Counted from the first letter of the stretch, positions 1 to 64,000 are shown. The stretch is 64,000 nucleotides of DNA from an uncultured Thermomicrobiales bacterium (GCA_964577155.1 CAZNYB010000001.1:3250-67249); one strand, 5' to 3'. The notes: generated by a model not told the origin, from the letters alone. Numbers and translations are program-made.

Positions 1-1
1 G

Positions 2-1183
2 TACGCTGGCACTGAGACGGGACTGTATATCTCTTTTGACGATGGGGATAGCTGGCAGTCATTTCAAGGAAACCTGCCGGTTGCGCCGGTCCACGATCTG
101 GTGATCAAGAACACCGACCTCGTCGTCGCCAGCCATGGCCGGTCTTTCTGGATACTGGACGACATAACACCGCTCCACCAGCTGATGAGCGACGACCAGG
201 AAACAGAAGCGAAGTTGTTCCAGCCCCGCCCTACGTTCCGCTTCCGGTACAACCAGTTCATCGACTCGCGGGTTGATGACTACACCGGTTACCGGATGGC
301 TGGCCCGGTGACGGTCGCTTACAACATTGAAAAAAGCCCGTCTGGCGCGGTAACCCAGTCGTTCCTGGATGCCGGGAAGAATCCGCCGGATGGCGTGATC
401 GTGCACTTCTATCTTGCCGATGAAACTGAAGATGAAGTGCGACTTACCTTCCTGCGTCAGGACGGCACAAGGATCAGGACATTCAGTTCAACGAGCGAAA
501 CATCATCGAACAAGCTTGAGATCCGGAGTGGCGCGAATCGTTTCATCTGGGATATGAGGGAACAGCCAGAGACGCCTGAAGATGAGGCCAGTGAACCGGA
601 TATGTTCGCGGCGTTCATGCAGACGAATCTGGGGCCGAAGGTCGTTCCTGGTTCATACCAGGTCCAGCTGGCGGTCGGCGAGTGGGTCTTCACCCATACG
701 TTTGAGATTCTGGCTGACCCACGTGTGGCGGCAACCCTGGCTGATCTCCAGGCTCAGTACGATCTGTTGCTGCGTATTCGTGACAAAGTGTCTGAGATAA
801 ATGTGACGCTGAACGATCTGCGCCGCCGTCGGAAACAGGTCAATGACATTGTTGGCCTGGTCGAGTTGTCTGAGGGTGATCCCCAGATGATCGAACTGGC
901 CCGGTCAATCGTCGAAAAATATGACGACGTCGAAGGAGACTTCCTGAATCTGCAGGGCGCAAGCCCGTTGGGATTCCCAAATCAGCTCCGCGAGAAACTG
1001 GTGAGCCTGGTGCGCTTTGTCGACAGCGCCGATGCCGCCCCGACGCAGCAGTCCATGGAAGTATTCGATGTGCTGGCGGATCAGGTTGATGAACGGATTA
1101 GCTGGATCGACGAAACCATCGCTCCGGAGATCGAGATGCTCAGTCAATCGGTCAAGGACATACAGCTAGATCCAATTGTTTAA
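2..1183 (+). CDS. BNR/Asp-box (sortilin/VPS10-like) beta-propeller protein, C-terminal part; the 5' end lies outside the window
   Basis: The frame is open from base 2. The translation YAGTETGLYISFDDGDSWQSFQGNLP...SHGRSFWILDDITPLHQL aligns closely with the C-terminal third of the full-length paralogs at 1228..4335 and 8711..11842. Confidence 0.85.
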   Translation, partial: YAGTETGLYISFDDGDSWQSFQGNLPVAPVHDLVIKNTDLVVASHGRSFWILDDITPLHQLMSDDQETEAKLFQPRPTFRFRYNQFIDSRVDDYTGYRMAGPVTVAYNIEKSPSGAVTQSFLDAGKNPPDGVIVHFYLADETEDEVRLTFLRQDGTRIRTFSSTSETSSNKLEIRSGANRFIWDMREQPETPEDEASEPDMFAAFMQTNLGPKVVPGSYQVQLAVGEWVFTHTFEILADPRVAATLADLQAQYDLLLRIRDKVSEINVTLNDLRRRRKQVNDIVGLVELSEGDPQMIELARSIVEKYDDVEGDFLNLQGASPLGFPNQLREKLVSLVRFVDSADAAPTQQSMEVFDVLADQVDERISWIDETIAPEIEMLSQSVKDIQLDPIV

Positions 1184-1227
1184 GGTACGGTGGCAGCTCG
1201 GATTGAAGGTATCTACGGAGGAAATGC

Positions 1228-4200
1228 ATGGATCCAAGACTACTTGAGTCGTTGAAGTGGCGCAGTATCGGTCCGCACCGGGGTGGCAGAGTGATTACTG
1301 TCGCCGGTCACCCGACCGAGAAAGCGACCTTCTACTTTGGCGCCTGCGCTGGCGGTGTCTGGAAGACGACGAACGGCGGTTCCCACTGGCGCAACATTAG
1401 CGATGGCTTCTTTCAGACGTCCGCTATCGGAGCGCTGGCAATTGCCCCATCCGACCCGAACGTTATCTATGCTGGAACCGGCGAGGTGACGATTCGCAGC
1501 AATGTCTCGCATGGTGACGGTGTCTACCGATCCACCGATGGCGGACGAACCTGGCGCAATATGGGTCTGGCAGAAACTCGCCACATCGGCGACATCATCG
1601 TTCACCCGGACGATGCCAATACGGTCTATGTCGCGGCGTTCGGCGACGCCTTCAGCACAAATCCCGAGCGTGGTGTCTACCGCTCCACTGACGGTGGTGA
1701 AAGCTGGGAGCTGGTGCTCTTCAAGAGCGACCGGGCCGGGGCGGTTGACCTGGCAATGGATCTCACGAACCCGCGCATTCTCTTCGCTTCGATCTATCAG
1801 GCGCGCCGCTACCCGCACTCCATCGAGAGCGGTGGGGAAGATAGCGGTCTCTGGCGTTCCTTCGATGGCGGCGAGAGCTGGGAGGAGATAACCCGGAACA
1901 GTGCATTACCCCAGGGCGTGATCGGCAAGATCGGCATTGCCACGTCACCGGCAAGACCGGGTCGGATCTGGGCGGTCGTCGAAGCCGAGGACGGCGCTAC
2001 CTTCCGCTCGGATGACTATGGCGATACCTGGATCCGGCTGGCCGAGGATTCAGCGCTGCGTCGCCGGCCGTTCTACTACATGCACCTGATCGCTGATCCG
2101 AGCGACCCGGACACGGTCTGGAATATGAACCTGAGTTGCTGGAAGTCGATTGACGGCGGCGCAACCTTTTCGACGATCGATACACCTCACGGCGACAACC
2201 ACGCGCTCTGGATCGATCCTGAAGATTCCGATCGGATGATCCAGGGGAACGACGGTGGCGCCAATGTCTCCTTCGACGGCGGTCGCACCTGGTCGACAAT
2301 TCTCAACCAGCCTACGGCGCAGTTCTACCATGTCATCGCCGACGATCAAGTTCCCTATAATGTCTATGGCTCACAACAGGACAACTGGGCGATGCGACTG
2401 CCGAGCATCAGCTTTGAAGGCGCAATCACCTGGAAAGACTACGTCGAACCAGGCGGCGGGGAATCGGGACATATCGCTGTCAAGCCGACGCCTCCCTACA
2501 CCGTCTACGGCGGTGGAATCGGAACTGGTCCTGGCGATGGCCGGTTGCTGGCCTGGAACCCGGATACCCGGCAGATCCGCAATGTCACCGTCTGGCCGGA
2601 GACGTTTGGCTACGGCGCTCACCGGCAGAAGTACCGCTTTCACTGGACCTTCCCGACTGAGGTATCGCCACATAATCCTGAAGCGGTCTATGTCTGCTCA
2701 CAGTTCGTTCACCGTTCAACCGACGAAGGAGCAAGCTGGGAGATTATCAGTCCGGATCTGACCCGCAACGATCCGACCAAGCTGGAAGGATCTGGCGGAC
2801 CGATTACGCCGGAACGCGGTGCCGCGGAGATGTACTGCACGATCTTTGCCTTCAAGGAATCGCCACACCGGCAAGGGTTGTTCTGGGCTGGTAGCGATGA
2901 TGGGCTGGTGCATATCTCCCGCGACGGCGGCGCTAACTGGACCAACATCACCCCACCGGATATGCCGGAGTGGGGCAAGGTCTCGATTCTCGAACTCTCG
3001 GCGTTCGACGAAGGCACCGCCTACCTGGCAGTCATCCGCTATATGCTCGGCGACCGGACTCCGTATATCTTCAAGACAAGTGATTTTGGCGAGACCTGGG
3101 AATCAATCGGCAGCGGAATACCCGACGGTGAATTTGTGCGGGTGGTCCGGGAGGACCCGAACCGGCAGGGGTTGCTCTACGCCGGCACAGAAACCGGTCT
3201 GTACATCTCCTTCGATGATGGCGGATCGTGGCAGCGATTTCAGGGTAATCTGCCGGTCTGCCCGATTCACGATATCGTCGTCAAAGACACCGATCTCATC
3301 GCCGGAACCCATGGCCGCTCGTTCTGGATTCTGGATGACCTGACACCTCTGCACCAGATGGCCGACGACATCGCCGCTGAGTCGATGCACCTCTTTGCGC
3401 CAAGAGATACCGTTCGCTTCAAACTCTACGGCCGCATGTTTGACCGCAAAGAACCGAAGCCAGCTACCAACTACCAGATGATTGGACCCGTCACGGTTGC
3501 GTTGGATCCGGTGAAGACGCCAATGGGAACCTACGAGCCAGCCTACCTTGACGCGGGGGCTAACCCGCCTGATGGAGTGATCGTCCACTACTGGTTGGCT
3601 GAATCTCCATCTGGTGAGGTTTCATTGACCTTCCTCGACAACGATGGACATGCGATCCGAACCGTTACCAGTGCTCAGGAGCAAGCGCCGCGCGTTCCTG
3701 CCAAAGCCGGAGCAAACCGTTTCGTCTGGGACATGCGCTACGATCAGGCTGTGGCCTGGACCGGCGGCAACGATGGGCTGGCTGACAATCTGCCGCCGAA
3801 GGCAACGCCAGGTCCGTATCAGGTCCAGCTTGACGTAGATGGAACTTCACAGACGCAGTCGTTTGCGATTCTTCCGGACCCGAGACTGTCGGTTACCCAG
3901 GCGGATCTGGAATCTCAGCGTGATCTCAAGCTAGCTATGCGCAACAGGATCTCCGAGATCCACGAAGCTGCCAACAGCATCGCCGCAGTTACCTCACAGA
4001 TTGACCAGTGGCTTGACCGGGCCGGTACCTCGGACGAAGTCCGTGATGCCGGCGTTGCCTTGCGTGAGAAAATGGCGGAGATCGAAGGCGTTTTAGTGCA
4101 AACCGACCCTGATGGACGAAAACGTGGTCCGCAGCCGATGGCGAACCGGCTCATCACGATGTCGACCATGCTCGACGAAGGAGACTATGCGCCGACGGCA

Positions 4201-4335
4201 CAAATGGATGAAGCTTTTGCCGTCGTCTCCGAAAAAACCGGTAAGCAACTGGATGCCCTGCAAACGCTAATCAACGAAGATCTAGCGGCGTTCAACGAAC
4301 TGGTAGCCGGGAGCGATCAGCCGCCGATTGGCTAG
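1228..4335 (+). CDS. BNR/Asp-box repeat beta-propeller protein (sortilin/VPS10-like, often annotated as glycosyl hydrolase BNR repeat protein), 1035 aa
   Basis: GGAGG lies 6 nt upstream of the ATG. There are about ten Asp-box motifs (STDGGRTWRN, STDGGESWEL, SFDGGESWEE, SDDYGDTWIR, SIDGGATFST, SFDGGRTWST, STDEGASWEI, SRDGGANWTN, TSDFGETWES, SFDDGGSWQR). No N-terminal signal peptide is visible. Confidence 0.85.
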   Translation: MDPRLLESLKWRSIGPHRGGRVITVAGHPTEKATFYFGACAGGVWKTTNGGSHWRNISDGFFQTSAIGALAIAPSDPNVIYAGTGEVTIRSNVSHGDGVYRSTDGGRTWRNMGLAETRHIGDIIVHPDDANTVYVAAFGDAFSTNPERGVYRSTDGGESWELVLFKSDRAGAVDLAMDLTNPRILFASIYQARRYPHSIESGGEDSGLWRSFDGGESWEEITRNSALPQGVIGKIGIATSPARPGRIWAVVEAEDGATFRSDDYGDTWIRLAEDSALRRRPFYYMHLIADPSDPDTVWNMNLSCWKSIDGGATFSTIDTPHGDNHALWIDPEDSDRMIQGNDGGANVSFDGGRTWSTILNQPTAQFYHVIADDQVPYNVYGSQQDNWAMRLPSISFEGAITWKDYVEPGGGESGHIAVKPTPPYTVYGGGIGTGPGDGRLLAWNPDTRQIRNVTVWPETFGYGAHRQKYRFHWTFPTEVSPHNPEAVYVCSQFVHRSTDEGASWEIISPDLTRNDPTKLEGSGGPITPERGAAEMYCTIFAFKESPHRQGLFWAGSDDGLVHISRDGGANWTNITPPDMPEWGKVSILELSAFDEGTAYLAVIRYMLGDRTPYIFKTSDFGETWESIGSGIPDGEFVRVVREDPNRQGLLYAGTETGLYISFDDGGSWQRFQGNLPVCPIHDIVVKDTDLIAGTHGRSFWILDDLTPLHQMADDIAAESMHLFAPRDTVRFKLYGRMFDRKEPKPATNYQMIGPVTVALDPVKTPMGTYEPAYLDAGANPPDGVIVHYWLAESPSGEVSLTFLDNDGHAIRTVTSAQEQAPRVPAKAGANRFVWDMRYDQAVAWTGGNDGLADNLPPKATPGPYQVQLDVDGTSQTQSFAILPDPRLSVTQADLESQRDLKLAMRNRISEIHEAANSIAAVTSQIDQWLDRAGTSDEVRDAGVALREKMAEIEGVLVQTDPDGRKRGPQPMANRLITMSTMLDEGDYAPTAQMDEAFAVVSEKTGKQLDALQTLINEDLAAFNELVAGSDQPPIG

Positions 4336-4475
4336 GAGATATTGATGCATTGCCGGAAGTTCGAATGAACGAAATTCGCAAATCCTGATGTGCAATTTTG
4401 TGATATAAGATTCCCGACCCGATGCGAAATCAGACCCTGCGAGCTATACCGTAGAGCCGTAGAAAGGTAAGAAGG

Positions 4476-7367
4476 GTGAGCGACAACAAAAACATTCTCA
4501 TCATGGCCGGCTACCAGGCGATCGAGCCAGCTACCAAGGACTTCGACCAGCTGGTGCAACTGGTCAAGGACAAAACCATCAAAACTGATGGCATGATTCT
4601 CGTGCAGCACGACGAGGACGACAACGTATCCATTCGTGAAACTGGCGATCACCGAGGCCGCAAGGGCGCTGGTTGGGGTGGTGGCGTTGGCCTGCTTGTT
4701 GGTCTTGCTGCCCCACCGCTACTGGCCTCGGTCGCCGTTGGCGCGGCCGGTGGCGCGCTCATCGGCAAGTTCGTCGACCACCGGGTAGAGAGCGGCATCG
4801 AGCAGGGTATCGGCGATAAGCTCAAGCCTGGCACGGCTGCCATCCTGGCCATCGTTCGCGAAGAGGATCGCCTGGCTGCTGAGCAGGCCATGGCGCAGTC
4901 ACCGGCCAAGTCGGTGGCCGAGGTCGATGATGGACTCAAATCCGCCGTCGAAGAAGCGGCTGGGAAGTTCAATCCAGACCGCACCAAATTGCCAATACCC
5001 GACCGGAGCTTTGGCGGGACGATGGGACATGATCTCGGAACCTCGGTCGGTGACTGGACCATCGTCCCGGGTCCGCAGCCGCCGGATGGCGCGCCGAACG
5101 TGCTCGTTGTCCTGATTGACGACGCCGGTTTCGGCGGTCCCGACACCTTCGGTGGCGGCATCTCAACACCGAACCTCACCCGCGTCGAGCAGATGGGTGT
5201 GAAGTACAACCGGTTCCACGTAACGGCAGTTTGCTCGCCAACAAGAGCCGCCCTGCTAACTGGACGTAACCACCACCGTGTTGGCATGGGTACGATTGCT
5301 GAATTGCCGGGACCATACCCGGGCTATACTGGAATGCGACCGCGCAGCTGTACTGCATTGCCACGCATCCTGAAAGAGAATGGCTACATTACCGCTGGTT
5401 TTGGCAAGTGGCATCTGACTCCGGGCAGTCAGATGGGCGCGGCCGGACCGATGGATCACTGGCCTATGTCGTGGGGCTTCGATCACTGGTATGGATTTCT
5501 CACCGGAGCTGCCGGCCAGTACGATCCCATCATCACGCTGGACAACACGACGATCGGGGTACCCGAAGGGAAGAATGGCGAACTCTATTACTTCCCGGAC
5601 GACATCACCGATAAATCCATTGAATGGCTGCATGCCGTTCGGGCGCAAGATGCCCAAAAGCCCTGGATGATGTACTACTCAACCGGCTGTAGCCACGCTC
5701 CACACCATGTCTTCAAAGATTGGGCAGACAAGTACAAGGGCAAGTTCGATCAGGGCTGGGACAACTACCGCGAGGAGACGCTGGAGCGCCAGAAGCAGCT
5801 CGGCATCGTTCCGCAGGACACCGAGCTGACCGAGCGACCCGACCTCTTCCCGGCCTGGGACTCGCTCTCTGACGCGCAGCAGCAACTCTATGCCCGCCAG
5901 ATGGAGGTGTTCGCCGGCTACTCCGAGAACGCCGACTGGAACGTTGGCCGGCTACTCGACGCCATCGACGAAATGGGCGACCTGGACAATACCCTTGTAG
6001 TCTACATCTGGGGTGATAATGGTTCGAGTATGGAGGGGACGCTCACCGGCTCCTTCAACGAGACGACGTTCTTCAACGGCATCGTTCTCGAGGCTGATGA
6101 ACAACTCAAGCTGATCGAGAAATTCGGTGGCATCGAGGCGCTTGGCGGTTTCCACACCGCGCCGCACTTCGCCGCCGCCTGGGCCTGGGCCAACAATGCG
6201 CCGTTCCAGTGGGGCAAGCAGATGGCAAGCCACCTCGGTGGAACCCGTAATCCGATGATCGTTGCCTGGCCGGACAAAATCAGCCCCGACGCGACGGTTC
6301 GCAGCCAGTTTACCCACTGTATAGATGTCGCCCCGACCGTGCTGGAGCTGGTTGGGATTCCAGAGCCGACCCAGGTCGATGGTATCGATCAGGAGCCGAT
6401 GGATGGCACCAGCTTCGCCTACACTTTGGACGACGCAACGGCCGACGAGCAGCACACCGTTCAGTACTTCGAGATGCTTGGCAGCCGGGCGATGTACAAA
6501 GATGGCTGGTGGGCTTGCGCCAAGCTGGACAAGATCCCCTGGGACTTCAGCCAGGAGACGATGCAGCGATTCGCGCCTGGCGCCTGGGATCCAGAGCAAG
6601 ACCCCTGGGAACTCTACTACTTGCCGGATGATTTCTCGCAGGCGAACGATCTGGCTGCCGAGCATCCCGATAAGCTTGCCGAACTGAAAGAGCTATTCTG
6701 GCAGGAAGCTGAACGAAATCGAGTTCTTCCGTTGCTTGCAGCATTTTCAGTATGGCTGGGTGATCTGCCGCCAACACCAAATATTTCACGATTTAACTAC
6801 GCTGGCGATGTTCAGAACGTGCAGACGACGATGATCCCGCGCATCTACGGCCAGTCCTATGCCATTGAGGCGGACATCAATGTCCCGGATGGCGGGGCAG
6901 AAGGGGTTCTCGTTGCATTCGCCGATTTCATCGGCGGCTTCGCTCTCTGGGTCGATGACAAAGGCATGCTGAACCACACTTATCAGTATCTCGGCGTGGA
7001 CACCTATAAACAGACGTCAACCAAACCAGTCCCAACCGGCGACGTCACAGTGAAAATGCTCTTCGAGATCGACGAGCCAAAGCCCGGCTCTGGCGGAAAA
7101 GTGACACTCTGGGCAGGTGACGAACAGATCGGTGACGGCAAACTCGACAACACCGTTTCCCTGCTCTACACAACGTACGCTGGGATGGATATCGGTCGTG
7201 ATAACGGTGGTGTCGTTGATCTGGCTTACGAAGACAAGGCGCCGTACGCCTTCACCGGCACGGTAAAGAACGTCGTCTTCGATCTGAAGCCAGAGCATCA
7301 TGAACACGGCCAGGAACTTCATGCCGCCGCGCAGCAGGCTGCCGTTGTGGCAGGGATTCACGGTTAG
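4476..7367 (+). CDS. Fusion protein: N-terminal DUF1269-like glycine-zipper membrane domain joined to a type I (formylglycine) arylsulfatase
   Basis: Residues ~1-150 have the DUF1269-like layout: an alpha/beta half, GAGWGGGVGLLVGLAAPPLLASVAVGAAGGALIG, then a second half. Next comes the sulfatase core with NVLVVLIDDAGFG and the Cys-type signature CSPTRAALLTGRNHHRVG, followed by GKWHL and a long C-terminal extension. GTG start. Confidence 0.8.
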   Translation: MSDNKNILIMAGYQAIEPATKDFDQLVQLVKDKTIKTDGMILVQHDEDDNVSIRETGDHRGRKGAGWGGGVGLLVGLAAPPLLASVAVGAAGGALIGKFVDHRVESGIEQGIGDKLKPGTAAILAIVREEDRLAAEQAMAQSPAKSVAEVDDGLKSAVEEAAGKFNPDRTKLPIPDRSFGGTMGHDLGTSVGDWTIVPGPQPPDGAPNVLVVLIDDAGFGGPDTFGGGISTPNLTRVEQMGVKYNRFHVTAVCSPTRAALLTGRNHHRVGMGTIAELPGPYPGYTGMRPRSCTALPRILKENGYITAGFGKWHLTPGSQMGAAGPMDHWPMSWGFDHWYGFLTGAAGQYDPIITLDNTTIGVPEGKNGELYYFPDDITDKSIEWLHAVRAQDAQKPWMMYYSTGCSHAPHHVFKDWADKYKGKFDQGWDNYREETLERQKQLGIVPQDTELTERPDLFPAWDSLSDAQQQLYARQMEVFAGYSENADWNVGRLLDAIDEMGDLDNTLVVYIWGDNGSSMEGTLTGSFNETTFFNGIVLEADEQLKLIEKFGGIEALGGFHTAPHFAAAWAWANNAPFQWGKQMASHLGGTRNPMIVAWPDKISPDATVRSQFTHCIDVAPTVLELVGIPEPTQVDGIDQEPMDGTSFAYTLDDATADEQHTVQYFEMLGSRAMYKDGWWACAKLDKIPWDFSQETMQRFAPGAWDPEQDPWELYYLPDDFSQANDLAAEHPDKLAELKELFWQEAERNRVLPLLAAFSVWLGDLPPTPNISRFNYAGDVQNVQTTMIPRIYGQSYAIEADINVPDGGAEGVLVAFADFIGGFALWVDDKGMLNHTYQYLGVDTYKQTSTKPVPTGDVTVKMLFEIDEPKPGSGGKVTLWAGDEQIGDGKLDNTVSLLYTTYAGMDIGRDNGGVVDLAYEDKAPYAFTGTVKNVVFDLKPEHHEHGQELHAAAQQAAVVAGIHG

Positions 7368-7380
7368 CATTAAGTAGATT

Positions 7381-7416
7381 ATCCGGGTGGTGGAGTGTCC
7401 TCTCCACCGCCCGGAT
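7381..7416 (+). terminator. Strong stem-loop immediately after the sulfatase stop (15-bp stem with one G.U pair, 6-nt loop); no U-tract
   Basis: ATCCGGGTGGTGGAG-tgtcct-CTCCACCGCCCGGAT begins 14 nt after the stop at 7367. The missing T-run makes intrinsic-terminator function uncertain. Confidence 0.45.
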
Positions 7417-7463
7417 CCAGCTCGATCGCAACTCGCCTCTGAATCTCCAGGAGTAGTAACTGG

Positions 7464-8681
7464 GTGAATACTCCGGCTGTTGATGCTCAAGAATCCGGAA
7501 TGAGGTCTTCGCAGCGGACCGTTGCCCTGCAATCGGCTGCGCTAGTCGGGATGCAGGAGCGCGCTACGAAGCTACTGGAGCAGGGTCGCCAGCTCTACCC
7601 GCTTGTCCTGGGTGAATCCGACCTGCCGACGCCGAGGCACATCGTCGAGGCTGGGCAACGAGCGTTGGCTGATGGGTATACCCGATATCCGCCAGGGTTG
7701 GGGTATCCCGAACTGCGAGAAGCGATTGCCCGGAAGGTGCAATACGAGAATCAGTTTTCAATCGATTCGGCAACTCAGGTGTTTGTGACGAACGGTAGCG
7801 GACTCGGTATCTACCTGGCGCTCATCTGTATGACTGATCCCGGCGATGAGGTCATGGTCAGCGGTCCGACCTATGGACCATTCCTCGATGCCATCGAGCT
7901 GGCCGGCGCTAAACCAGTGTTTGCGCGCCAATACGCGGATTCAACCGGGCAGTTGCGCTGGGATCCGGAGATCCTGGCATCAGTTGTCTCCAGACGCAGC
8001 AAAGCCATCATGATCAACACACCGTCCGCGCCGACCGGCACGGTGATGGCTGCGGAAGAACTTACCATGCTGGGTAGGTTTGCCATTGACCATGATCTGG
8101 GGATCATCTCGGACGAGGTGTTCGAGCACCTGCTCTTCGACGATCGCCAACACCTGAGCATCGCGGCGCTGGACTCCGGGTTTGCCCGGCGAACCGTTAC
8201 CGTCTTCAGCTTTTCGAAGAGCTACGCGATGACCGGTTGGCGGCTTGGCTACAACGTTGGCCCGGCATCACTGATAGCGGCTATGGAACGCGCTTCGCTG
8301 GCTTTTGGCCGTCCGGCGGCAGCCTTCACCCAGATTGCTGGTATTCAGGCATTGCTCGGTCCGCAGGACTTCATACCTTTAATGGTTCGGCACTACACCC
8401 AACGCCGAAACCTCATCGACGCCGAACTGGCTTCACTTCCAAACGTCGGCCGGGTGACGCCCGAGGGTTCGTTCTACTATTTTCTGGACTTCTCCGCGTA
8501 CGGAAACGACAGCCGGGAAATTGCGGAAGAGTTGCTGGAACGCTCCGGCGTGATCCTGACACCTGGAACCTTTTACGGTCCAGCCGGGCAGGGCTGGCTG
8601 CGGCTTTCCTTCGCCGGCGACGAGCAAACGATCTTGAGCGGCCTCGAACAGTTGCGAGTTGCTCTCGAATCCTGGCAATGA
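7464..8681 (+). CDS. Class I/II pyridoxal-phosphate aminotransferase (aspartate/aromatic aminotransferase-like)
   Basis: Family layout: GESDLPTP near the N-terminus, an NTPSAPTG block, and the PLP-lysine motif SFSKSYAMTGWRLGY. AGGAG lies ~9 nt upstream of the GTG. An alternative ATG start is at 7500. Confidence 0.8.
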   Translation: MNTPAVDAQESGMRSSQRTVALQSAALVGMQERATKLLEQGRQLYPLVLGESDLPTPRHIVEAGQRALADGYTRYPPGLGYPELREAIARKVQYENQFSIDSATQVFVTNGSGLGIYLALICMTDPGDEVMVSGPTYGPFLDAIELAGAKPVFARQYADSTGQLRWDPEILASVVSRRSKAIMINTPSAPTGTVMAAEELTMLGRFAIDHDLGIISDEVFEHLLFDDRQHLSIAALDSGFARRTVTVFSFSKSYAMTGWRLGYNVGPASLIAAMERASLAFGRPAAAFTQIAGIQALLGPQDFIPLMVRHYTQRRNLIDAELASLPNVGRVTPEGSFYYFLDFSAYGNDSREIAEELLERSGVILTPGTFYGPAGQGWLRLSFAGDEQTILSGLEQLRVALESWQ

Positions 8682-8710
8682 ATCGTTCACCTCTTTCGTC
8701 TGATTTGCCC

Positions 8711-11834
<3,124 letters not shown>

Positions 11835-11842
<8 letters not shown>

Positions 11843-13400
11843 TGGCTGTTGCTACCCTCTCCCGTTCCTGATCGCGAAGCACTCTGCGAAGGATTTTCCC
11901 GGAAGCTGCTTTCGGGATAACGTCGACGAATTCGACCATTCTGATGCGTTTTTGCGGGGAGACCTGTTCAGCCACGTAGGCCATGATCTCTTCTTGAGAG
12001 ATCTCGTCCGCCAGGACGCAATAGGCTTTCGGCACTTCGCCATGTTCGTCCGAGGGGCTACCAATAACTGCGGCGTCGGCTATCTTTGGATGCGCGGTCA
12101 GGATGCCTTCCAGCTCGGCAGGCGCAACTTGATAGGCGTTGTATTTAATGAGCTCTTTCAGCCGGTCGGTGATATAGAGGAACCCGTCCTGGTCAATTCG
12201 CCCGATGTCGCCAGTCCGCAGCCAGCCATCATCGGTAATGGTTTCGGCGGTTGCCTGTGGCTGGTTGAGGTATCCCTTCATCACCTGAGGTCCACGGACC
12301 CAGAGTTCGCCTTCTTCATTTGCTCCCAGCGGCGCCAGCGTGTCGATATCGACGATCATGCATTCGGTATTCGGGATGGCTGGTCCTACGGAGCCGACGT
12401 TTGAGACATTGTCCGGCATCAAGTGGGTGACCGGGCTGAGTTCGGTCATGCCGTAGGCTTGCTTCACCGGGACGTTCAGCCGCTTGCTGGCCGTCTGCGC
12501 GGTCGCAACGCCAATCGGCGCGGCTGCCGACAACACAACCTGCAGGTGGGAAAGATCGTAATTGTCAACGATCGGGTGGTGAGCGAGACCGAGGACAATT
12601 GGCGGCACCAGATAGGCTCGCGTTACTTTGTAATCCTGAAGAATACGCAGGAAATGCTCCATATCGAATCGTGGCATGGTCACCACACAGGCGCCTTGAT
12701 AAATCGAGAGATGCAAGAAAATCATCATGCCGTAGATGTGGTAAAGCGGCAGGATGCCGACCAGGACGTCTTCTTCACGAAAGGGTTCGGCAACGATCGT
12801 CTGACTGGTATTGCAAACAAGATTCCGGTGGGTGAGCATAACTCCTTTCGGGAGGCCGGTGGTGCCACTCGAATATGGCAGCACGGCGACGTCGTCTCCG
12901 GAAATGTCTACCTCCGGTGGATCGTTGTTAGACTCCAGATCCGTAAATGGCGTTGCCCCTTCAGTTTCTCCAAACACGAATATTTCTTCAACTCTGGTTC
13001 CCTTAGCAGCCACAATGGAAATCTCAACGAACAGGGGATCGGTGATCAGGAATCTGGCGTTGGCGTCAATCAGCTGGTGGTTGAGTTCGGATGCCGTATA
13101 GAGCGGGTTAGCCGTGGTGACAATGCCGCCGAGCTTCAATGCTGCGAAGTAGGCAATCGGCCACTCGATTCGGTTCGGGCTGAAAATACAAACAACATCC
13201 CCTTTGCCGAATCCTCGCTCCGAGAGGCCGGCAGCTGTGCGATCAATACGGTTCGCAAGGTCTACATAGGACAGCCTTTCGCCTGTCATTCCGTCGATGA
13301 AGGCGGGTTTTTCACCTCGTGAGCGGACCTTCTCCAGAATAAATTCTGGCTGTGAAACCTCTGGAAAGGTGATGTCCTGGTAGGGACTCTGAACGATCAC
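11835..13400 (-). CDS. AMP-dependent synthetase/ligase (acyl-CoA or 4-coumarate-CoA ligase-like)
   Basis: AMP-binding signature LPYSSGTTGLPKGVMLTHRNL, a GELWVRGPQVMKGY block, TGDIGRIDQDGFLYITDRLKELIK and a terminal K in PKAASGKILRR. Confidence 0.85.
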
Positions 13401-13741
13401 GGTTCCTCCTTTGCCTGCAAAGAATATACCCGCTGTCTGGCTGCGATTTTCAAACGCACACTACTGCAACGAACCAGCGAACGTCAAATACATTGACGAT
13501 GGTTGAAACATTCCGAACGCGTTCGTTGACGGCAAGAACAGGCACAACATGTTTGCCGGTGAGGGTGGTATCGGTTTGATGACTGAACATACGTCTGCGG
13601 AAATCACCTATATCCAATGATGTCGAGATCGTGAACCGGAATGAGTGATCTCCTCGATGTCTGATTGCTGAAAACCAGGCATGATAGTCATATCGAAAGA
13701 TCTGGCACAACGGAGTGCCAGATTTCAGGCCAGAGGAGGCA

Positions 13742-13906
13742 ATGATGACACAGCAGGAACTGCGAACCGGCAAAGCAGTGTTGGAGCCGGTGTCAGGCGG
13801 TCAGATCCACATCGGCGGCCATGGTCAGGGGTGGAACGACTGGATGGGACGCCAGGCATACAAATATCGAATCGCGTCGAAAAAAGGCAGAACCCAACCC
13901 GAATAA
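13742..13906 (+). CDS. Small hypothetical protein (54 aa)
   Basis: A perfect AGGAGG lies 5 nt upstream of ATGATG (..ccagAGGAGGcaATGATG..). The ORF sits in an otherwise non-coding 0.9-kb gap. No recognisable motif. Confidence 0.4.
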   Translation: MMTQQELRTGKAVLEPVSGGQIHIGGHGQGWNDWMGRQAYKYRIASKKGRTQPE

Positions 13907-13967
13907 GATCAGATTACGAAGTTACTCACGCAATGGAGCGTGGCAATAGACACTGGAGGTCGCTTGA

Positions 13968-14246
13968 ATGAATGTGAACTTTGCGCCAACCATCACGCAG
14001 GCTGCCTCCGGAATACTCAACGGGGAGAGTGCGGTGGTGAATGATTCCTGCGAATGTGGCTGGCAAGGCAACACGAACCAAAGGCGGCTTGTCTTTAGCG
14101 CTACCGATGGTTGGAGCGCAGCCTGCCCGGTATGCGGCAGGCTCATTGATCTCTCCGAATGCACCGATTCCTACCGTCTTCAATATTTTCAGGGTATGGC
14201 TCGGGATCAAGGACCGATCTCCCTTTACGCTGCGGTCAGGAATTGA
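13968..14246 (+). CDS. Small hypothetical protein with a zinc-ribbon-like CxC...CxxC motif (92 aa)
   Basis: GGAGG lies 8 nt upstream of the ATG. Four cysteines are arranged C28-x-C30-x22-C53-P-V-C56. Confidence 0.4.
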   Translation: MNVNFAPTITQAASGILNGESAVVNDSCECGWQGNTNQRRLVFSATDGWSAACPVCGRLIDLSECTDSYRLQYFQGMARDQGPISLYAAVRN

Positions 14247-14336
14247 GTCAGCAGTCCTGCCCGCAAGATGTGGGATTCTGGAGTTGATCTAAACAACCAA
14301 GTGGCTACAATGGCATAGACAAGAAGAGATTTCGAC

Positions 14337-17300
14337 ATGACACAACAGCTATTAAAGGAGCCGACTCGTCGTTCTACCGGTGTTGCCGCTAATGATCTGG
14401 AAACAGGAGTCAAGCGAGTTTCAGATATCGATGAAAATGCACCGTCAGTAAATCCTCCGGAAAGGGTGGTCGATCCTTTCGGGGTATCTCAGCCTGGCCC
14501 TAACCGCGTCCCGGTATCGGCCATGAATGATCGCCGCATTGTGACGATCTTGTTTTGTGATGTCACTGGTTCAACTGCCATGGCAGGTCAGCTCGATCCC
14601 GAAGATTGGGCCGAGGTGATGGGCCAGACATTTGATTACCTGATCAGACCAGTTGAGCAGTATGGCGGAACCGTTGCCCGTTTAATGGGCGATGCCATTC
14701 TTGCGTTCTTTGGCGCTCCTCGCGCACGCGAAGACGATCCGAGACGCGCGGTGCTTGCCGGACTGGAGATCCTCGAAGGCATCAAACCATTCCGTGAGGA
14801 AGTGAACCGCCTGTACGGGATGGATTTCAACGTCCGGGTCGGAATCAATACCGGGCTGGTCATTCTCGGTGAGTTTGGTTCCGAACAGGCGTATGAGTAC
14901 ACGGCAATGGGTGATGCCATTAATCTTGCCGCGCGAATGGAACAGACTGCCGCCCCGGGAACCCTTCAGATCGCAACTGGCACCTATAAGCTGGTAGCGC
15001 CGTACTTCGAGACTGTTCCGCTCGGTGAGATTCCGGTCAAAGGGAGAGATGAGCCTGAGGCAATCTATCAGGTTACCAGGCCACGGCATGAACCTCTCCG
15101 ACCAAAGGGAGTCTCCGGACACGCTACGTCAATGGTTGGCAGGGACGCAGAGTTTGGCACTCTACAACAGACACTTGACAACCTCGAAAAGGGGCAAGGT
15201 CAGATCGTCTATCTGGTCGGTGAAGCCGGAATGGGGAAATCGAGGCTCATCGAAGAGCTGAAATTTGAGTGGAATCGGCGTCAGAGCCAGGAAGACGCAG
15301 CTTCGTCGGTCTGGGTTGAAAATCAGATCAATCTCTATGAAGCGCTTCAGCCATATGGTGCTTTTCAGCAGCGTATCCGCAAAGTGTTGCAAGTCAGCGC
15401 CGATGACCAGCCAGAGACTATTCGATTGAAAATTGCGGCAATGGTGGACGCCTTGCCAGTGAAACAGCCGCAGCGAACAGCGTCAGCCATGAATCTGCTC
15501 CTTGGAGTTGCTGATCAAAATGATCAGATGATGGCAAATATGGAAGGCGAGGAGTTTCGTCGCGAGATCTACTCACTTATGCTGGATGCGCTCCGAAACT
15601 GGAATCCTGGCGGTCCGACTATCTACGTCGTTGATGACTGGCATTGGACTGACCAGCAATCGGCTGAGTTACTTGCTCATGTTGTACAGCTCGTTGATGA
15701 GATCCCGATACTGTTCCTTATAGCGTTGCGTCCGGAAACGGAAAACCCGGTCTGGGAAATCGCTCAGCAGATCAAATCTCAATACGCACATCGTCACACC
15801 GAGATCACGCTGGCTCCGCTTTCCAAAACCGCGAGCGATCTCATGTTGGCGGAGATGTTGAATGATCCCTCCCTGACCAGTGAGATTCAGCATCTTGTCA
15901 CCGATCGTGCAGACGGCAACCCGCTCTTTTTGGAAGAGATCCTTCGTTCGCTGGTCGATCAGCAGGTGCTGAAGTTGTCTGACGATCTGTCCGGCAGACT
16001 CACACTTGGTTCTGATGTCGTGTTGGCTCAGGCGTCAGTCCCGGAAAGTCTGCAGGCGCTCCTTCTTGAGCGGATAGATCGACTCTCCTCGGAGGCGCGG
16101 CAGGTCTTACAACAAGCGTCGGTTATAGGCCGAACATTTTCACCGCGTATTTTGGAGGAGATAACAGAAGATCCAGACCAGCTTGAGAATATTTTGCAGG
16201 ATCTCTGTGCTGCCGAACTGGTTTCAGAAGCCGGACACGGCTATGAGACAGCATATGCCTTCCGGCACGCGCTAGTCTGGGAGACTGCATACCGGACGAT
16301 ATTGCGTCGTCAACGCTCGCAATATCACCGTCAGGTGGCTGAGGTTCTTGAAAAAATGTATTCCGGACGGCTGGAAGAGCAGGCCAAAACGATTGGGAAT
16401 CACTACCGGCTGGCTCGCGATGAACGCGGGATCGAATGGTTAATGAAAGCGGCGGAGCGTGCCCACACATTTCATGCCGCCGGTGTGGTGATAGAAGATA
16501 CGAGCCAGGTGTTCGAGCTAGCCAGCGAGCTTTCTATTCCTGTTCCAGCCAGAATGTATTTGTTGCGGGGACAGGCGTTTGAAGCTACGGGAGATCCCGA
16601 GCAAGCGCGAGAGGATTACCATCTGGCGCTTGAGTATGCCCGGCTCGACCATGAAGCCATGGTCGAGTGGCAAGCGGTCGTCAACCTGGGCATGATCTGG
16701 ATGCAGAGTGACTATTCACAGACCGGGGCATATTTTGAACAGGCGCTGGATCTGGCTCGCCGAATTGGTGACGAATCAATAGTTGCCCGGAGTATGAACC
16801 GGCTTGGCAACTGGCATACAAACATAGAGCAACCGGATCAAGCTGTGCAACTGCACCAGCAAGCCCTGGCGGTGTTCTTTCGGCTCGGCGACCAGCCCGG
16901 GTTAGCTGATACCTACGATCAGCTCGGGATGGCCAACCTCATTGGCGGGTATCACGAAACTGCGGCAAATGCGCTCGAATGCGCCGTCCGAATCTGGCGG
17001 ACGCTGAACGACCAGGTTGGATTGGCGACGAGTCTCGGAACATTGACAATGACTATCGGAAGTTTTGATAGTCTCGGGACAGCTCCCGCGTCAAGTTCAT
17101 CATCGGACTGGTTGAGTTTCGGTGAGGAAGCGCTGAATATCGCAAACGAGATCGACTGGCGACCGGGGCAAGCGATGGCCAGATTTATGCTGGCCTACGT
17201 ACTCGGCCGGCACGGCAGTTTCGAAGCGGCTGCTCACCACTCTCGAGAAGCATTGTCAATCGCTCAAGAAATCGGGCACCTTCAGTGGACGATCGCCGCT

Positions 17301-17942
17301 ATGAGCGCCCTGGGATCAGTGTTGTATGACCTGGGACAGTACGAAGAAGCCAATCAGTACTTTAGTGATGCCCTTGTCGATGCGCATCGCATAGGATCCC
17401 GTTACTGGCAGGGAGCAATTTCAGCTTCGCTAGCGGCAACTCAAATGAGGCTAGGGCACTATTCGTTTGCGGAGAAAACGCTCAGACCGATTCTCAAGGA
17501 AAATGCCTCATTGCGGGCGATAGGTCCACGAGTTTGCCGGTATCGTCGGGCCGAACTTCATCTGCTGCAAGGCGAACCTGCTGATGCGCTAGCAATCGCT
17601 GAACTCCTATCCATATCACAGGAGCCGGGAGTCAGCCGCAATCCGGACGTTTCACTTTTGCGCGGCATTGCGTTGGCGGCTCTTGATCGCTATGATGAGT
17701 CATTGGCCGAAATCCAAAAAGCGATCCAGGACTATGGCTACTTTGGACTGCTTCCAGATTGTCTGAGAGCGCATCTGGCACTGGCTTCAGTTCTTGACGA
17801 ACTTGAACGCTCGAGTGAAGCTGACCAGCAACGATCAGAAGCGAGCGAGATCGCGGCAACCCTGGCTGAAAATATAGCGGACCCGGATCTACGGCAGCAG
17901 TATATCGATGGCTCAACCCATCGATGTCACTTTTTGCGGTAA
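14337..17942 (+). CDS. Class III adenylate/guanylate cyclase domain fused to a STAND-type AAA ATPase and TPR repeats (1201 aa)
   Basis: Cyclase homology domain: IVTILFCDVTGSTAMAG...RLMGDAILAFFGAP...VRVGINTGLVILGEFG...YTAMGDAINLAARME. It is followed by Walker A (GEAGMGKS) and Walker B-like (IYVVDDWHW) motifs. The C-terminal ~500 aa are helical TPR-like repeats. No DNA-binding domain is seen. Confidence 0.85.
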   Translation: MTQQLLKEPTRRSTGVAANDLETGVKRVSDIDENAPSVNPPERVVDPFGVSQPGPNRVPVSAMNDRRIVTILFCDVTGSTAMAGQLDPEDWAEVMGQTFDYLIRPVEQYGGTVARLMGDAILAFFGAPRAREDDPRRAVLAGLEILEGIKPFREEVNRLYGMDFNVRVGINTGLVILGEFGSEQAYEYTAMGDAINLAARMEQTAAPGTLQIATGTYKLVAPYFETVPLGEIPVKGRDEPEAIYQVTRPRHEPLRPKGVSGHATSMVGRDAEFGTLQQTLDNLEKGQGQIVYLVGEAGMGKSRLIEELKFEWNRRQSQEDAASSVWVENQINLYEALQPYGAFQQRIRKVLQVSADDQPETIRLKIAAMVDALPVKQPQRTASAMNLLLGVADQNDQMMANMEGEEFRREIYSLMLDALRNWNPGGPTIYVVDDWHWTDQQSAELLAHVVQLVDEIPILFLIALRPETENPVWEIAQQIKSQYAHRHTEITLAPLSKTASDLMLAEMLNDPSLTSEIQHLVTDRADGNPLFLEEILRSLVDQQVLKLSDDLSGRLTLGSDVVLAQASVPESLQALLLERIDRLSSEARQVLQQASVIGRTFSPRILEEITEDPDQLENILQDLCAAELVSEAGHGYETAYAFRHALVWETAYRTILRRQRSQYHRQVAEVLEKMYSGRLEEQAKTIGNHYRLARDERGIEWLMKAAERAHTFHAAGVVIEDTSQVFELASELSIPVPARMYLLRGQAFEATGDPEQAREDYHLALEYARLDHEAMVEWQAVVNLGMIWMQSDYSQTGAYFEQALDLARRIGDESIVARSMNRLGNWHTNIEQPDQAVQLHQQALAVFFRLGDQPGLADTYDQLGMANLIGGYHETAANALECAVRIWRTLNDQVGLATSLGTLTMTIGSFDSLGTAPASSSSSDWLSFGEEALNIANEIDWRPGQAMARFMLAYVLGRHGSFEAAAHHSREALSIAQEIGHLQWTIAAMSALGSVLYDLGQYEEANQYFSDALVDAHRIGSRYWQGAISASLAATQMRLGHYSFAEKTLRPILKENASLRAIGPRVCRYRRAELHLLQGEPADALAIAELLSISQEPGVSRNPDVSLLRGIALAALDRYDESLAEIQKAIQDYGYFGLLPDCLRAHLALASVLDELERSSEADQQRSEASEIAATLAENIADPDLRQQYIDGSTHRCHFLR

Positions 17943-18077
17943 TGTCTGGCAACAGGCGCAACCTGAGCTGCTGAACAGTACCGCTATTGACTCACAACAT
18001 CCTTGACGCTTTCCCGTTACTGATCCATGCTCTGCAGCGGTGAGGTTGTTGCTCATCCATCGCGGGAAGGAGCCTGG

Positions 18078-18896
18078 ATGTCAACGATTCACGGATGGTT
18101 TCAGGTCGAACAGTTTGCGGGTGGAATAATCCAGATCGGTGAACCAGGCCACTATGAGAATGTGAAGTCCTGGCTCGTCGAAGGCAAAACACACGTCGCG
18201 CTGATTGACACTGGCATGGGTGTGAGCGGACGATATCAACTGGTGGAGTCGCTCACTGACAGGCAGCCGTTGGTACTGATCTCTCACGGTCACTTTGATC
18301 ATATCGGATCAGCTCACTTCTACCCTCGGATCCTGGTGCACGAACTTGAATCCGATAAACTCCGAGCAGGGTACCCCAACCAGCGGTATCGTCCCTGGTT
18401 TGCCCGGGAATACATGCGAGAGATCCCACTACCAGAAGGGTTCGATCCATTGACGGCTGAGATCCCGCCAGTCGAGCCATCGGGATACTTGAACGATGGC
18501 GATCTGGTCGACCTCGGCGGGATTCAACTTGAAGCTTTGCATACCCCTGGCCATACGCCTGGAAGTATGGCGTTCTTTGACCGGTCGAATGGAGCGCTGT
18601 TCCCTTCCGATGCTATCGGGCACTGTTCGTTGCTGGTCCACCGGGAAGAGTGTGATCCAGTCGGGTATCGAGATACCCTGCAAAGACTGGCGACGCTGGC
18701 TGATTCGACCGATCAAGTGTTCGTTCCGCACGAGAAGTCACCACTTGGTCCTCAGGATCTGGTTGATATTCATGACGCGTATGAGGAAGTATGGGCGGGA
18801 ACGAAGCCGGTGAGCAGGAAACGGCCAGATGCTGACATCTATGAATTTCCGGAATTTTCTTTCTGGCTGCCGCCGGATTGGAACAGTGAAAGGTAA
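18078..18896 (+). CDS. MBL-fold metallo-hydrolase, tandem paralog 1
   Basis: GAAGGAG lies 5 nt upstream of the ATG at 18078. Motifs: HxHxDH (SHGHFDHIG), HTPGHTPGS, and conserved HGWF / EPGH / DTGMG blocks shared with the next two genes. Confidence 0.85.
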   Translation: MSTIHGWFQVEQFAGGIIQIGEPGHYENVKSWLVEGKTHVALIDTGMGVSGRYQLVESLTDRQPLVLISHGHFDHIGSAHFYPRILVHELESDKLRAGYPNQRYRPWFAREYMREIPLPEGFDPLTAEIPPVEPSGYLNDGDLVDLGGIQLEALHTPGHTPGSMAFFDRSNGALFPSDAIGHCSLLVHREECDPVGYRDTLQRLATLADSTDQVFVPHEKSPLGPQDLVDIHDAYEEVWAGTKPVSRKRPDADIYEFPEFSFWLPPDWNSER

Positions 18897-18902
18897 ATAG
18901 AT

Positions 18903-19742
18903 TTGACCGTGCAAACGAACCACGGCTGGTTTGATGTCCAGGAAGTGGAACCTGATGTCATCATGATCGCCGAACCTGGCCACTTTCAAAATGTTAAATC
19001 CTATCTCGTCAAAGGAACCGAGCGCGTCGCGGTGTTGGATACTGGAATGGGAATCGGCGACTTTTACTCAGTTGCTGCGGCGCAATCCGATCTTGAACCG
19101 GTCGTTTTGCTCTCGCACGCGCACTTTGATCATATCGGACACGCCTACAAGTTCGAGCAGATTCTGGTTCACCCCGCCGAAGCCGGCAGCCTTCGAGCCG
19201 GCTACTCCAATCAGCAGTATCAACCGCACCTGCAGCCGGGCCAGTTCAGAGGTGTGCCGCTGCCGGACGCATTCGATCCAGCGAACGCGAACATCCCGCC
19301 AGCTGAACCGACCGGGGAACTGCATGAAGGAGATGTCATTGATCTCGGTGGTCGATCGCTTGAGGTATTCCATACTCCAGGCCATTCGCCAGGAGGCATC
19401 ACCCTGATCGATCGCAGCGCCAGGCTCATGTTTCCGGGAGATGCGGTCTACGAAGCGCCGATGTATGCCCGTCTTTCAGGTAGCGATCCTGTAGCCTACC
19501 GCGACACTTTTCGCAAACTCGTCATGCTGCTGCCGCTGGTGGACCGTATCTACACCTCTCATGACCGCGTCCCGCTCTCGCCGGGTGATCTGCGGTCGTA
19601 CCATGAAGCCTTCGAGGAAGTGTGGGCCGGTCGGCCACCAGACAGACAACGCCCTGACCGCGACGAATATGATTTTGGCGTCTTTTCGTTCTATCTGCCT
19701 CCAAATTGGAGTCCTCGTCAGCAGAAGGAGCGTCACCGTTGA
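18903..19742 (+). CDS. MBL-fold metallo-hydrolase, tandem paralog 2
   Basis: TTG start (or GTG at 18909) lies 6 nt after the previous stop. Motifs: SHAHFDHIG, HTPGHSPGG, FPGDA. It is alignable over its full length with paralogs 1 and 3. Confidence 0.85.
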   Translation: MTVQTNHGWFDVQEVEPDVIMIAEPGHFQNVKSYLVKGTERVAVLDTGMGIGDFYSVAAAQSDLEPVVLLSHAHFDHIGHAYKFEQILVHPAEAGSLRAGYSNQQYQPHLQPGQFRGVPLPDAFDPANANIPPAEPTGELHEGDVIDLGGRSLEVFHTPGHSPGGITLIDRSARLMFPGDAVYEAPMYARLSGSDPVAYRDTFRKLVMLLPLVDRIYTSHDRVPLSPGDLRSYHEAFEEVWAGRPPDRQRPDRDEYDFGVFSFYLPPNWSPRQQKERHR

Positions 19743-20566
19743 CCACTCACGGCTGGTTTGATGTGTCCACCATTGGTCCCGGCGTCACCATGATCGCGGA
19801 ACCGGGACACGAAGAAGATGTCAAGTCCTACCTCATTGAGGGGTCCCGAGATGTCGCCGTACTCGACACTGGCATGGGCGTTGGCGATTTTCGCGGGTTG
19901 GTCGATTCCCTGTCTGACAGAAATCCGGTTGTGTTGCAGTCGCACGCACACTGGGACCATATCGGAGACAGCTCGAGGTTCGAACGGGTCTATGTTCACC
20001 CTGCCGAAGAGACGCATCTCGCAGAAACGTACCCAAATGAAGATCTGCGTCCCTGGTTTTCGAGTGAGAAGCTTCGCGGTATCCCCTTTCCAGATGAGTT
20101 TGACCTGAACACAGCGTCAATAGCTGGCACACGGGCGGCTGGATACCTCAATCATGGCGACCGGATCGATCTTGGAGACCGCACGGTAGAGATCTACCAC
20201 ACCCCCGGTCATTCTCCGGGCGGCATCTCCATTCTGGACCGCAGCGCGAGGTTGCTCTTTCCTGGGGATGCGGTCAATATCGGACCGATCTACCTCTTTA
20301 GCGTTCAACAAGCGGACCTGAAAGCCTACCGGAACACAATCGCTCTGCTGGCCGAACTTTCCGCAGAAGTCGACCTGATTTACCCGTCACACTATCAGGT
20401 GCCGATGAATCCAGAGCAGGTGGTCGCCGTTCGTGACGCATTCGAAGAAGTGCTGGACGGACGCCAACCCGATGCTGTGCTGACTGACCGTGAAGTGTTT
20501 GATTACGGATGGTTTGTGTTCTGGATCGCTCCTGGTGCGCGACAACAGTTTCAACGAGAGGATTAG
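19739..20566 (+). CDS. MBL-fold metallo-hydrolase, tandem paralog 3
   Basis: A TTG at 19739 is preceded by GAAGGAG (8-nt spacer) and overlaps the paralog-2 stop (TTGA). The longest ORF starts at a TTG at 19706. Motifs: SHAHWDHIG, HTPGHSPGG, FPGDA. Confidence 0.8.
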   Translation: MTTHGWFDVSTIGPGVTMIAEPGHEEDVKSYLIEGSRDVAVLDTGMGVGDFRGLVDSLSDRNPVVLQSHAHWDHIGDSSRFERVYVHPAEETHLAETYPNEDLRPWFSSEKLRGIPFPDEFDLNTASIAGTRAAGYLNHGDRIDLGDRTVEIYHTPGHSPGGISILDRSARLLFPGDAVNIGPIYLFSVQQADLKAYRNTIALLAELSAEVDLIYPSHYQVPMNPEQVVAVRDAFEEVLDGRQPDAVLTDREVFDYGWFVFWIAPGARQQFQRED

Positions 20567-20572
20567 CGACCC

Positions 20573-21487
20573 ATGACGGCAGGCAGCTACGAATTCGTCC
20601 AGGTCGACGTCTTCACCGACCGTCAATTTGCCGGGAATCCGCTAGCGGTGTTCCTTGATGGCAGGGGCCTGTCTGATGATGAGATGCAGGCTATTGCGAA
20701 GGAGATGAATCTTTCTGAAACAACGTTTGTTTTTCCTCCGGACAACCCTTCACATACTGCAAAAGTTCGGATCTTTACGATTGCACATGAGCTGCCATTC
20801 GCCGGGCATCCGGTGATCGGCACATCCTGGGTGCTGGCGACGCTCGGACGAGTGCCGGATGGCGGTTCGGCTCTGACGTTAGAACTCAAAAAAGGACCGA
20901 TCTCAGTTCGTCTGGAGGGTGATGCTCAAGCGCCGGAGTTTCTCTGGATGGACCAGGGTGTAGCCAGTTTCGGCGAGGAGCTTAAAAACCGGGAAGGGTA
21001 TGCGGCTGCTCTCGGGCTGACCACTGATGATCTGCTGCCTGGCGCGCCTGTCCAGATCGGATCAACCGGGATCGAGTTTCGCTACGTGCCACTGAAAAAC
21101 CGGCAGACCGTTGACCGGGTCGTGTTTGATCCGGTTGCGATGGATGAGCTCGCCACCGGGGCTCATGCGGGTTTACAGGCGTTCTTTTTCTTCGCGCCGG
21201 ATGGGGAAAATCGCGTTTACTCGCGGATGGCAGGATTGCAGGCTGGGATGATGTTTGAGGATCCTGCCACTGGCAGCGCAAATGGGCCGCTCGGCGCGTA
21301 CCTGGTGAAGGAAGGCCTGGCCACTGGAGACGACATTGTCAGTATTGTGAGTGAGCAAGGAACGAAGATGGGACGGCAGAGTTTTATTCATCTCCGCGTC
21401 GAACAGACGGATGGCGTCCCGGGTCGTATCGAGGTCGGCGGGTCGGTCGTGCGCGTGTTTGAGGGTACACTCAGGATCGACAGATGA
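20573..21487 (+). CDS. PhzF-family isomerase/epimerase-like protein
   Basis: The N-terminus FVQVDVFTDRQFAGNPLAVFLD...LSETTFV and the two-domain length (~300 aa) are typical of the PhzF/DAP-epimerase-fold family. The gene starts 6 nt after the preceding stop. Confidence 0.8.
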   Translation: MTAGSYEFVQVDVFTDRQFAGNPLAVFLDGRGLSDDEMQAIAKEMNLSETTFVFPPDNPSHTAKVRIFTIAHELPFAGHPVIGTSWVLATLGRVPDGGSALTLELKKGPISVRLEGDAQAPEFLWMDQGVASFGEELKNREGYAAALGLTTDDLLPGAPVQIGSTGIEFRYVPLKNRQTVDRVVFDPVAMDELATGAHAGLQAFFFFAPDGENRVYSRMAGLQAGMMFEDPATGSANGPLGAYLVKEGLATGDDIVSIVSEQGTKMGRQSFIHLRVEQTDGVPGRIEVGGSVVRVFEGTLRIDR

Positions 21488-22893
21488 CAGTATCACCAAC
21501 CATTGCCGAACAGATGGCAGCTTTTTCAACTGAACTCAACTGGCGACAAATTCCAGATTCTGTGCGCCATGCCGCGGTTCGACATCTGGCCGATACATTG
21601 GCCTGTGCTATCGCAGCCGCCGCTGAACCTGATGCAGAAGCGATTGAGATTAGCCGGAAGTACGCGCTTCGGGGGATTGCGCGGCCGGAAGCGACGATTA
21701 TCGGATCTTTGATTCAGACCGAGGTGCGCTCCGCATCGTTTGTAAACTGCACGATGGCACGCTACATTGATGCAAACGACATCTATCTCTCGAAACGCGA
21801 TGGCGGACACTTCTCGGATGCAATCCCGGCCGTTCTTGCCATGGCGGAGATGACCGTGGCAACTGGTCAGGCTCTTCTCGAAGCCATCGTCGTTGCCTAC
21901 GAAATTCAGGCTGTGCTGGCTGAGAGTTATCGATGGATGACACGAGGCTTTCATTCGGTGTCCCAAGTAACGGTCGGCGTCGCCGCCGCGGTGGCCAGGT
22001 TGCTCGGTCTTGATTCGGATCGGACAACTCATGCGATCAATCTGGCGATGACCTCCGGGTTGATTCTGCAGAGCTGGCTAAAACCTTCCGAATCAGTCCC
22101 GGCTATCAAAAGCGGATCGGCCGGGTTGACCGCCGAACGAGGCATCCTCTGTGCTGAGCTGGCCGCGGATGGAATCACAGGTCCGCCCGATGCCATTGAG
22201 ACGCTCTTTGACCTGCTTCCTTCCGACAGTGACCCTGAGCCAGTTCGCTGGCTAGGTAAGCGCTGGACAACAAACCGGAACGCCATCAAACCGGTGCCAG
22301 CTCAGATCTACACCCAGGCTGTTATCCAGTGTGCCGAGCACCTCTATCAGGATGGGTTGCGATTGGACCAGGTCGCGTCAATTACTGTGCGATCGAACGA
22401 TGGAGCCTGCGGCAGAGTGCAAGGGGCACCCGAGGCGTTTACCCCGCAAACCCGGGAGAGCGCCGACCATTCGACTCCTTTCGTCGTCGCGATGACCTTG
22501 CGCGATGGTCCAATGAGCCCGGCCACGTATGATGGGCGTCCCTGGTTGATTCCAGAGCTGCGTGAAGCGATGGCACGAATGGAACTCATTATCGACGATG
22601 CGTGGCAACGCAACATGGTCGAAGATGGCGTGTTGGGAGCGGAGATGATCGCAATTGACATGGCAGGTAAGCGTTACGAAGCGGTGGTGGACCAGTTCAC
22701 CGGCCACCCCGACCGGCCGCTCAGCGATTTGCAGCTCGTTGACAAACTGGAGAAGTTCCTTGCCAGACCGCATATTCAAAGCCAGGGCGCCGGGTCCAGG
22801 CTGTTTGACGCATGCCTCGCCGTGGAGCACGCTTCTTCGATAGCTGATCTTGTCATGGCTTGTCAGATCACTCCGCCTGGCGATACCGGTTGA
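21484..22893 (+). CDS. MmgE/PrpD family protein (2-methylcitrate dehydratase superfamily)
   Basis: 469 aa. The N-terminal pattern (..LNWRQIPDSVRHAAVRHLADTLACAIAA..) and overall length match MmgE/PrpD. There is an ATGA start/stop overlap with the PhzF-like gene. Confidence 0.75.
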   Translation: MTVSPTIAEQMAAFSTELNWRQIPDSVRHAAVRHLADTLACAIAAAAEPDAEAIEISRKYALRGIARPEATIIGSLIQTEVRSASFVNCTMARYIDANDIYLSKRDGGHFSDAIPAVLAMAEMTVATGQALLEAIVVAYEIQAVLAESYRWMTRGFHSVSQVTVGVAAAVARLLGLDSDRTTHAINLAMTSGLILQSWLKPSESVPAIKSGSAGLTAERGILCAELAADGITGPPDAIETLFDLLPSDSDPEPVRWLGKRWTTNRNAIKPVPAQIYTQAVIQCAEHLYQDGLRLDQVASITVRSNDGACGRVQGAPEAFTPQTRESADHSTPFVVAMTLRDGPMSPATYDGRPWLIPELREAMARMELIIDDAWQRNMVEDGVLGAEMIAIDMAGKRYEAVVDQFTGHPDRPLSDLQLVDKLEKFLARPHIQSQGAGSRLFDACLAVEHASSIADLVMACQITPPGDTG

Positions 22894-23533
22894 GCCAGGC
22901 GATCATCTGTTCAAGCAGAACAGGTCCTTGATCGGTAGTGAAAATCGCCTGCGCGTGCGCCGATCCCGGCAGTAGCAAAAGCTCGTTCTGATCTCCCGGC
23001 GCATCAGCTACCATGCGCTCGGCTGCTGCGGCCGAACCGGTATCCCCTTCACTCGAAGCGAACAGTTTTGGGAATTCACCGAGGCTTGAGGCATCGCCGG
23101 AGCCTGCCAGAACCATGAGCTGCCTGACACCACCAGGATTCGATTGAGCCGCTGAAAAGACCGGGGCTGTGCCTGCGCTCGCGCCGACAAGTGCAACCTG
23201 CGAGATGCCGTGTTCATCTTGCAGATAGGACATCGCCGCGAGAATATCGTCGCCGCTGCGGGCTTTGAGTGAGACAACGACCATGCCCTCGGCGCTGATC
23301 TGTTCCGCCTGTTCTGTCCAGCTGGCGGCGTCGTAAATCGCGCCTGGTGCGAGGACAACCCCGTCTTTGCCAGATCCCCAGACGAGCGCATCAATCCCTG
23401 CGATAGAAATGCTGCTGGCTTCCATACTGGTAGAAGGCTCGGTCACGGCAGAGGCCGGTTCTGATGTTGTGGCGTTGTTGGCACAGGCAACCACGCAAAC
23501 TGATAAACCTACAATCGCGGTGACAAGTTTCAT
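22868..23533 (-). CDS. Lipoprotein, alpha/beta-hydrolase-like
   Basis: Signal peptide with a lipobox (LSVCVVAC), a nucleophile-elbow-like VALVGASAGT, and a C-terminal GSAHAQ. The 3' end overlaps the PrpD-like gene convergently by 26 nt. Confidence 0.55.
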   Translation of the reverse strand: MKLVTAIVGLSVCVVACANNATTSEPASAVTEPSTSMEASSISIAGIDALVWGSGKDGVVLAPGAIYDAASWTEQAEQISAEGMVVVSLKARSGDDILAAMSYLQDEHGISQVALVGASAGTAPVFSAAQSNPGGVRQLMVLAGSGDASSLGEFPKLFASSEGDTGSAAAAERMVADAPGDQNELLLLPGSAHAQAIFTTDQGPVLLEQMIAWLNRYRQAE

Positions 23534-23693
23534 AGCGGTAAACGATACTATCCTTCAAGATCAGGAATCGCTGAGTTCACTGAACTAGCGATTGTACACG
23601 GCATCGATCTCAACTCTGGTAGGCTGGACTGGATCGGGGAACAATCAGTATCTCGTTGACGAATAGCAGTGCTCTTCGCTCAGGATCAATTTG

Positions 23694-24161
23694 ATGGCCA
23701 CGTTGCATATCGTCTGTGGATTGCCATGTTCGGGTAAAACGATGCTCGCCAGAAAACTGGAGTCCGAACATCGTGCTGTTCGATTGTGCCCTGATGAGTG
23801 GATTCAGGCAATATTGCCGGCGAACTACTCAACCGACGAACTCGACAGGTTGAGAGATCCTGTTGAAGCGGTCCAGTGGACAGTAACCGAGCGGTTGCTT
23901 AGCCTGGACGTGGATGTCATTCTCGAGTGGGGATTCTGGGTGAGAAACGAGCGCGAAAACTTGAGAGACCGGGCAAGAGGCCTTGGGGCAACCGTGAAGC
24001 TCCACTATCTGGATGTGCCGTTATCAGAACTGCTGAGCAGACTCGAACGCCGGAACAAACAGCTGCCGGATGGTTCATTCTATGTATCCCCTGATGACCT
24101 TGTGTTGTGGCGCCGTTTGTTTCAGGCGCCGGACCAGACAGAAATCGCCTCCTATGATTGA
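23694..24161 (+). CDS. P-loop kinase-like ATP-binding protein (AAA_33/zeta-like small kinase fold)
   Basis: Walker A motif GLPCSGKT at the extreme N-terminus; ~155 aa. The ATG at 23694 immediately follows a TTG at 23691. Confidence 0.6.
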   Translation: MATLHIVCGLPCSGKTMLARKLESEHRAVRLCPDEWIQAILPANYSTDELDRLRDPVEAVQWTVTERLLSLDVDVILEWGFWVRNERENLRDRARGLGATVKLHYLDVPLSELLSRLERRNKQLPDGSFYVSPDDLVLWRRLFQAPDQTEIASYD

Positions 24162-24179
24162 TCAGGAGTAAGGGTTGGA

Positions 24180-26525
24180 ATGCCAAAGCTAAAAGCTGGA
24201 TTTATTGCGGCAGGCATTGTCGGAGGTGTCGGGCTGGCGGTTGGCATGCGGAGGTGGCGCTCCAGCAACCGGCTCACGATTCGCCGGTCGCCACAGCTCA
24301 CTGATGCCGTCAGCATATCTCGAAACGAGCTGGGCATCCCGCACGTCAAGGCAGCGAACCAGCAGGATGCATTGTTTGCGCTCGGGTATGCCGTAGCGGA
24401 GGATCGCTTGATTCAGATGCATTACATTCGTCGCCTGGCTGCCGGGAGGCTGAGCGAAATAGCTGGACCGGAGATGCTGGAGTCGGACAAACTCATGCGG
24501 CTGGTGGGCATGGAACGCATTTCCCGAAACCTCGTCCAGACACTGGATTCAGAAACCCTTCAGCTGCTGGAAGCCTATGCCGCCGGTGTCAATTGCTACA
24601 TGGAAAACCTGCGACGACCGCTCGAAGCTCGACTGGCCGGCTTTGAACTGGAACTATGGAAACCGGCGGATAGCCTGCTCCTGATGCGCTTGCTCGGCTG
24701 GGGACTTGGTGGAAACGATCTGGCAGATCTGGTTGCCCGCCGTATGCGTTCTATCATTGGTGACCGGTGGGTTGATGCCATCTTCGGCGGGAGCATCCCG
24801 GATCAGCCACCGATAGCACGGGAATTTGGACGGTCCGGAACAACCACCCCGCAAACAGCGAATCTGCTGGCGCTGTTCCCGTCACATGGCGCGAGCAATA
24901 CCTGGGCTGTGTCATCTGAACGCTCGATAACTGGCGCACCGCTGCTTGCAAATGATCCGCATCTGGAGTTGACGAACCCGGCTGTCTGGGTAGAGGCGAC
25001 GATTGAAACGCCTCAGCAGACAGTGTCAGGGGTGACCATTCCCGGGTTTCCGGGGATCACCATCGGGCGTTCAGACCACCTGGCATGGGGCATTACCGCC
25101 GGAATGATCGCGCAGAAGTATTTTTATCATGAGGAATTCGTTAACGGTGAACAGTGGGTCCGGTCAGACGACGGACCCGTCGCTATACAATATCGCGATG
25201 AAGTCATTCTGGTTAAAGGCGCAGCCCCCGAGATCCTGCGTGTTCGATCCACGCCGCGAGGACCGTTGATCTCCGATCTCTACCCCGAGTTGTCAGATGA
25301 ACCGGTCAGCATGCACTGGACCGGGGCTGAAGTGAGTAATGAGTTCAAGCTGTTCTTCGCCGTCAATACGGCATCATCAGTGAGCGACCTGATCGAAATG
25401 CGGGATGCTGTCGACTACGCTATTCCGACGATCAATACCTCACTGGCAGACGATGAAGGCAACATCGCGATGCTGAGTTTCGGCCGCTACCCGATACGGC
25501 GACAGCACTTCGGCACCTTGCCAATTAGCGAGTTTCCACCGGAATACATCGCTCCTGCAGAGCTTCCGTATGAGTTAAATCCGGATCGGGGGTGGATTGC
25601 CTGTGCGAACAACACCGTCGTTGACACCGACTACCCCTATCCGATATGCGGCCACTGGGATCCAGGGTTTCGGTATCAGCGGATCACTCAGGAGTTAGAA
25701 TCGAGAGACAAGCACTCCGTTGCTGAGATGCGAAAGTTACAACTCGACCAGTATTCGATTCGCGCCTCCGTCCAGGTTCCTCATCTTCTTGATCTGATAC
25801 AGGACAACGCGTCAGATTGGGCGGTCAACGATCTGCTCGACTGGGATTTCCAGATGACGGCTGGCAGCCGGGCGGCGCTGCTCTTTCATGTCTTCGACCG
25901 ATTCTGGACCAACTCCGTCTTCAGCGCCCATATCCCTGACTGGCTCGTGGACCGGCTTGAAGACATCGCCTACGCCGGCAGCATTGGCGGGTTGTTTGCT
26001 GACCGTGTGCTACAGGGAGCAATTCCGGATTGGATGCCTGACGATGTGCGGTTTCAGACAGCCAATCAGGCGTTTTCGGATGCAATAGGCTGGATAGCTG
26101 ACCGTCTGGGTGATGATCCAGCTTCCTGGACCTGGGGCGACCTCCACCAGTTGATATTTGTTCATCCGTTGGGAACAGTTGGGGGACCGCAGCGTAGGCT
26201 GGTGAATCCAGGTCCATTTGCCGTGGGCGGAGATACGACGACGGTGTGCCCGTTTCCCTGGCGAACCGCGACGCCGTTTAATGTCTATGCCGGACCGTCG
26301 ATGCGGTTTGTCACCGACATGCGAAGCCCTGACCAAAGCTGGATGACGAACACGCTCGGGCAGAGCGGTTATCCGCTGAGCCGGCACTTTAGCGACCAGG
26401 TTCAAGACTACCTTGTCGGCAGGATGCACCGGATCTGGCCGGAACAAAACGGAAAGAAACCAACGGTGAGACTGGAGCCTTCCCGCGGTGAGCCGGAAAG
26501 CAGCGGATTATCCTCCAGCCGGTGA
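24180..26525 (+). CDS. Penicillin acylase family Ntn-hydrolase (penicillin/AHL/cephalosporin acylase-like) with an N-terminal membrane anchor
   Basis: N-terminal TM segment (FIAAGIVGGVGLAVG). Family blocks: RDELGIPHV-like ISRNELGIPHVKA, the autoprocessing/nucleophile site HGASNTWAV, and LLANDPHL. Confidence 0.8.
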   Translation: MPKLKAGFIAAGIVGGVGLAVGMRRWRSSNRLTIRRSPQLTDAVSISRNELGIPHVKAANQQDALFALGYAVAEDRLIQMHYIRRLAAGRLSEIAGPEMLESDKLMRLVGMERISRNLVQTLDSETLQLLEAYAAGVNCYMENLRRPLEARLAGFELELWKPADSLLLMRLLGWGLGGNDLADLVARRMRSIIGDRWVDAIFGGSIPDQPPIAREFGRSGTTTPQTANLLALFPSHGASNTWAVSSERSITGAPLLANDPHLELTNPAVWVEATIETPQQTVSGVTIPGFPGITIGRSDHLAWGITAGMIAQKYFYHEEFVNGEQWVRSDDGPVAIQYRDEVILVKGAAPEILRVRSTPRGPLISDLYPELSDEPVSMHWTGAEVSNEFKLFFAVNTASSVSDLIEMRDAVDYAIPTINTSLADDEGNIAMLSFGRYPIRRQHFGTLPISEFPPEYIAPAELPYELNPDRGWIACANNTVVDTDYPYPICGHWDPGFRYQRITQELESRDKHSVAEMRKLQLDQYSIRASVQVPHLLDLIQDNASDWAVNDLLDWDFQMTAGSRAALLFHVFDRFWTNSVFSAHIPDWLVDRLEDIAYAGSIGGLFADRVLQGAIPDWMPDDVRFQTANQAFSDAIGWIADRLGDDPASWTWGDLHQLIFVHPLGTVGGPQRRLVNPGPFAVGGDTTTVCPFPWRTATPFNVYAGPSMRFVTDMRSPDQSWMTNTLGQSGYPLSRHFSDQVQDYLVGRMHRIWPEQNGKKPTVRLEPSRGEPESSGLSSSR

Positions 26526-28646
26526 TGCCGGTTGGTGTGATTTTGCGATCTTCACGAGATCAATGGCATTGGCGGGAGCGTTGGCGTTATAGGCCGGATC
26601 GTAGAGGTGGCATTTCACCATGTGCGACTCTCCGATGCTGATCTCGGCAGGCTCGTCAACTGAACAGGCATCGAATGCATACGGGCAGCGGGTATGGAAC
26701 CTGCAGCCGGATGGCGGATTGATCGGGCTTGGCACATCGCCCTGCAGGACAATGCGACTGCGGGTTTCGCTGCCTTGCGGATCAACAGTCGGCACGGCTG
26801 ACAACAGGGCTCTGGTATAGGGGTGTAACGGATTTTCGTACAGATCTTCGTTGTCGCTCAGCTCAACGATTTGTCCGAGATACATCACCGCCACCCGGTC
26901 GGAAACAGAACGGACGACGGAGAGATCATGGGCGATGAAGATGTAAGCTATGCCAAGTTCGTTCTGCAAGTCCTGCATCAGGTTGATGATCTGCGCCTGA
27001 ATTGACACGTCAAGCGCTGAGACGGGTTCATCGGCAACGATGAAGTCCGGATTGGCTGCAATCGCCCGGGCGATTCCAATGCGCTGTCGCTGCCCGCCTG
27101 AAAACTCGTGTGGATATCGTTCGGCATGGGTAGGGTTGAGACCAACTGTATTCAACAGTTCGCTGACTTTGTCGCCGATTTCTTTGCCTTTGACAACGTT
27201 GTGAATCTTCAGGGGTTGTGCCAGGATCGAACCGACCGTGCGTCGCGGGTTAAGAGATGAGAACGGGTCTTGAAAGATGATTTGCATCTGGCCGCGAGCG
27301 TCTTTTAGCTCGGATTTCGAGTATGTTCCCAGATCACGCCCCCGGTAATACACTGCACCGTCGCTCGGCTCCAGCAGCCGGAGAATCGTTCTTCCTGCTG
27401 TACTCTTGCCGCAACCCGATTCCCCGACCAGGCCGAGTGTCTCGCCTTTGTGGAGGGTGAAGTTTATGTTGTCGACTGCCTGGACGTAGCCGACCGTTCG
27501 CTGAAACAGTCCACGGGTAATCGGAAAATACTTCTGTAAATTTTGCACGTCGAGGATGGTCTCGTTCGTGTCAACCTGCATATTGTCGCCCGCTTTGCGG
27601 ACTGATTCGATACGCTTCTGCTGACCAGGCTTACCCTTATCGTAGAGCCAGCACCGAACGGTCTGGTTTTCGCCAGGAATCTCAAACAGCGGCGGCTCTG
27701 CTTCGCGGCATTGATCGAATGCGTACGGGCAGCGCGGGTGAAATTTGCACCCGTCAGGCATCAAAGCCAGATTGGGCGGTTGGCCGTAGATCGGCGTCAG
27801 CCGTATGCCCTGCTTTTCTTCTATCCTGGGCAGGGTGTCAAACAACCCCCAACTGTAGGGATGCTTCGGATTGCTGAAGAGTTGCCTGGTAGTTGCCTGC
27901 TCAACGATGCGTCCGGAGTACATGACATTGACCCGGTCGCACATTTCATTCACAACAGCAAGATCATGGGTGATAAACATCATCGACGACCCAAAGTCGT
28001 CCTGGAGTTTACGCATCAGGTCGAGAATCTGAGCCTGGACGGAAACATCGAGCGCTGTCGTTGGTTCGTCGGCTATCAGGAGACCGGGGTTGCAGGAGAG
28101 TGCCATTGCGATCATGGCTCGTTGACGCATCCCGCCTGAGAGCTGGTGGGGATAGGATTTGAGCCGTTCTTCTGGAGAAGGGACTCCAACTTGCCTCAGA
28201 AGATCAACGGCCCGGTCATGAGCTTCGCGTTTTGAAACCCCCTGATGGAGAATGATCGGTTCCATCAATTGATCGCCAATGGAGTAGACCGGGTTCAATG
28301 ATGTCAGTGGTTCCTGAAAGATCATTGCGATCTGATTCCCGCGGATGTTGCGGATTTCCGTTGTGCTCATCTTCAGGAGATCGTCCCCGTCGAAGAGCGC
28401 TTCCCCACCGATAATCTGTCCGGGCGGGCTATCGATCAACCGCATCAGGGATAGTGCGCCGACACTTTTACCACTGCCGGATTCGCCGACGATGCCGAGG
28501 ATCTCACCGCGTTTCACATCGTAGCTGATGCCGTCTACGGCTTTGATCTCGGTACCTTCGCTGAAAAAGGACGTTCTCAAATCGTTAACTTCGAGGAGCG
28601 GCGTCGTTTTCTTATCGTTTTGACTTGTCAGCAGGTCCTGATCCAA
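26508..28646 (-). CDS. ABC transporter ATP-binding protein, fused tandem ATPase (DppD/DppF-like, peptide/nickel type)
   Basis: Two complete NBDs: Walker A GESGSGKS and GESGCGKS, signatures LSGGMRQR and FSGGQRQR, Walker B LLIADEPTTALD and FIVADEPVSALD. Oligopeptide-type C-terminal cysteine motifs are present (GCKFHPRCPY, GCRFHTRCPY). Confidence 0.9.
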   Translation of the reverse strand: MDQDLLTSQNDKKTTPLLEVNDLRTSFFSEGTEIKAVDGISYDVKRGEILGIVGESGSGKSVGALSLMRLIDSPPGQIIGGEALFDGDDLLKMSTTEIRNIRGNQIAMIFQEPLTSLNPVYSIGDQLMEPIILHQGVSKREAHDRAVDLLRQVGVPSPEERLKSYPHQLSGGMRQRAMIAMALSCNPGLLIADEPTTALDVSVQAQILDLMRKLQDDFGSSMMFITHDLAVVNEMCDRVNVMYSGRIVEQATTRQLFSNPKHPYSWGLFDTLPRIEEKQGIRLTPIYGQPPNLALMPDGCKFHPRCPYAFDQCREAEPPLFEIPGENQTVRCWLYDKGKPGQQKRIESVRKAGDNMQVDTNETILDVQNLQKYFPITRGLFQRTVGYVQAVDNINFTLHKGETLGLVGESGCGKSTAGRTILRLLEPSDGAVYYRGRDLGTYSKSELKDARGQMQIIFQDPFSSLNPRRTVGSILAQPLKIHNVVKGKEIGDKVSELLNTVGLNPTHAERYPHEFSGGQRQRIGIARAIAANPDFIVADEPVSALDVSIQAQIINLMQDLQNELGIAYIFIAHDLSVVRSVSDRVAVMYLGQIVELSDNEDLYENPLHPYTRALLSAVPTVDPQGSETRSRIVLQGDVPSPINPPSGCRFHTRCPYAFDACSVDEPAEISIGESHMVKCHLYDPAYNANAPANAIDLVKIAKSHQPASPAGG

Positions 28647-28695
28647 CTCTCTCCACCCATCATTTCAAAAGCAGCCACGTTGCCGAGCGCACTGG

Positions 28696-29625
28696 CTATT
28701 CGCGGCGTGAGCGCGGATCCAGCGCATCTCGTAAACCGTCGCCGAAGAAGTTGAACGCCAGGACGGTGCTGGCAAGCATCAATCCTGGGAAAACTCCCAT
28801 CCACCAGGCATTAAAATCGCGCATATAATCGAAGGCGTCAGACACCATATTGCCCCAGGATGCCGTAGGCGGTTGAATGCCAAATCCGAGGAACGAGAGT
28901 GTCGCCTCTACCAGGATGGCGGCCGGGATGCCGAGCGAGGCGGCCACGATGATCGGTCCAACAGCATTTGGCAACAGTTCCCGAAAGATGATCGAGGTAT
29001 TCGAAGCTCCAATCGCCCGGGCTGCCTCGGTATATTCGCGGGTACGAAGCACGAGAAACTCACCGCGAACCAGGCGGGCGACGTTCATCCAGGCAATAAC
29101 GCCCAGAACAATCGCGATATGCCACTGCGTTTTATTGTCGAACGCGGCAAGCGCAGCCATTGAAAAAAGCAGCGGCGGGAAGGCCAGCATAATATCGGCG
29201 AATCGCATGACACCCATATCGACCCAGCCGCCGATGAAACCCGAGATTGCTCCAGCAATGGTGCCAACCAGAATAGCCAGACCAGTTGCGAGAAAACCAA
29301 CGACAAGAGAAACACGTGCTCCGAAAATAATACGGGAAAGAATGTCCCGGCCAACCTGGTCGCTGCCCATGGGATGAGCTAGTGAGGGAGCAGCCGGCTC
29401 TCCAAATCTGGCAAGTTCAAGATTGATCTCGTTGGGATCGTACGGAGCGATCAGCGGGGCGAATACCGCGACAAGAACGATGAAAATCAGGTAAATACAA
29501 CTCGCCACGGCAACTTTATGACGCCGGAAGCGTTGCCAGAATATCGTAAACTGGCCACGTACTGGCTCTTCACTGATAAATGCGCCTTCATCAGCAATCA
29601 TTGCCTCTTGGCTGCTGGCGCTCAT
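28696..29625 (-). CDS. ABC transporter permease (DppC/OppC-like)
   Basis: Polytopic membrane protein carrying the binding-protein-dependent transport EAA-type loop (YTEAARAIGASNTSIIFRELLPN). Confidence 0.85.
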   Translation of the reverse strand: MSASSQEAMIADEGAFISEEPVRGQFTIFWQRFRRHKVAVASCIYLIFIVLVAVFAPLIAPYDPNEINLELARFGEPAAPSLAHPMGSDQVGRDILSRIIFGARVSLVVGFLATGLAILVGTIAGAISGFIGGWVDMGVMRFADIMLAFPPLLFSMAALAAFDNKTQWHIAIVLGVIAWMNVARLVRGEFLVLRTREYTEAARAIGASNTSIIFRELLPNAVGPIIVAASLGIPAAILVEATLSFLGFGIQPPTASWGNMVSDAFDYMRDFNAWWMGVFPGLMLASTVLAFNFFGDGLRDALDPRSRRE

Positions 29626-29664
29626 ACTCGAGTACTCCTGTCAGCGCTGTCCGGAACTGGTGGT

Positions 29665-30645
29665 TTAGTCATAGCGGACCCGAGGGTCAACAACCGCATA
29701 GAGAATATCCGAGAGCAGGGTGCCAATCATGATAAAGAATGCGGACATCAGAACGATTGCCATGACGACCGGGTAGTCCCGTTCTGTTAGAGAAGTAACT
29801 GCCAGGTTCCCCATGCCCGGCCAGGAATAGACTGTTTCCACCACAACAGATCCTTCGACCAGAATGACGAAGACGAAGCCCATCAGGGTGATGATCGGTA
29901 TCAGCGCATTCCGCCAGGCATGTTTGAGGATGACTTTGCGCTCAGACAGTCCCTTTGCCCGGGCTGTGCGGATGTAATCCTGATGGATGACGTCGAGCAT
30001 GGCTGCACGTTGGTACCGCATATACCCGGCCAGGCCAACCAGGGTAATGGATATGACTGGCAAGACATAATGCGACACCGTGTCTTTGAAATGAGCCCAG
30101 AATCCACCCTGGACATCCGCGCTCTGCATACCAAATGATGGAAATATTGGAAATTTAACAGCGAACAGGTAGAGGAGCATCAAGGCTAACCAGAACTGAG
30201 GTATGGAAATCCCGACGAAGTTGAAGGTCGTAAGGCCATAGTCGAGTTTTGAGTATTGTTTCACCGCCGAGATAATCCCGAGCGGCAATGCAATCACGAT
30301 CGTCAGGACAAATCCGATTCCTGCCAGTTTTATCGTGTTGGGGAGCTTTGACCGGATGACCTCAGTCACTGGCTGTTTCTTGATGACTGACTGACCGAAA
30401 TTTCCTTTGAGAACTTCTCGAAGCCAGTCGAAGTAGCGAACATAGACCGGATCATTGAGACCCAATTGCTCACGGAGCTGCGCTCGGTCTTCAGCGGAAG
30501 TTACTTCTCCAGTGCCTCTTGAACTGGCAATGATCGCGGAAACAGGGTCGCCAGGCATCCGGAGTAGGAGGATGAAGCAGATGACGGAGACGCCGAGCAG
30601 GAGCGGTATCATCCATAATAGCCGTCTGATGATATAAGCTGTCAT
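29665..30645 (-). CDS. ABC transporter permease (DppB/OppB-like)
   Basis: The N-terminus MTAYIIRRLLWMIPLLLGVSVI is typical of DppB/OppB. EAA loop: YIRTARAKGLSERKVILKHAWRNALIP. Confidence 0.85.
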   Translation of the reverse strand: MTAYIIRRLLWMIPLLLGVSVICFILLLRMPGDPVSAIIASSRGTGEVTSAEDRAQLREQLGLNDPVYVRYFDWLREVLKGNFGQSVIKKQPVTEVIRSKLPNTIKLAGIGFVLTIVIALPLGIISAVKQYSKLDYGLTTFNFVGISIPQFWLALMLLYLFAVKFPIFPSFGMQSADVQGGFWAHFKDTVSHYVLPVISITLVGLAGYMRYQRAAMLDVIHQDYIRTARAKGLSERKVILKHAWRNALIPIITLMGFVFVILVEGSVVVETVYSWPGMGNLAVTSLTERDYPVVMAIVLMSAFFIMIGTLLSDILYAVVDPRVRYD

Positions 30646-30732
30646 CTGACCTCCATCCTATTCAAATTTCAATCAATGTCACAGTACGGGGGTGAAAGTA
30701 GCCGGGAATTCCCGGCTACTTTCAAGTCTACT

Positions 30733-32628
30733 CTAGGACTGTTTCCACATTTCAGCAACACGTGATCGGCGTCCCCACCGAAAATACTGCGATGTGAATG
30801 GCTCGCCATCTGCGCCGAGGAGCCTTGGGTTGGTTACATAACCATCAACCGCCAGGTAGAGCGGGATCGCAGGCAACTGTTGGGAACGAACGACATCCAG
30901 GTTCTGGTAAATTACTGTTCGCTCATCAAAATCTAGTGTTACACGACCTTCTTCAACGAGCGCATCAGTCTCATCATTTGCCCACCACATGTAATTGAGT
31001 CCCGGTGGGAAGTTCGACGAATGCAATTCACCAAACACATCCGGGTCAAACTCTTTCGGGTGCGGCCACTCCTCGAGTTCAAGGGCGCGGTTGTTCGGAT
31101 CGTCCTCAGGATCAGCCCACATCTCTTCAAGTGTCGTGAAGTCGACAACCACCGGAGTAATTTCGACGCCTATCGAACTCATCTGATCTTGAAGGATCAC
31201 CTGGCCATTCTGGTACTCATCGAATCCAGAGTAGGTGATGACGTTGAAGGACATCCGCTCGCCATCTTTGGCGCGCACGCCGTCAGATTCAATGACCCAG
31301 CCGAGATCGGTGAGCATTGTCGCGGCAGCTTCAGCATCATATTCCCGAATGACGACATCGTCATAGTTGTTGTAGCGGTCGAGCGGGCCGCTCTCGGCAT
31401 ACTGGTTATAGGAGACGATGCCCCGGCCTCGGGTGACCGATTGCGTCCACGAATCCTTGTCGATTCCGGTTTCGATCGCTTCACGTACCGCGAGTTCAGC
31501 CAGAATCGGATGCTTGTGATTGAAGGCCAGGGTAATCGAGGTGAAGTAGACATAGTTCTGAAGAATCGCGTCATCACTGTCTTCATACCGCGCTTGCATT
31601 TCAGGGGTCGTGAAGAACAGGTCTAGATCCCCCGCATCAAAGGCCGCTGCCTGTCCGTCCGAGGTCTGGATGTAGAACATGGTGAAGCCTTCGGCAAGAG
31701 CCGGGCCCTTGAAGTAGTCCTCGTATCGCTCGAACTGAATGAATTGGTCTGTTGTCCACTCGGTCAGCCTGAATGCGCCGGTACCAACCGGGTTTGCATT
31801 GAAACTGGCGGTGTTGATGTCTTCACCTTCCAGGAGGTGTTTCGGAACAATTTCGACATTTGCCAGATTGGCGATGAGACCTGCAAATGGCTCGGTCATC
31901 GTCAGAACGATGGTGCGATCATCCGGGGCTTCCCAGGTCATAAATTCACCAGCGACCCGCAGATTACTTGCGAGGTTGGTTTCGGTGTTCGGGTCCGCTA
32001 CTGCATCAAAGGTGAAAATGACATCGTCGGCGGTAAACGGTTCGCCATCGTGCCAGGTTGCCTCGACCAGGTTAAACGTAGCAGTCAAGCCGTCTTCACT
32101 AAACTCCCATGATTCGGCCAGATCCGGTTCTGGCACGCCATCATCCTGGAAAAATACCAGCCGGCTAAAGACCAGATCCTCAATCCAGGTTTCCGTACCG
32201 ATAAGAATCGGATTGCCAACGCCGGTATCGTCATCATCTGTCGCCACGAGAATAGTGCCGCCACCTTCAGCGCTGCTGGTTTCTTCGGTGGCTTCCGCTT
32301 CAGTTGGCTCCTCCTCCGCTTCGGTCGCTTCGCCTTCCTCTTCGGTGGCCATCTCGGTGGCATCGCCCTCGGCTTCGGTCGCCATTTCGGTAGCGTCACC
32401 TTCAGCTTCGGTGGCTACTTCGGTCGCCTCCTGGCCGCTTCCTTCTCCTTCGGTAGCGGTCGGTTCGTCATCATCGTCACCGCCGCAGGCGGCAAGAACC
32501 GCGCTGATCGCTGGCGCTGAGAGTCCAAATATCGCGGCTCGTTTCAGTATCTGACGCCGGTTCCATCTGAGAACCGTAGCCATTTGAATGAGCTGTGATA
32601 CCCGTGCTTGTTCCGTTCGTTCGTCCAC
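30733..32628 (-). CDS. ABC transporter substrate-binding lipoprotein (family 5, peptide/nickel type) with a long acidic Thr/Glu/Ala linker
   Basis: AGGAG lies 5 nt upstream of the GTG. A twin-arginine-like NRRQILKRAAIFG is followed by the lipobox LAAC. Then come a ~70-aa acidic linker and the SBP_bac_5-like body. Confidence 0.85.
   Translation of the reverse strand: MDERTEQARVSQLIQMATVLRWNRRQILKRAAIFGLSAPAISAVLAACGGDDDDEPTATEGEGSGQEATEVATEAEGDATEMATEAEGDATEMATEEEGEATEAEEEPTEAEATEETSSAEGGGTILVATDDDDTGVGNPILIGTETWIEDLVFSRLVFFQDDGVPEPDLAESWEFSEDGLTATFNLVEATWHDGEPFTADDVIFTFDAVADPNTETNLASNLRVAGEFMTWEAPDDRTIVLTMTEPFAGLIANLANVEIVPKHLLEGEDINTASFNANPVGTGAFRLTEWTTDQFIQFERYEDYFKGPALAEGFTMFYIQTSDGQAAAFDAGDLDLFFTTPEMQARYEDSDDAILQNYVYFTSITLAFNHKHPILAELAVREAIETGIDKDSWTQSVTRGRGIVSYNQYAESGPLDRYNNYDDVVIREYDAEAAATMLTDLGWVIESDGVRAKDGERMSFNVITYSGFDEYQNGQVILQDQMSSIGVEITPVVVDFTTLEEMWADPEDDPNNRALELEEWPHPKEFDPDVFGELHSSNFPPGLNYMWWANDETDALVEEGRVTLDFDERTVIYQNLDVVRSQQLPAIPLYLAVDGYVTNPRLLGADGEPFTSQYFRWGRRSRVAEMWKQS
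32350..32415 (-). repeat. In-frame 33-nt tandem duplication encoding ATEAEGDATEM twice, within the acidic linker (32266..32478) of the substrate-binding protein
   Basis: Reverse-complement translation of 32350-32382 and of 32383-32415 each gives ATEAEGDATEM. The two DNA units differ at 7 synonymous third positions. Confidence 0.9.
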
Positions 32629-33173
32629 GTTTTCTCCTCTTCATGCTGTGCGCATGCTATCGCACCTGGCGACTAGAACTGAATCTGGCTACTCTTTTTC
32701 GTGCTCATTCGTAGCCAGCAACTTGTTGAAGCGAGCGGTCTTCACCTTGTATACGTGTAAAACGGCTATTCCGGCGGTATCTTCACCAAATTATCTCTTG
32801 AGAAACCTTGAGACACTGTTCCAGGGTAAAGGGTTAATTCCACCACCTTTCTTCGAGATAATATGGCTATGTACTGCAAACAACAGCAATGCAACTAGAT
32901 AGCATCTAGTGCAGAAACCTTAAATTTGACTGATGTGATCCAAATCCCCCACTCTTCCCCAGGTCAGGCTGCAAGTAAAAATGCGTGGTTTCAGGTGAGA
33001 CCCGAGATTTTTGCAGCCTGTCTGGGCTCAGGATGTTCTGATTCTATGCTCACCGATTCAAAGGTGTCAAGAACCAGGGATTTGATCCAGCCTGAAAGCT
33101 ATTCGCTACACTACAATAGGCGCAGTATGCCTGACCAATAACACAATCGCAGCACCCGAACTGAGGAAAACGC

Positions 33174-33383
33174 ATGCACATACGAATTGATCGTGAAAAG
33201 TGTGTCAATGCCGGAAACTGTGTCGTCACAGCTCCAACAGTGTTCATCATTGATGAGGATGAAAAAGCCGTACTCGTTGATCCCTCAACCGTTGACGATG
33301 ATCTTATCTGGCTTGCGGCTGAACTCTGCCCCACCGAGGCAATCATTATCGAGGACGATGAAGGTGAGCAGCTCTATCCATGA
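33174..33383 (+). CDS. Small ferredoxin (single-cluster, CxxxxxC...CP type, as found with P450 systems)
   Basis: 69 aa. Motifs REKCVNAGNCVVTAP...ELCPTEAI. The stop overlaps the downstream regulator start (ATGA). Confidence 0.75.
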   Translation: MHIRIDREKCVNAGNCVVTAPTVFIIDEDEKAVLVDPSTVDDDLIWLAAELCPTEAIIIEDDEGEQLYP

Positions 33384-36300
33384 GGTCAGGCGCAGCTAAA
33401 TCCGAACTGCTTGCCGGACGAACCCAGGAATTATCCGAGCTAGTGGCAGCCTATGAAGCCGCTGCCGCGGGCGAAGCCCGGACCGTTTTCCTCAGTGGTG
33501 AACCGGGAATTGGCAAAACCCGTTTGCTGGATCGATTCGCGGATCAGGTTTTCCACGCTGGTGGGCTTACCTTGCGCGGAAACTGCTACGAAGACGCATC
33601 GATGGTTCCTTATGCGCCATTTGTTGAGGTATTGCGACAACTCGCCACCCAGGAAAATCAGGACATGCACCTGACCGACAACCCGCATCAATTACTGAGC
33701 TTGCCATTGTCATCTGTTTCAGGCGAATCATTTCAATCGGATAGCGCATTTCCACAGGGACTCACACACAATATGGCGCCGGAAGCTCGCCTGCAGCTCT
33801 TCGATGCCGTTGCGCGTCAGCTGGCTGTCGCCGCTCAGCAACGCCCGATCGTTTTGTTGCTGGACGACCTTCACTGGTCGGACGAACCAAGCGCGCTGCT
33901 CTTGCGTTACATCGCCAGAGTCCTCAGAACATCAACACTCCTTATCGTCGGAGCATATCGTGACACTGATCTGGTTGCGACGTTGCCGTTTGAAGGCGTT
34001 TTGCGCGATTTGCAGCGTGAACGGCTTGCCACCCGGATCTCCCTCCGCAGACTTGTGCCTGAGGAAACGACCGAGATCGTTGGACACCTCCTTGATGCCA
34101 GGCAAGCCGCCATCGCGCCTTCGGTCATTGAGACGATCCAGCATGAGTCTGAAGGCGTCCCATTTTTCATAGAGGAACTGGTGCTGCATCTGCGTGAGGA
34201 ATCACTGCTCACTCGTCAACCTGGAGGACGCTGGGAACTTGCCACAGGCGCTGAAGCAGCAATTCCACAGAGTATTCGTAGTGTCGTCGGGCATCGATTG
34301 GATCATACGTCGAGTTCCACACGAGATGCGTTAAGTGTTGCAGCCGTCATCGGCAATGAGTTTTCGTTTGATGTTCTGCAAACAGTCCTGAAGCAGCGAG
34401 GCTGGGAACAGGATGAAGAGCTTGTTGAAGCGATCGAGGAGGCGGCAGCGAGCCGTCTAATCATTGAGCGGAAGCCGGGCCGGCAATCTATTGAAACTCG
34501 CTACGCGTTCGCTCACGAACAGATCCATAGCGTTCTCTACTGGAATCTTAATGCGATTCGCCGCCGGGCGCTCCACCAACTGGTTGCCGAAACCATTGAA
34601 CGGCTTTCATCAGATGCTGTAGCCGATGCATCACGCCTGGCATATCACTACAGTCATGGCGAAGATTTGCGTAAGGCAGCTGATTACGCCATTCTCGCAG
34701 CAGAAGAAGCCACTCGTTACCGGGCTGTCGAAGAAGCAGTCCGTCAATATGACAGCGCCCTGGAGATCATCGATCTGATCGCATCGCCTGGCGATTTGAC
34801 TGAAACGACAGATGAGGAGCGTGTTCATATTCTTCTGGCGCGTAACTCACTTCTCGAAGCCCGGAACGACAGCGATCGCCAGAGCTCAGGCATCAATCAG
34901 CTCTTTGAAATCGCTCGTCGTTCAGGTAGAGACGATTGGGAGCTGGAAGCTCATATCCGGGCAGCACGACATAACATGCGCGAAGGTGACCAACCAGCCG
35001 CCCTGGAACATGCGACAGCCGCCTATGACCTTGCCCGGCCTATGGATCAGCGCGCTCAGTTCAGGTCGATCTGGGTTGTTGCCGAAGCGCACACTGGCCG
35101 GCTGATCGGTGAACCGTCCCGCCTGTACCGACCAAAGAGCGATCTTGTATTGGCCCTCAAAGCGCTCACGGAAGCACGTGAGCTGGCCGAGCAGTTGGAC
35201 TATCAGCGTGCCGTTGCCTGGATTGCTCAGGAAATGGGGGTGGTCCTCTGGCAACTGGCCAACCCCGACGACCAGGAAGCCCGCGCCAGGGCACGTACCT
35301 TTCTCTTTGAAGCGCTTGACGGGTTTCGAGCCACAGAGGACCAGAAAGGTGAGATCACCGCGCTGATTGCGCTTGCATACCGGCGACCGATAGCTGCCTC
35401 AAAATCTACCGGCGCCGCCGACGGAAGTTTTGTGGCCTTTCTGGAAGAAATCCGCCGGTTACGGAAAACCGAGCACCTTCTTAGTCGCAACTCAGAACGG
35501 CCTCGCATGGAGGCGCTCTCGTTGTTGTCCATCGAAATGTACGCCAGAACCCGCGGATGGTATGAGATAGCGATGCAACGGGCTGAGCAGGCTCTGGAGT
35601 GGGCTGCCGAAGCACGTGAGACCAGAATCATGCTGCTCTCTCACCTGGCGCTTTCGGAAACAGAACGGCAAATTGGTCGTTTTACACGGTCGTTAGAACA
35701 TGCCAATCGTGCCGCCGCTATCTTTGAGACCGGGCAAGATGCCGGGAGAATTCGGAATTCGCATCGAGACGAAGTGCTCGGCGCACTGGCCACAGCCAAC
35801 TTGGCGATCGGGAACAACGACCACGCGATTGAAATTGCTCGTGAACGGCTGGAACTTGCCCGCAACCGGGGACAGCGCTGGCGGTTAGCTGAAGCAACTG
35901 TTGGCCTGGCTGAGGCCTTCAACCAGGTTGATGATGGTTCCGACGAAGCGGCAGAGTATGCGTCGGAAGCGCTCCACCATGCCGCCGATCTGCCAGGCAC
36001 GATTACCTGGGACATACGGGCTCTGCTGGTGCTGGCTCGTGTAGCCCTGGCATCCCATGATGCACCGGCGGCGATAATCCACTCCTCCGCCGCAGTTAGT
36101 CGGATTGAAGCTCGAGAAACACTGTTGACCTGGCTTGTCACTGCTGCCTACCTGCTTCACGGACAGGCTCTAGAGGCAAGTGGACAACAGGAGCCGGCCA
36201 CTGTCTGGTTTGAGCGAGCGTTTGAATTGATCGAAACCACCGCCGAACGATTTGAGTCCGACGACCTGCGTGAGACATATCTCACGTTCAATGCGACGGC

Positions 36301-36571
36301 CAGAGAGGTGCGTGAAAAAGCGATCCAGCTCAAATTAATCAATGTAAGTTCATCATCACCTGTGCGTATCGAACCAATTGCCGGTCTGACGCCAAGAGAA
36401 TTTGAGGTGATTGGGTTGGTAGCGGCCGGGAAAACGAACCGGGAAATATCAGCTGATCTGTTTATCTCAGAAAAGACCGTTGCCCGTCATTTGACCAACA
36501 TTTTTAACAAAATTGATGCCCAAAGCCGGACTCAAGCGGTGGCCTGGGCGTTCCAGAACGGCATTGCCTGA
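33380..36571 (+). CDS. LuxR-family transcriptional regulator with N-terminal STAND AAA ATPase and TPR-like repeats (LAL/MalT-like), 1063 aa
   Basis: Walker A GEPGIGKT, Walker B IVLLLDDLHWSD, and a long helical-repeat middle region. C-terminal LuxR HTH: LTPREFEVIGLVAAGKTNREISADLFISEKTVARHLTNIFNKIDAQSRTQA. Confidence 0.9.
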   Translation: MRSGAAKSELLAGRTQELSELVAAYEAAAAGEARTVFLSGEPGIGKTRLLDRFADQVFHAGGLTLRGNCYEDASMVPYAPFVEVLRQLATQENQDMHLTDNPHQLLSLPLSSVSGESFQSDSAFPQGLTHNMAPEARLQLFDAVARQLAVAAQQRPIVLLLDDLHWSDEPSALLLRYIARVLRTSTLLIVGAYRDTDLVATLPFEGVLRDLQRERLATRISLRRLVPEETTEIVGHLLDARQAAIAPSVIETIQHESEGVPFFIEELVLHLREESLLTRQPGGRWELATGAEAAIPQSIRSVVGHRLDHTSSSTRDALSVAAVIGNEFSFDVLQTVLKQRGWEQDEELVEAIEEAAASRLIIERKPGRQSIETRYAFAHEQIHSVLYWNLNAIRRRALHQLVAETIERLSSDAVADASRLAYHYSHGEDLRKAADYAILAAEEATRYRAVEEAVRQYDSALEIIDLIASPGDLTETTDEERVHILLARNSLLEARNDSDRQSSGINQLFEIARRSGRDDWELEAHIRAARHNMREGDQPAALEHATAAYDLARPMDQRAQFRSIWVVAEAHTGRLIGEPSRLYRPKSDLVLALKALTEARELAEQLDYQRAVAWIAQEMGVVLWQLANPDDQEARARARTFLFEALDGFRATEDQKGEITALIALAYRRPIAASKSTGAADGSFVAFLEEIRRLRKTEHLLSRNSERPRMEALSLLSIEMYARTRGWYEIAMQRAEQALEWAAEARETRIMLLSHLALSETERQIGRFTRSLEHANRAAAIFETGQDAGRIRNSHRDEVLGALATANLAIGNNDHAIEIARERLELARNRGQRWRLAEATVGLAEAFNQVDDGSDEAAEYASEALHHAADLPGTITWDIRALLVLARVALASHDAPAAIIHSSAAVSRIEARETLLTWLVTAAYLLHGQALEASGQQEPATVWFERAFELIETTAERFESDDLRETYLTFNATAREVREKAIQLKLINVSSSSPVRIEPIAGLTPREFEVIGLVAAGKTNREISADLFISEKTVARHLTNIFNKIDAQSRTQAVAWAFQNGIA

Positions 36572-36604
36572 AATTGGGTTGCAGACTCACTCAGAGAACA
36601 GTGA

Positions 36605-37009
36605 TTGGCTTCTGTTCCACTGCTGCTCGCAAAGGATTTGGTTGTGCTTGATGCTGAAAATCTCAATCTCAGGGATCTGACCACCTGGCTGTTGACTCCA
36701 GCCAGGTGTGGAGTGTATTTGAGCGCGGATGACCTGACGCGGATTGGTGAGCAACTCGAACTTCGAATCATGGCTATGAGCAGAAGGTCCGCGCTGGAGC
36801 GCCTGTTTCAGGCCGCCGCACTGGATGGGTCAGTGGATGATTTTTTTGGCGCAATTATCAGAGAGTTTCAGTGCCATCGTGCCGTCTATATCTCCTTGAA
36901 AACACCAGCTTTAGAGCGGTGGATTGCTCAAGTTGAGGCGGCAATTTCTACTTTATCTGACCTTCAGTTAACCTGGCAGGTTCACGATCAAAACGTTGAG
37001 GGCCGTTAA
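36605..37009 (+). CDS. Hypothetical protein (134 aa)
   Basis: ORF only: TTG start, no clear SD and no recognisable motif. Its stop overlaps the stop of the convergent dUTPase-like gene by 4 nt. Confidence 0.3.
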   Translation: MASVPLLLAKDLVVLDAENLNLRDLTTWLLTPARCGVYLSADDLTRIGEQLELRIMAMSRRSALERLFQAAALDGSVDDFFGAIIREFQCHRAVYISLKTPALERWIAQVEAAISTLSDLQLTWQVHDQNVEGR

Positions 37010-37542
37010 TCCGCCACCGCTCCTTCGTGTTGATATATTCCCGCGTAACCTTCACTGGTTTCGCTGGCAAGCCGGTGAAAGACGAGCTGGCATATCCGGG
37101 CATTGTTAAAAACGCGGAATCCTGCCGGGTGATAAATCACCATGAGTGATGTGCCTCGTCCTGAGTACCCGGCGTCCCAGACTGCGGTATGTAGCGCAAC
37201 TCCAGATCGTAGCAGGCTGGATCGTGGGCGGGCGTATGCCATGATCGTAGTTGGCAAATTCACCGTCTCATTGAATCGCACCTGATACGCGCCAGCGCCA
37301 AGGTACAGTGAGCCATCAGGTTCGAACGCCAGATCTTCCACCTGGGGAAGAACCCGGTCAGCGTTGGTGCGCCCAAGCACGCCTGGACCGACAAATCGTG
37401 AGACTCGCTCGAGTGTGATATCGACGCCGTTTGGCTGAATCTGATCAGCTGGGTCCAGCATATTCTCGAGCAGCGGCGGAACACCCTGAAGGAGCATCTC
37501 AATCTCCTGACGGCTGAGTACGCCAGACCTGGAATCAATCAC
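37006..37542 (-). CDS. dCTP deaminase/dUTPase-superfamily protein (archaeal-type dUTPase-like)
   Basis: 178 aa. Blocks IQPNGVDITL, AYARPRSSLLRSGV and AVWDAGYSGRG resemble the trimeric dUTPase/dCTP deaminase fold family. Confidence 0.65.
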   Translation of the reverse strand: MIDSRSGVLSRQEIEMLLQGVPPLLENMLDPADQIQPNGVDITLERVSRFVGPGVLGRTNADRVLPQVEDLAFEPDGSLYLGAGAYQVRFNETVNLPTTIMAYARPRSSLLRSGVALHTAVWDAGYSGRGTSLMVIYHPAGFRVFNNARICQLVFHRLASETSEGYAGIYQHEGAVAD

Positions 37543-37643
37543 TGCACATCCCCTTACCGCTGTACATCAATTATGTACGTACACTCTACCCGTGATTGTC
37601 TAACCGGTCAAGCACCCGAACTGGGTACCGCTGTTGGAGCTGG

Positions 37644-37940
37644 CTAATCTGGTTTATTGGGGATAGGGCGAGGGTTGTTTTCAATCTCGCCGGCCATCGG
37701 GCTAAGTATTTGTGGATACAGTCTTCGACCCAGCTGGTGGATCTGGATGGCTTGTGTCGGGCATGCCCGTGCCGCCGCGAAAATTGTCTGGGCAGCGGCG
37801 GATTCAAGCGCTTCCGGGTCAAAATATGCCTTTTCAGTCTCCTGGTCAATCATAAAGACGCCGGAGGCGACCGCGGCGCATTTGCCGTAGGTCACACAGC
37901 GTTCAGGGTCGATTTTTACTTCCAGACGGTGGCTTGTCAT
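37644..37940 (-). CDS. Small ferredoxin (second copy, CxxxxxC...CP type) with a C-terminal tail
   Basis: AGGAGG lies 8 nt upstream of the internal ATG (..caaAGGAGGcaactacaATGACA). Motifs PERCVTYGKCAAVASG...ACPTQAI. It shares the xxLYP motif after the CP-motif region with the 33174 ferredoxin. Confidence 0.7.
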   Translation of the reverse strand: MTSHRLEVKIDPERCVTYGKCAAVASGVFMIDQETEKAYFDPEALESAAAQTIFAAARACPTQAIQIHQLGRRLYPQILSPMAGEIENNPRPIPNKPD

Positions 37941-38088
37941 TGTAGTTGCCTCCTTTGAAGGTAATTTGACTATCCACGTCGATGTGGTCAATGTGAACAT
38001 GGGGTACACAAGCCTGAGCAATGCTGTGAGCAAGGTGATTGTCGGTCTTGCTCGCGTCGTCGTTTTGATAATTGTAATCTAGACCTGC

Positions 38089-38424
38089 ATGAAAGCCGGT
38101 TTGATTGAGTGGAATGCAGTCGTGCGATACAGCGCAGCAACCTGTTTGACGCCAGCGGAGGTCCTGAGTCGAGCCGTTTCAGTTTTCGGCTCAGCCGGGA
38201 TGGGGATGACGATGTCCCACCGGGATCTGTTGTCGGTCCGGTTCGGCGATTCAACCGGCCACGTTACTTTCGAAACTTCACGATTGCCTGATGGTGACAC
38301 CGAGGTGACTGTCGAAACGATGTATCTGGACGATGAAGTAGTCAGTTTTATAAACGCGCTTCCACGCCGGTCGCTGTGGTACTCACTGACACATTGGCTG
38401 AAAACGAAACTGCCACGAATCTGA
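38089..38424 (+). CDS. Hypothetical protein (111 aa)
   Basis: ORF only; no obvious SD or motif. Confidence 0.3.
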   Translation: MKAGLIEWNAVVRYSAATCLTPAEVLSRAVSVFGSAGMGMTMSHRDLLSVRFGDSTGHVTFETSRLPDGDTEVTVETMYLDDEVVSFINALPRRSLWYSLTHWLKTKLPRI

Positions 38425-38431
38425 GAGATTT

Positions 38432-39193
38432 TTACTCAGGTCTGAAAATCGGCGCTAACGCTCTTTTGTGGGCTGAGGCGGAGATCATCTGTTCGACTCG
38501 TCTCAGGATGTCCGGTGCGATTCCCGTCGTGTCTCCGCCGTCAATTGCTGCTAACGCTACGTCCAGGTCCTCATAGGTCAGACCCATCTCTTGTTCATCG
38601 GTCTGACCTGCCCAGAGCCCGGCTGATGGAGCACGGTCGATGATTCTCTGAGGGACGCCGATTTCCGCCGCCAGATCGCGAACATCCGATTTCAACAGAC
38701 TGCCGATTGGAAGCAGATCCACTCCGCCGTCACCGTATTTGGTGAAGTAGCCGATCATGAGTTCGCTTCTGTTTCCAGTTCCCGCAACCAGATAGTTCCT
38801 GGTGTTTGCCAGGTGATAGAGCGTGATCATGCGTAGTCGCGGTTTGATGTTCGCGTCAGCCAGTTGAGTTCCCGGGGGCAACATTTCAACATAGGCATCG
38901 AACTGGCTGGAAAGATCAAAGGACAGATACTCGATCCCCCAGGTATCAGCGGCCAATCTCGCGTCGGCAATATCCTCGGGAATCGAATGGCAAGGCAAAG
39001 CTACTCCGAGTACGTGCTCGGGACCAATTGCCATCGCAGACAACCCGGAAACGACTGCGGAATCAATGCCGCCGCTTAGTCCGACTACGATACCGTCGAC
39101 CCGAGCTTCTGCTACTTGCAGGCGAAGCCACTCTGTAATCTGGTCCTTCAGTTGCACGATTGAACCCCCTGGACTGTTTCTACCTTTTTCCAA
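38432..39193 (-). CDS. nadE: NH3-dependent NAD+ synthetase
   Basis: PP-loop motif GLSGGIDSAV. The size (~250 aa) and the blocks ..TGNRSELMIGYFTKYGDGG.. and ..PSAGLWAGQTDEQEMG.. are typical of NadE. Confidence 0.85.
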   Translation of the reverse strand: MEKGRNSPGGSIVQLKDQITEWLRLQVAEARVDGIVVGLSGGIDSAVVSGLSAMAIGPEHVLGVALPCHSIPEDIADARLAADTWGIEYLSFDLSSQFDAYVEMLPPGTQLADANIKPRLRMITLYHLANTRNYLVAGTGNRSELMIGYFTKYGDGGVDLLPIGSLLKSDVRDLAAEIGVPQRIIDRAPSAGLWAGQTDEQEMGLTYEDLDVALAAIDGGDTTGIAPDILRRVEQMISASAHKRALAPIFRPE

Positions 39194-39272
39194 TTTTTAA
39201 CCTGTCTGAATATCTCTGGAACATCATGATAATACGCCACCTGGAGTACATTCGATACGCCAATGGCAAATT

Positions 39273-39830
39273 GTGCACCCGTTTCTGGTTTCGTTCGTTA
39301 TATCAGTAGAAGCAGGCGAGAGGGAGAACGTTCTCGCTACCTTAAAACTGGGATGCAGCGCTTTTGTAGCGCCGGGTGAATTCGGAGAGATTCAGTTGGA
39401 TATTTGGATCGCCGCTGTGGCTGCCGCTGGTCTTGCCGTGCTCTCTGGTCGGATGGTCGCCTATGCTTTCAGTTCGTCGCTCGGGCAGCCTCCACGTCAG
39501 CTTTCCGTCGGACGCCTGATCCCGACCGTGTCGACAAGCCAGCATGATTCCCTCAATGCCAGACAGATCTGGATGATGGCGGTCGAAATTGCGTTTTCGA
39601 TCGGCATAGCGACAGTCATTCTGGGATTGAGTTTTGCTGCCTCGATGCCAGCCCACCTGATGGCGGCGGCCCTACTGGCTCAAGTTGCCGTCGTCGGTAC
39701 GCTCATCGCGCCACCAGTCACGGTGAATCTCGGTCAGTTTAGTCTCCGTCCAGCCGCATTGGCGCTTGGCATTGCCCAGCTGGCTCAAGTAGCGTTCTTC
39801 GTTCGAACCCTGGAATCTCTGCTCTCCTGA
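39273..39830 (+). CDS. Hypothetical integral membrane protein
   Basis: ORF with several Ala/Val/Leu-rich hydrophobic segments. GTG start; no motif recognised. Confidence 0.4.
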   Translation: MHPFLVSFVISVEAGERENVLATLKLGCSAFVAPGEFGEIQLDIWIAAVAAAGLAVLSGRMVAYAFSSSLGQPPRQLSVGRLIPTVSTSQHDSLNARQIWMMAVEIAFSIGIATVILGLSFAASMPAHLMAAALLAQVAVVGTLIAPPVTVNLGQFSLRPAALALGIAQLAQVAFFVRTLESLLS

Positions 39831-39870
39831 ACACAGCAGAACATCAGTTGCGAGCCTGAGTAAATCGTGC

Positions 39871-40557
39871 CTATCGTGGAGTCCACCGGTTTGCCCCAGA
39901 GAGCCAGGAGTTGATGAGTTCTTCTGTCGTCAGGTTGGAGAGCCACGGTTCCTCCTCTATCGTTGTCGGACCGCCATGGCCGGGAAGGAGTGCCGTCGTG
40001 TCTGGAAATCTGGCAATGCGTTGGACACTGGTTGCCAACGCTTGCGGATCACACTCGGCACGTTCCAGGTAGCCTGCTCCGCCTTTGAGTACTGTGTCTC
40101 CGGTAATCAATACGTCGTGATCTTGTATCCAGAGGCAGACACTGCCGTGAGTGTGCCCAGGAGTGTGGAGAATTCTAACCTCTTGATCGCCGATGGTAAG
40201 ATGCTGACCTTCTTCGAGAGCGATGTCGATGTTGACTGGCTCGATCGTATATGGGAGTTCACTACGGTATCCCATAGGATCGGCAAAGAGATATTCATCC
40301 GCGAGGTGGCCGGCGACCGGGATCTGCATAGCTTGTAGCTCCGACAAGTCCGTGATGTGATCCCAGTGACCGTGGGTCGCGATAGCGAGCGACACCGGAG
40401 CCTGGAGCGCACTGGCAGCTTCAAGCCCGCCACGCCAGGCATCGCGCGGAGCGTCTATGATCACCGTTTCGTGTCCAGGCGCTATTAGCGCATAGGAAAC
40501 AGTGAGCAACGGGCCGCCGACAAATCGCCGGATGATGAGATCGCTATCGAGTCGCAT
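39871..40557 (-). CDS. MBL-fold metallo-hydrolase (glyoxalase II/hydroxyacylglutathione hydrolase-like)
   Basis: Motifs THGHWDH (HxHxDH), HTPGHTHGS and GDTVLKGG. Confidence 0.8.
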   Translation of the reverse strand: MRLDSDLIIRRFVGGPLLTVSYALIAPGHETVIIDAPRDAWRGGLEAASALQAPVSLAIATHGHWDHITDLSELQAMQIPVAGHLADEYLFADPMGYRSELPYTIEPVNIDIALEEGQHLTIGDQEVRILHTPGHTHGSVCLWIQDHDVLITGDTVLKGGAGYLERAECDPQALATSVQRIARFPDTTALLPGHGGPTTIEEEPWLSNLTTEELINSWLSGANRWTPR

Positions 40558-40734
40558 AGGTGAACATTCTCCTACTGTCTGCTGGCACGGACATCAATAC
40601 AGCTTTTTCAACAGAGCGGGCTGTTCCTCCATTCCAGCATGCAGCAGGAGTTTCCGTCATGCCGTCTGTCCCATTGATTGAAGTTGTACGACTGACAGCG
40701 TGAGAAGGCACAAGCGGGAGACGGCAAACAAGGG

Positions 40735-40761
40735 ACCGCCCGTTCGGGGGAAACGGGCGGT
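40735..40761 (-). terminator. Perfect 10-bp GC-rich stem-loop in a 358-bp ORF-free gap; possible terminator or part of an ncRNA
   Basis: ACCGCCCGTT-cggggga-AACGGGCGGT. On the minus strand it is followed by cccTTGTTTgcc. It lies ~157 nt downstream of the 40918 stop, so assigning it to that gene is uncertain. Confidence 0.35.
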
Positions 40762-40917
40762 CGGAAGGATTAGAGTGTGCAAACCCTGACTGTGGCCATC
40801 AGTCATCGGGGTGGTGTTTGTCGAGGCGGCAGGGGTAGTGCCGACCTCGCATATAATAAGTCTGTCTGGAACTGATCGTTACGCGTATCTGCCATCACAA
40901 TAGCAAACCGGCTGTGC

Positions 40918-41334
40918 TTATTCTTCTTCCGGCTCTTCACCCTCTGGTGGCAGCGCGTATCGTTCAATGAGATCACCCATTTCCCGATGAAACTGGCTAT
41001 TGCTTACGACTCTGGTTGCACCCGCGGACTTGGCGTAGCGTAGTGATTCGACATCCATATGGGGGCCAAATGCCAGCAGCCTGGTGCCGCCATCCAACGC
41101 AAATTCTATTGGCGCCCAGGCGGTCGGGTCATTTCCAACGAGATTGAGATCCACGATAATGAGATCCGGTTCATAGACGGTAATGGCGTTCGTCAGTTCA
41201 TCGGCCGATTTAATCAGTTGCGCTTCGAAGTTGAGTTTGCGGATCGTGTTTCTGACAGTGACGCCAAAGAAGACATCGGCGATTAGAGCCAGAACCGTGC
41301 CTCGTTCCTTTCGAGAAGTCACTTTTATATCCAT
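40918..41334 (-). CDS. Stand-alone receiver (CheY-like) domain protein, possibly atypical
   Basis: 138 aa in an alternating beta/alpha pattern, with LALIAD, the phospho-acceptor-like LIIVDLNL and a later AKSAGA lysine. The second acidic-pocket Asp and the conserved Thr/Ser position are not obvious. Confidence 0.5.
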   Translation of the reverse strand: MDIKVTSRKERGTVLALIADVFFGVTVRNTIRKLNFEAQLIKSADELTNAITVYEPDLIIVDLNLVGNDPTAWAPIEFALDGGTRLLAFGPHMDVESLRYAKSAGATRVVSNSQFHREMGDLIERYALPPEGEEPEEE

Positions 41335-41430
41335 TGCCCTGCACCTGTCACATGATTTCCGATGCCCTGTGTCAAACTTCTCCGGTAAAACTCAGAAACA
41401 ACCTGTGGTTCTGGATGCCTCTCTGGCTGA

Positions 41431-42405
41431 CTAATCTACTGGCAGTTCAAGTTCGTCGACAATACCGCGTGCAATGTGGAGCCACCGGTCATCTGTTTCA
41501 TCAGGTACTGAACAGCCATTGGCGAGAATGAACTTCCGGCCGTTTGTCTGGGCGATGGCATCCTCGGCTTCGCTTCGAATCATCTCTTCAGGACCATTTG
41601 AAAGCGCGCCAAATTCGTGCCAGCCGCCCATCAGGCATTTCGTGGTCATGTTTCGAGCTTCTTTCAAACTCGGACCAGCCAGCCGGTCAGACCAGGAAAG
41701 CACTTGCACCGGGTAATCCAACACCTGATCAAAATGCAAGTTGTCGTTTCCATGGACATGGAGAATGTTGAGCCAGGAATCGCGGCAGCCCTGCAATGCA
41801 AGGAGATCGTAGGGTCGGCCAAGCTCACGATATCGCTCACGAGACATAATATTGTCAGTGCATCCCTGTAGTGCGAAGAAAACACCGTCCGCACCAGTAT
41901 CCATGCAGTCCTGAATGTGGGCGCGGAGATTTTCGGCTATTGTTGCCAGCGCTTCATGAATGACATCTGGCGCCATCGTGAAATGTTCGAAAAACTTTTC
42001 CCTGGTCTCCGCGAAATAGAGAGCCTCACAGAGCGGGGAAAAGACGGTCATGATGATGGGCGTTTCATAGCCGACGTGATCGCGGAGCGCCTGGATTGCG
42101 ACAGCCCGTTGATTGAAAAACCTGGACCGCTCAGCGTCGATCGGTTCAATAAGCTTCCAGTCGTCAATGTTCCGGATTGATTTGCGCGGAAATGGATAGG
42201 GTAGATCCGGCATGATCTTGATGATATCCAGGTCAAATCGCGCTTCGAAGAAATCCAGCGTAGCTTCAGCCATATTTCGGCCCGAACCTGACGGCCGGAA
42301 ATGGTGCCAGAAGCAGACCGGAATCCGGTCCACATCAGCGCCGTGAACGGCTGCCATCACTCGCTCGGTCTTGGACATTTCACTGTACGATGCCATAGTC
42401 GCCAC
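41431..42405 (-). CDS. Uroporphyrinogen decarboxylase (URO-D) family protein (decarboxylase or MtaA/CmuA-type methyltransferase-like)
   Basis: 324 aa. The N-terminus ..ERVMAAVHGADVDRIPVCFWHHF.. and the TIM-barrel-length body resemble the URO-D family. The specific activity cannot be assigned. Confidence 0.6.
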   Translation of the reverse strand: MATMASYSEMSKTERVMAAVHGADVDRIPVCFWHHFRPSGSGRNMAEATLDFFEARFDLDIIKIMPDLPYPFPRKSIRNIDDWKLIEPIDAERSRFFNQRAVAIQALRDHVGYETPIIMTVFSPLCEALYFAETREKFFEHFTMAPDVIHEALATIAENLRAHIQDCMDTGADGVFFALQGCTDNIMSRERYRELGRPYDLLALQGCRDSWLNILHVHGNDNLHFDQVLDYPVQVLSWSDRLAGPSLKEARNMTTKCLMGGWHEFGALSNGPEEMIRSEAEDAIAQTNGRKFILANGCSVPDETDDRWLHIARGIVDELELPVD

Positions 42406-42580
42406 TCCTCACCACATACAACCTACGAATCGGTCGCATTCCACTTTCAAGATACGATAGCACGAAATGTCGTCCAATTCGTATCTCGTCCGCGTCAATG
42501 TTATTGAGTCGATGACTATCTCCCGGTAGGCTTGTTCACAGGTGTTGGTGGTTGTTCTGTTCGATGACAGGTAAACAGGC

Positions 42581-42955
42581 GTGTACCGAATCCGGTTACT
42601 TTTTCGTGGTCTGACCAGATGTTGTCCGCGTTGCGGTGAATGGAATCTCTTCCGGCACTGGACTTCAATGAAGGCGGTCTGCCCCCGTTGTGGGTACAAC
42701 TACGAACTTGAAGAAGGTTACTGGGTTGGCGCAATGACGGTGAACATCATTGCGACCGAACTGTTGTTTGCCGTGCTCCTGATAATCGCCATCATCTACT
42801 ACTGGCCAGAGTTGCCAGTCATACCGCTCATCGTCGCTGGCGTCGCGATAAACGGGCTATTCCCGGTCGTGTTTTATCCGATATCGAAGACGCTCTGGGT
42901 GGCAATTGACCTGTCATTTTTCAACCGGATCAGTGCAGACGGGGTCTGGAGCTAA
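42581..42955 (+). CDS. DUF983-like membrane protein with an N-terminal zinc ribbon
   Basis: CPRCGEWNLF...CPRCGYNY is followed by two hydrophobic helices, the typical DUF983 layout. Confidence 0.65.
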   Translation: MYRIRLLFRGLTRCCPRCGEWNLFRHWTSMKAVCPRCGYNYELEEGYWVGAMTVNIIATELLFAVLLIIAIIYYWPELPVIPLIVAGVAINGLFPVVFYPISKTLWVAIDLSFFNRISADGVWS

Positions 42956-42958
42956 ATG

Positions 42959-43957
42959 CTAGCTGGATCCAGATCCTTCAATCGGGTAATGCCGCTCGCC
43001 ATATTCCAGTCCGATTAATGGCCCGATAAATGCGCCGATGCCAACCCCAATGGCCGCGCTGGTGAGCGTGATACCGAACGGTCCAAGCAAATCATCGTCG
43101 ACAACGATCCCCAGAATACTTCCAGCGATGATGCCAAGGATCAAACCAACGATCATGCCGACCGCCAGACCACGATCCTCCCAGCGGGCGCTCCAGGTGG
43201 TGAGCGGGTCTTCTGCTTCTTCCTCGATCCCGCTCACTGCTGACAAAGCGTAGATATATCCGAGCACGGCTCCATATACGAGGTGAAGGATGAGATTGCC
43301 GATGATCGGCAATACCCCGGCGTCCAGATCCAGACCAAAAAAGCCTGCGCCGACAAGTGGGAGAAACACCACCAGTGAGAGTAGCCACGGCAGCAGTGAG
43401 AAGATCATCCCGCGTTGCCAGCCTGACCCTGGTAAGCGTGGCTCGAAGATTGCTACATACAGCAGCGCCCAGACCAAGCCGGCTACCAGATTCACGCCGT
43501 ACGCGCCGACCGGAATGTCGAAGGTTCCATCCGTAACCGAGTTGTGTGTGAGCCCGTACAGCCATTGCTGAAGGGTGTTGCCACTTTCTTCGCCAAACGC
43601 GCCAGCGAGAATGTAGCCTGTAATGAGGACCAGCGTCATGGCGATCGTGGCGGCAAACCCGGCAATGACCCCGTCGCGTAGCCAGCTGTCCCGATCGTCC
43701 GGCTCAAGTTGTTGATTTGACGGAGACTTTTCTGAACCTCCCTGACTACTCGGTTGCCGGGCATCGCCTGTGCTGGACTGTGGTGGGCGGGGGTGACGAA
43801 GCTGTTCGACTCGTAGTACAACACCTGCTCCAACAGCGAGAATGACGATGATCCCGTTTGCTGGCCGACCTCCGGCGAAGTGAAAGATGCCAGCTACAAA
43901 TCCAATTCCTAGAATGAGGAAATATGCTACGTCTCGCATCGATAATCGTTGGATCAT
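42959..43957 (-). CDS. Hypothetical polytopic membrane protein
   Basis: 332-aa ORF with at least 8 hydrophobic segments and a Ser/Gln/Pro-rich loop; no motif recognised. Confidence 0.5.
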   Translation of the reverse strand: MIQRLSMRDVAYFLILGIGFVAGIFHFAGGRPANGIIVILAVGAGVVLRVEQLRHPRPPQSSTGDARQPSSQGGSEKSPSNQQLEPDDRDSWLRDGVIAGFAATIAMTLVLITGYILAGAFGEESGNTLQQWLYGLTHNSVTDGTFDIPVGAYGVNLVAGLVWALLYVAIFEPRLPGSGWQRGMIFSLLPWLLSLVVFLPLVGAGFFGLDLDAGVLPIIGNLILHLVYGAVLGYIYALSAVSGIEEEAEDPLTTWSARWEDRGLAVGMIVGLILGIIAGSILGIVVDDDLLGPFGITLTSAAIGVGIGAFIGPLIGLEYGERHYPIEGSGSS

Positions 43958-44140
43958 GTGAGTCTCCTCTACGAAGTACCACCGGCTACATGGCTATTTA
44001 GCGGGGAATAGGTGTTGCGAGGCTCTTCTTCAGATTGGTCTCACTCTATTATCGTTAGTGGCTCACGTCAATTTTGTTTACCAGTTCACGAACGGCTGTT
44101 TTGAATCTCAGATCAAACTTGTCAGGTGATTTCTGGACAG

Positions 44141-44174
44141 CAAAACAAACGAGGGAGATCGAAAATCTCCCTCG
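44141..44174 (-). terminator. Rho-independent terminator downstream of the NHL-repeat gene
   Basis: CGAGGGAGAT-(5-nt loop)-ATCTCCCTCG is followed on the minus strand by TTTGTTTTG. It lies 32 nt after the stop at 44206. Confidence 0.75.
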
Positions 44175-44205
44175 TTTCCGTCGGCTTTGTTACCCCGATC
44201 CGGCG

Positions 44206-45801
44206 TTATGGAGCGGAAGCCGCTGCAATACCGTAGGTCTGGTTGACCGGTTGTCCTGATTGCCAGCCGAACTGACCTGGCCCGTTGCCTGCCTCTCCCC
44301 AGGCAGTCTGGAAGCCGCCACTGCTATCAAATCGCTGGATCCGGTTGTTGCGGGTATCCAGGACGAACACGGCGTTTCCGGGACCAAGCGCAACTCCTGC
44401 CGGTGAGAGGAACTGACCATCATCGCTGCCCTCGCTGCCCCAGGCATTCTGGAAACCACCGTTGCCATCAAATTGCTGGATGCGATTGTTGCCAGTGTCA
44501 GCCACATAGATTCCGTTGGAAATTCCAAGCGGAGCCTGGAATTGACCGTTGTCGCTGCCGGTCCCGCCCCAGCTATTGATCAGACCACCGTTGGCGTCAA
44601 ACTGCTGAACCCGGTTGCTTGAATCATCGCCAGAACGGTAATCGGTGATATAGACATTCCCCCCGCTGGCCGCGATAGCCTGTGGAGTCAGGAACTGACC
44701 TTCGTCACTGCCTTCGCCACCCCACTGAGTGACGAAGCCGCCGTTGCTGTCGAACTTCTGCACCCGGTTATTGTTGCTGTCGACAACATAGACGTCGCCG
44801 CCATCAACCGCGATGCCAAGCGGATTGCTGAATTGACCTTCGTCACTTCCGGCACTGCCCCACTGGGTGATGAAGCCACCGGTGCTGTCAAATTTTTGAA
44901 CGCGATTGTTACCCGAATCAGTAACGTAGACGTTGTTGCTACCGTCGACGGCAATGCCGGAAGGGGTATTGAATTGACCGTCTCCGCTGCCAGCAGATCC
45001 CCACTCAAGAATGAAGAGTCCTGTGCTGTCGAAGACCTGAATCCGGTTGTTCAAGGCATCGGCCACATAGACTCGGGTTCCATCGGGTTCCGAAGTCGTC
45101 GGAGTTGCCGTCGGCTGGTCTGGCTCAGGTGTATTCGTCGGTGTTTCGCCCGGCGTTTCTGTTGGTGTCGGTTCTGGCGTCTCAGTCTCGGTTGGCTCAG
45201 GAGTGGCGGTTGGCGGTATGAAATCCACAGTAGTAGATCGTTCAGATGAAAGCGATTCGTTTTCAGCGACGAGTTTAAACGTGGTGGTTTCCGAGATTGT
45301 CGTTGAAACAGTCCCTTCTTCACCAACCTCACCGATTCCGGGTTCTATGGTGATGCGATTCGCTCCGGTTACTTTCCAGCGGAACGTGATCTGCTGATCC
45401 GGTCCGACCTGGCGGGGATCTACTTCCCAGAGATCGATGACTGGAGCTTCCGGTTCGGTTGTCGGGGTCACTGTTTCCGTGGTGGTTGGCGCGGCGAGCG
45501 CGGTCTCTGTTGCCATCGCCACCGCTGTTTCGGTAGCGGAATTGGTGCTCTCATCGTCATCGCTCAGGAGTAGGTAGGCAAGAAATATCAGGAGAATTGC
45601 GACGATTACTCCGCCAAGCGCCCAGAGCCACCGGTTCATGTACCAGGCCGCCGCGCCATATCCTGCTGCGGCTGCAAGCCCGGCTGCTTCGACGAGCCGG
45701 TTGTCGACGCCTGATGCGATGTCCGGAGTTGGCGGATTGGCAACATTACCCAGAGCTTCACTGATTTCGCCGTCCGAAAACTGGCCTGGCGCCTGGCTCA
45801 T
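44206..45801 (-). CDS. Single-pass membrane protein with Pro/Thr-rich linkers and a six-bladed NHL-repeat beta-propeller; candidate anti-sigma/sensor partner of the upstream sigma-like gene
   Basis: A ~55-aa cytoplasmic N-terminus is followed by a TM helix (WLWALGGVIVAILLIFLAYLLL), a PT linker and six repeats of the form YV(A/T)DxxNNR(I/V)Q(K/Q/R)FDxxGGFxxxWGxxGSxxGQFxxPxGIA. There is an ATGA overlap with the upstream gene. Confidence 0.8.
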   Translation of the reverse strand: MSQAPGQFSDGEISEALGNVANPPTPDIASGVDNRLVEAAGLAAAAGYGAAAWYMNRWLWALGGVIVAILLIFLAYLLLSDDDESTNSATETAVAMATETALAAPTTTETVTPTTEPEAPVIDLWEVDPRQVGPDQQITFRWKVTGANRITIEPGIGEVGEEGTVSTTISETTTFKLVAENESLSSERSTTVDFIPPTATPEPTETETPEPTPTETPGETPTNTPEPDQPTATPTTSEPDGTRVYVADALNNRIQVFDSTGLFILEWGSAGSGDGQFNTPSGIAVDGSNNVYVTDSGNNRVQKFDSTGGFITQWGSAGSDEGQFSNPLGIAVDGGDVYVVDSNNNRVQKFDSNGGFVTQWGGEGSDEGQFLTPQAIAASGGNVYITDYRSGDDSSNRVQQFDANGGLINSWGGTGSDNGQFQAPLGISNGIYVADTGNNRIQQFDGNGGFQNAWGSEGSDDGQFLSPAGVALGPGNAVFVLDTRNNRIQRFDSSGGFQTAWGEAGNGPGQFGWQSGQPVNQTYGIAAASAP

Positions 45802-46523
45802 GAGCTGGCTCCTTCCGAAGTTGGCTCATCCCGATCATCACTTGAATTCGCCGCGTTTTCCGGCGCTTCGGATTCATCCGAAGCGGGTTGAGCGGTGCTC
45901 GCACTTGTGCTGACCGCTGGCGTCTCGATTGTGTCAGCATCCGGCGCGGCGCGGCTGGCTGGCGGGGGTTCCGCGGCATTGCCGGCAGAAAGGTTGGCGA
46001 TTTGCCGGTTCAGACTACGTTGTGCTTCCGCGAGACGTCCGGCGTACGACTCTCCTGGTATGGCGAGTGCGGATGCGATCTCCGCGTCTGGCAGCCGCAA
46101 GGTGAAGTGATAGGACAGGAGTATCCGATCAAAATCGGAGACATGATTCATGGCTTCAACGACGACTTTTTGACGACTATTTGTGTTACCAGGCTGTATC
46201 GTCAGACTCGGGACCTGGTCGGTCATATGTCTGAAGTTCAACGCTTCATCGGTTACATATTTCAGCATCCATGGACGAAACTGGTTGGGATCCGCGAGAT
46301 CGTCTAGATCAGCAAAAGCATTGACAAACGCATCTTCGGTGATGTGTTCTGCGGCTCCCTGGCTGCCCGAGGCAAGATATGCAGCGCGGTACATCAGCGC
46401 CTGATGCTGATGAACCACTTCACGATACGCCTCGATTGCTTCATCTCCGCTAGCTCGTTGAGCCTTCTGGACTAATTCTGCGTTAACCATGTTGTCCCTC
46501 TCTGGTTCCAGGAGTCCGTCCAA
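45798..46523 (-). CDS. ECF-like sigma-70 family protein with a low-complexity C-terminal extension
   Basis: Region-2-like AAEHITEDAFVNAF...FRPWMLKYVTDEALN, region-4-like DRILLSYHFTLRLPDAEIASALAIPGESYAGRLAEAQRSL, then ~70 aa rich in Ala/Pro/Ser/Asp. The likely true start is the ATG at 46490 (MVNAELV, preceded by GAGAGGGA). Confidence 0.65.
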   Translation of the reverse strand: MDGLLEPERDNMVNAELVQKAQRASGDEAIEAYREVVHQHQALMYRAAYLASGSQGAAEHITEDAFVNAFADLDDLADPNQFRPWMLKYVTDEALNFRHMTDQVPSLTIQPGNTNSRQKVVVEAMNHVSDFDRILLSYHFTLRLPDAEIASALAIPGESYAGRLAEAQRSLNRQIANLSAGNAAEPPPASRAAPDADTIETPAVSTSASTAQPASDESEAPENAANSSDDRDEPTSEGASS

Positions 46524-46822
46524 GCGTACTCAACGACCGCCACCGATTCACCGTGCATTTCTATTTCATGATAGTGCATCGCAAAAGATTTATACAATCG
46601 ATCAAATTTCTGTCTGCTGTTGATCTGCTAAGGCAGCTGGCTTGTCTGGATCTAGATCTTCAGTCGCGTGAACGCATCGATGCAGTAGTTTCAGCAAGGA
46701 AGAAATGAAGATACAGGTTAATCACGAATCAGAACCGACAAACCATCGCGTGTTGGCGATGAAAAACACGCTATGATCTTCAAAGGATGGTAAATCGGTA
46801 GTAGCAATCAGAAGAGGAAAGC

Positions 46823-48460
46823 ATGAAAGTCGCATCAGCGGTCGCGAAGATTTTGAAGCAGGAAGGCGTCGAGTTTCTCATCGGCTACCCGGCAAATCCG
46901 CTCTTTGAGGCGGCTGCTGAAGAAGATATCCGGCCAATCATCTCCCGTCAGGAGCGCACTGGCATGCACATGGCCGACGCCGTTAGCAGGATGAGTTCCG
47001 GCGACAGGATCGGCGTCTTTGCGATGCAGTTCGGCCCCGGATCAGAAAATGCATTCGGCTCCGTTGCACAGGCCTATGCGGAATCTGTGCCTGTTGTGGT
47101 GTTGCCGGCTGGTTATGCGCGAACGATGAGCAGCGTTGCCCCACAGTTCAGCAGCTATCTGAACTATCAACACATTACCAAGTCTGCTGAACTGGTCAGT
47201 TTGAAGTCAGTGGCGCCAGATGCATTGCGCCGAGCATTCACCCAGGTACGTAATGGCCGGCCTGGCCCAGCGCTGGTGGAACTCCCATATGATTTGTTAG
47301 AAGAAGAATATGGTGATGCTGTTGACTACCGGACCTCAGTGTCCGCCAGAACAGCGCCAGATCCGGCCGCGGTGGCTGAAGCCGCGCGTCTGCTCTCGTC
47401 CGCCGAACGGCCTGTAATATACGCCGGTCAGGGAGTCCACTATGCCAAAGCCTGGGATCAGCTGCTCCAACTTGCGGAATTGCTCGAAGCGCCGGTAACG
47501 ACCAGCCTGGCAGGGAAGAGTGCGTTCCCGGAGACTCACCAGCTCTCGCTCGGTTCCGGCGGCCGGGCAACACCGAGACCAGTCGACCATTTTCTGAAAC
47601 GTGCCGATGTGATTTTTGGCATCGGTTGCAGCTTCACCAAGACGAACTACGGCATTCAGTTCCCGGCTGGTAAAACGGTGATTCACGCGACGCTGGATCC
47701 GCTGGATCTGAACAAAGATGTGCCAGTTACATTGCCGTTGCTTGGTGACGCAGCGCTTACCCTGGAGGCGCTGATAGAAGCTTTCCAGTCTGGCCAGAAC
47801 TGGCAATCGCCAAATCGTTTGGAATCGGTTGCGTCCGAAATTGAAGAAGTCCGTAACTCCTGGCTTGCTGACTGGATGCCGAAGTTGACCTCCAGCCAGG
47901 TGCCGCTCACCCCGTACCGGGTGATCTGGGATCTGCTCCAGACGGTTGATGTAAGTCAGACGATTATCACACACGATGCTGGCAGCCCGAGAGATCAGCT
48001 CTCGCCATTCTGGAGCACCGTAGCGCCATTGAGCTATATCGGTTGGGGCAAATCAACTCAGCTAGGGTACGGGCTTGGCCTGGCGATGGGAGCCAAGCTG
48101 ATTCATCCGGACAAGCTCTGTATCAATGTCTGGGGAGACGCGGCGATCGGGATGACCGGCATGGATTTCGAAACCGCAGTCCGCGAACGGCTTCCAATAC
48201 TCTCGATACTCTTCAACAATTTCACTATGGCGATTGAACTGTCAACGATGGAAGTCGCAACCGAGAAGTTCAACACGACCGGGCTGAGCGGAAACTATGC
48301 GGATATGGCGCGCGCGTTCGGAGGCTACGGCGAGCGGATAACAACTCCGGACGAAATCATTCCGGCTATCCGAAGAGGAATCGAACAGACTGAATCCGGC
48401 ACGCCAGCATTGCTCGAATTCATTACCTGTCAGGAGACCGATTACTCGCTGCCGAAGTAA
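46823..48460 (+). CDS. Thiamine-diphosphate-dependent enzyme (acetolactate synthase large subunit/benzoylformate decarboxylase-like)
   Basis: 545 aa in a three-domain layout. N-terminus KVASAVAKILKQEGVEFLIGYP. C-terminal ThDP-binding motif ..WGDAAIGMTGMDFETAVRERLPILSILFNN. Confidence 0.8.
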   Translation: MKVASAVAKILKQEGVEFLIGYPANPLFEAAAEEDIRPIISRQERTGMHMADAVSRMSSGDRIGVFAMQFGPGSENAFGSVAQAYAESVPVVVLPAGYARTMSSVAPQFSSYLNYQHITKSAELVSLKSVAPDALRRAFTQVRNGRPGPALVELPYDLLEEEYGDAVDYRTSVSARTAPDPAAVAEAARLLSSAERPVIYAGQGVHYAKAWDQLLQLAELLEAPVTTSLAGKSAFPETHQLSLGSGGRATPRPVDHFLKRADVIFGIGCSFTKTNYGIQFPAGKTVIHATLDPLDLNKDVPVTLPLLGDAALTLEALIEAFQSGQNWQSPNRLESVASEIEEVRNSWLADWMPKLTSSQVPLTPYRVIWDLLQTVDVSQTIITHDAGSPRDQLSPFWSTVAPLSYIGWGKSTQLGYGLGLAMGAKLIHPDKLCINVWGDAAIGMTGMDFETAVRERLPILSILFNNFTMAIELSTMEVATEKFNTTGLSGNYADMARAFGGYGERITTPDEIIPAIRRGIEQTESGTPALLEFITCQETDYSLPK

Positions 48461-48490
48461 GAGCTGGCATGTTCACCGGATTTCCTGCGG

Positions 48491-49006
48491 CTAGGCTGGC
48501 GATCGAATGATGTTGACCGTGGCGCAAGCTATGGCTGCATAAAGACGAGCTTTCCGGTTTCGTTCGATGGCAAAGCAACATACCGGTATCCAGTTGAGCA
48601 TCCGGGATTCCAGGAATTCCACCTGAAATGTGCTCTGGTGTTCCAGCAGGTGCGCCAAGAAAAGCAGCTCTACCCCTATGTGATCTGGCGCGCCAGCGCG
48701 CCATGCAGGATCGATCTCAAAGTCATGTTGCAGGTAGTCGAGCTGGACTTGTTCAGCATACGGACCATTGAGCATGCCATCTTCGCTCAAAAACAGCGAC
48801 GCATACGGGGGAACCTGCTGAAGGATCAGCTGGCTGTATTCAAGGGCGGCTTCATCCGGCGAGATCTCGTCAGTGTCGGAAGGCCAACTTCCCTGTACTC
48901 TTAGTCGCCTGAGAGTTTGTTCATCCGGCTCCAGTAGCCATGCAGACGCCAGGAGCCGGATATACGCGATCGTGTCCGATTGAACTGCAAGCGACGCCTT
49001 CGTCAC
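48491..49006 (-). CDS. TorD/DmsD/NarJ-family (redox enzyme maturation) chaperone-like protein
   Basis: Family pattern EYSQL...VPPYASLFL....L.G...E.V...Y...G.......PDHIGVELLFLAHLL. The gene starts 3 nt after the upstream dehydrogenase stop. Confidence 0.6.
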   Translation of the reverse strand: MTKASLAVQSDTIAYIRLLASAWLLEPDEQTLRRLRVQGSWPSDTDEISPDEAALEYSQLILQQVPPYASLFLSEDGMLNGPYAEQVQLDYLQHDFEIDPAWRAGAPDHIGVELLFLAHLLEHQSTFQVEFLESRMLNWIPVCCFAIERNRKARLYAAIACATVNIIRSPA

Positions 49007-49009
49007 TCG

Positions 49010-49975
49010 TCAGTTCACCTGGGAGTGTGCCGGCTGGCCATTCAACACATTTGCGACGTTTGTCAGTGCCAGGTAGAGGGAGCGGTCAAACGCTTCGTCT
49101 GTTGAACCTCCAACATGCGGTGTGAGGATGACATTCTCAAATTCGACATAGGGGTTGTCCGGGTGTGGTTCAACTTGAAAGACATCCAGACCGGCAGCTG
49201 CGACTTTGCCGGTCGCAAGAGCATTGACCAGGGCCGATTCTTTGACGACTGGGCCACGGGAAGTATTGATAATGACGACGCCATCTTTCATGCGATCAAT
49301 GGCTACTTCGTCAATCAGCTCATAGGTCAATTCTGTTAGTGGCGTATGCATGGTGACGTAGTCAGACTCCTGCCAGATCGTATCGAGCGGGACATAGGAG
49401 ATGCCGTGTTCGTTTGCGAAGGTGATATCCCAGACCAGATCGTTCGCTAGCACACGCATGCCAAACGCTTTGGCTAGCAGCGCTGTTGATTTGCCAACCC
49501 GACCGAGTCCAACGATGCCGAGTGTCTTGCCCCACAGTTCTCCGCCAGCCCGGATTGCGCCACTGGAAACCCAGCCATCGGTGCGCATGGCAATATCAGC
49601 CTCCCGGACATGTCGGGCCAGATTGAGCATCATGCCAATTGCCAGTTCGGAGACCGAGTGGTTGTTGCAGCCAGCGCAGTTGGCGACGACAATACCGCGC
49701 CGGGTGGCTTCTTCCAGGTCAATATGGTCGTACCCGACGCCGCCAGCGGAGACAACCTTCAGTTTCGGCGCAGCCGCCATGACCCGTGGCGTGATCTTTT
49801 CAAGACCGGTGATAATTCCCGAGGAGTTACTAACCAGATCACACAGCTGATCCTCGTTGACCGGATGGTTGATCTCCACGTCGGACATCACCAGGTTTCG
49901 CCTGCCCAAAAACTCGTTGATGTAGTCCCCTCGTTCGCGGAATTTGCTGGAGAGAATCAATACCTCTTCTGACAT
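49010..49975 (-). CDS. D-isomer-specific 2-hydroxyacid dehydrogenase (phosphoglycerate/glyoxylate reductase-like)
   Basis: NAD-binding GIVGLGRVGKSTALLAKAFGMRV. Catalytic-region blocks: LINTSRG-like VIINTSRGPVV, and DVFQVEP...TPHVGGST. Confidence 0.85.
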   Translation of the reverse strand: MSEEVLILSSKFRERGDYINEFLGRRNLVMSDVEINHPVNEDQLCDLVSNSSGIITGLEKITPRVMAAAPKLKVVSAGGVGYDHIDLEEATRRGIVVANCAGCNNHSVSELAIGMMLNLARHVREADIAMRTDGWVSSGAIRAGGELWGKTLGIVGLGRVGKSTALLAKAFGMRVLANDLVWDITFANEHGISYVPLDTIWQESDYVTMHTPLTELTYELIDEVAIDRMKDGVVIINTSRGPVVKESALVNALATGKVAAAGLDVFQVEPHPDNPYVEFENVILTPHVGGSTDEAFDRSLYLALTNVANVLNGQPAHSQVN

Positions 49976-50067
49976 TTATCTGTACCCTTCCCGGATGCAT
50001 CACGCTACGCCACACCATTAATTGATAGGCCGCATTGTACATGCGTCTGGATTGCATGCGGTGCGAC

Positions 50068-50739
50068 TCAGCTGGAGCGCGCCAGCCTGGCACTGAGTCG
50101 CTCTCTCACACTGAGTGCCAGCGGATCACAGGCGATCAATCGATTTATTATCTCGGGATCTGGTTTCCGGTCTCTTACAATACGTGTTACATAAGTCACT
50201 GTAATTTCCGGGCAGGGCCGGTTGATGAGATCAACAGACATTCCGGACTCGACTTCGCCTTCTTCGAGTACACGGAGATACCAACCGGTTCGGCCCGAAC
50301 GTTCGACTCGGACGGTTAGGTCTTTAATACCGTGCAGCGCACTGATTTTCCAGCAAGGAAATCGAGGCATACTGACCTGAACGGTGGTCTCACCGATCTG
50401 CCAGATATCTCCAATACACACAGATGACTCGTCAGGACCATCCATCGTGAAATTCTCGCCGAACGAACCGAACGCAAAGTCAGACCGCTGCAGTTCATCT
50501 CTCCAGATCGGGTAGTGCGATGCGCCGTACGCAAGAACCGCTTGATCCAGACCGCCGTGATTCTGAAGGTCAGCCTGGCCGTCTCCATCAAGATTGAGTT
50601 TGCGGAGCCGAACCGGCCCTTCAACGGGTTCTTTGCAAATTGCACTGACCCAGAGCCGTTCGTCAGGGTCGGATGAATCGGGATTGCCGTACTGGCGAGG
50701 TTTCCCAACCTGAACTGATGTTAATGTGTAGATCGTCAC
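50068..50739 (-). CDS. MOSC domain protein (YiiM-like)
   Basis: GGAG lies 6 nt upstream of the GTG at 50739. Blocks HGGLDQAVLAY, FGENFTMDG and IGETTVQVSMPRFPCWKI closely resemble E. coli YiiM. The longer ORF starting at 50778 is less likely. Confidence 0.8.
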   Translation of the reverse strand: MTIYTLTSVQVGKPRQYGNPDSSDPDERLWVSAICKEPVEGPVRLRKLNLDGDGQADLQNHGGLDQAVLAYGASHYPIWRDELQRSDFAFGSFGENFTMDGPDESSVCIGDIWQIGETTVQVSMPRFPCWKISALHGIKDLTVRVERSGRTGWYLRVLEEGEVESGMSVDLINRPCPEITVTYVTRIVRDRKPDPEIINRLIACDPLALSVRERLSARLARSS

Positions 50740-50921
50740 GAAAATCTCCTTCCAATCGCCGGTGTATTGCCGTCTCACTTGCTCCGAAATTCACGATTAT
50801 AGGGTACACTGGCAGTCGTATTTGCCACTGCTGCGCACTGGCAATGTTTTGGCGAATTATCCGGTCATTTTTGACGGATCTGGGACAGTTTTCGCGTTGG
50901 TGCAGAGAGAGGAAAGACGAA

Positions 50922-52301
50922 GTGGTAACTGCAGTTCCGACCGCAGAACAGTACACCAGGAGTGCCCTGGACCATATCTGGTTGCATGACGCGTCATGGG
51001 TCGAACTGGCCGAAAGAAAAGGGCTGAAAGTTTTTGACCATGGCGATGGAGCGAGACTGTACGATGTCTACGGCAATGAGTACATCGATGGGCTTTCCGG
51101 ACTCTGGGTAGTCCAGGCAGGTCATGGACGTGCTGAAATTGGCGAAGCAATGGCGGAGCAAGCTCGAAAAGTTGCCTACGTCAATGCCGGATCGTTCACG
51201 ACAACCACCGGAGTTGCGCTAGCTGAAGAGATTTCTACCGTTCTTCCTGGCGACATGGACCGTCTATTTTTCGTGTCCGGCGGCTCGGAAGCTGTCGAAA
51301 CTGCTATCAAGATCTCCAAACAGGTTCAGGCCATGCGTGGCTTCCCGCGTCGCTACAAAGTCATTGCCCGGCGAGGTGGGTATCACGGTCGGACCATGGG
51401 TGCGCTCAGTCTGACCAGTATGCGTGAGGAAAAATGGTTCGGACCGTTCATGTACGGCGTCTCCCATGTGCCATCTCCTAACAACTACAAAACGCAGTTC
51501 CCGGGACTCTCCGGTGAAGAAGATGACATCGCCTGTGCCAATGCGGTTGAGGCGGAAATTGAGTTCCAGGGTCCGGAGACGGTTGCCTGTGTTATCGGTG
51601 AGCCAATCTCAACTTCCAATGGGCTGCAAGTTCCATCGCCGAAGTACTGGCAACGATTGCGTGAGATCTGCGACAAGCATGGCGTTCTACTGATCGCTGA
51701 TGAAGTCATCAACGGCTGGGGTCGCACCGGCAAGTGGTTTGCCGTTGAACACTTTGGAATCGTGCCAGATCTGATGACGATGGCTAAAGGTCTCTCGTCG
51801 GGCTACGCGCCGATTGCAGCGGTCGCTGTCCGTCCAACCGTCTTCGAGGGATTCAAAGAGCAGTCGGATATCGGGCTCGGGCACTTGCTTACCTTTGGTG
51901 GGCAAGCGGTAGCCTCAGCGGCAGCATTGAAGAACATTCAGGTGTTGAAAGATGAAAACCTGGTCCAGGCATCGGCTGATAAGGGTGAATACCTCCTCAA
52001 GCAGCTCAGCGAGTTGACAACGCACCCGTCTATCGCCCAGGTTCGTGGTCTCGGTCTGATGGTTGGCGTTCAACTGACCTCGAACAAAGAGACGAAAGCA
52101 AAGTTCGAGAAAGAATCGAAGTTTGTCAAACGGGTCAATGAGTTGATGAATGAGAAAGGTTTGCTCTGCCGGGTCTGGGATGTCATCCATGTTGCGCCGC
52201 CGTTCGTCACCACTACAGAGGAACTCGATCGCATCGTCACGGTCATTGATGAGTCAATCGGCCAGGCTGAGAAAGAGTTTCCTGAAGAAGTCAATGGCTG
52301 A
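50922..52301 (+). CDS. Class III (omega) pyridoxal-phosphate aminotransferase
   Basis: A GTG at 50922 is preceded by GAGAGGAAAG and gives a typical ~459-aa protein. Blocks: DGLSGLWVVQAGHG, VSGGSEAVETAIK, LLIADEVINGWGRTGKWF, and the PLP-lysine region DLMTMAKGLSSGYAP. Confidence 0.85.
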   Translation: MVTAVPTAEQYTRSALDHIWLHDASWVELAERKGLKVFDHGDGARLYDVYGNEYIDGLSGLWVVQAGHGRAEIGEAMAEQARKVAYVNAGSFTTTTGVALAEEISTVLPGDMDRLFFVSGGSEAVETAIKISKQVQAMRGFPRRYKVIARRGGYHGRTMGALSLTSMREEKWFGPFMYGVSHVPSPNNYKTQFPGLSGEEDDIACANAVEAEIEFQGPETVACVIGEPISTSNGLQVPSPKYWQRLREICDKHGVLLIADEVINGWGRTGKWFAVEHFGIVPDLMTMAKGLSSGYAPIAAVAVRPTVFEGFKEQSDIGLGHLLTFGGQAVASAAALKNIQVLKDENLVQASADKGEYLLKQLSELTTHPSIAQVRGLGLMVGVQLTSNKETKAKFEKESKFVKRVNELMNEKGLLCRVWDVIHVAPPFVTTTEELDRIVTVIDESIGQAEKEFPEEVNG

Positions 52302-52323
52302 CCTGACAGGTTTTGTAGGCTAT

Positions 52324-52353
52324 GACCCCGCCTGAGGCGGGGTCTTTCTTTAT
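52324..52353 (+). terminator. Rho-independent terminator after the class III aminotransferase
   Basis: GACCCCGCC-tga-GGCGGGGTC is followed by TTTCTTTAT. It begins 23 nt after the stop. Confidence 0.85.
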
Positions 52354-52422
52354 ACTCATACTTGCTGCAACTGCTGATAGAACGCTGGATAGTCGAGTTG
52401 TCATAACAGGGAGAATCGCCAC

Positions 52423-53448
52423 ATGAACGACATTACCCGCCACGATCGAGCAGTAGGAGCGATGATGGGTGTTTTTGTCGGTGATGCCCTGGGCCTTGGC
52501 TGCCACTGGTATTACAACACCGATAACCTGCAAGCCGAATATGGTCCCTGGGTTGATAACTATCGGGACAACAGCCCTGAACGCACCGACACGTTCGGCT
52601 ATATTGCTAAATACCGCTACGATCTTGGTTTGAGAGCCGGAGACCTCTCGCAGACCGGCCAGTTGAACGCCCTGTTGCTCGAATCAGTTGCCGAGCAAGC
52701 GGGGTATGACGAGGTAGATTTCACCGCCAGACTTGATGCATTTTTTGAATCTCTGGATGGCAGTGATCTCAGCGGGCGGTTTAGTGACTGGGCCGTTCGG
52801 GACACCTGGCGACACCGGCAGCTTGGCATGGCTTGGCATGAGGCTGGAAGTCTGGCGGACACCTCGGAGGCGGCACAACGAGCTGTCATTCTGGCTGCCA
52901 GGTACGCCGGGAACTACCATGAACTTGGCCGTCTTGCGCATAGCAATATCCGATTGACGCACCGTGATCGCTACGTTGCCGGCTGTTCACTAACTTTTGC
53001 GCTCGCAGTCGCCCTTCTGATCAATGGCATTTCCTGCCGCGATGTTGGAAATGAGTCAGGTCGACTGTTTCGCGACCCGACATTGTCACCGATGCTGGCG
53101 TCATTTGATGTTTCCCATCAGGTTGGCAACGGCTCCACCGGATGGCCGGAAGTTGACGTGGATCCGCGCGATGTCTGCAAGATCTACGGACTAGCATGTA
53201 CCCTCGGGTTCATGGCGCCTGCGGCCTACTATCTCATTCATCGATTCCCGGATGATTTCGAGTCAGCAGTCCTGTACGCGGTAAACGCGGGCGGAAACAA
53301 CATGGCGCGCGCCGCACTTACCGGAGCGCTATCAGGCGCGCTGGTAGGAGTTCAGGGTATACCTGAGCGATTCATAGCTGGTCTTGAAGACTCAGACCGG
53401 CTGCTGCAATTGGCCAAGGCCGTGGCAGTGGCTGCTGAAGAGGGATAA
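52423..53448 (+). CDS. ADP-ribosylglycohydrolase family protein
   Basis: The N-terminal DRAVGAMMGVFVGDALG and the C-terminal ..AVNAGGNNMARAALTGALSGA.. are typical of the DraG/ARH family. Confidence 0.75.
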   Translation: MNDITRHDRAVGAMMGVFVGDALGLGCHWYYNTDNLQAEYGPWVDNYRDNSPERTDTFGYIAKYRYDLGLRAGDLSQTGQLNALLLESVAEQAGYDEVDFTARLDAFFESLDGSDLSGRFSDWAVRDTWRHRQLGMAWHEAGSLADTSEAAQRAVILAARYAGNYHELGRLAHSNIRLTHRDRYVAGCSLTFALAVALLINGISCRDVGNESGRLFRDPTLSPMLASFDVSHQVGNGSTGWPEVDVDPRDVCKIYGLACTLGFMAPAAYYLIHRFPDDFESAVLYAVNAGGNNMARAALTGALSGALVGVQGIPERFIAGLEDSDRLLQLAKAVAVAAEEG

Positions 53449-53469
53449 AAGCTAGCCCGGATTATTCAC

Positions 53470-53922
53470 GGATGGTCGGGATGGGCGGCGAGCAGGAGCC
53501 AGAGTGGTTGTCCAGGATGAGAGCTGGCGAGGCGGAACCGGCGACCGGCCACAGGCGTGATCCATCACTCGGACCAGGGCAGCCAGTGCACCTCACTCGT
53601 CTTTGGCAAGCACTGTCAACGAGCCGGGATCGTCCCGTCGTGGGGGCGCGGGGGATTGCTACGACAACGCCATCACCGAGGCCTTCTTCGCGACCCTGGA
53701 GTGCGAATTGCTGCAACAGCATCGGTTTCGCACGCATACCGAAGCACGGTCGGCGCTCTTCGACTACATCGAAGGGTTCTACAACCCCCATCGCCGCCAC
53801 TCCGCCCTCGGCTATCGTTCGCCAGCTGCCTGCGAGCAGACCATTGACCTGACCGTCGCCGCATGAAAGGAGTTATCCTGATTAACCAGTGATGAGTTGT
53901 CCACTAAAGCGGGGTAACTCCA
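53470..53922 (+). pseudogene. IS3-family transposase (OrfB, rve/DDE integrase core) 3' remnant with frameshifts, plus a putative right terminal IR
   Basis: Fragments lie in different frames: ..SGWAASRS.. / ..ELARRNRRPATGVIHHSDQGSQCTS...GIVPS.G / ..GDCYDNAITEAFFATLECELL...FRTHTEARSALFDYIEGFYNPHRRHSALGYRSP... The N-terminal half (OrfA and the start of OrfB) is absent. The sequence ending ..GTCCACTAAAGCGGGGTAACTCCA at 53922 is a plausible IR ending in CA. Confidence 0.8.
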
Positions 53923-54216
53923 CCGCTTGAGCCGGTCGGTGCGCACGGCGGGGGTGGCCCGTTCGGCGACCAGCCGGGCTGGCAGGCGGGCTTTGGCGCT
54001 GAGCCGGATCGTTCTCAACAACAGCGCACTGGGGTAGATCGTGTACTCCCGGATCTCTTCATAGAAGAGCCAGATTCCGTTGGCAACGAGCCAGACATAG
54101 ATCCAGAATCCGAAGTTGCGAAGCTGGAAGAACTTGACCGGATAGCTCCAACCCGACTCGGCCAGTGTGTTGGATCGCTCTTCGGGCACACCAGTAGCGC
54201 TCATGGCTGCAACCAA
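53923..54216 (-). pseudogene. N-terminal fragment of a membrane protein gene, apparently truncated at the IS3 remnant
   Basis: The ORF 53812..54216 encodes a plausible TM start (FGFWIYVWLVANGIWLFYEEI...) and then reads into IS-derived sequence beyond ~53922. Confidence 0.35.
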
Positions 54217-54551
54217 ATCTCGGTGAATCGAATTCTGTTGATCATGTCTGCAATCTGCTGGGTTGTGCCTCGACTGACATTCGGTGGGTCCTCCACGTCG
54301 ACCTCGACGCCTTCATAGGTGAATGCGAACAGTCCGCTACTCGTTTCGACGCCAAACACTTCCGTCCCGACGCCGGTCACTCCCTGCGGCAGGGTTACCG
54401 AGAGCGTCCCGGCTTCGAACTCGATATCGTCACGCTGGTCACTCAGCTGCTGTACCAGCTCCTCGGAGATGTCATCAAAACGGCCTGTCTTGATGTTAAA
54501 GGTGACGCCCTCGCTAAAGACGGTTACGTTACCTCCTTCTACGTTCGCCAT
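54201..54551 (-). CDS. Hypothetical protein; possibly the 3' part of a larger gene interrupted by an in-frame TAG
   Basis: GAAGG lies 7 nt upstream of the ATG at 54551. The same frame stays open upstream of a TAG at 54570-54572 and encodes WPGLAVLGIALLWAGIMPAINEAIDGDAIEAGTVVDAGAGVEFTPAAG. Confidence 0.4.
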   Translation of the reverse strand: MANVEGGNVTVFSEGVTFNIKTGRFDDISEELVQQLSDQRDDIEFEAGTLSVTLPQGVTGVGTEVFGVETSSGLFAFTYEGVEVDVEDPPNVSRGTTQQIADMINRIRFTEIWLQP

Positions 54552-54813
54552 CGGCACGCCTTCGTATAGCTAACCTGCTGCCGGCGTGAACTCAACCCCG
54601 GCTCCGGCGTCAACGACCGTGCCAGCTTCGATGGCATCTCCATCGATGGCCTCGTTGATTGCCGGCATGATGCCTGCCCAGAGCAGGGCGATCCCAAGGA
54701 CGGCCAGTCCAGGCCAAATGGTTCAGCGATCAAGCCCCATGAAACGTCGTTCAACCGGCGGCCGATCCCCGATTTCCCACGCTTGCACCGTCAGTTCCAA
54801 TTCTTTCGGGTTA

Positions 54814-55791
54814 TTACGATCCAGTCTGTGCCAGTTCGGCTTGTGCGGCCTGGTCGACAGTTACGTCCGCCTTTGCCGCTAGCTCCCGGCGCATATAGAC
54901 GAAGGCGAGCAGCGCGGCGACGCCCCAGACAGTGGTCGAAATGATGCTACCCTCCGGGCCGAAATCTCCGCCACTCAGCAGATCTGTGGCATTCGACGTC
55001 TGTGCCAGCGAGACGATCGAATTCTCTTTGGTGGGGTTGCCGCTGACATCCAGCCCGAGGACATTCCCCTGGGCCCAGTTCCAGGCCGCGTGGATGCCGC
55101 AGACGAGCCAGAGCGATCCCTGTCCAAGCGCGATGAAGGTCGCGAAGAGCGCGAACAGCACCAGGTTGATGAGCACGAGCGGCTGGAATCCGCCTTCGTT
55201 CCCCAGATGGAGACTCATGAAAAGCAATCCTGGCAATGCGACGGCGAGCCAACCCGGGAGCTGAAGCGCTCCCACCTGTAGCTGGTAGCCGCGGTTGGCT
55301 GTTTCTTCGGTGGATCCCTGGATGATCCAGACGCCGAGCAGCAGGATGACCGGGATGAGTGCCGATGCGCCGCTGGTGACGCCCTCAGGCGCATCCACCC
55401 GCTCGTACTGGCCAAAGGCGATCGTCAGGAGGGTCACCGCAGCCATCATCAAAGCCCCGATGAGGAGACCCAGCCCGAAGCGCTGGAGGCCACCGGGGCC
55501 GATGAACCCGATCGTCCGACCCGGCCGCCGTTCTTTGTAGGCAACCCACATCACGAGCAATACAAACGTCACGAGCCAGGCAACGCCCTCGACAATCTGA
55601 GCCGTCGCCGACCCATCGCCGTAGTCGAGGATCGCGTCCATGCCCGGAATGATGATCGAGCCGGGAACAACGAAGCAGGCGACTGAGACGATGTAGGCCA
55701 GCCACCAGCGTGTCGGCCGTTCTGCTCCCGTCGCAGCCTGGACTAGCTCGGATCTCCGAACGATTGACTCAGCAGCTCGATCTTGATTCAT
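54814..55791 (-). CDS. CPBP-family (CAAX/Abi-like) intramembrane metalloprotease
   Basis: Polytopic membrane protein with all three family motifs: EETANR (EExxxR), FMSLH (FxxxH) and HAAWN (HxxxN). Confidence 0.8.
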   Translation of the reverse strand: MNQDRAAESIVRRSELVQAATGAERPTRWWLAYIVSVACFVVPGSIIIPGMDAILDYGDGSATAQIVEGVAWLVTFVLLVMWVAYKERRPGRTIGFIGPGGLQRFGLGLLIGALMMAAVTLLTIAFGQYERVDAPEGVTSGASALIPVILLLGVWIIQGSTEETANRGYQLQVGALQLPGWLAVALPGLLFMSLHLGNEGGFQPLVLINLVLFALFATFIALGQGSLWLVCGIHAAWNWAQGNVLGLDVSGNPTKENSIVSLAQTSNATDLLSGGDFGPEGSIISTTVWGVAALLAFVYMRRELAAKADVTVDQAAQAELAQTGS

Positions 55792-55846
55792 GGGTTGTAG
55801 CCCTTTCCATAGTCCGTTAGATCGGCAGAGTGAGGGTCGGTTGAGT

Positions 55847-55884
55847 CGCGAAAAACTCGACTTTACGCGAAAAACTCGACTTTA
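55847..55884. repeat. Perfect 19-bp tandem duplication (CGCGAAAAACTCGACTTTA x2) 56-93 nt upstream of the CPBP protease start
   Basis: Read directly: 55847-55865 is identical to 55866-55884. On the gene strand the units read TAAAGTCGAGTTTTTCGCG. Confidence 0.95.
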
Positions 55885-56055
55885 TATGCATGGGGAGATT
55901 AACGGTGAGTCCGTACTAGTGTCAAGCCCGAGGTCTATGGGAAATCGTTCTTGGCCATGACGCCACGTCGCGGACTCCACAGGGGCGTGCCAGTTCCAGC
56001 CAGGAACGGTCGGGGGCGTCAATCTCTGTGCGGCTAGGCTGGCTCTTCCCTGGGC

Positions 56056-56467
56056 TCACCAGATTCCTGTTGGTCTGCATTGGCCAACCGCTGCTCGTGG
56101 AGTGGCCGGTAGCGGTCGTAGGTCGAATGTTTCCTCATCGACGAGACTCCCCGTCACTATCGTGTCGATCGAATTTTCGAGACTGGAGAAGCGGATCGTG
56201 GCGCAACGTCGTAGCGTCGTTCTGGTCAGGATACCCGCAGGCAACCTGGAAGACGCGTTGGCGCATCAACGAGGTCTGCGGGTGGCGCACCGGACCGCTG
56301 AGCCACTCCGGGATGACCGCCGCCATGGCCGCACAGATCCCGACCGCATCCCCGGCTTCAGCCAACCAGAGCAGGCCACCATCACTGGTCAGCTGCTCGA
56401 GGTCAAAGCGGGCTTCGATGGTCCCGGATGGGCGGGCAAAGGTCGCCGATGGTGTGGCAGACTGCAT
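56056..56467 (-). pseudogene. IS1380-family transposase, N-terminal fragment (frameshifted and truncated)
   Basis: The first frame gives ..IEARFDLEQLTSDGGLLWLAEAGDAVG...LMRQRVFQVACGYPDQNDATTLRHDPLL, the typical IS1380/DDE_Tnp_1_4 N-terminus. The match continues after a frameshift as ..FSSLENSIDTIVTGSLVDEE.. and is then lost near 56056. Confidence 0.7.
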
Positions 56468-56554
56468 GAGATGACACCTCGTGGGCTGGATTCGATTTGC
56501 TACCTACACCCATACCAGAGAGGTGTCTTTCTGTCACCCTATGAATAATCCGGG

Positions 56555-56968
56555 CTAGGAGTGCCGAATTCGTTCCGGGGTAAGAACAAGTCGCACAAAG
56601 CTGGTTGCGACCTCTCGCCACTCCTCAAGCGTCGCAGCCCGTTCAGGATTCGACAGATCCCAGTATTTGTGAGCCAGACGCTCGGCGAGCTCAAATGCGC
56701 CATCCTGGTGAACGGTAAGGATGCCGTCAACGGCGACCCAGTACTCCGGCTCTTGCAGCGTATTCGACACCATCAGTGACGCATAGGGATTGGATTGAGT
56801 CCGGCGGACCTTTACAGCGTTTTGTGCGCTAAACATCTGGATCGTCTCGCCATCCCACTCGTACCAGATAGGGATGGAGACGGGCCACATTGCACCGGAA
56901 GATGTTGAGAAAACGCCAATTCGGGTATCTCGCAAATAGCTGTCGTTTTTAGCGGTCATGAATGGCAA
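56555..56968 (-). CDS. Pyridoxamine 5'-phosphate oxidase (PPOX) family / F420- or FMN-binding split-barrel protein
   Basis: ~135 aa with ..RIGVFSTSSGAMWPVSIPIWYEWDGETIQMFS...NPYASLMV.. typical of the PPOX split-barrel family. Its TAG stop (56555-56557) lies inside the CTAG flank of the IR-bounded element. Confidence 0.65.
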   Translation of the reverse strand: MPFMTAKNDSYLRDTRIGVFSTSSGAMWPVSIPIWYEWDGETIQMFSAQNAVKVRRTQSNPYASLMVSNTLQEPEYWVAVDGILTVHQDGAFELAERLAHKYWDLSNPERAATLEEWREVATSFVRLVLTPERIRHS

Positions 56969-57067
56969 ATCTGTTTTCCTTCACTGAGATATAGATAGAA
57001 CTAGAATGATCTATATTGATCATTGTGACTTGATGAAACTGCCACGTCTCTGGTTTTTAGTTGTCAT

Positions 57068-57700
57068 TTAACCCGCATCCTCTCGCAGAATGTCCCGGAG
57101 CCGTCCCAGACCATTTCGAACTCGAGTTTTGACAGTTCCAAGAGGAAGATCAAGGTGGCTGGCCATTTCACTCTGCGTCATACCAGAAAAATAGGCGAGT
57201 TCTATCAGTTCACGTTGCACTTCTGGTAGCTCGGTGACGGCGGCTCGTACGCGGTTGGCCTCTGTTTTTGTGACGACAAGATCTGATGGGTTTGGCTCGG
57301 TGTCGTGAAGCGTAGCTTCGAATACCTGAGAATCATCCGGAATCATCTCCCGACGCTGACGCCTGAGGATATCGATTGACCGGTTCCGCGCCACGCGATA
57401 GAACCACGGTGCGAATTTCCCTACGGTCGGATTGTAGCGCTCGGGTTTATTCCAGTAGGTGATGAAGACGTCCTGGGTGACATCTTCCGCCCGGGAAGGG
57501 TCTTTGAGAATGTTCATTGCGATAGAGTAGACCGTAGTCGCATGACGATCATAGAGCGTGCCAAATGCCTCGTGGTTACCTGCCCGAACACGTTCCGTGA
57601 GAATGGCATCAGCAGGGTAGCCGTCCGCTTCGACGGCAACCTGACGTTTCGCTGTCCCGCCGGCGGATTGTTTGGTTGACAAATCCGTCGTCTGATCCAC
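57068..57700 (-). CDS. ECF-type RNA polymerase sigma factor
   Basis: Region 2: AEDVTQDVFITYWNKPERYNP...FAPWFYRVARNRSIDILRR. Region 4: ELPEVQRELIELAYFSGMTQSEMASHLDLPLGTVKTRVRNGLGRLR. Confidence 0.85.
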   Translation of the reverse strand: MDQTTDLSTKQSAGGTAKRQVAVEADGYPADAILTERVRAGNHEAFGTLYDRHATTVYSIAMNILKDPSRAEDVTQDVFITYWNKPERYNPTVGKFAPWFYRVARNRSIDILRRQRREMIPDDSQVFEATLHDTEPNPSDLVVTKTEANRVRAAVTELPEVQRELIELAYFSGMTQSEMASHLDLPLGTVKTRVRNGLGRLRDILREDAG

Positions 57701-57932
57701 AGTTGCCGAGTCCCGATCGTCACATCACACGAAATTAACCTGGGCACTGGCCGCCCACCCGAGAGACATCCTATCGTGAAATCACCCAACCTGTCTTGAT
57801 ATTTGAACTACCGGAGATGGATATTCCGCCAAAAATCGAAATTGAAGGTGGCGGATTGGGATGTTTAGGCTTATTATGAGTATGTTCGTCGACGGTGATG
57901 GCATCTAACATTCGTTGAGTGCTGTGTGCACT

Positions 57933-60047
57933 ATGCCCAATTTCTTGCAGGGAGGGCATGCGATTTTTGCCCGTGTATTGCTTATAGCCTGGCTCCTCAT
58001 CCTGACGCTCACATCTTCAATAGTAGTAGACCGTCCGATTCGTTCTGCTGCCGCACAGTCCTTGGATGCGGAGTCAATGTTGACCTCACGTATCATCGTG
58101 CATGGCGCTGCGCTCTCCTGGTCCGACGCAGTCGAATTGATCGCTGCCACTGGAGCGACTTCTGTGGCATCAGTCCCACGCCTGCCTGAAGCCTACCTGG
58201 CGCAGTACGCAAGTCCTGCCGAAGCGTCGCATGCTGAACAGCGGCTCAACCAGGAATCAGCGATTTCAAGCATCGAATCAGACGCGATGGCTCACTACGC
58301 ATTTGAGCCAACAGACCCGATGTTTAAGGATCAATTCTGGGCACAGAGCATCGACCTTCCAGCAGCCTGGAACATCACCGCCGGTTCAGAATCCATCGTA
58401 GTTGCTGTGGTCGATTCCGGGGTGCAGGCCAGTCATCCTGATCTTGTTGGACAGGTCCTCCCTGGCACAGATCTCTACTATCGTGATGACATCCCAGAGG
58501 ACGACATCGGTCATGGAACAGCAGTTGCCGGGATTATCGCCGCCCGGGGAGACAATGGCGTCGGCATCGCCGGTGTTGCGATGAATGTTAAAATTCTGCC
58601 GGTAAAAGTTGGCGGCAAAGACGGCGCTCCTATCTCCGTGTTGTCATCGGGCATCATCTGGGCTGTCGATCAGGGCGCTGACATTATTAACCTGAGCCTT
58701 GTTGCAGACCTTCCCAGTCCCACACTTCACGAAGCGTTGCAGTATGCGTATGACCGGAACGTTCCGGTAATTACCGCCGCTGGCAATGATCCGTACGCCA
58801 TAACCTATCCAGGAAACTATGAAGAAGCGATCACTGTCGGGGCGAGTACGACCTGGGGTACGCTGGCATCGTTTTCGTCGACAACTAATCGGGTTGACCT
58901 GGTTGCGCCGGGCAGCAGCGTGCTGGCTCCCTGGTGGTCGGAGGTGAATGGCAATGGTTGGACAACCGTGACCGGCACCTCATTTGCAACTCCGATGGTA
59001 ACCGGCACAGCAGCTCTGCTCCTGTCGATCAATCCGAATCTCGAGATCGAGGAAATTCGCGAGCTGCTGAAATCCAGTGCTGCACAGATTGGTGATGCCT
59101 TCCCTGAGGCAGGATCAGGAGCAGGTCAACTTGATGCCGGCACGGCTGTCCGGCAACTGCTCAGTAAATCGTTTGACGTAACCTGGTTGCCGGCAGATGA
59201 TCCCGTTGCAAGCGGTCTGGCAGACCGCAGCTGGGTCTGGGGACCGGGATCAATACTGACCGGATTTGAGAACTACGTTGATGCCAGGGAGGGTGAACGG
59301 CTGGTCCGGTATTACGACAAGGCTCGCATGGAGATCAACGATCCTCTTGGGGATCTCAATGACCCGTGGTATGTCACAAATGGGTTGCTCGTGTCAGAGA
59401 TGATCTCAGGGAAAATGCAGATCGGTGACAATCTGTTTGAATACCGTGGTCCGGCTGATGTTGCCGTAGCCGGTGATCCCTCAGACCCCGAGGCGCCTAC
59501 CTATTCTGACTTTCGCAAACTCCTCGATGCGCCGTCTGGCAATACCGGTGAACTCGTGACGCAAATGGTCGACGCCAACGGAGTTGTCAGTGCTGTCGAT
59601 TCCTACGGTGTATACGGGATTACTAACGGCGCCTATATAGCCGAAACTGACCATCAAATCGCCTCGGTTTTCTGGAATTTCCTGAACGGCTACGGGTTTA
59701 TCCTGGTTGATGGTTCAGTTGAATACGGGCCGATTTTCGATCCAGTATTTTTTGCAACGGGTTTGCCGATCACCGAACCGTACTGGATGAGGGTGCACGT
59801 AGATGGCGAACTTACTGATGTGCTCGTCCAGTGTTTCGAGCGCAGATGTTTGACCTACAATCCGTCGAATCCCATCGAATGGCGTGTTGAACTGGGAAAT
59901 GTCGGCCAGCACTACTACAACTGGCGGTATCAGGATGAATTCGTTACGAATCCAGATGCGCGATTCCAGGACGTTATTGATCGAGCGTCCCGAAATGGCG
60001 ATCTCCTGCATCACCGAGTCCGGGAACTATATAGCCGAATTCATTGA
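57933..60047 (+). CDS. S8 (subtilisin-family) serine peptidase with an N-terminal signal/anchor and an unassigned ~290-aa C-terminal domain
   Basis: Catalytic triad blocks VAVVDSGV (Asp), HGTAVAGIIAA (His) and GTSFATPMVTG (Ser). The hydrophobic N-terminus is IFARVLLIAWLLILTL. An ATG at 57933 lies within the ORF that opens at a TTG at 57915. Confidence 0.8.
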   Translation: MPNFLQGGHAIFARVLLIAWLLILTLTSSIVVDRPIRSAAAQSLDAESMLTSRIIVHGAALSWSDAVELIAATGATSVASVPRLPEAYLAQYASPAEASHAEQRLNQESAISSIESDAMAHYAFEPTDPMFKDQFWAQSIDLPAAWNITAGSESIVVAVVDSGVQASHPDLVGQVLPGTDLYYRDDIPEDDIGHGTAVAGIIAARGDNGVGIAGVAMNVKILPVKVGGKDGAPISVLSSGIIWAVDQGADIINLSLVADLPSPTLHEALQYAYDRNVPVITAAGNDPYAITYPGNYEEAITVGASTTWGTLASFSSTTNRVDLVAPGSSVLAPWWSEVNGNGWTTVTGTSFATPMVTGTAALLLSINPNLEIEEIRELLKSSAAQIGDAFPEAGSGAGQLDAGTAVRQLLSKSFDVTWLPADDPVASGLADRSWVWGPGSILTGFENYVDAREGERLVRYYDKARMEINDPLGDLNDPWYVTNGLLVSEMISGKMQIGDNLFEYRGPADVAVAGDPSDPEAPTYSDFRKLLDAPSGNTGELVTQMVDANGVVSAVDSYGVYGITNGAYIAETDHQIASVFWNFLNGYGFILVDGSVEYGPIFDPVFFATGLPITEPYWMRVHVDGELTDVLVQCFERRCLTYNPSNPIEWRVELGNVGQHYYNWRYQDEFVTNPDARFQDVIDRASRNGDLLHHRVRELYSRIH

Positions 60048-60678
60048 GTTTCTCGTCGAATGCAGCCGTGTACACCCGGCAGTTCGGATCCGCTGCTAAC
60101 GCCTGCTGGACGCCTAGCGGCGCAGCGACAAGACAAAGCAAATCAATCGGTCCACCGAAACTCTGACGAACGATCTCAATCGCCTTGCAGGCAGTTCCAC
60201 CAGTGGCGAGCATTGGATCGAGGATGAATACCCGATCTGCGTTTGCGTTACCTACCGGAATATTCGAGGCATAGACGGTCGGTGCGAGAGATTTCTCATC
60301 GCGTTTGATGCCGATGTGGTAGAGCGGAGCGGCTGGAAACAGATCCCTGAATGATGGCTCGAATATCAATCCAGCCCGGAGAATGGCAACTCCGGCTATG
60401 CGCTCCAGGAGTTGATGTACATTTACTGGTTCTCCGGCGAAATTCTGCACAGTTGTGTCCTTGAGTGCGAGATCGCGGCAGGATTCAAGAAAGACCAGGT
60501 TTGCCAGCTGGTGCGCTGCCGAGCCAAACTCCCGGTAGGCGGTGGAAACATCGCGAACTCTGGCAAGAAGCGTCAGGGCGATGGCGTTGTTGACAATGGT
60601 CAACCTCGAGTGGCCTAAAATTTCCGATCGGTCTGGCTGTTCAAGGACTACTCTCTGATGGCTTGTTGAATCTGACAC
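59974..60678 (-). CDS. upp: Uracil phosphoribosyltransferase
   Basis: PRPP-binding loop VFILDPMLATGGT and the C-terminal signature YIVPGLGDAGDRHFGT. Confidence 0.85.
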   Translation of the reverse strand: MSDSTSHQRVVLEQPDRSEILGHSRLTIVNNAIALTLLARVRDVSTAYREFGSAAHQLANLVFLESCRDLALKDTTVQNFAGEPVNVHQLLERIAGVAILRAGLIFEPSFRDLFPAAPLYHIGIKRDEKSLAPTVYASNIPVGNANADRVFILDPMLATGGTACKAIEIVRQSFGGPIDLLCLVAAPLGVQQALAADPNCRVYTAAFDEKLNEFGYIVPGLGDAGDRHFGTLDQ

Positions 60679-60690
60679 GGCTGACCTCGC

Positions 60691-61563
60691 TTAGCTTTCT
60701 TTGTTCATCTGAACCCACTTGCAATCAAGTTTTTCAGCCGCAAATTGAGCGAACGCGCTTGCCAGGTTCGATGCAGAGTGGACCTTCAACGACAACCTAC
60801 TGCCGAGAGGCACGCCAACTCCCAGTTCAGTGGCAGCCTGTATCTGTACATCTTCCCACGGATTCGTCTGTTCCCTGCCCTTTTCTTCCGACAGGTACTG
60901 GTCTGCGCAGAGCCAGATCAACCGTGCGGCGACGACATCATCCGCATGGATCATGAGCGGATCTTTCTCATCGCCACCGACTATTCGAAAGACATAGTCG
61001 GCTTGAATCGCTGTCGCAAGTTCTACCGCCAACTGGTTTCTAAATGCAGATGCCTCAGTCCTCAATCTGGTGTGCGGGTGGCTGATACTTCGCCAGAAGT
61101 CGAACGGATTAGCTTGCGGGAATCCCGGAAACGCAATGATCTTGCCTGCAGTCAGCAACTCAACTGGAAGATAAAGCTCATCGAGCTTGCCACCCATATT
61201 GCGAAGGCCTAGCCTGAACCAGCCCTGATCGCCTGGATTCGCAATGCTCACCTCATATTGTTTTGCAGCATTCTTCCACCGCTGTCTGGTTGTCGAACCT
61301 GAAAAAAACGATCGAGAAGTTTGCGCCAGCATCAACGTTGCCTGATGTTGACGCTGGTGGAACCGGCGAACTGTCGCAAACACCGCACGTGGACTGGCCC
61401 TGGAGTCGACGAGAAGCAAAGTGGCGTCAAGGGATGCAGAATATGGTTCGAAGACCGGCTCACCGGTTGAAATTGCTACGACCGCATTCCTGGACTGAGG
61501 TCGCTCCCATCGACTGTTTTCCGCTACAGTACCTGGCGCACGCCATCGGTTCAACACTTGCAA
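60691..61563 (-). CDS. Hypothetical protein (possibly DUF362-like); function unknown
   Basis: 290-aa ORF co-oriented between the LutBA-like gene and upp, 12 nt upstream of upp. Only vague resemblance to DUF362-type proteins; the start is uncertain. Confidence 0.4.
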   Translation of the reverse strand: MQVLNRWRAPGTVAENSRWERPQSRNAVVAISTGEPVFEPYSASLDATLLLVDSRASPRAVFATVRRFHQRQHQATLMLAQTSRSFFSGSTTRQRWKNAAKQYEVSIANPGDQGWFRLGLRNMGGKLDELYLPVELLTAGKIIAFPGFPQANPFDFWRSISHPHTRLRTEASAFRNQLAVELATAIQADYVFRIVGGDEKDPLMIHADDVVAARLIWLCADQYLSEEKGREQTNPWEDVQIQAATELGVGVPLGSRLSLKVHSASNLASAFAQFAAEKLDCKWVQMNKES

Positions 61564-61631
61564 TATGTGGCAGTCCTGTCACTAACTCTCTCTGTGTTGT
61601 CTTTGCGTATCTGAACCGTCGTGCCGGTGTC

Positions 61632-63845
61632 TCATTTTTCGCGTGGCAACGACCTGGCCACCAGTTCAGCGATATGGAGCGCTCGAACTGAACTGCCGCG
61701 CGCCTCAAGGCCGCCACGAATTTGAAGCAAGCAGCCGGGATTATCACTGACGATGAACGCGGCGCCGGTACTGGTTGCATTGGCCAGTTTTTTGCCGAGT
61801 ATTGTGGTTGACAATCGGGGATAGTCGACTGAGAACGACCCGCCAAAGCCACAGCAGACGTTCGAATCCACCATCTCAATCAGTTCGAGACCAAGGATAT
61901 TAGTAATGATCTCTCTGGCTGGGGCCCCGAGACCAAGTGCATTCGAGGATTGACAGGCGTCATGGTAGGTCACTTGCTGCGGCTGCGAGGGCCGGCTGAA
62001 ATCCTCTGGCTGCAGGCGAGCAATGTCGGTTATGAAGGTGGTGAATTCGACGAGCCTGCCAGCCTGCGCCTGGGCACGTTCCAGCCACTCAAGATCATCT
62101 CTGAAGAGCGTCTGGTAGTCCTGAGATATAGCTGCCAGGCAACTTGTCGAATTCGTCAGCACATAGTCGGCATCGACTCGCTCAAGCATCTCAATCGTCT
62201 GTTTCGCCATTGCCCGGCCGTGCTGCCGGTCGCCGACGTTGAGCGCAACAAGGCCACAGCAGTGTTGGTTCTCAGGGAAATCGATCTTGCAGCCGCAGGC
62301 GGCTAGCACGGTCATGACAGCTTCCCCCATTTCTGGGGCGAGACGGTCGATCATACAACCTGGAAAATAAGCGACGGAAAGCCCTTTCGCCTGGCTGCCG
62401 GAAAGTATCGGAACGTCAGAAAAATCGTCGTTTTTCACCCGTTTGCGGAGCGGGGTTCGAGCCGGTGAAGTAAGGGTACGCCCTTCGGTGAGATCGGGAC
62501 GAAATGGTATATGCCGCAGCGAGCCGTCAACCGAAATGGATTGAGCTGCCAGCGAAGCCAGTCCCGCCCAGCGCTGGCCGCTAGCTGGATCACTCCATCG
62601 GTCGATTGCCATCTCTTTCAATCTCGGCATCCCGAATTGCTCGGTGACTCTGGCTCGCACGTTCAGGATAAGCTCTGGAATGGGAATCTCAGCCGGACAG
62701 ACCATCTCACAGGCGTTACAGGAGACACAGAGGCTCTGCGGACCGGCAGCTTTATCCAGACCATGGTGCATCGCCGTCATGACCAGTCCGATTGGTCCAG
62801 TGTAAATGTGTCCGAAGACATGCCCGCCAACGACTTTATACGGTGGACAGACGTTTGAACAGGCGCCGCAGCGGATGCACTGCAGGGCCGACCGCATCTC
62901 GGGGTCACGCCGGGCTTCTTCCCGGCCATTGTCCAGCAGTACGATATGCACATATTTGGGACCGTGAGCGCCGGTCACTAGCGTGCCGCCGATGTCGGCG
63001 GATTTGCTTGGTCCGGTGATAAACGATACGTAGACGGACAGTTTCTGACCGGTTCCGGAACGCGGCAACATTCTGAGAATAGCGGCTGCGTCTTCAAGCG
63101 AGGGAACGATTTTTTCGATGCCCAGTACGGCAATATGGACCGGCGGCAACGTCGTCACCAGCCGTCCATTCCCTTCGTTAGTGACAATTACCAACGTTCC
63201 GCTCTCGGCAATAGCGATGTTCGCGCCAGAGATGCCAATATCGGCGTCAATGAACTCCTGGCGCAGCCGTTTGCGGGCAAATTGCACGAGCTCTTCGGGA
63301 TCGTTTGGAAGCTGTTCACCCGCTTCAACCGAAAGGAGCTGCCGGACTTGCTCCTGGTTGACGTGAATCGCCGGCGCGATCAGGTGCGAGGGCGTGTCCC
63401 CAAGAAGCTGGATGATCCACTCACCCAGATCGGTCTCGACCACACGAATCCCGTCTTTCTCAAGCACATGATTCAGATGGATCTCTTCAGTCACCATCGA
63501 TTTGCTTTTGACGGCGAGCTTCGCTTCGTGCTGTCTGGCAATATCCAGAACGATCTGACAGGCGTCTTCCGGCGTGGCGGCGAGGTGAACGTGAGCGCCA
63601 GTCGCTTCAGCTTCTCGGGTGAATTCGTCGAGCAACTCCGGTAATCGAGCCAGGGCATCTCGTTTTAACTGGTTGACCCGCTGACGCGGTCCTTCAAAAT
63701 CATGGGAAGCGAACGCCTGATTCCGGCGTTCGCTCAATCCGCCGAGGGATGAAGACATGGCTTCACCAAGGTCTGAATCGGCGACCGCGGCGTCCACTCG
63801 CCGATGAAAAGCTTTGCTATCTGGCTTTTTGAGCGTGCCTGGCAT
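61632..63845 (-). CDS. Fused LutB-like (LUD domain + 2x[4Fe-4S]) and LutA/GlcF-like (CCG cysteine-rich) iron-sulfur oxidoreductase
   Basis: N-terminal LUD/DUF162 region, ferredoxin motifs CIRCGACSNVCPPY and CVSCNACEMVCPAE, then two CCG-type modules (YFPGCMIDRLAPE...NQHCCGL and YHDACQSSN...SNVCCGFGG). Confidence 0.8.
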   Translation of the reverse strand: MPGTLKKPDSKAFHRRVDAAVADSDLGEAMSSSLGGLSERRNQAFASHDFEGPRQRVNQLKRDALARLPELLDEFTREAEATGAHVHLAATPEDACQIVLDIARQHEAKLAVKSKSMVTEEIHLNHVLEKDGIRVVETDLGEWIIQLLGDTPSHLIAPAIHVNQEQVRQLLSVEAGEQLPNDPEELVQFARKRLRQEFIDADIGISGANIAIAESGTLVIVTNEGNGRLVTTLPPVHIAVLGIEKIVPSLEDAAAILRMLPRSGTGQKLSVYVSFITGPSKSADIGGTLVTGAHGPKYVHIVLLDNGREEARRDPEMRSALQCIRCGACSNVCPPYKVVGGHVFGHIYTGPIGLVMTAMHHGLDKAAGPQSLCVSCNACEMVCPAEIPIPELILNVRARVTEQFGMPRLKEMAIDRWSDPASGQRWAGLASLAAQSISVDGSLRHIPFRPDLTEGRTLTSPARTPLRKRVKNDDFSDVPILSGSQAKGLSVAYFPGCMIDRLAPEMGEAVMTVLAACGCKIDFPENQHCCGLVALNVGDRQHGRAMAKQTIEMLERVDADYVLTNSTSCLAAISQDYQTLFRDDLEWLERAQAQAGRLVEFTTFITDIARLQPEDFSRPSQPQQVTYHDACQSSNALGLGAPAREIITNILGLELIEMVDSNVCCGFGGSFSVDYPRLSTTILGKKLANATSTGAAFIVSDNPGCLLQIRGGLEARGSSVRALHIAELVARSLPREK

Positions 63846-64000
63846 CTGTATACCTCCAGGCGGCAGTATAACCGAGTGTTGTTTGCATGCTAGAGTGTGG
63901 TTCGGAGATTTGGGTAGTTAGATTGGATTGAAAGATGCGCGCACAGGATGCCTACATATCTCAGATTCAAACGATGACGGATGAGATTAACGCTACGCTG

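Follow-up and report, generated by a model that had tools for sequence, protein, structure and literature searches.

Features of the locus

A 3.1-kb segment of mixed content lies between two convergent genes in the window, i.e. the whole 64-kb stretch of DNA that was analysed. The gene on its left encodes an ADP-ribosylglycohydrolase (52423-53448, plus strand), whose TAA stop ends 3 nt before a CTAG begins, and the gene on its right encodes a PNPOx-like protein (56555-56968, minus strand). Neither of the two is disrupted by the segment. Between the two CTAG flanks we found remnants of transposase genes from two insertion sequence (IS) families, a truncated ORF, a pseudogene, an intact gene for a CPBP protease and a non-coding stretch with a short tandem repeat (Table 1).

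Table 1. Coordinates of the element, its parts and its flanks, in window positions.
Feature	Position	Strand	Description
Left CTAG flank	53452-53455		presumed target-site copy; CTAG also at both ends of the L005 and L006 elements
IS1380 3' remnant	53456-53538	-	13-nt right-end repeat (53456-53468) and last ~27 transposase codons (..RLASSHPGQPLWLLLAAHPDHP, then stop)
IS3-family 3' fragment	53539-53922	+	last ~100 transposase codons, one frameshift near 53641, stop at 53864-53866
5' part of an ORF	53923-54216	-	98 codons, cut off by the IS3 end; GC3 0.776
Pseudogene	54201-54740	-	~179 codons; N-terminal hydrophobic (membrane-anchor-like) stretch in the translation
CPBP protease gene	54814-55791	-	CPBP (Rce1-like, type II CAAX) intramembrane protease, 325 aa, intact; Pfam PF02517, E = 2.9e-12
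Tandem repeat	55847-55884		perfect repeat of two 19-bp units (CGCGAAAAACTCGACTTTA) that lies 56-93 nt before the CPBP start codon
Non-coding cargo stretch	55885-56183		unassigned; includes polymorphic patch 55940-56073
IS1380 5' remnant	56184-56554	-	13-nt left-end repeat (56542-56554), 87-nt leader measured from the outer end of that repeat, transposase codons 1-95
Right CTAG flank	56555-56558		CTA forms the stop codon (TAG) of the PNPOx-like gene

Terminal repeats and their flanks

The 17-nt inverted repeat that bounds the segment is, judged by sequence homology, a true pair of IS1380-family ends. Positions 53452-53468 (CTAGCCCGGATTATTCA) are the exact reverse complement of 56542-56558, and no other perfect 17-nt inverted pair exists in the 64-kb window. 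Such a pair is not beyond chance when it is judged without its context. Among 200 windows of 64 kb simulated with a Markov model, 15.5% contained one or more, and the mean was 0.25, near the ~0.1 per 64 kb that had been estimated from the sequence. The reality of the repeat rests instead on its homology to IS1380-family ends and on the IS similarity that continues inward from it. The 13-nt core CCCGGATTATTCA, together with CTAG flanks, is identical at both ends of IS1380-family elements in two Chloroflexia loci, L005 and L006, which were retrieved through protein similarity and not through their terminal sequences. From the right repeat, the DNA similarity to these two elements reaches about 370 bp inward, and from the left one about 81 bp.

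These ends belong to a widespread type. CCCGGATTATTCA-type ends with CTAG are present in more than 120 metagenome contigs, among which the elements of 1.2-1.77 kb encode IS1380-type transposases. The 13-nt ends begin with CC and are identical to those of L005, L006, L073 and others encoding IS1380 transposases, and near-identical ends occur in named elements, i.e. CCCGGATTTCTCA in ISMaq4 and CCCGTCTTATTCA in ISMex4. The sequence-only reading of this DNA had proposed the inverted repeat, the CTAG at both ends and the IS1380-type termini starting with CC, and the comparisons bear out all of these proposals.

The simulated frequency is what could be said for a 17-nt match without biological meaning, produced by chance or by a chimeric assembly. 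We consider the probability of this explanation negligible and regard it as already refuted, since IS1380 relatives have ends identical to the repeats, homologous IS sequence (L005, L006, L073) lies inward of each repeat, and independent assemblies of four sequencing runs (SRR15635845, -46, -47 and -57) gave the same structure. The agreement of four independent assemblies makes misassembly unlikely.

The CTAG on both sides of the element, which is also seen in the relatives, may be a target-site duplication, of the 4-5 bp that the family makes, or a fixed target. This IS subgroup habitually inserts at CTAG, and matching flanks are hence expected for any two independent ends. The flanks are no proof of a single insertion, and on this point, for which they had been put forward, they are uninformative.

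Remnants of an IS1380 transposase

Inward of each repeat lies one end of an IS1380-type transposase gene. On the right, the open frame at 56135-56467 has 110 codons, the final 15 of which are unrelated to the IS1380 transposase, and its ATG at 56467 is 87 nt from the element end at 56554, inside the 75-90 nt given by the sequence-only reading. The fragment matches Pfam PF13701 (E = 6e-19) and positions 2-78 of 419 in the NCBIfam profile transpos_IS1380 (NF033539, E = 4e-16), scoring under the full-length cut-off because just 95 codons are left. Over these codons the identity to L006 and L005 is 58-67%, and the 5' remnant as DNA is 76% identical to L005 over 375 bp (blastn). The homology ends at 56168-56183 against all of ten IS1380 transposases and exactly at 56183 against eight of them. 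The transposase was therefore lost after codon 95 and not after the ~140 codons supposed earlier.

On the left, the 3' remnant is 82% identical to the 3' end of L005 over 85 bp (blastn). The transposases of L006, L073 and L127 match 53484-53546 in tblastn searches, about 20 C-terminal codons can be aligned with those of three relatives, and the TGA stop codon of the transposase is inside the right-end repeat as it is in the relatives. Elsewhere in the element, no alignment to any of the ten transposases was found. About 0.9 kb of the IS centre is gone, and 2.65 kb stands in its place, of which 0.4 kb is unassigned. An autonomous IS1380 element carries an intact transposase gene between its ends, whereas only codons 1-95 and the last ~27 are left here. 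We conclude that 53456-56554 is very probably a non-autonomous, gutted IS1380 derivative with a replaced centre, of the CTAG-inserting CCCGGATTATTCA subgroup.

The two remnants could also be what is left of a composite transposon, in which two IS1380 copies in the same orientation surrounded a larger island and two independent deletions removed their inner parts, so that one copy contributed its left end and the other its right end. The orientation of the remnants is compatible with it, and CTAG at both outer ends would be expected even with two independent insertions. A composite transposon has two IS copies around its cargo, whereas we see one 5' and one 3' remnant, with no inner IS ends or inner CTAG junctions left. 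Four events would be required, i.e. two insertions and two deletions, each deletion beginning within an IS and sparing exactly the outer end. The composition of the cargo is also unlike that of the host, arguing against native DNA trapped between two insertions. We consider such a decayed composite improbable.

DNA between the remnants

The IS3-family piece is a frameshifted fragment, as had been recognized from the sequence. It covers positions 271-304 and 306-368 of 369 of the NCBIfam profile transpos_IS3 (NF033516) in two frames, and the Pfam domains rve, rve_2 and rve_3 were detected in it. Its right terminal repeat occupies 53896-53922 and ends in ...ACTCCA; read as the reverse complement, TGGAGTTACCCCGCTTTAGTGGAC matches both repeats of the IS3 element in a Methylobacterium plasmid (L133). 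The rve-type transposase and the TG...CA terminal repeats of the IS3 family are thus both represented, in a non-functional fragment. Two details of the earlier description need to be changed: the piece is the last quarter of the transposase rather than its 3' half, and it does not abut the left repeat, since ~83 bp of the IS1380 3' end lie between them.

The next two reading frames have no recognizable family. The 134-aa ORF listed at 53812-54216 runs on into IS3 sequence, and its 98 codons outside the IS3 fragment have no Pfam or NCBIfam match. Neither has the pseudogene, in which a 116-118-aa ORF is still open at the 3' end. The sequence-only reading described it as interrupted by a TAG, which is present at codon 57, but there is a second in-frame stop, a TGA at codon 6.

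The CPBP protease gene, next to the pseudogene, is the sole intact gene in the inserted patch. It aligns end to end with seven homologues, with E162, E163, R167, F191, H195, H234 and N238 invariant; the PF02517 domain and the EExxxR, FxxxH and HxxxN motifs of CPBP proteases are all present, and the earlier description of the gene as intact holds. The closest homologue is 54% identical, and the 90% cluster of the protein consists of this single sequence. The homologues examined are in unrelated contexts without the downstream ORFs, and a blastn search of the cargo against plasmids gave no match.

The region upstream of the CPBP gene contains the perfect two-copy tandem repeat that had been noticed from the sequence. 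Each of its 19-bp units carries an imperfect palindrome, AAAgTCGAgTTT, and the repeat is identical across five assemblies. The stretch 55885-56183 has no Pfam match in any frame, no Rfam family and no hidden IS1380 remnant, and its RNA fold is not unusual (z-score -0.44). Scans for promoters and terminators found nothing above the shuffle expectation. Two population haplotypes differ in the patch 55940-56073 by 5 transitions and 1 indel. Hypermutation of this patch by a diversity-generating retroelement was considered and rejected, as all the changes are transitions and they are not A-specific.

The element is richer in GC than its surroundings, with 0.604 versus 0.545-0.548 in the flanks. GC3 is 0.745 in the CPBP gene and 0.768 in the IS1380 N-terminal fragment, and it ranges over 0.67-0.78 across the unit versus 0.545-0.616 in five flanking host genes. 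A GC content of 0.60 is also reached by other 1-kb stretches of the window, and the composition is only moderate evidence.

Copies, relatives and the empty site

The element was found once and in one context. A search of the window with the termini pattern returned the two element ends only, plus a chance-level match with 2 mismatches at 7465. The 64-kb window has no self-similarity to the element elsewhere and no second or full-length IS1380 that could be a partner transposase. The exact CPBP and IS1380-fragment proteins occur in one context only, in four runs. The 26-mer expected at an empty site, GAGGGATAAAAGCTAGGAGTGCCGAA, has 0 exact matches in the JGI metagenomes, and exact-protein look-ups of the PNPOx-like gene and P0033 gave the filled site or nothing. 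Homologues of the ADP-ribosylglycohydrolase are at most 61% identical, and the one examined, in a Thermomicrobiales locus (L010), is without synteny.

Relatives with the same ends include many forms other than complete insertion sequences. There are MITE-like elements of 129-282 bp with unrelated interiors and internal-deletion forms of 784 and 1225 bp, and in one case an IS630-type transposase lies between a pair of these ends. Since non-autonomous derivatives are common in the group, the termini alone seem sufficient for movement in trans. Our element, taken with its many MITE-like relatives, suggests that the CTAG-targeting subgroup readily yields non-autonomous derivatives.

Origin of the mosaic

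Both inner junctions of the IS1380 remnants are inside genes and not at IS termini, and the centre was therefore replaced by illegitimate recombination or break repair rather than by transposition. The patch itself has an earlier history, in which an IS3 element inserted into an ORF and just the last quarter of this IS3 was later carried along. With a GC3 of 0.67-0.78 in IS pieces and cargo alike, unlike the host, the mosaic was most likely built in a donor of higher GC. It then probably landed whole at a CTAG between the two convergent genes. The mover would have been a full-length IS1380 relative acting in trans, as for the mobile insertion cassettes and MITEs of the group, and the element would now be stranded, lacking a transposase. 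Transcription of the CPBP gene may start at the former transposase promoter, which would be upstream of it in the same orientation.

That the mosaic travelled as one unit belongs to what we infer in this scheme. One copy, one context, no partner transposase and no empty site count against it, and a cargo that is mostly junk fits a graveyard of nested fragments equally well. We therefore put the full reading, a gutted derivative that arrived as one unit moved in trans, slightly below an even chance. A stronger version would be a working IS1380-family mobile insertion cassette, carried to CTAG sites by full-length relatives that act in trans. It would spread a gene for a CPBP/Abi-type membrane protease from one Chloroflexota genome to another, with transcription from the transposase promoter that was kept. 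This version we consider unlikely.

An alternative hypothesis could be that the gutting took place at this site. A complete IS1380 would have inserted at the CTAG, and later repair of a break inside it would have lost ~0.9 kb and captured a 2.65-kb foreign fragment, e.g. from a plasmid or another island, so that the mosaic never moved and is a graveyard of nested fragments. This course requires the fewest events, and one internal event automatically preserves both ends; it is in line with the two non-transpositional inner junctions, with the single copy in one context, and with a cargo that is mostly dead (the IS3 fragment with its frameshift, the cut-off ORF and the two-stop pseudogene). Exchange with a paralogous copy at another place in the same genome could account for the polymorphisms clustered at 55940-56073. 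However, it requires two foreign arrivals, the IS and then the cargo, with the same unusually high GC3, and there is no complete IS1380 at the site or elsewhere in the window. We hold it to be a serious possibility, though clearly short of probable. The sequence-only reading had left the choice between a graveyard and a cargo-carrying unit; its two dead transposase fragments and intact CPBP gene stand, and the choice is narrowed but not decided.

We regard the segment as an ordinary mobile-element relic; it is no new system, mechanism or kind of element. As a gutted derivative, it is a concrete case of an IS1380-type element that swaps its transposase for other DNA and keeps ends that are still usable. 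Annotations of the region should treat as remnants the IS3 piece, the truncated ORF, the ORFs of 116 and 130 aa and the 110-aa 'transposase', and the CPBP gene is best read as horizontally acquired cargo and not as a core gene.

Comparison with known mobile elements

The closest known elements are the IS1380 elements of the ISMaq4, ISMex4 and ISAcr4 type and those in L005 and L006. They share with this element the 13-nt ends, the CTAG or TTAG flanks and the transposase stop inside the right-end repeat. They are roughly 1.4 kb long, whereas here ~0.9 kb is missing, no functional transposase is left and 2.65 kb of unrelated DNA is found instead.

Mobile insertion cassettes (MICs) were first described in Bacillus cereus. 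The relevant passages of PMC3281130 treat MICs and MITEs as non-autonomous elements that an IS transposase moves in trans, and no MIC that stems from an IS1380-family element is described in them. A search of full-text literature for links of IS1380 with CTAG, MITEs or mobile insertion cassettes found no directly relevant description. In structure our element resembles a MIC, having IS-type inverted repeats, target-site-like flanks, no transposase of its own and the CPBP gene as a passenger between the ends, and MITE-like relatives with the same ends are abundant. The signs of MIC movement, i.e. several copies, different contexts or an empty site, are absent from our single copy in one context. 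It also differs in that long stretches of subterminal IS sequence (371 and 83 bp) and the debris of a dead IS3 are still there, so that it looks like a recent accident and not a streamlined cassette.

ISEcp1 transposition units are an IS1380-family way of carrying non-IS genes. So are the transposable modules (TMos) of ISPme1 and IS1247a, according to the relevant passages of PMC3281130. In the ISEcp1 and ISPme1 units, one intact IS mobilises DNA beyond its right end, with a surrogate end of weak similarity as the boundary. In our element the cargo is between two true ends in place of the destroyed transposase, and the right-end repeat is still joined to the C-terminal codons of the transposase. 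We rejected ISEcp1-type one-ended mobilisation on this anatomy, with the cargo inside true ends and no intact IS. The analogy to ISEcp1 that had been drawn from the sequence thus gives way to a comparison with a mobile insertion cassette or a cargo-bearing MITE.

The locus is similar to IS graveyards in having fragments of two IS families and pseudogenes at an intergenic site. It differs from them in its perfectly kept outer ends and in inner junctions that are not IS-end junctions, except for the earlier insertion of IS3 into the truncated ORF.

Termini of the element

The ends of the element match the termini of the IS1380 family. Read in reverse complement, 56542-56558 equals CTAGCCCGGATTATTCA of 53452-53468 without a mismatch; the window holds no other perfect inverted pair of 17 nt. 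Of 200 Markov-simulated windows, 15.5% had one or more, so the repeat by itself is not significant and the context decides, in agreement with the sequence-only reading, which had held the repeat unconvincing without its positional context. A 110-aa ORF on the minus strand, at 56135-56467, is recognised by Pfam PF13701 and the NCBIfam model transpos_IS1380. Scanning the reference genomes by protein similarity, independently of the end sequences, we found two Chloroflexia MAG loci, L005 with a frameshifted transposase and L006 with an intact one of 465 aa. Both elements start with CTAG followed by CCCGGATTATTCATAGGTGACAG and finish with TGAATAATCCGGG followed by CTAG. The termini of ISMaq4 and ISMex4 read CCCGGATTTCTCA and CCCGTCTTATTCA, respectively, each preceded by CTAG. 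A metagenome scan with CTAG plus the terminus as the query gave at least 120 contigs; among the matches listed, the 1.2-1.77 kb elements with these ends encode typical IS1380 transposases, and the second end, left unconstrained by the search, is usually flanked by CTAG too. Clearly, then, IS1380 members with such termini exist (L005/L006, ISMaq4, ISMex4), whereas their absence would have refuted the sequence-only reading; judged by sequence, the repeat pair in the window is a pair of IS1380-family termini. Since CTAG is the habitual target, the identical CTAG flanks cannot show that both ends arrived jointly.

All 31 listed homologues of the IS1380 N-terminal fragment (P0002-P0032) are short (84-193 aa), probably because contigs end within them or the copies are frameshifted. 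This points to elements that frequently interrupt metagenome assemblies or have in many cases decayed.

Anatomy and inner junctions

About 0.9 kb of an IS of ~1.4 kb is gone, and 2.65 kb stands in its place. We mapped the IS1380 remnants by blastn and tblastn against L005, L006, the compared locus L073 and seven other transposases.

Features of the element, with third-position GC content (GC3) of its genes and of the host genes
Feature	Position	Strand	Content	GC3
IS1380 3' remnant	53456 to ~53538	minus	right-end repeat and last ~27 codons	
IS3 fragment	53539-53922	plus	IS3 transposase profile positions 271-368 of 369; one frameshift	
Truncated ORF	53923-54216	minus	first 98 codons, cut by IS3 end	0.776
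Pseudogene	54201-54740	minus	in-frame TGA and TAG stops	
CPBP gene	54814-55791	minus	full length, all conserved motifs	0.745
Tandem repeat	55847-55884		19 bp x2, perfect	
Stretch without assignment	55885-56183		cargo, non-coding	
IS1380 5' remnant	56184-56554	minus	left-end repeat, 87-nt leader (from the repeat's outer end) and codons 1-95	
IS1380 N-terminal fragment				0.768
Remnant 116-118-aa ORF				0.672
Five flanking host genes				0.545-0.616

The transposase alignments end at exactly 56183 in eight of the ten cases, the other two ending at 56168 and 56180; the transposase is thus lost after 95 codons and not after ~140 as first estimated. The TGA stop of the transposase sits within the right-end repeat, as in the relatives. 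This 3' remnant lies between the left repeat and the IS3 fragment, which had been thought to abut each other. With the ten transposases, blastn and tblastn gave no further IS1380 transposase similarity inside the element. Subterminal homology and four independent assemblies practically exclude a chance repeat or an assembly artefact.

At the left inner junction (~53537-53546) the IS1380 3' remnant runs into the interior of the IS3 gene, and at the right one (56183/56184) IS1380 codon 95 meets DNA without assignment. Neither is at an IS terminus, hence neither was produced by transposition; both are deletion or capture junctions, with microhomology of a few bases at most, not resolvable with references just 70-76% identical. 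Transposition accounts for just one junction within the element, the older IS3 insertion into the truncated ORF. There the IS3 retains a terminal repeat of its own that ends at 53922; the two terminal repeats of an IS3 from a Methylobacterium plasmid both match it.

In ISEcp1 units the IS stays intact and the DNA it mobilises lies beyond the right end. The transposable module (TMo) likewise has an intact IS with the carried DNA outside the right end (PMC3281130). Mobilisation of either type, the former one of two alternatives in the sequence-only reading, does not fit the element.

Non-autonomous relatives with the same ends

The IS group with these ends has many non-autonomous derivatives with unrelated interiors. 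Internal-deletion forms measure 784 and 1225 bp. MITE-like elements, 129-282 bp long, combine perfect CCCGGATTATTCA ends and CTAG flanks with unrelated interiors (L014, L036, e.g. 3730-3898, L039, L062 with three copies of a ~130-bp element, L072, L075, L086 and L089). At 3157-4860 of L012, IS1380-type ends with CTAG flanks surround a 1.7-kb segment whose sole long ORF is an IS630-type transposase (DDE_3 and HTH_32 domains), another instance of foreign DNA between IS1380 ends. The window element retains far more terminal sequence than its non-autonomous relatives. The abundance of these derivatives and the longer terminal sequence kept here both argue in favour of its ends being competent.

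Many metagenome contigs carry hairpins of 36-37 bp, often several each, made of just two IS1380-type ends, CCCGGATTATTCACG-N7-CGTGAATAATCCGGG (L019, L054, L063, L088 at 7707-7743 and 12331-12367, L095, L098, L106 and others). They usually have CTAG at one flank and CTTAC/GTAAG at the opposite one, and could represent minimal MITEs or else a REP-like repeat with the same ends as the IS.

Composition, insertion site and history

The GC content is 0.604 in the element versus 0.545-0.548 in the flanks. With 1-kb stretches elsewhere in the window reaching 0.60 too, this contrast is no more than moderate. The cargo and the IS pieces look alike in composition and unlike the host. The mosaic may have been put together in a donor of higher GC and have entered this site by a single insertion in trans. 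We give this history close to an even chance and rank it first because of the composition and the abundant trans-mobilised relatives. Less likely in our view, an IS already resident at the site lost its centre when a break was repaired and stray DNA was captured; this needs the fewest events, and most of the cargo is junk. A decayed composite transposon derived from two copies requires four events and is improbable.

The insertion site lies between two convergent genes, both undamaged. The stop of the left gene is 3 nt ahead of CTAG, and the TAG with which the PNPOx-like gene ends is supplied by the right CTAG, exactly as a single empty-site CTAG would supply it. The empty site itself (expected GAGGGATAAAAG-CTAG-GAGTGCCGAA) was not found by metagenome 26-mer search, flanking-gene homologues or exact-protein look-ups. 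The window has one copy of the element and no full-length IS1380 in its 64 kb. The CPBP and IS1380-fragment proteins have exact matches in this context only, in four runs. No match to CPBP of at least 90% identity is present in a protein database of 5.8 billion clusters (≈15 billion sequences), the next homologue being 54% identical and its contexts unrelated. Together with the empty-site searches, these results speak against actual movement of the element. Structurally it corresponds to a mobile insertion cassette. As an individual it was previously undescribed; its kind, a non-autonomous IS derivative (MIC or IS relic), is known. It is of use for annotation and as an illustration, and will not surprise a specialist.

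CPBP upstream region and a polymorphic patch

The tandem repeat sits 56-93 nt ahead of the CPBP start codon, and an imperfect palindrome, AAAgTCGAgTTT, is part of each 19-bp unit. Some 50 nt further upstream, the coding strand has a perfect TTGACA. The two could form a putative operator and promoter arrangement.

Two population haplotypes were observed at 55940-56073, in the non-coding cargo DNA without assignment, with the window and SRR15635857 on one side and SRR15635845-47 on the other. They differ by five transitions and one 1-base indel over 134 bp; the remaining ~14 kb of overlap has only three differences, an excess in the patch of roughly 40-fold. Recombination with a diverged paralogue over a short tract is one possible source of the patch.
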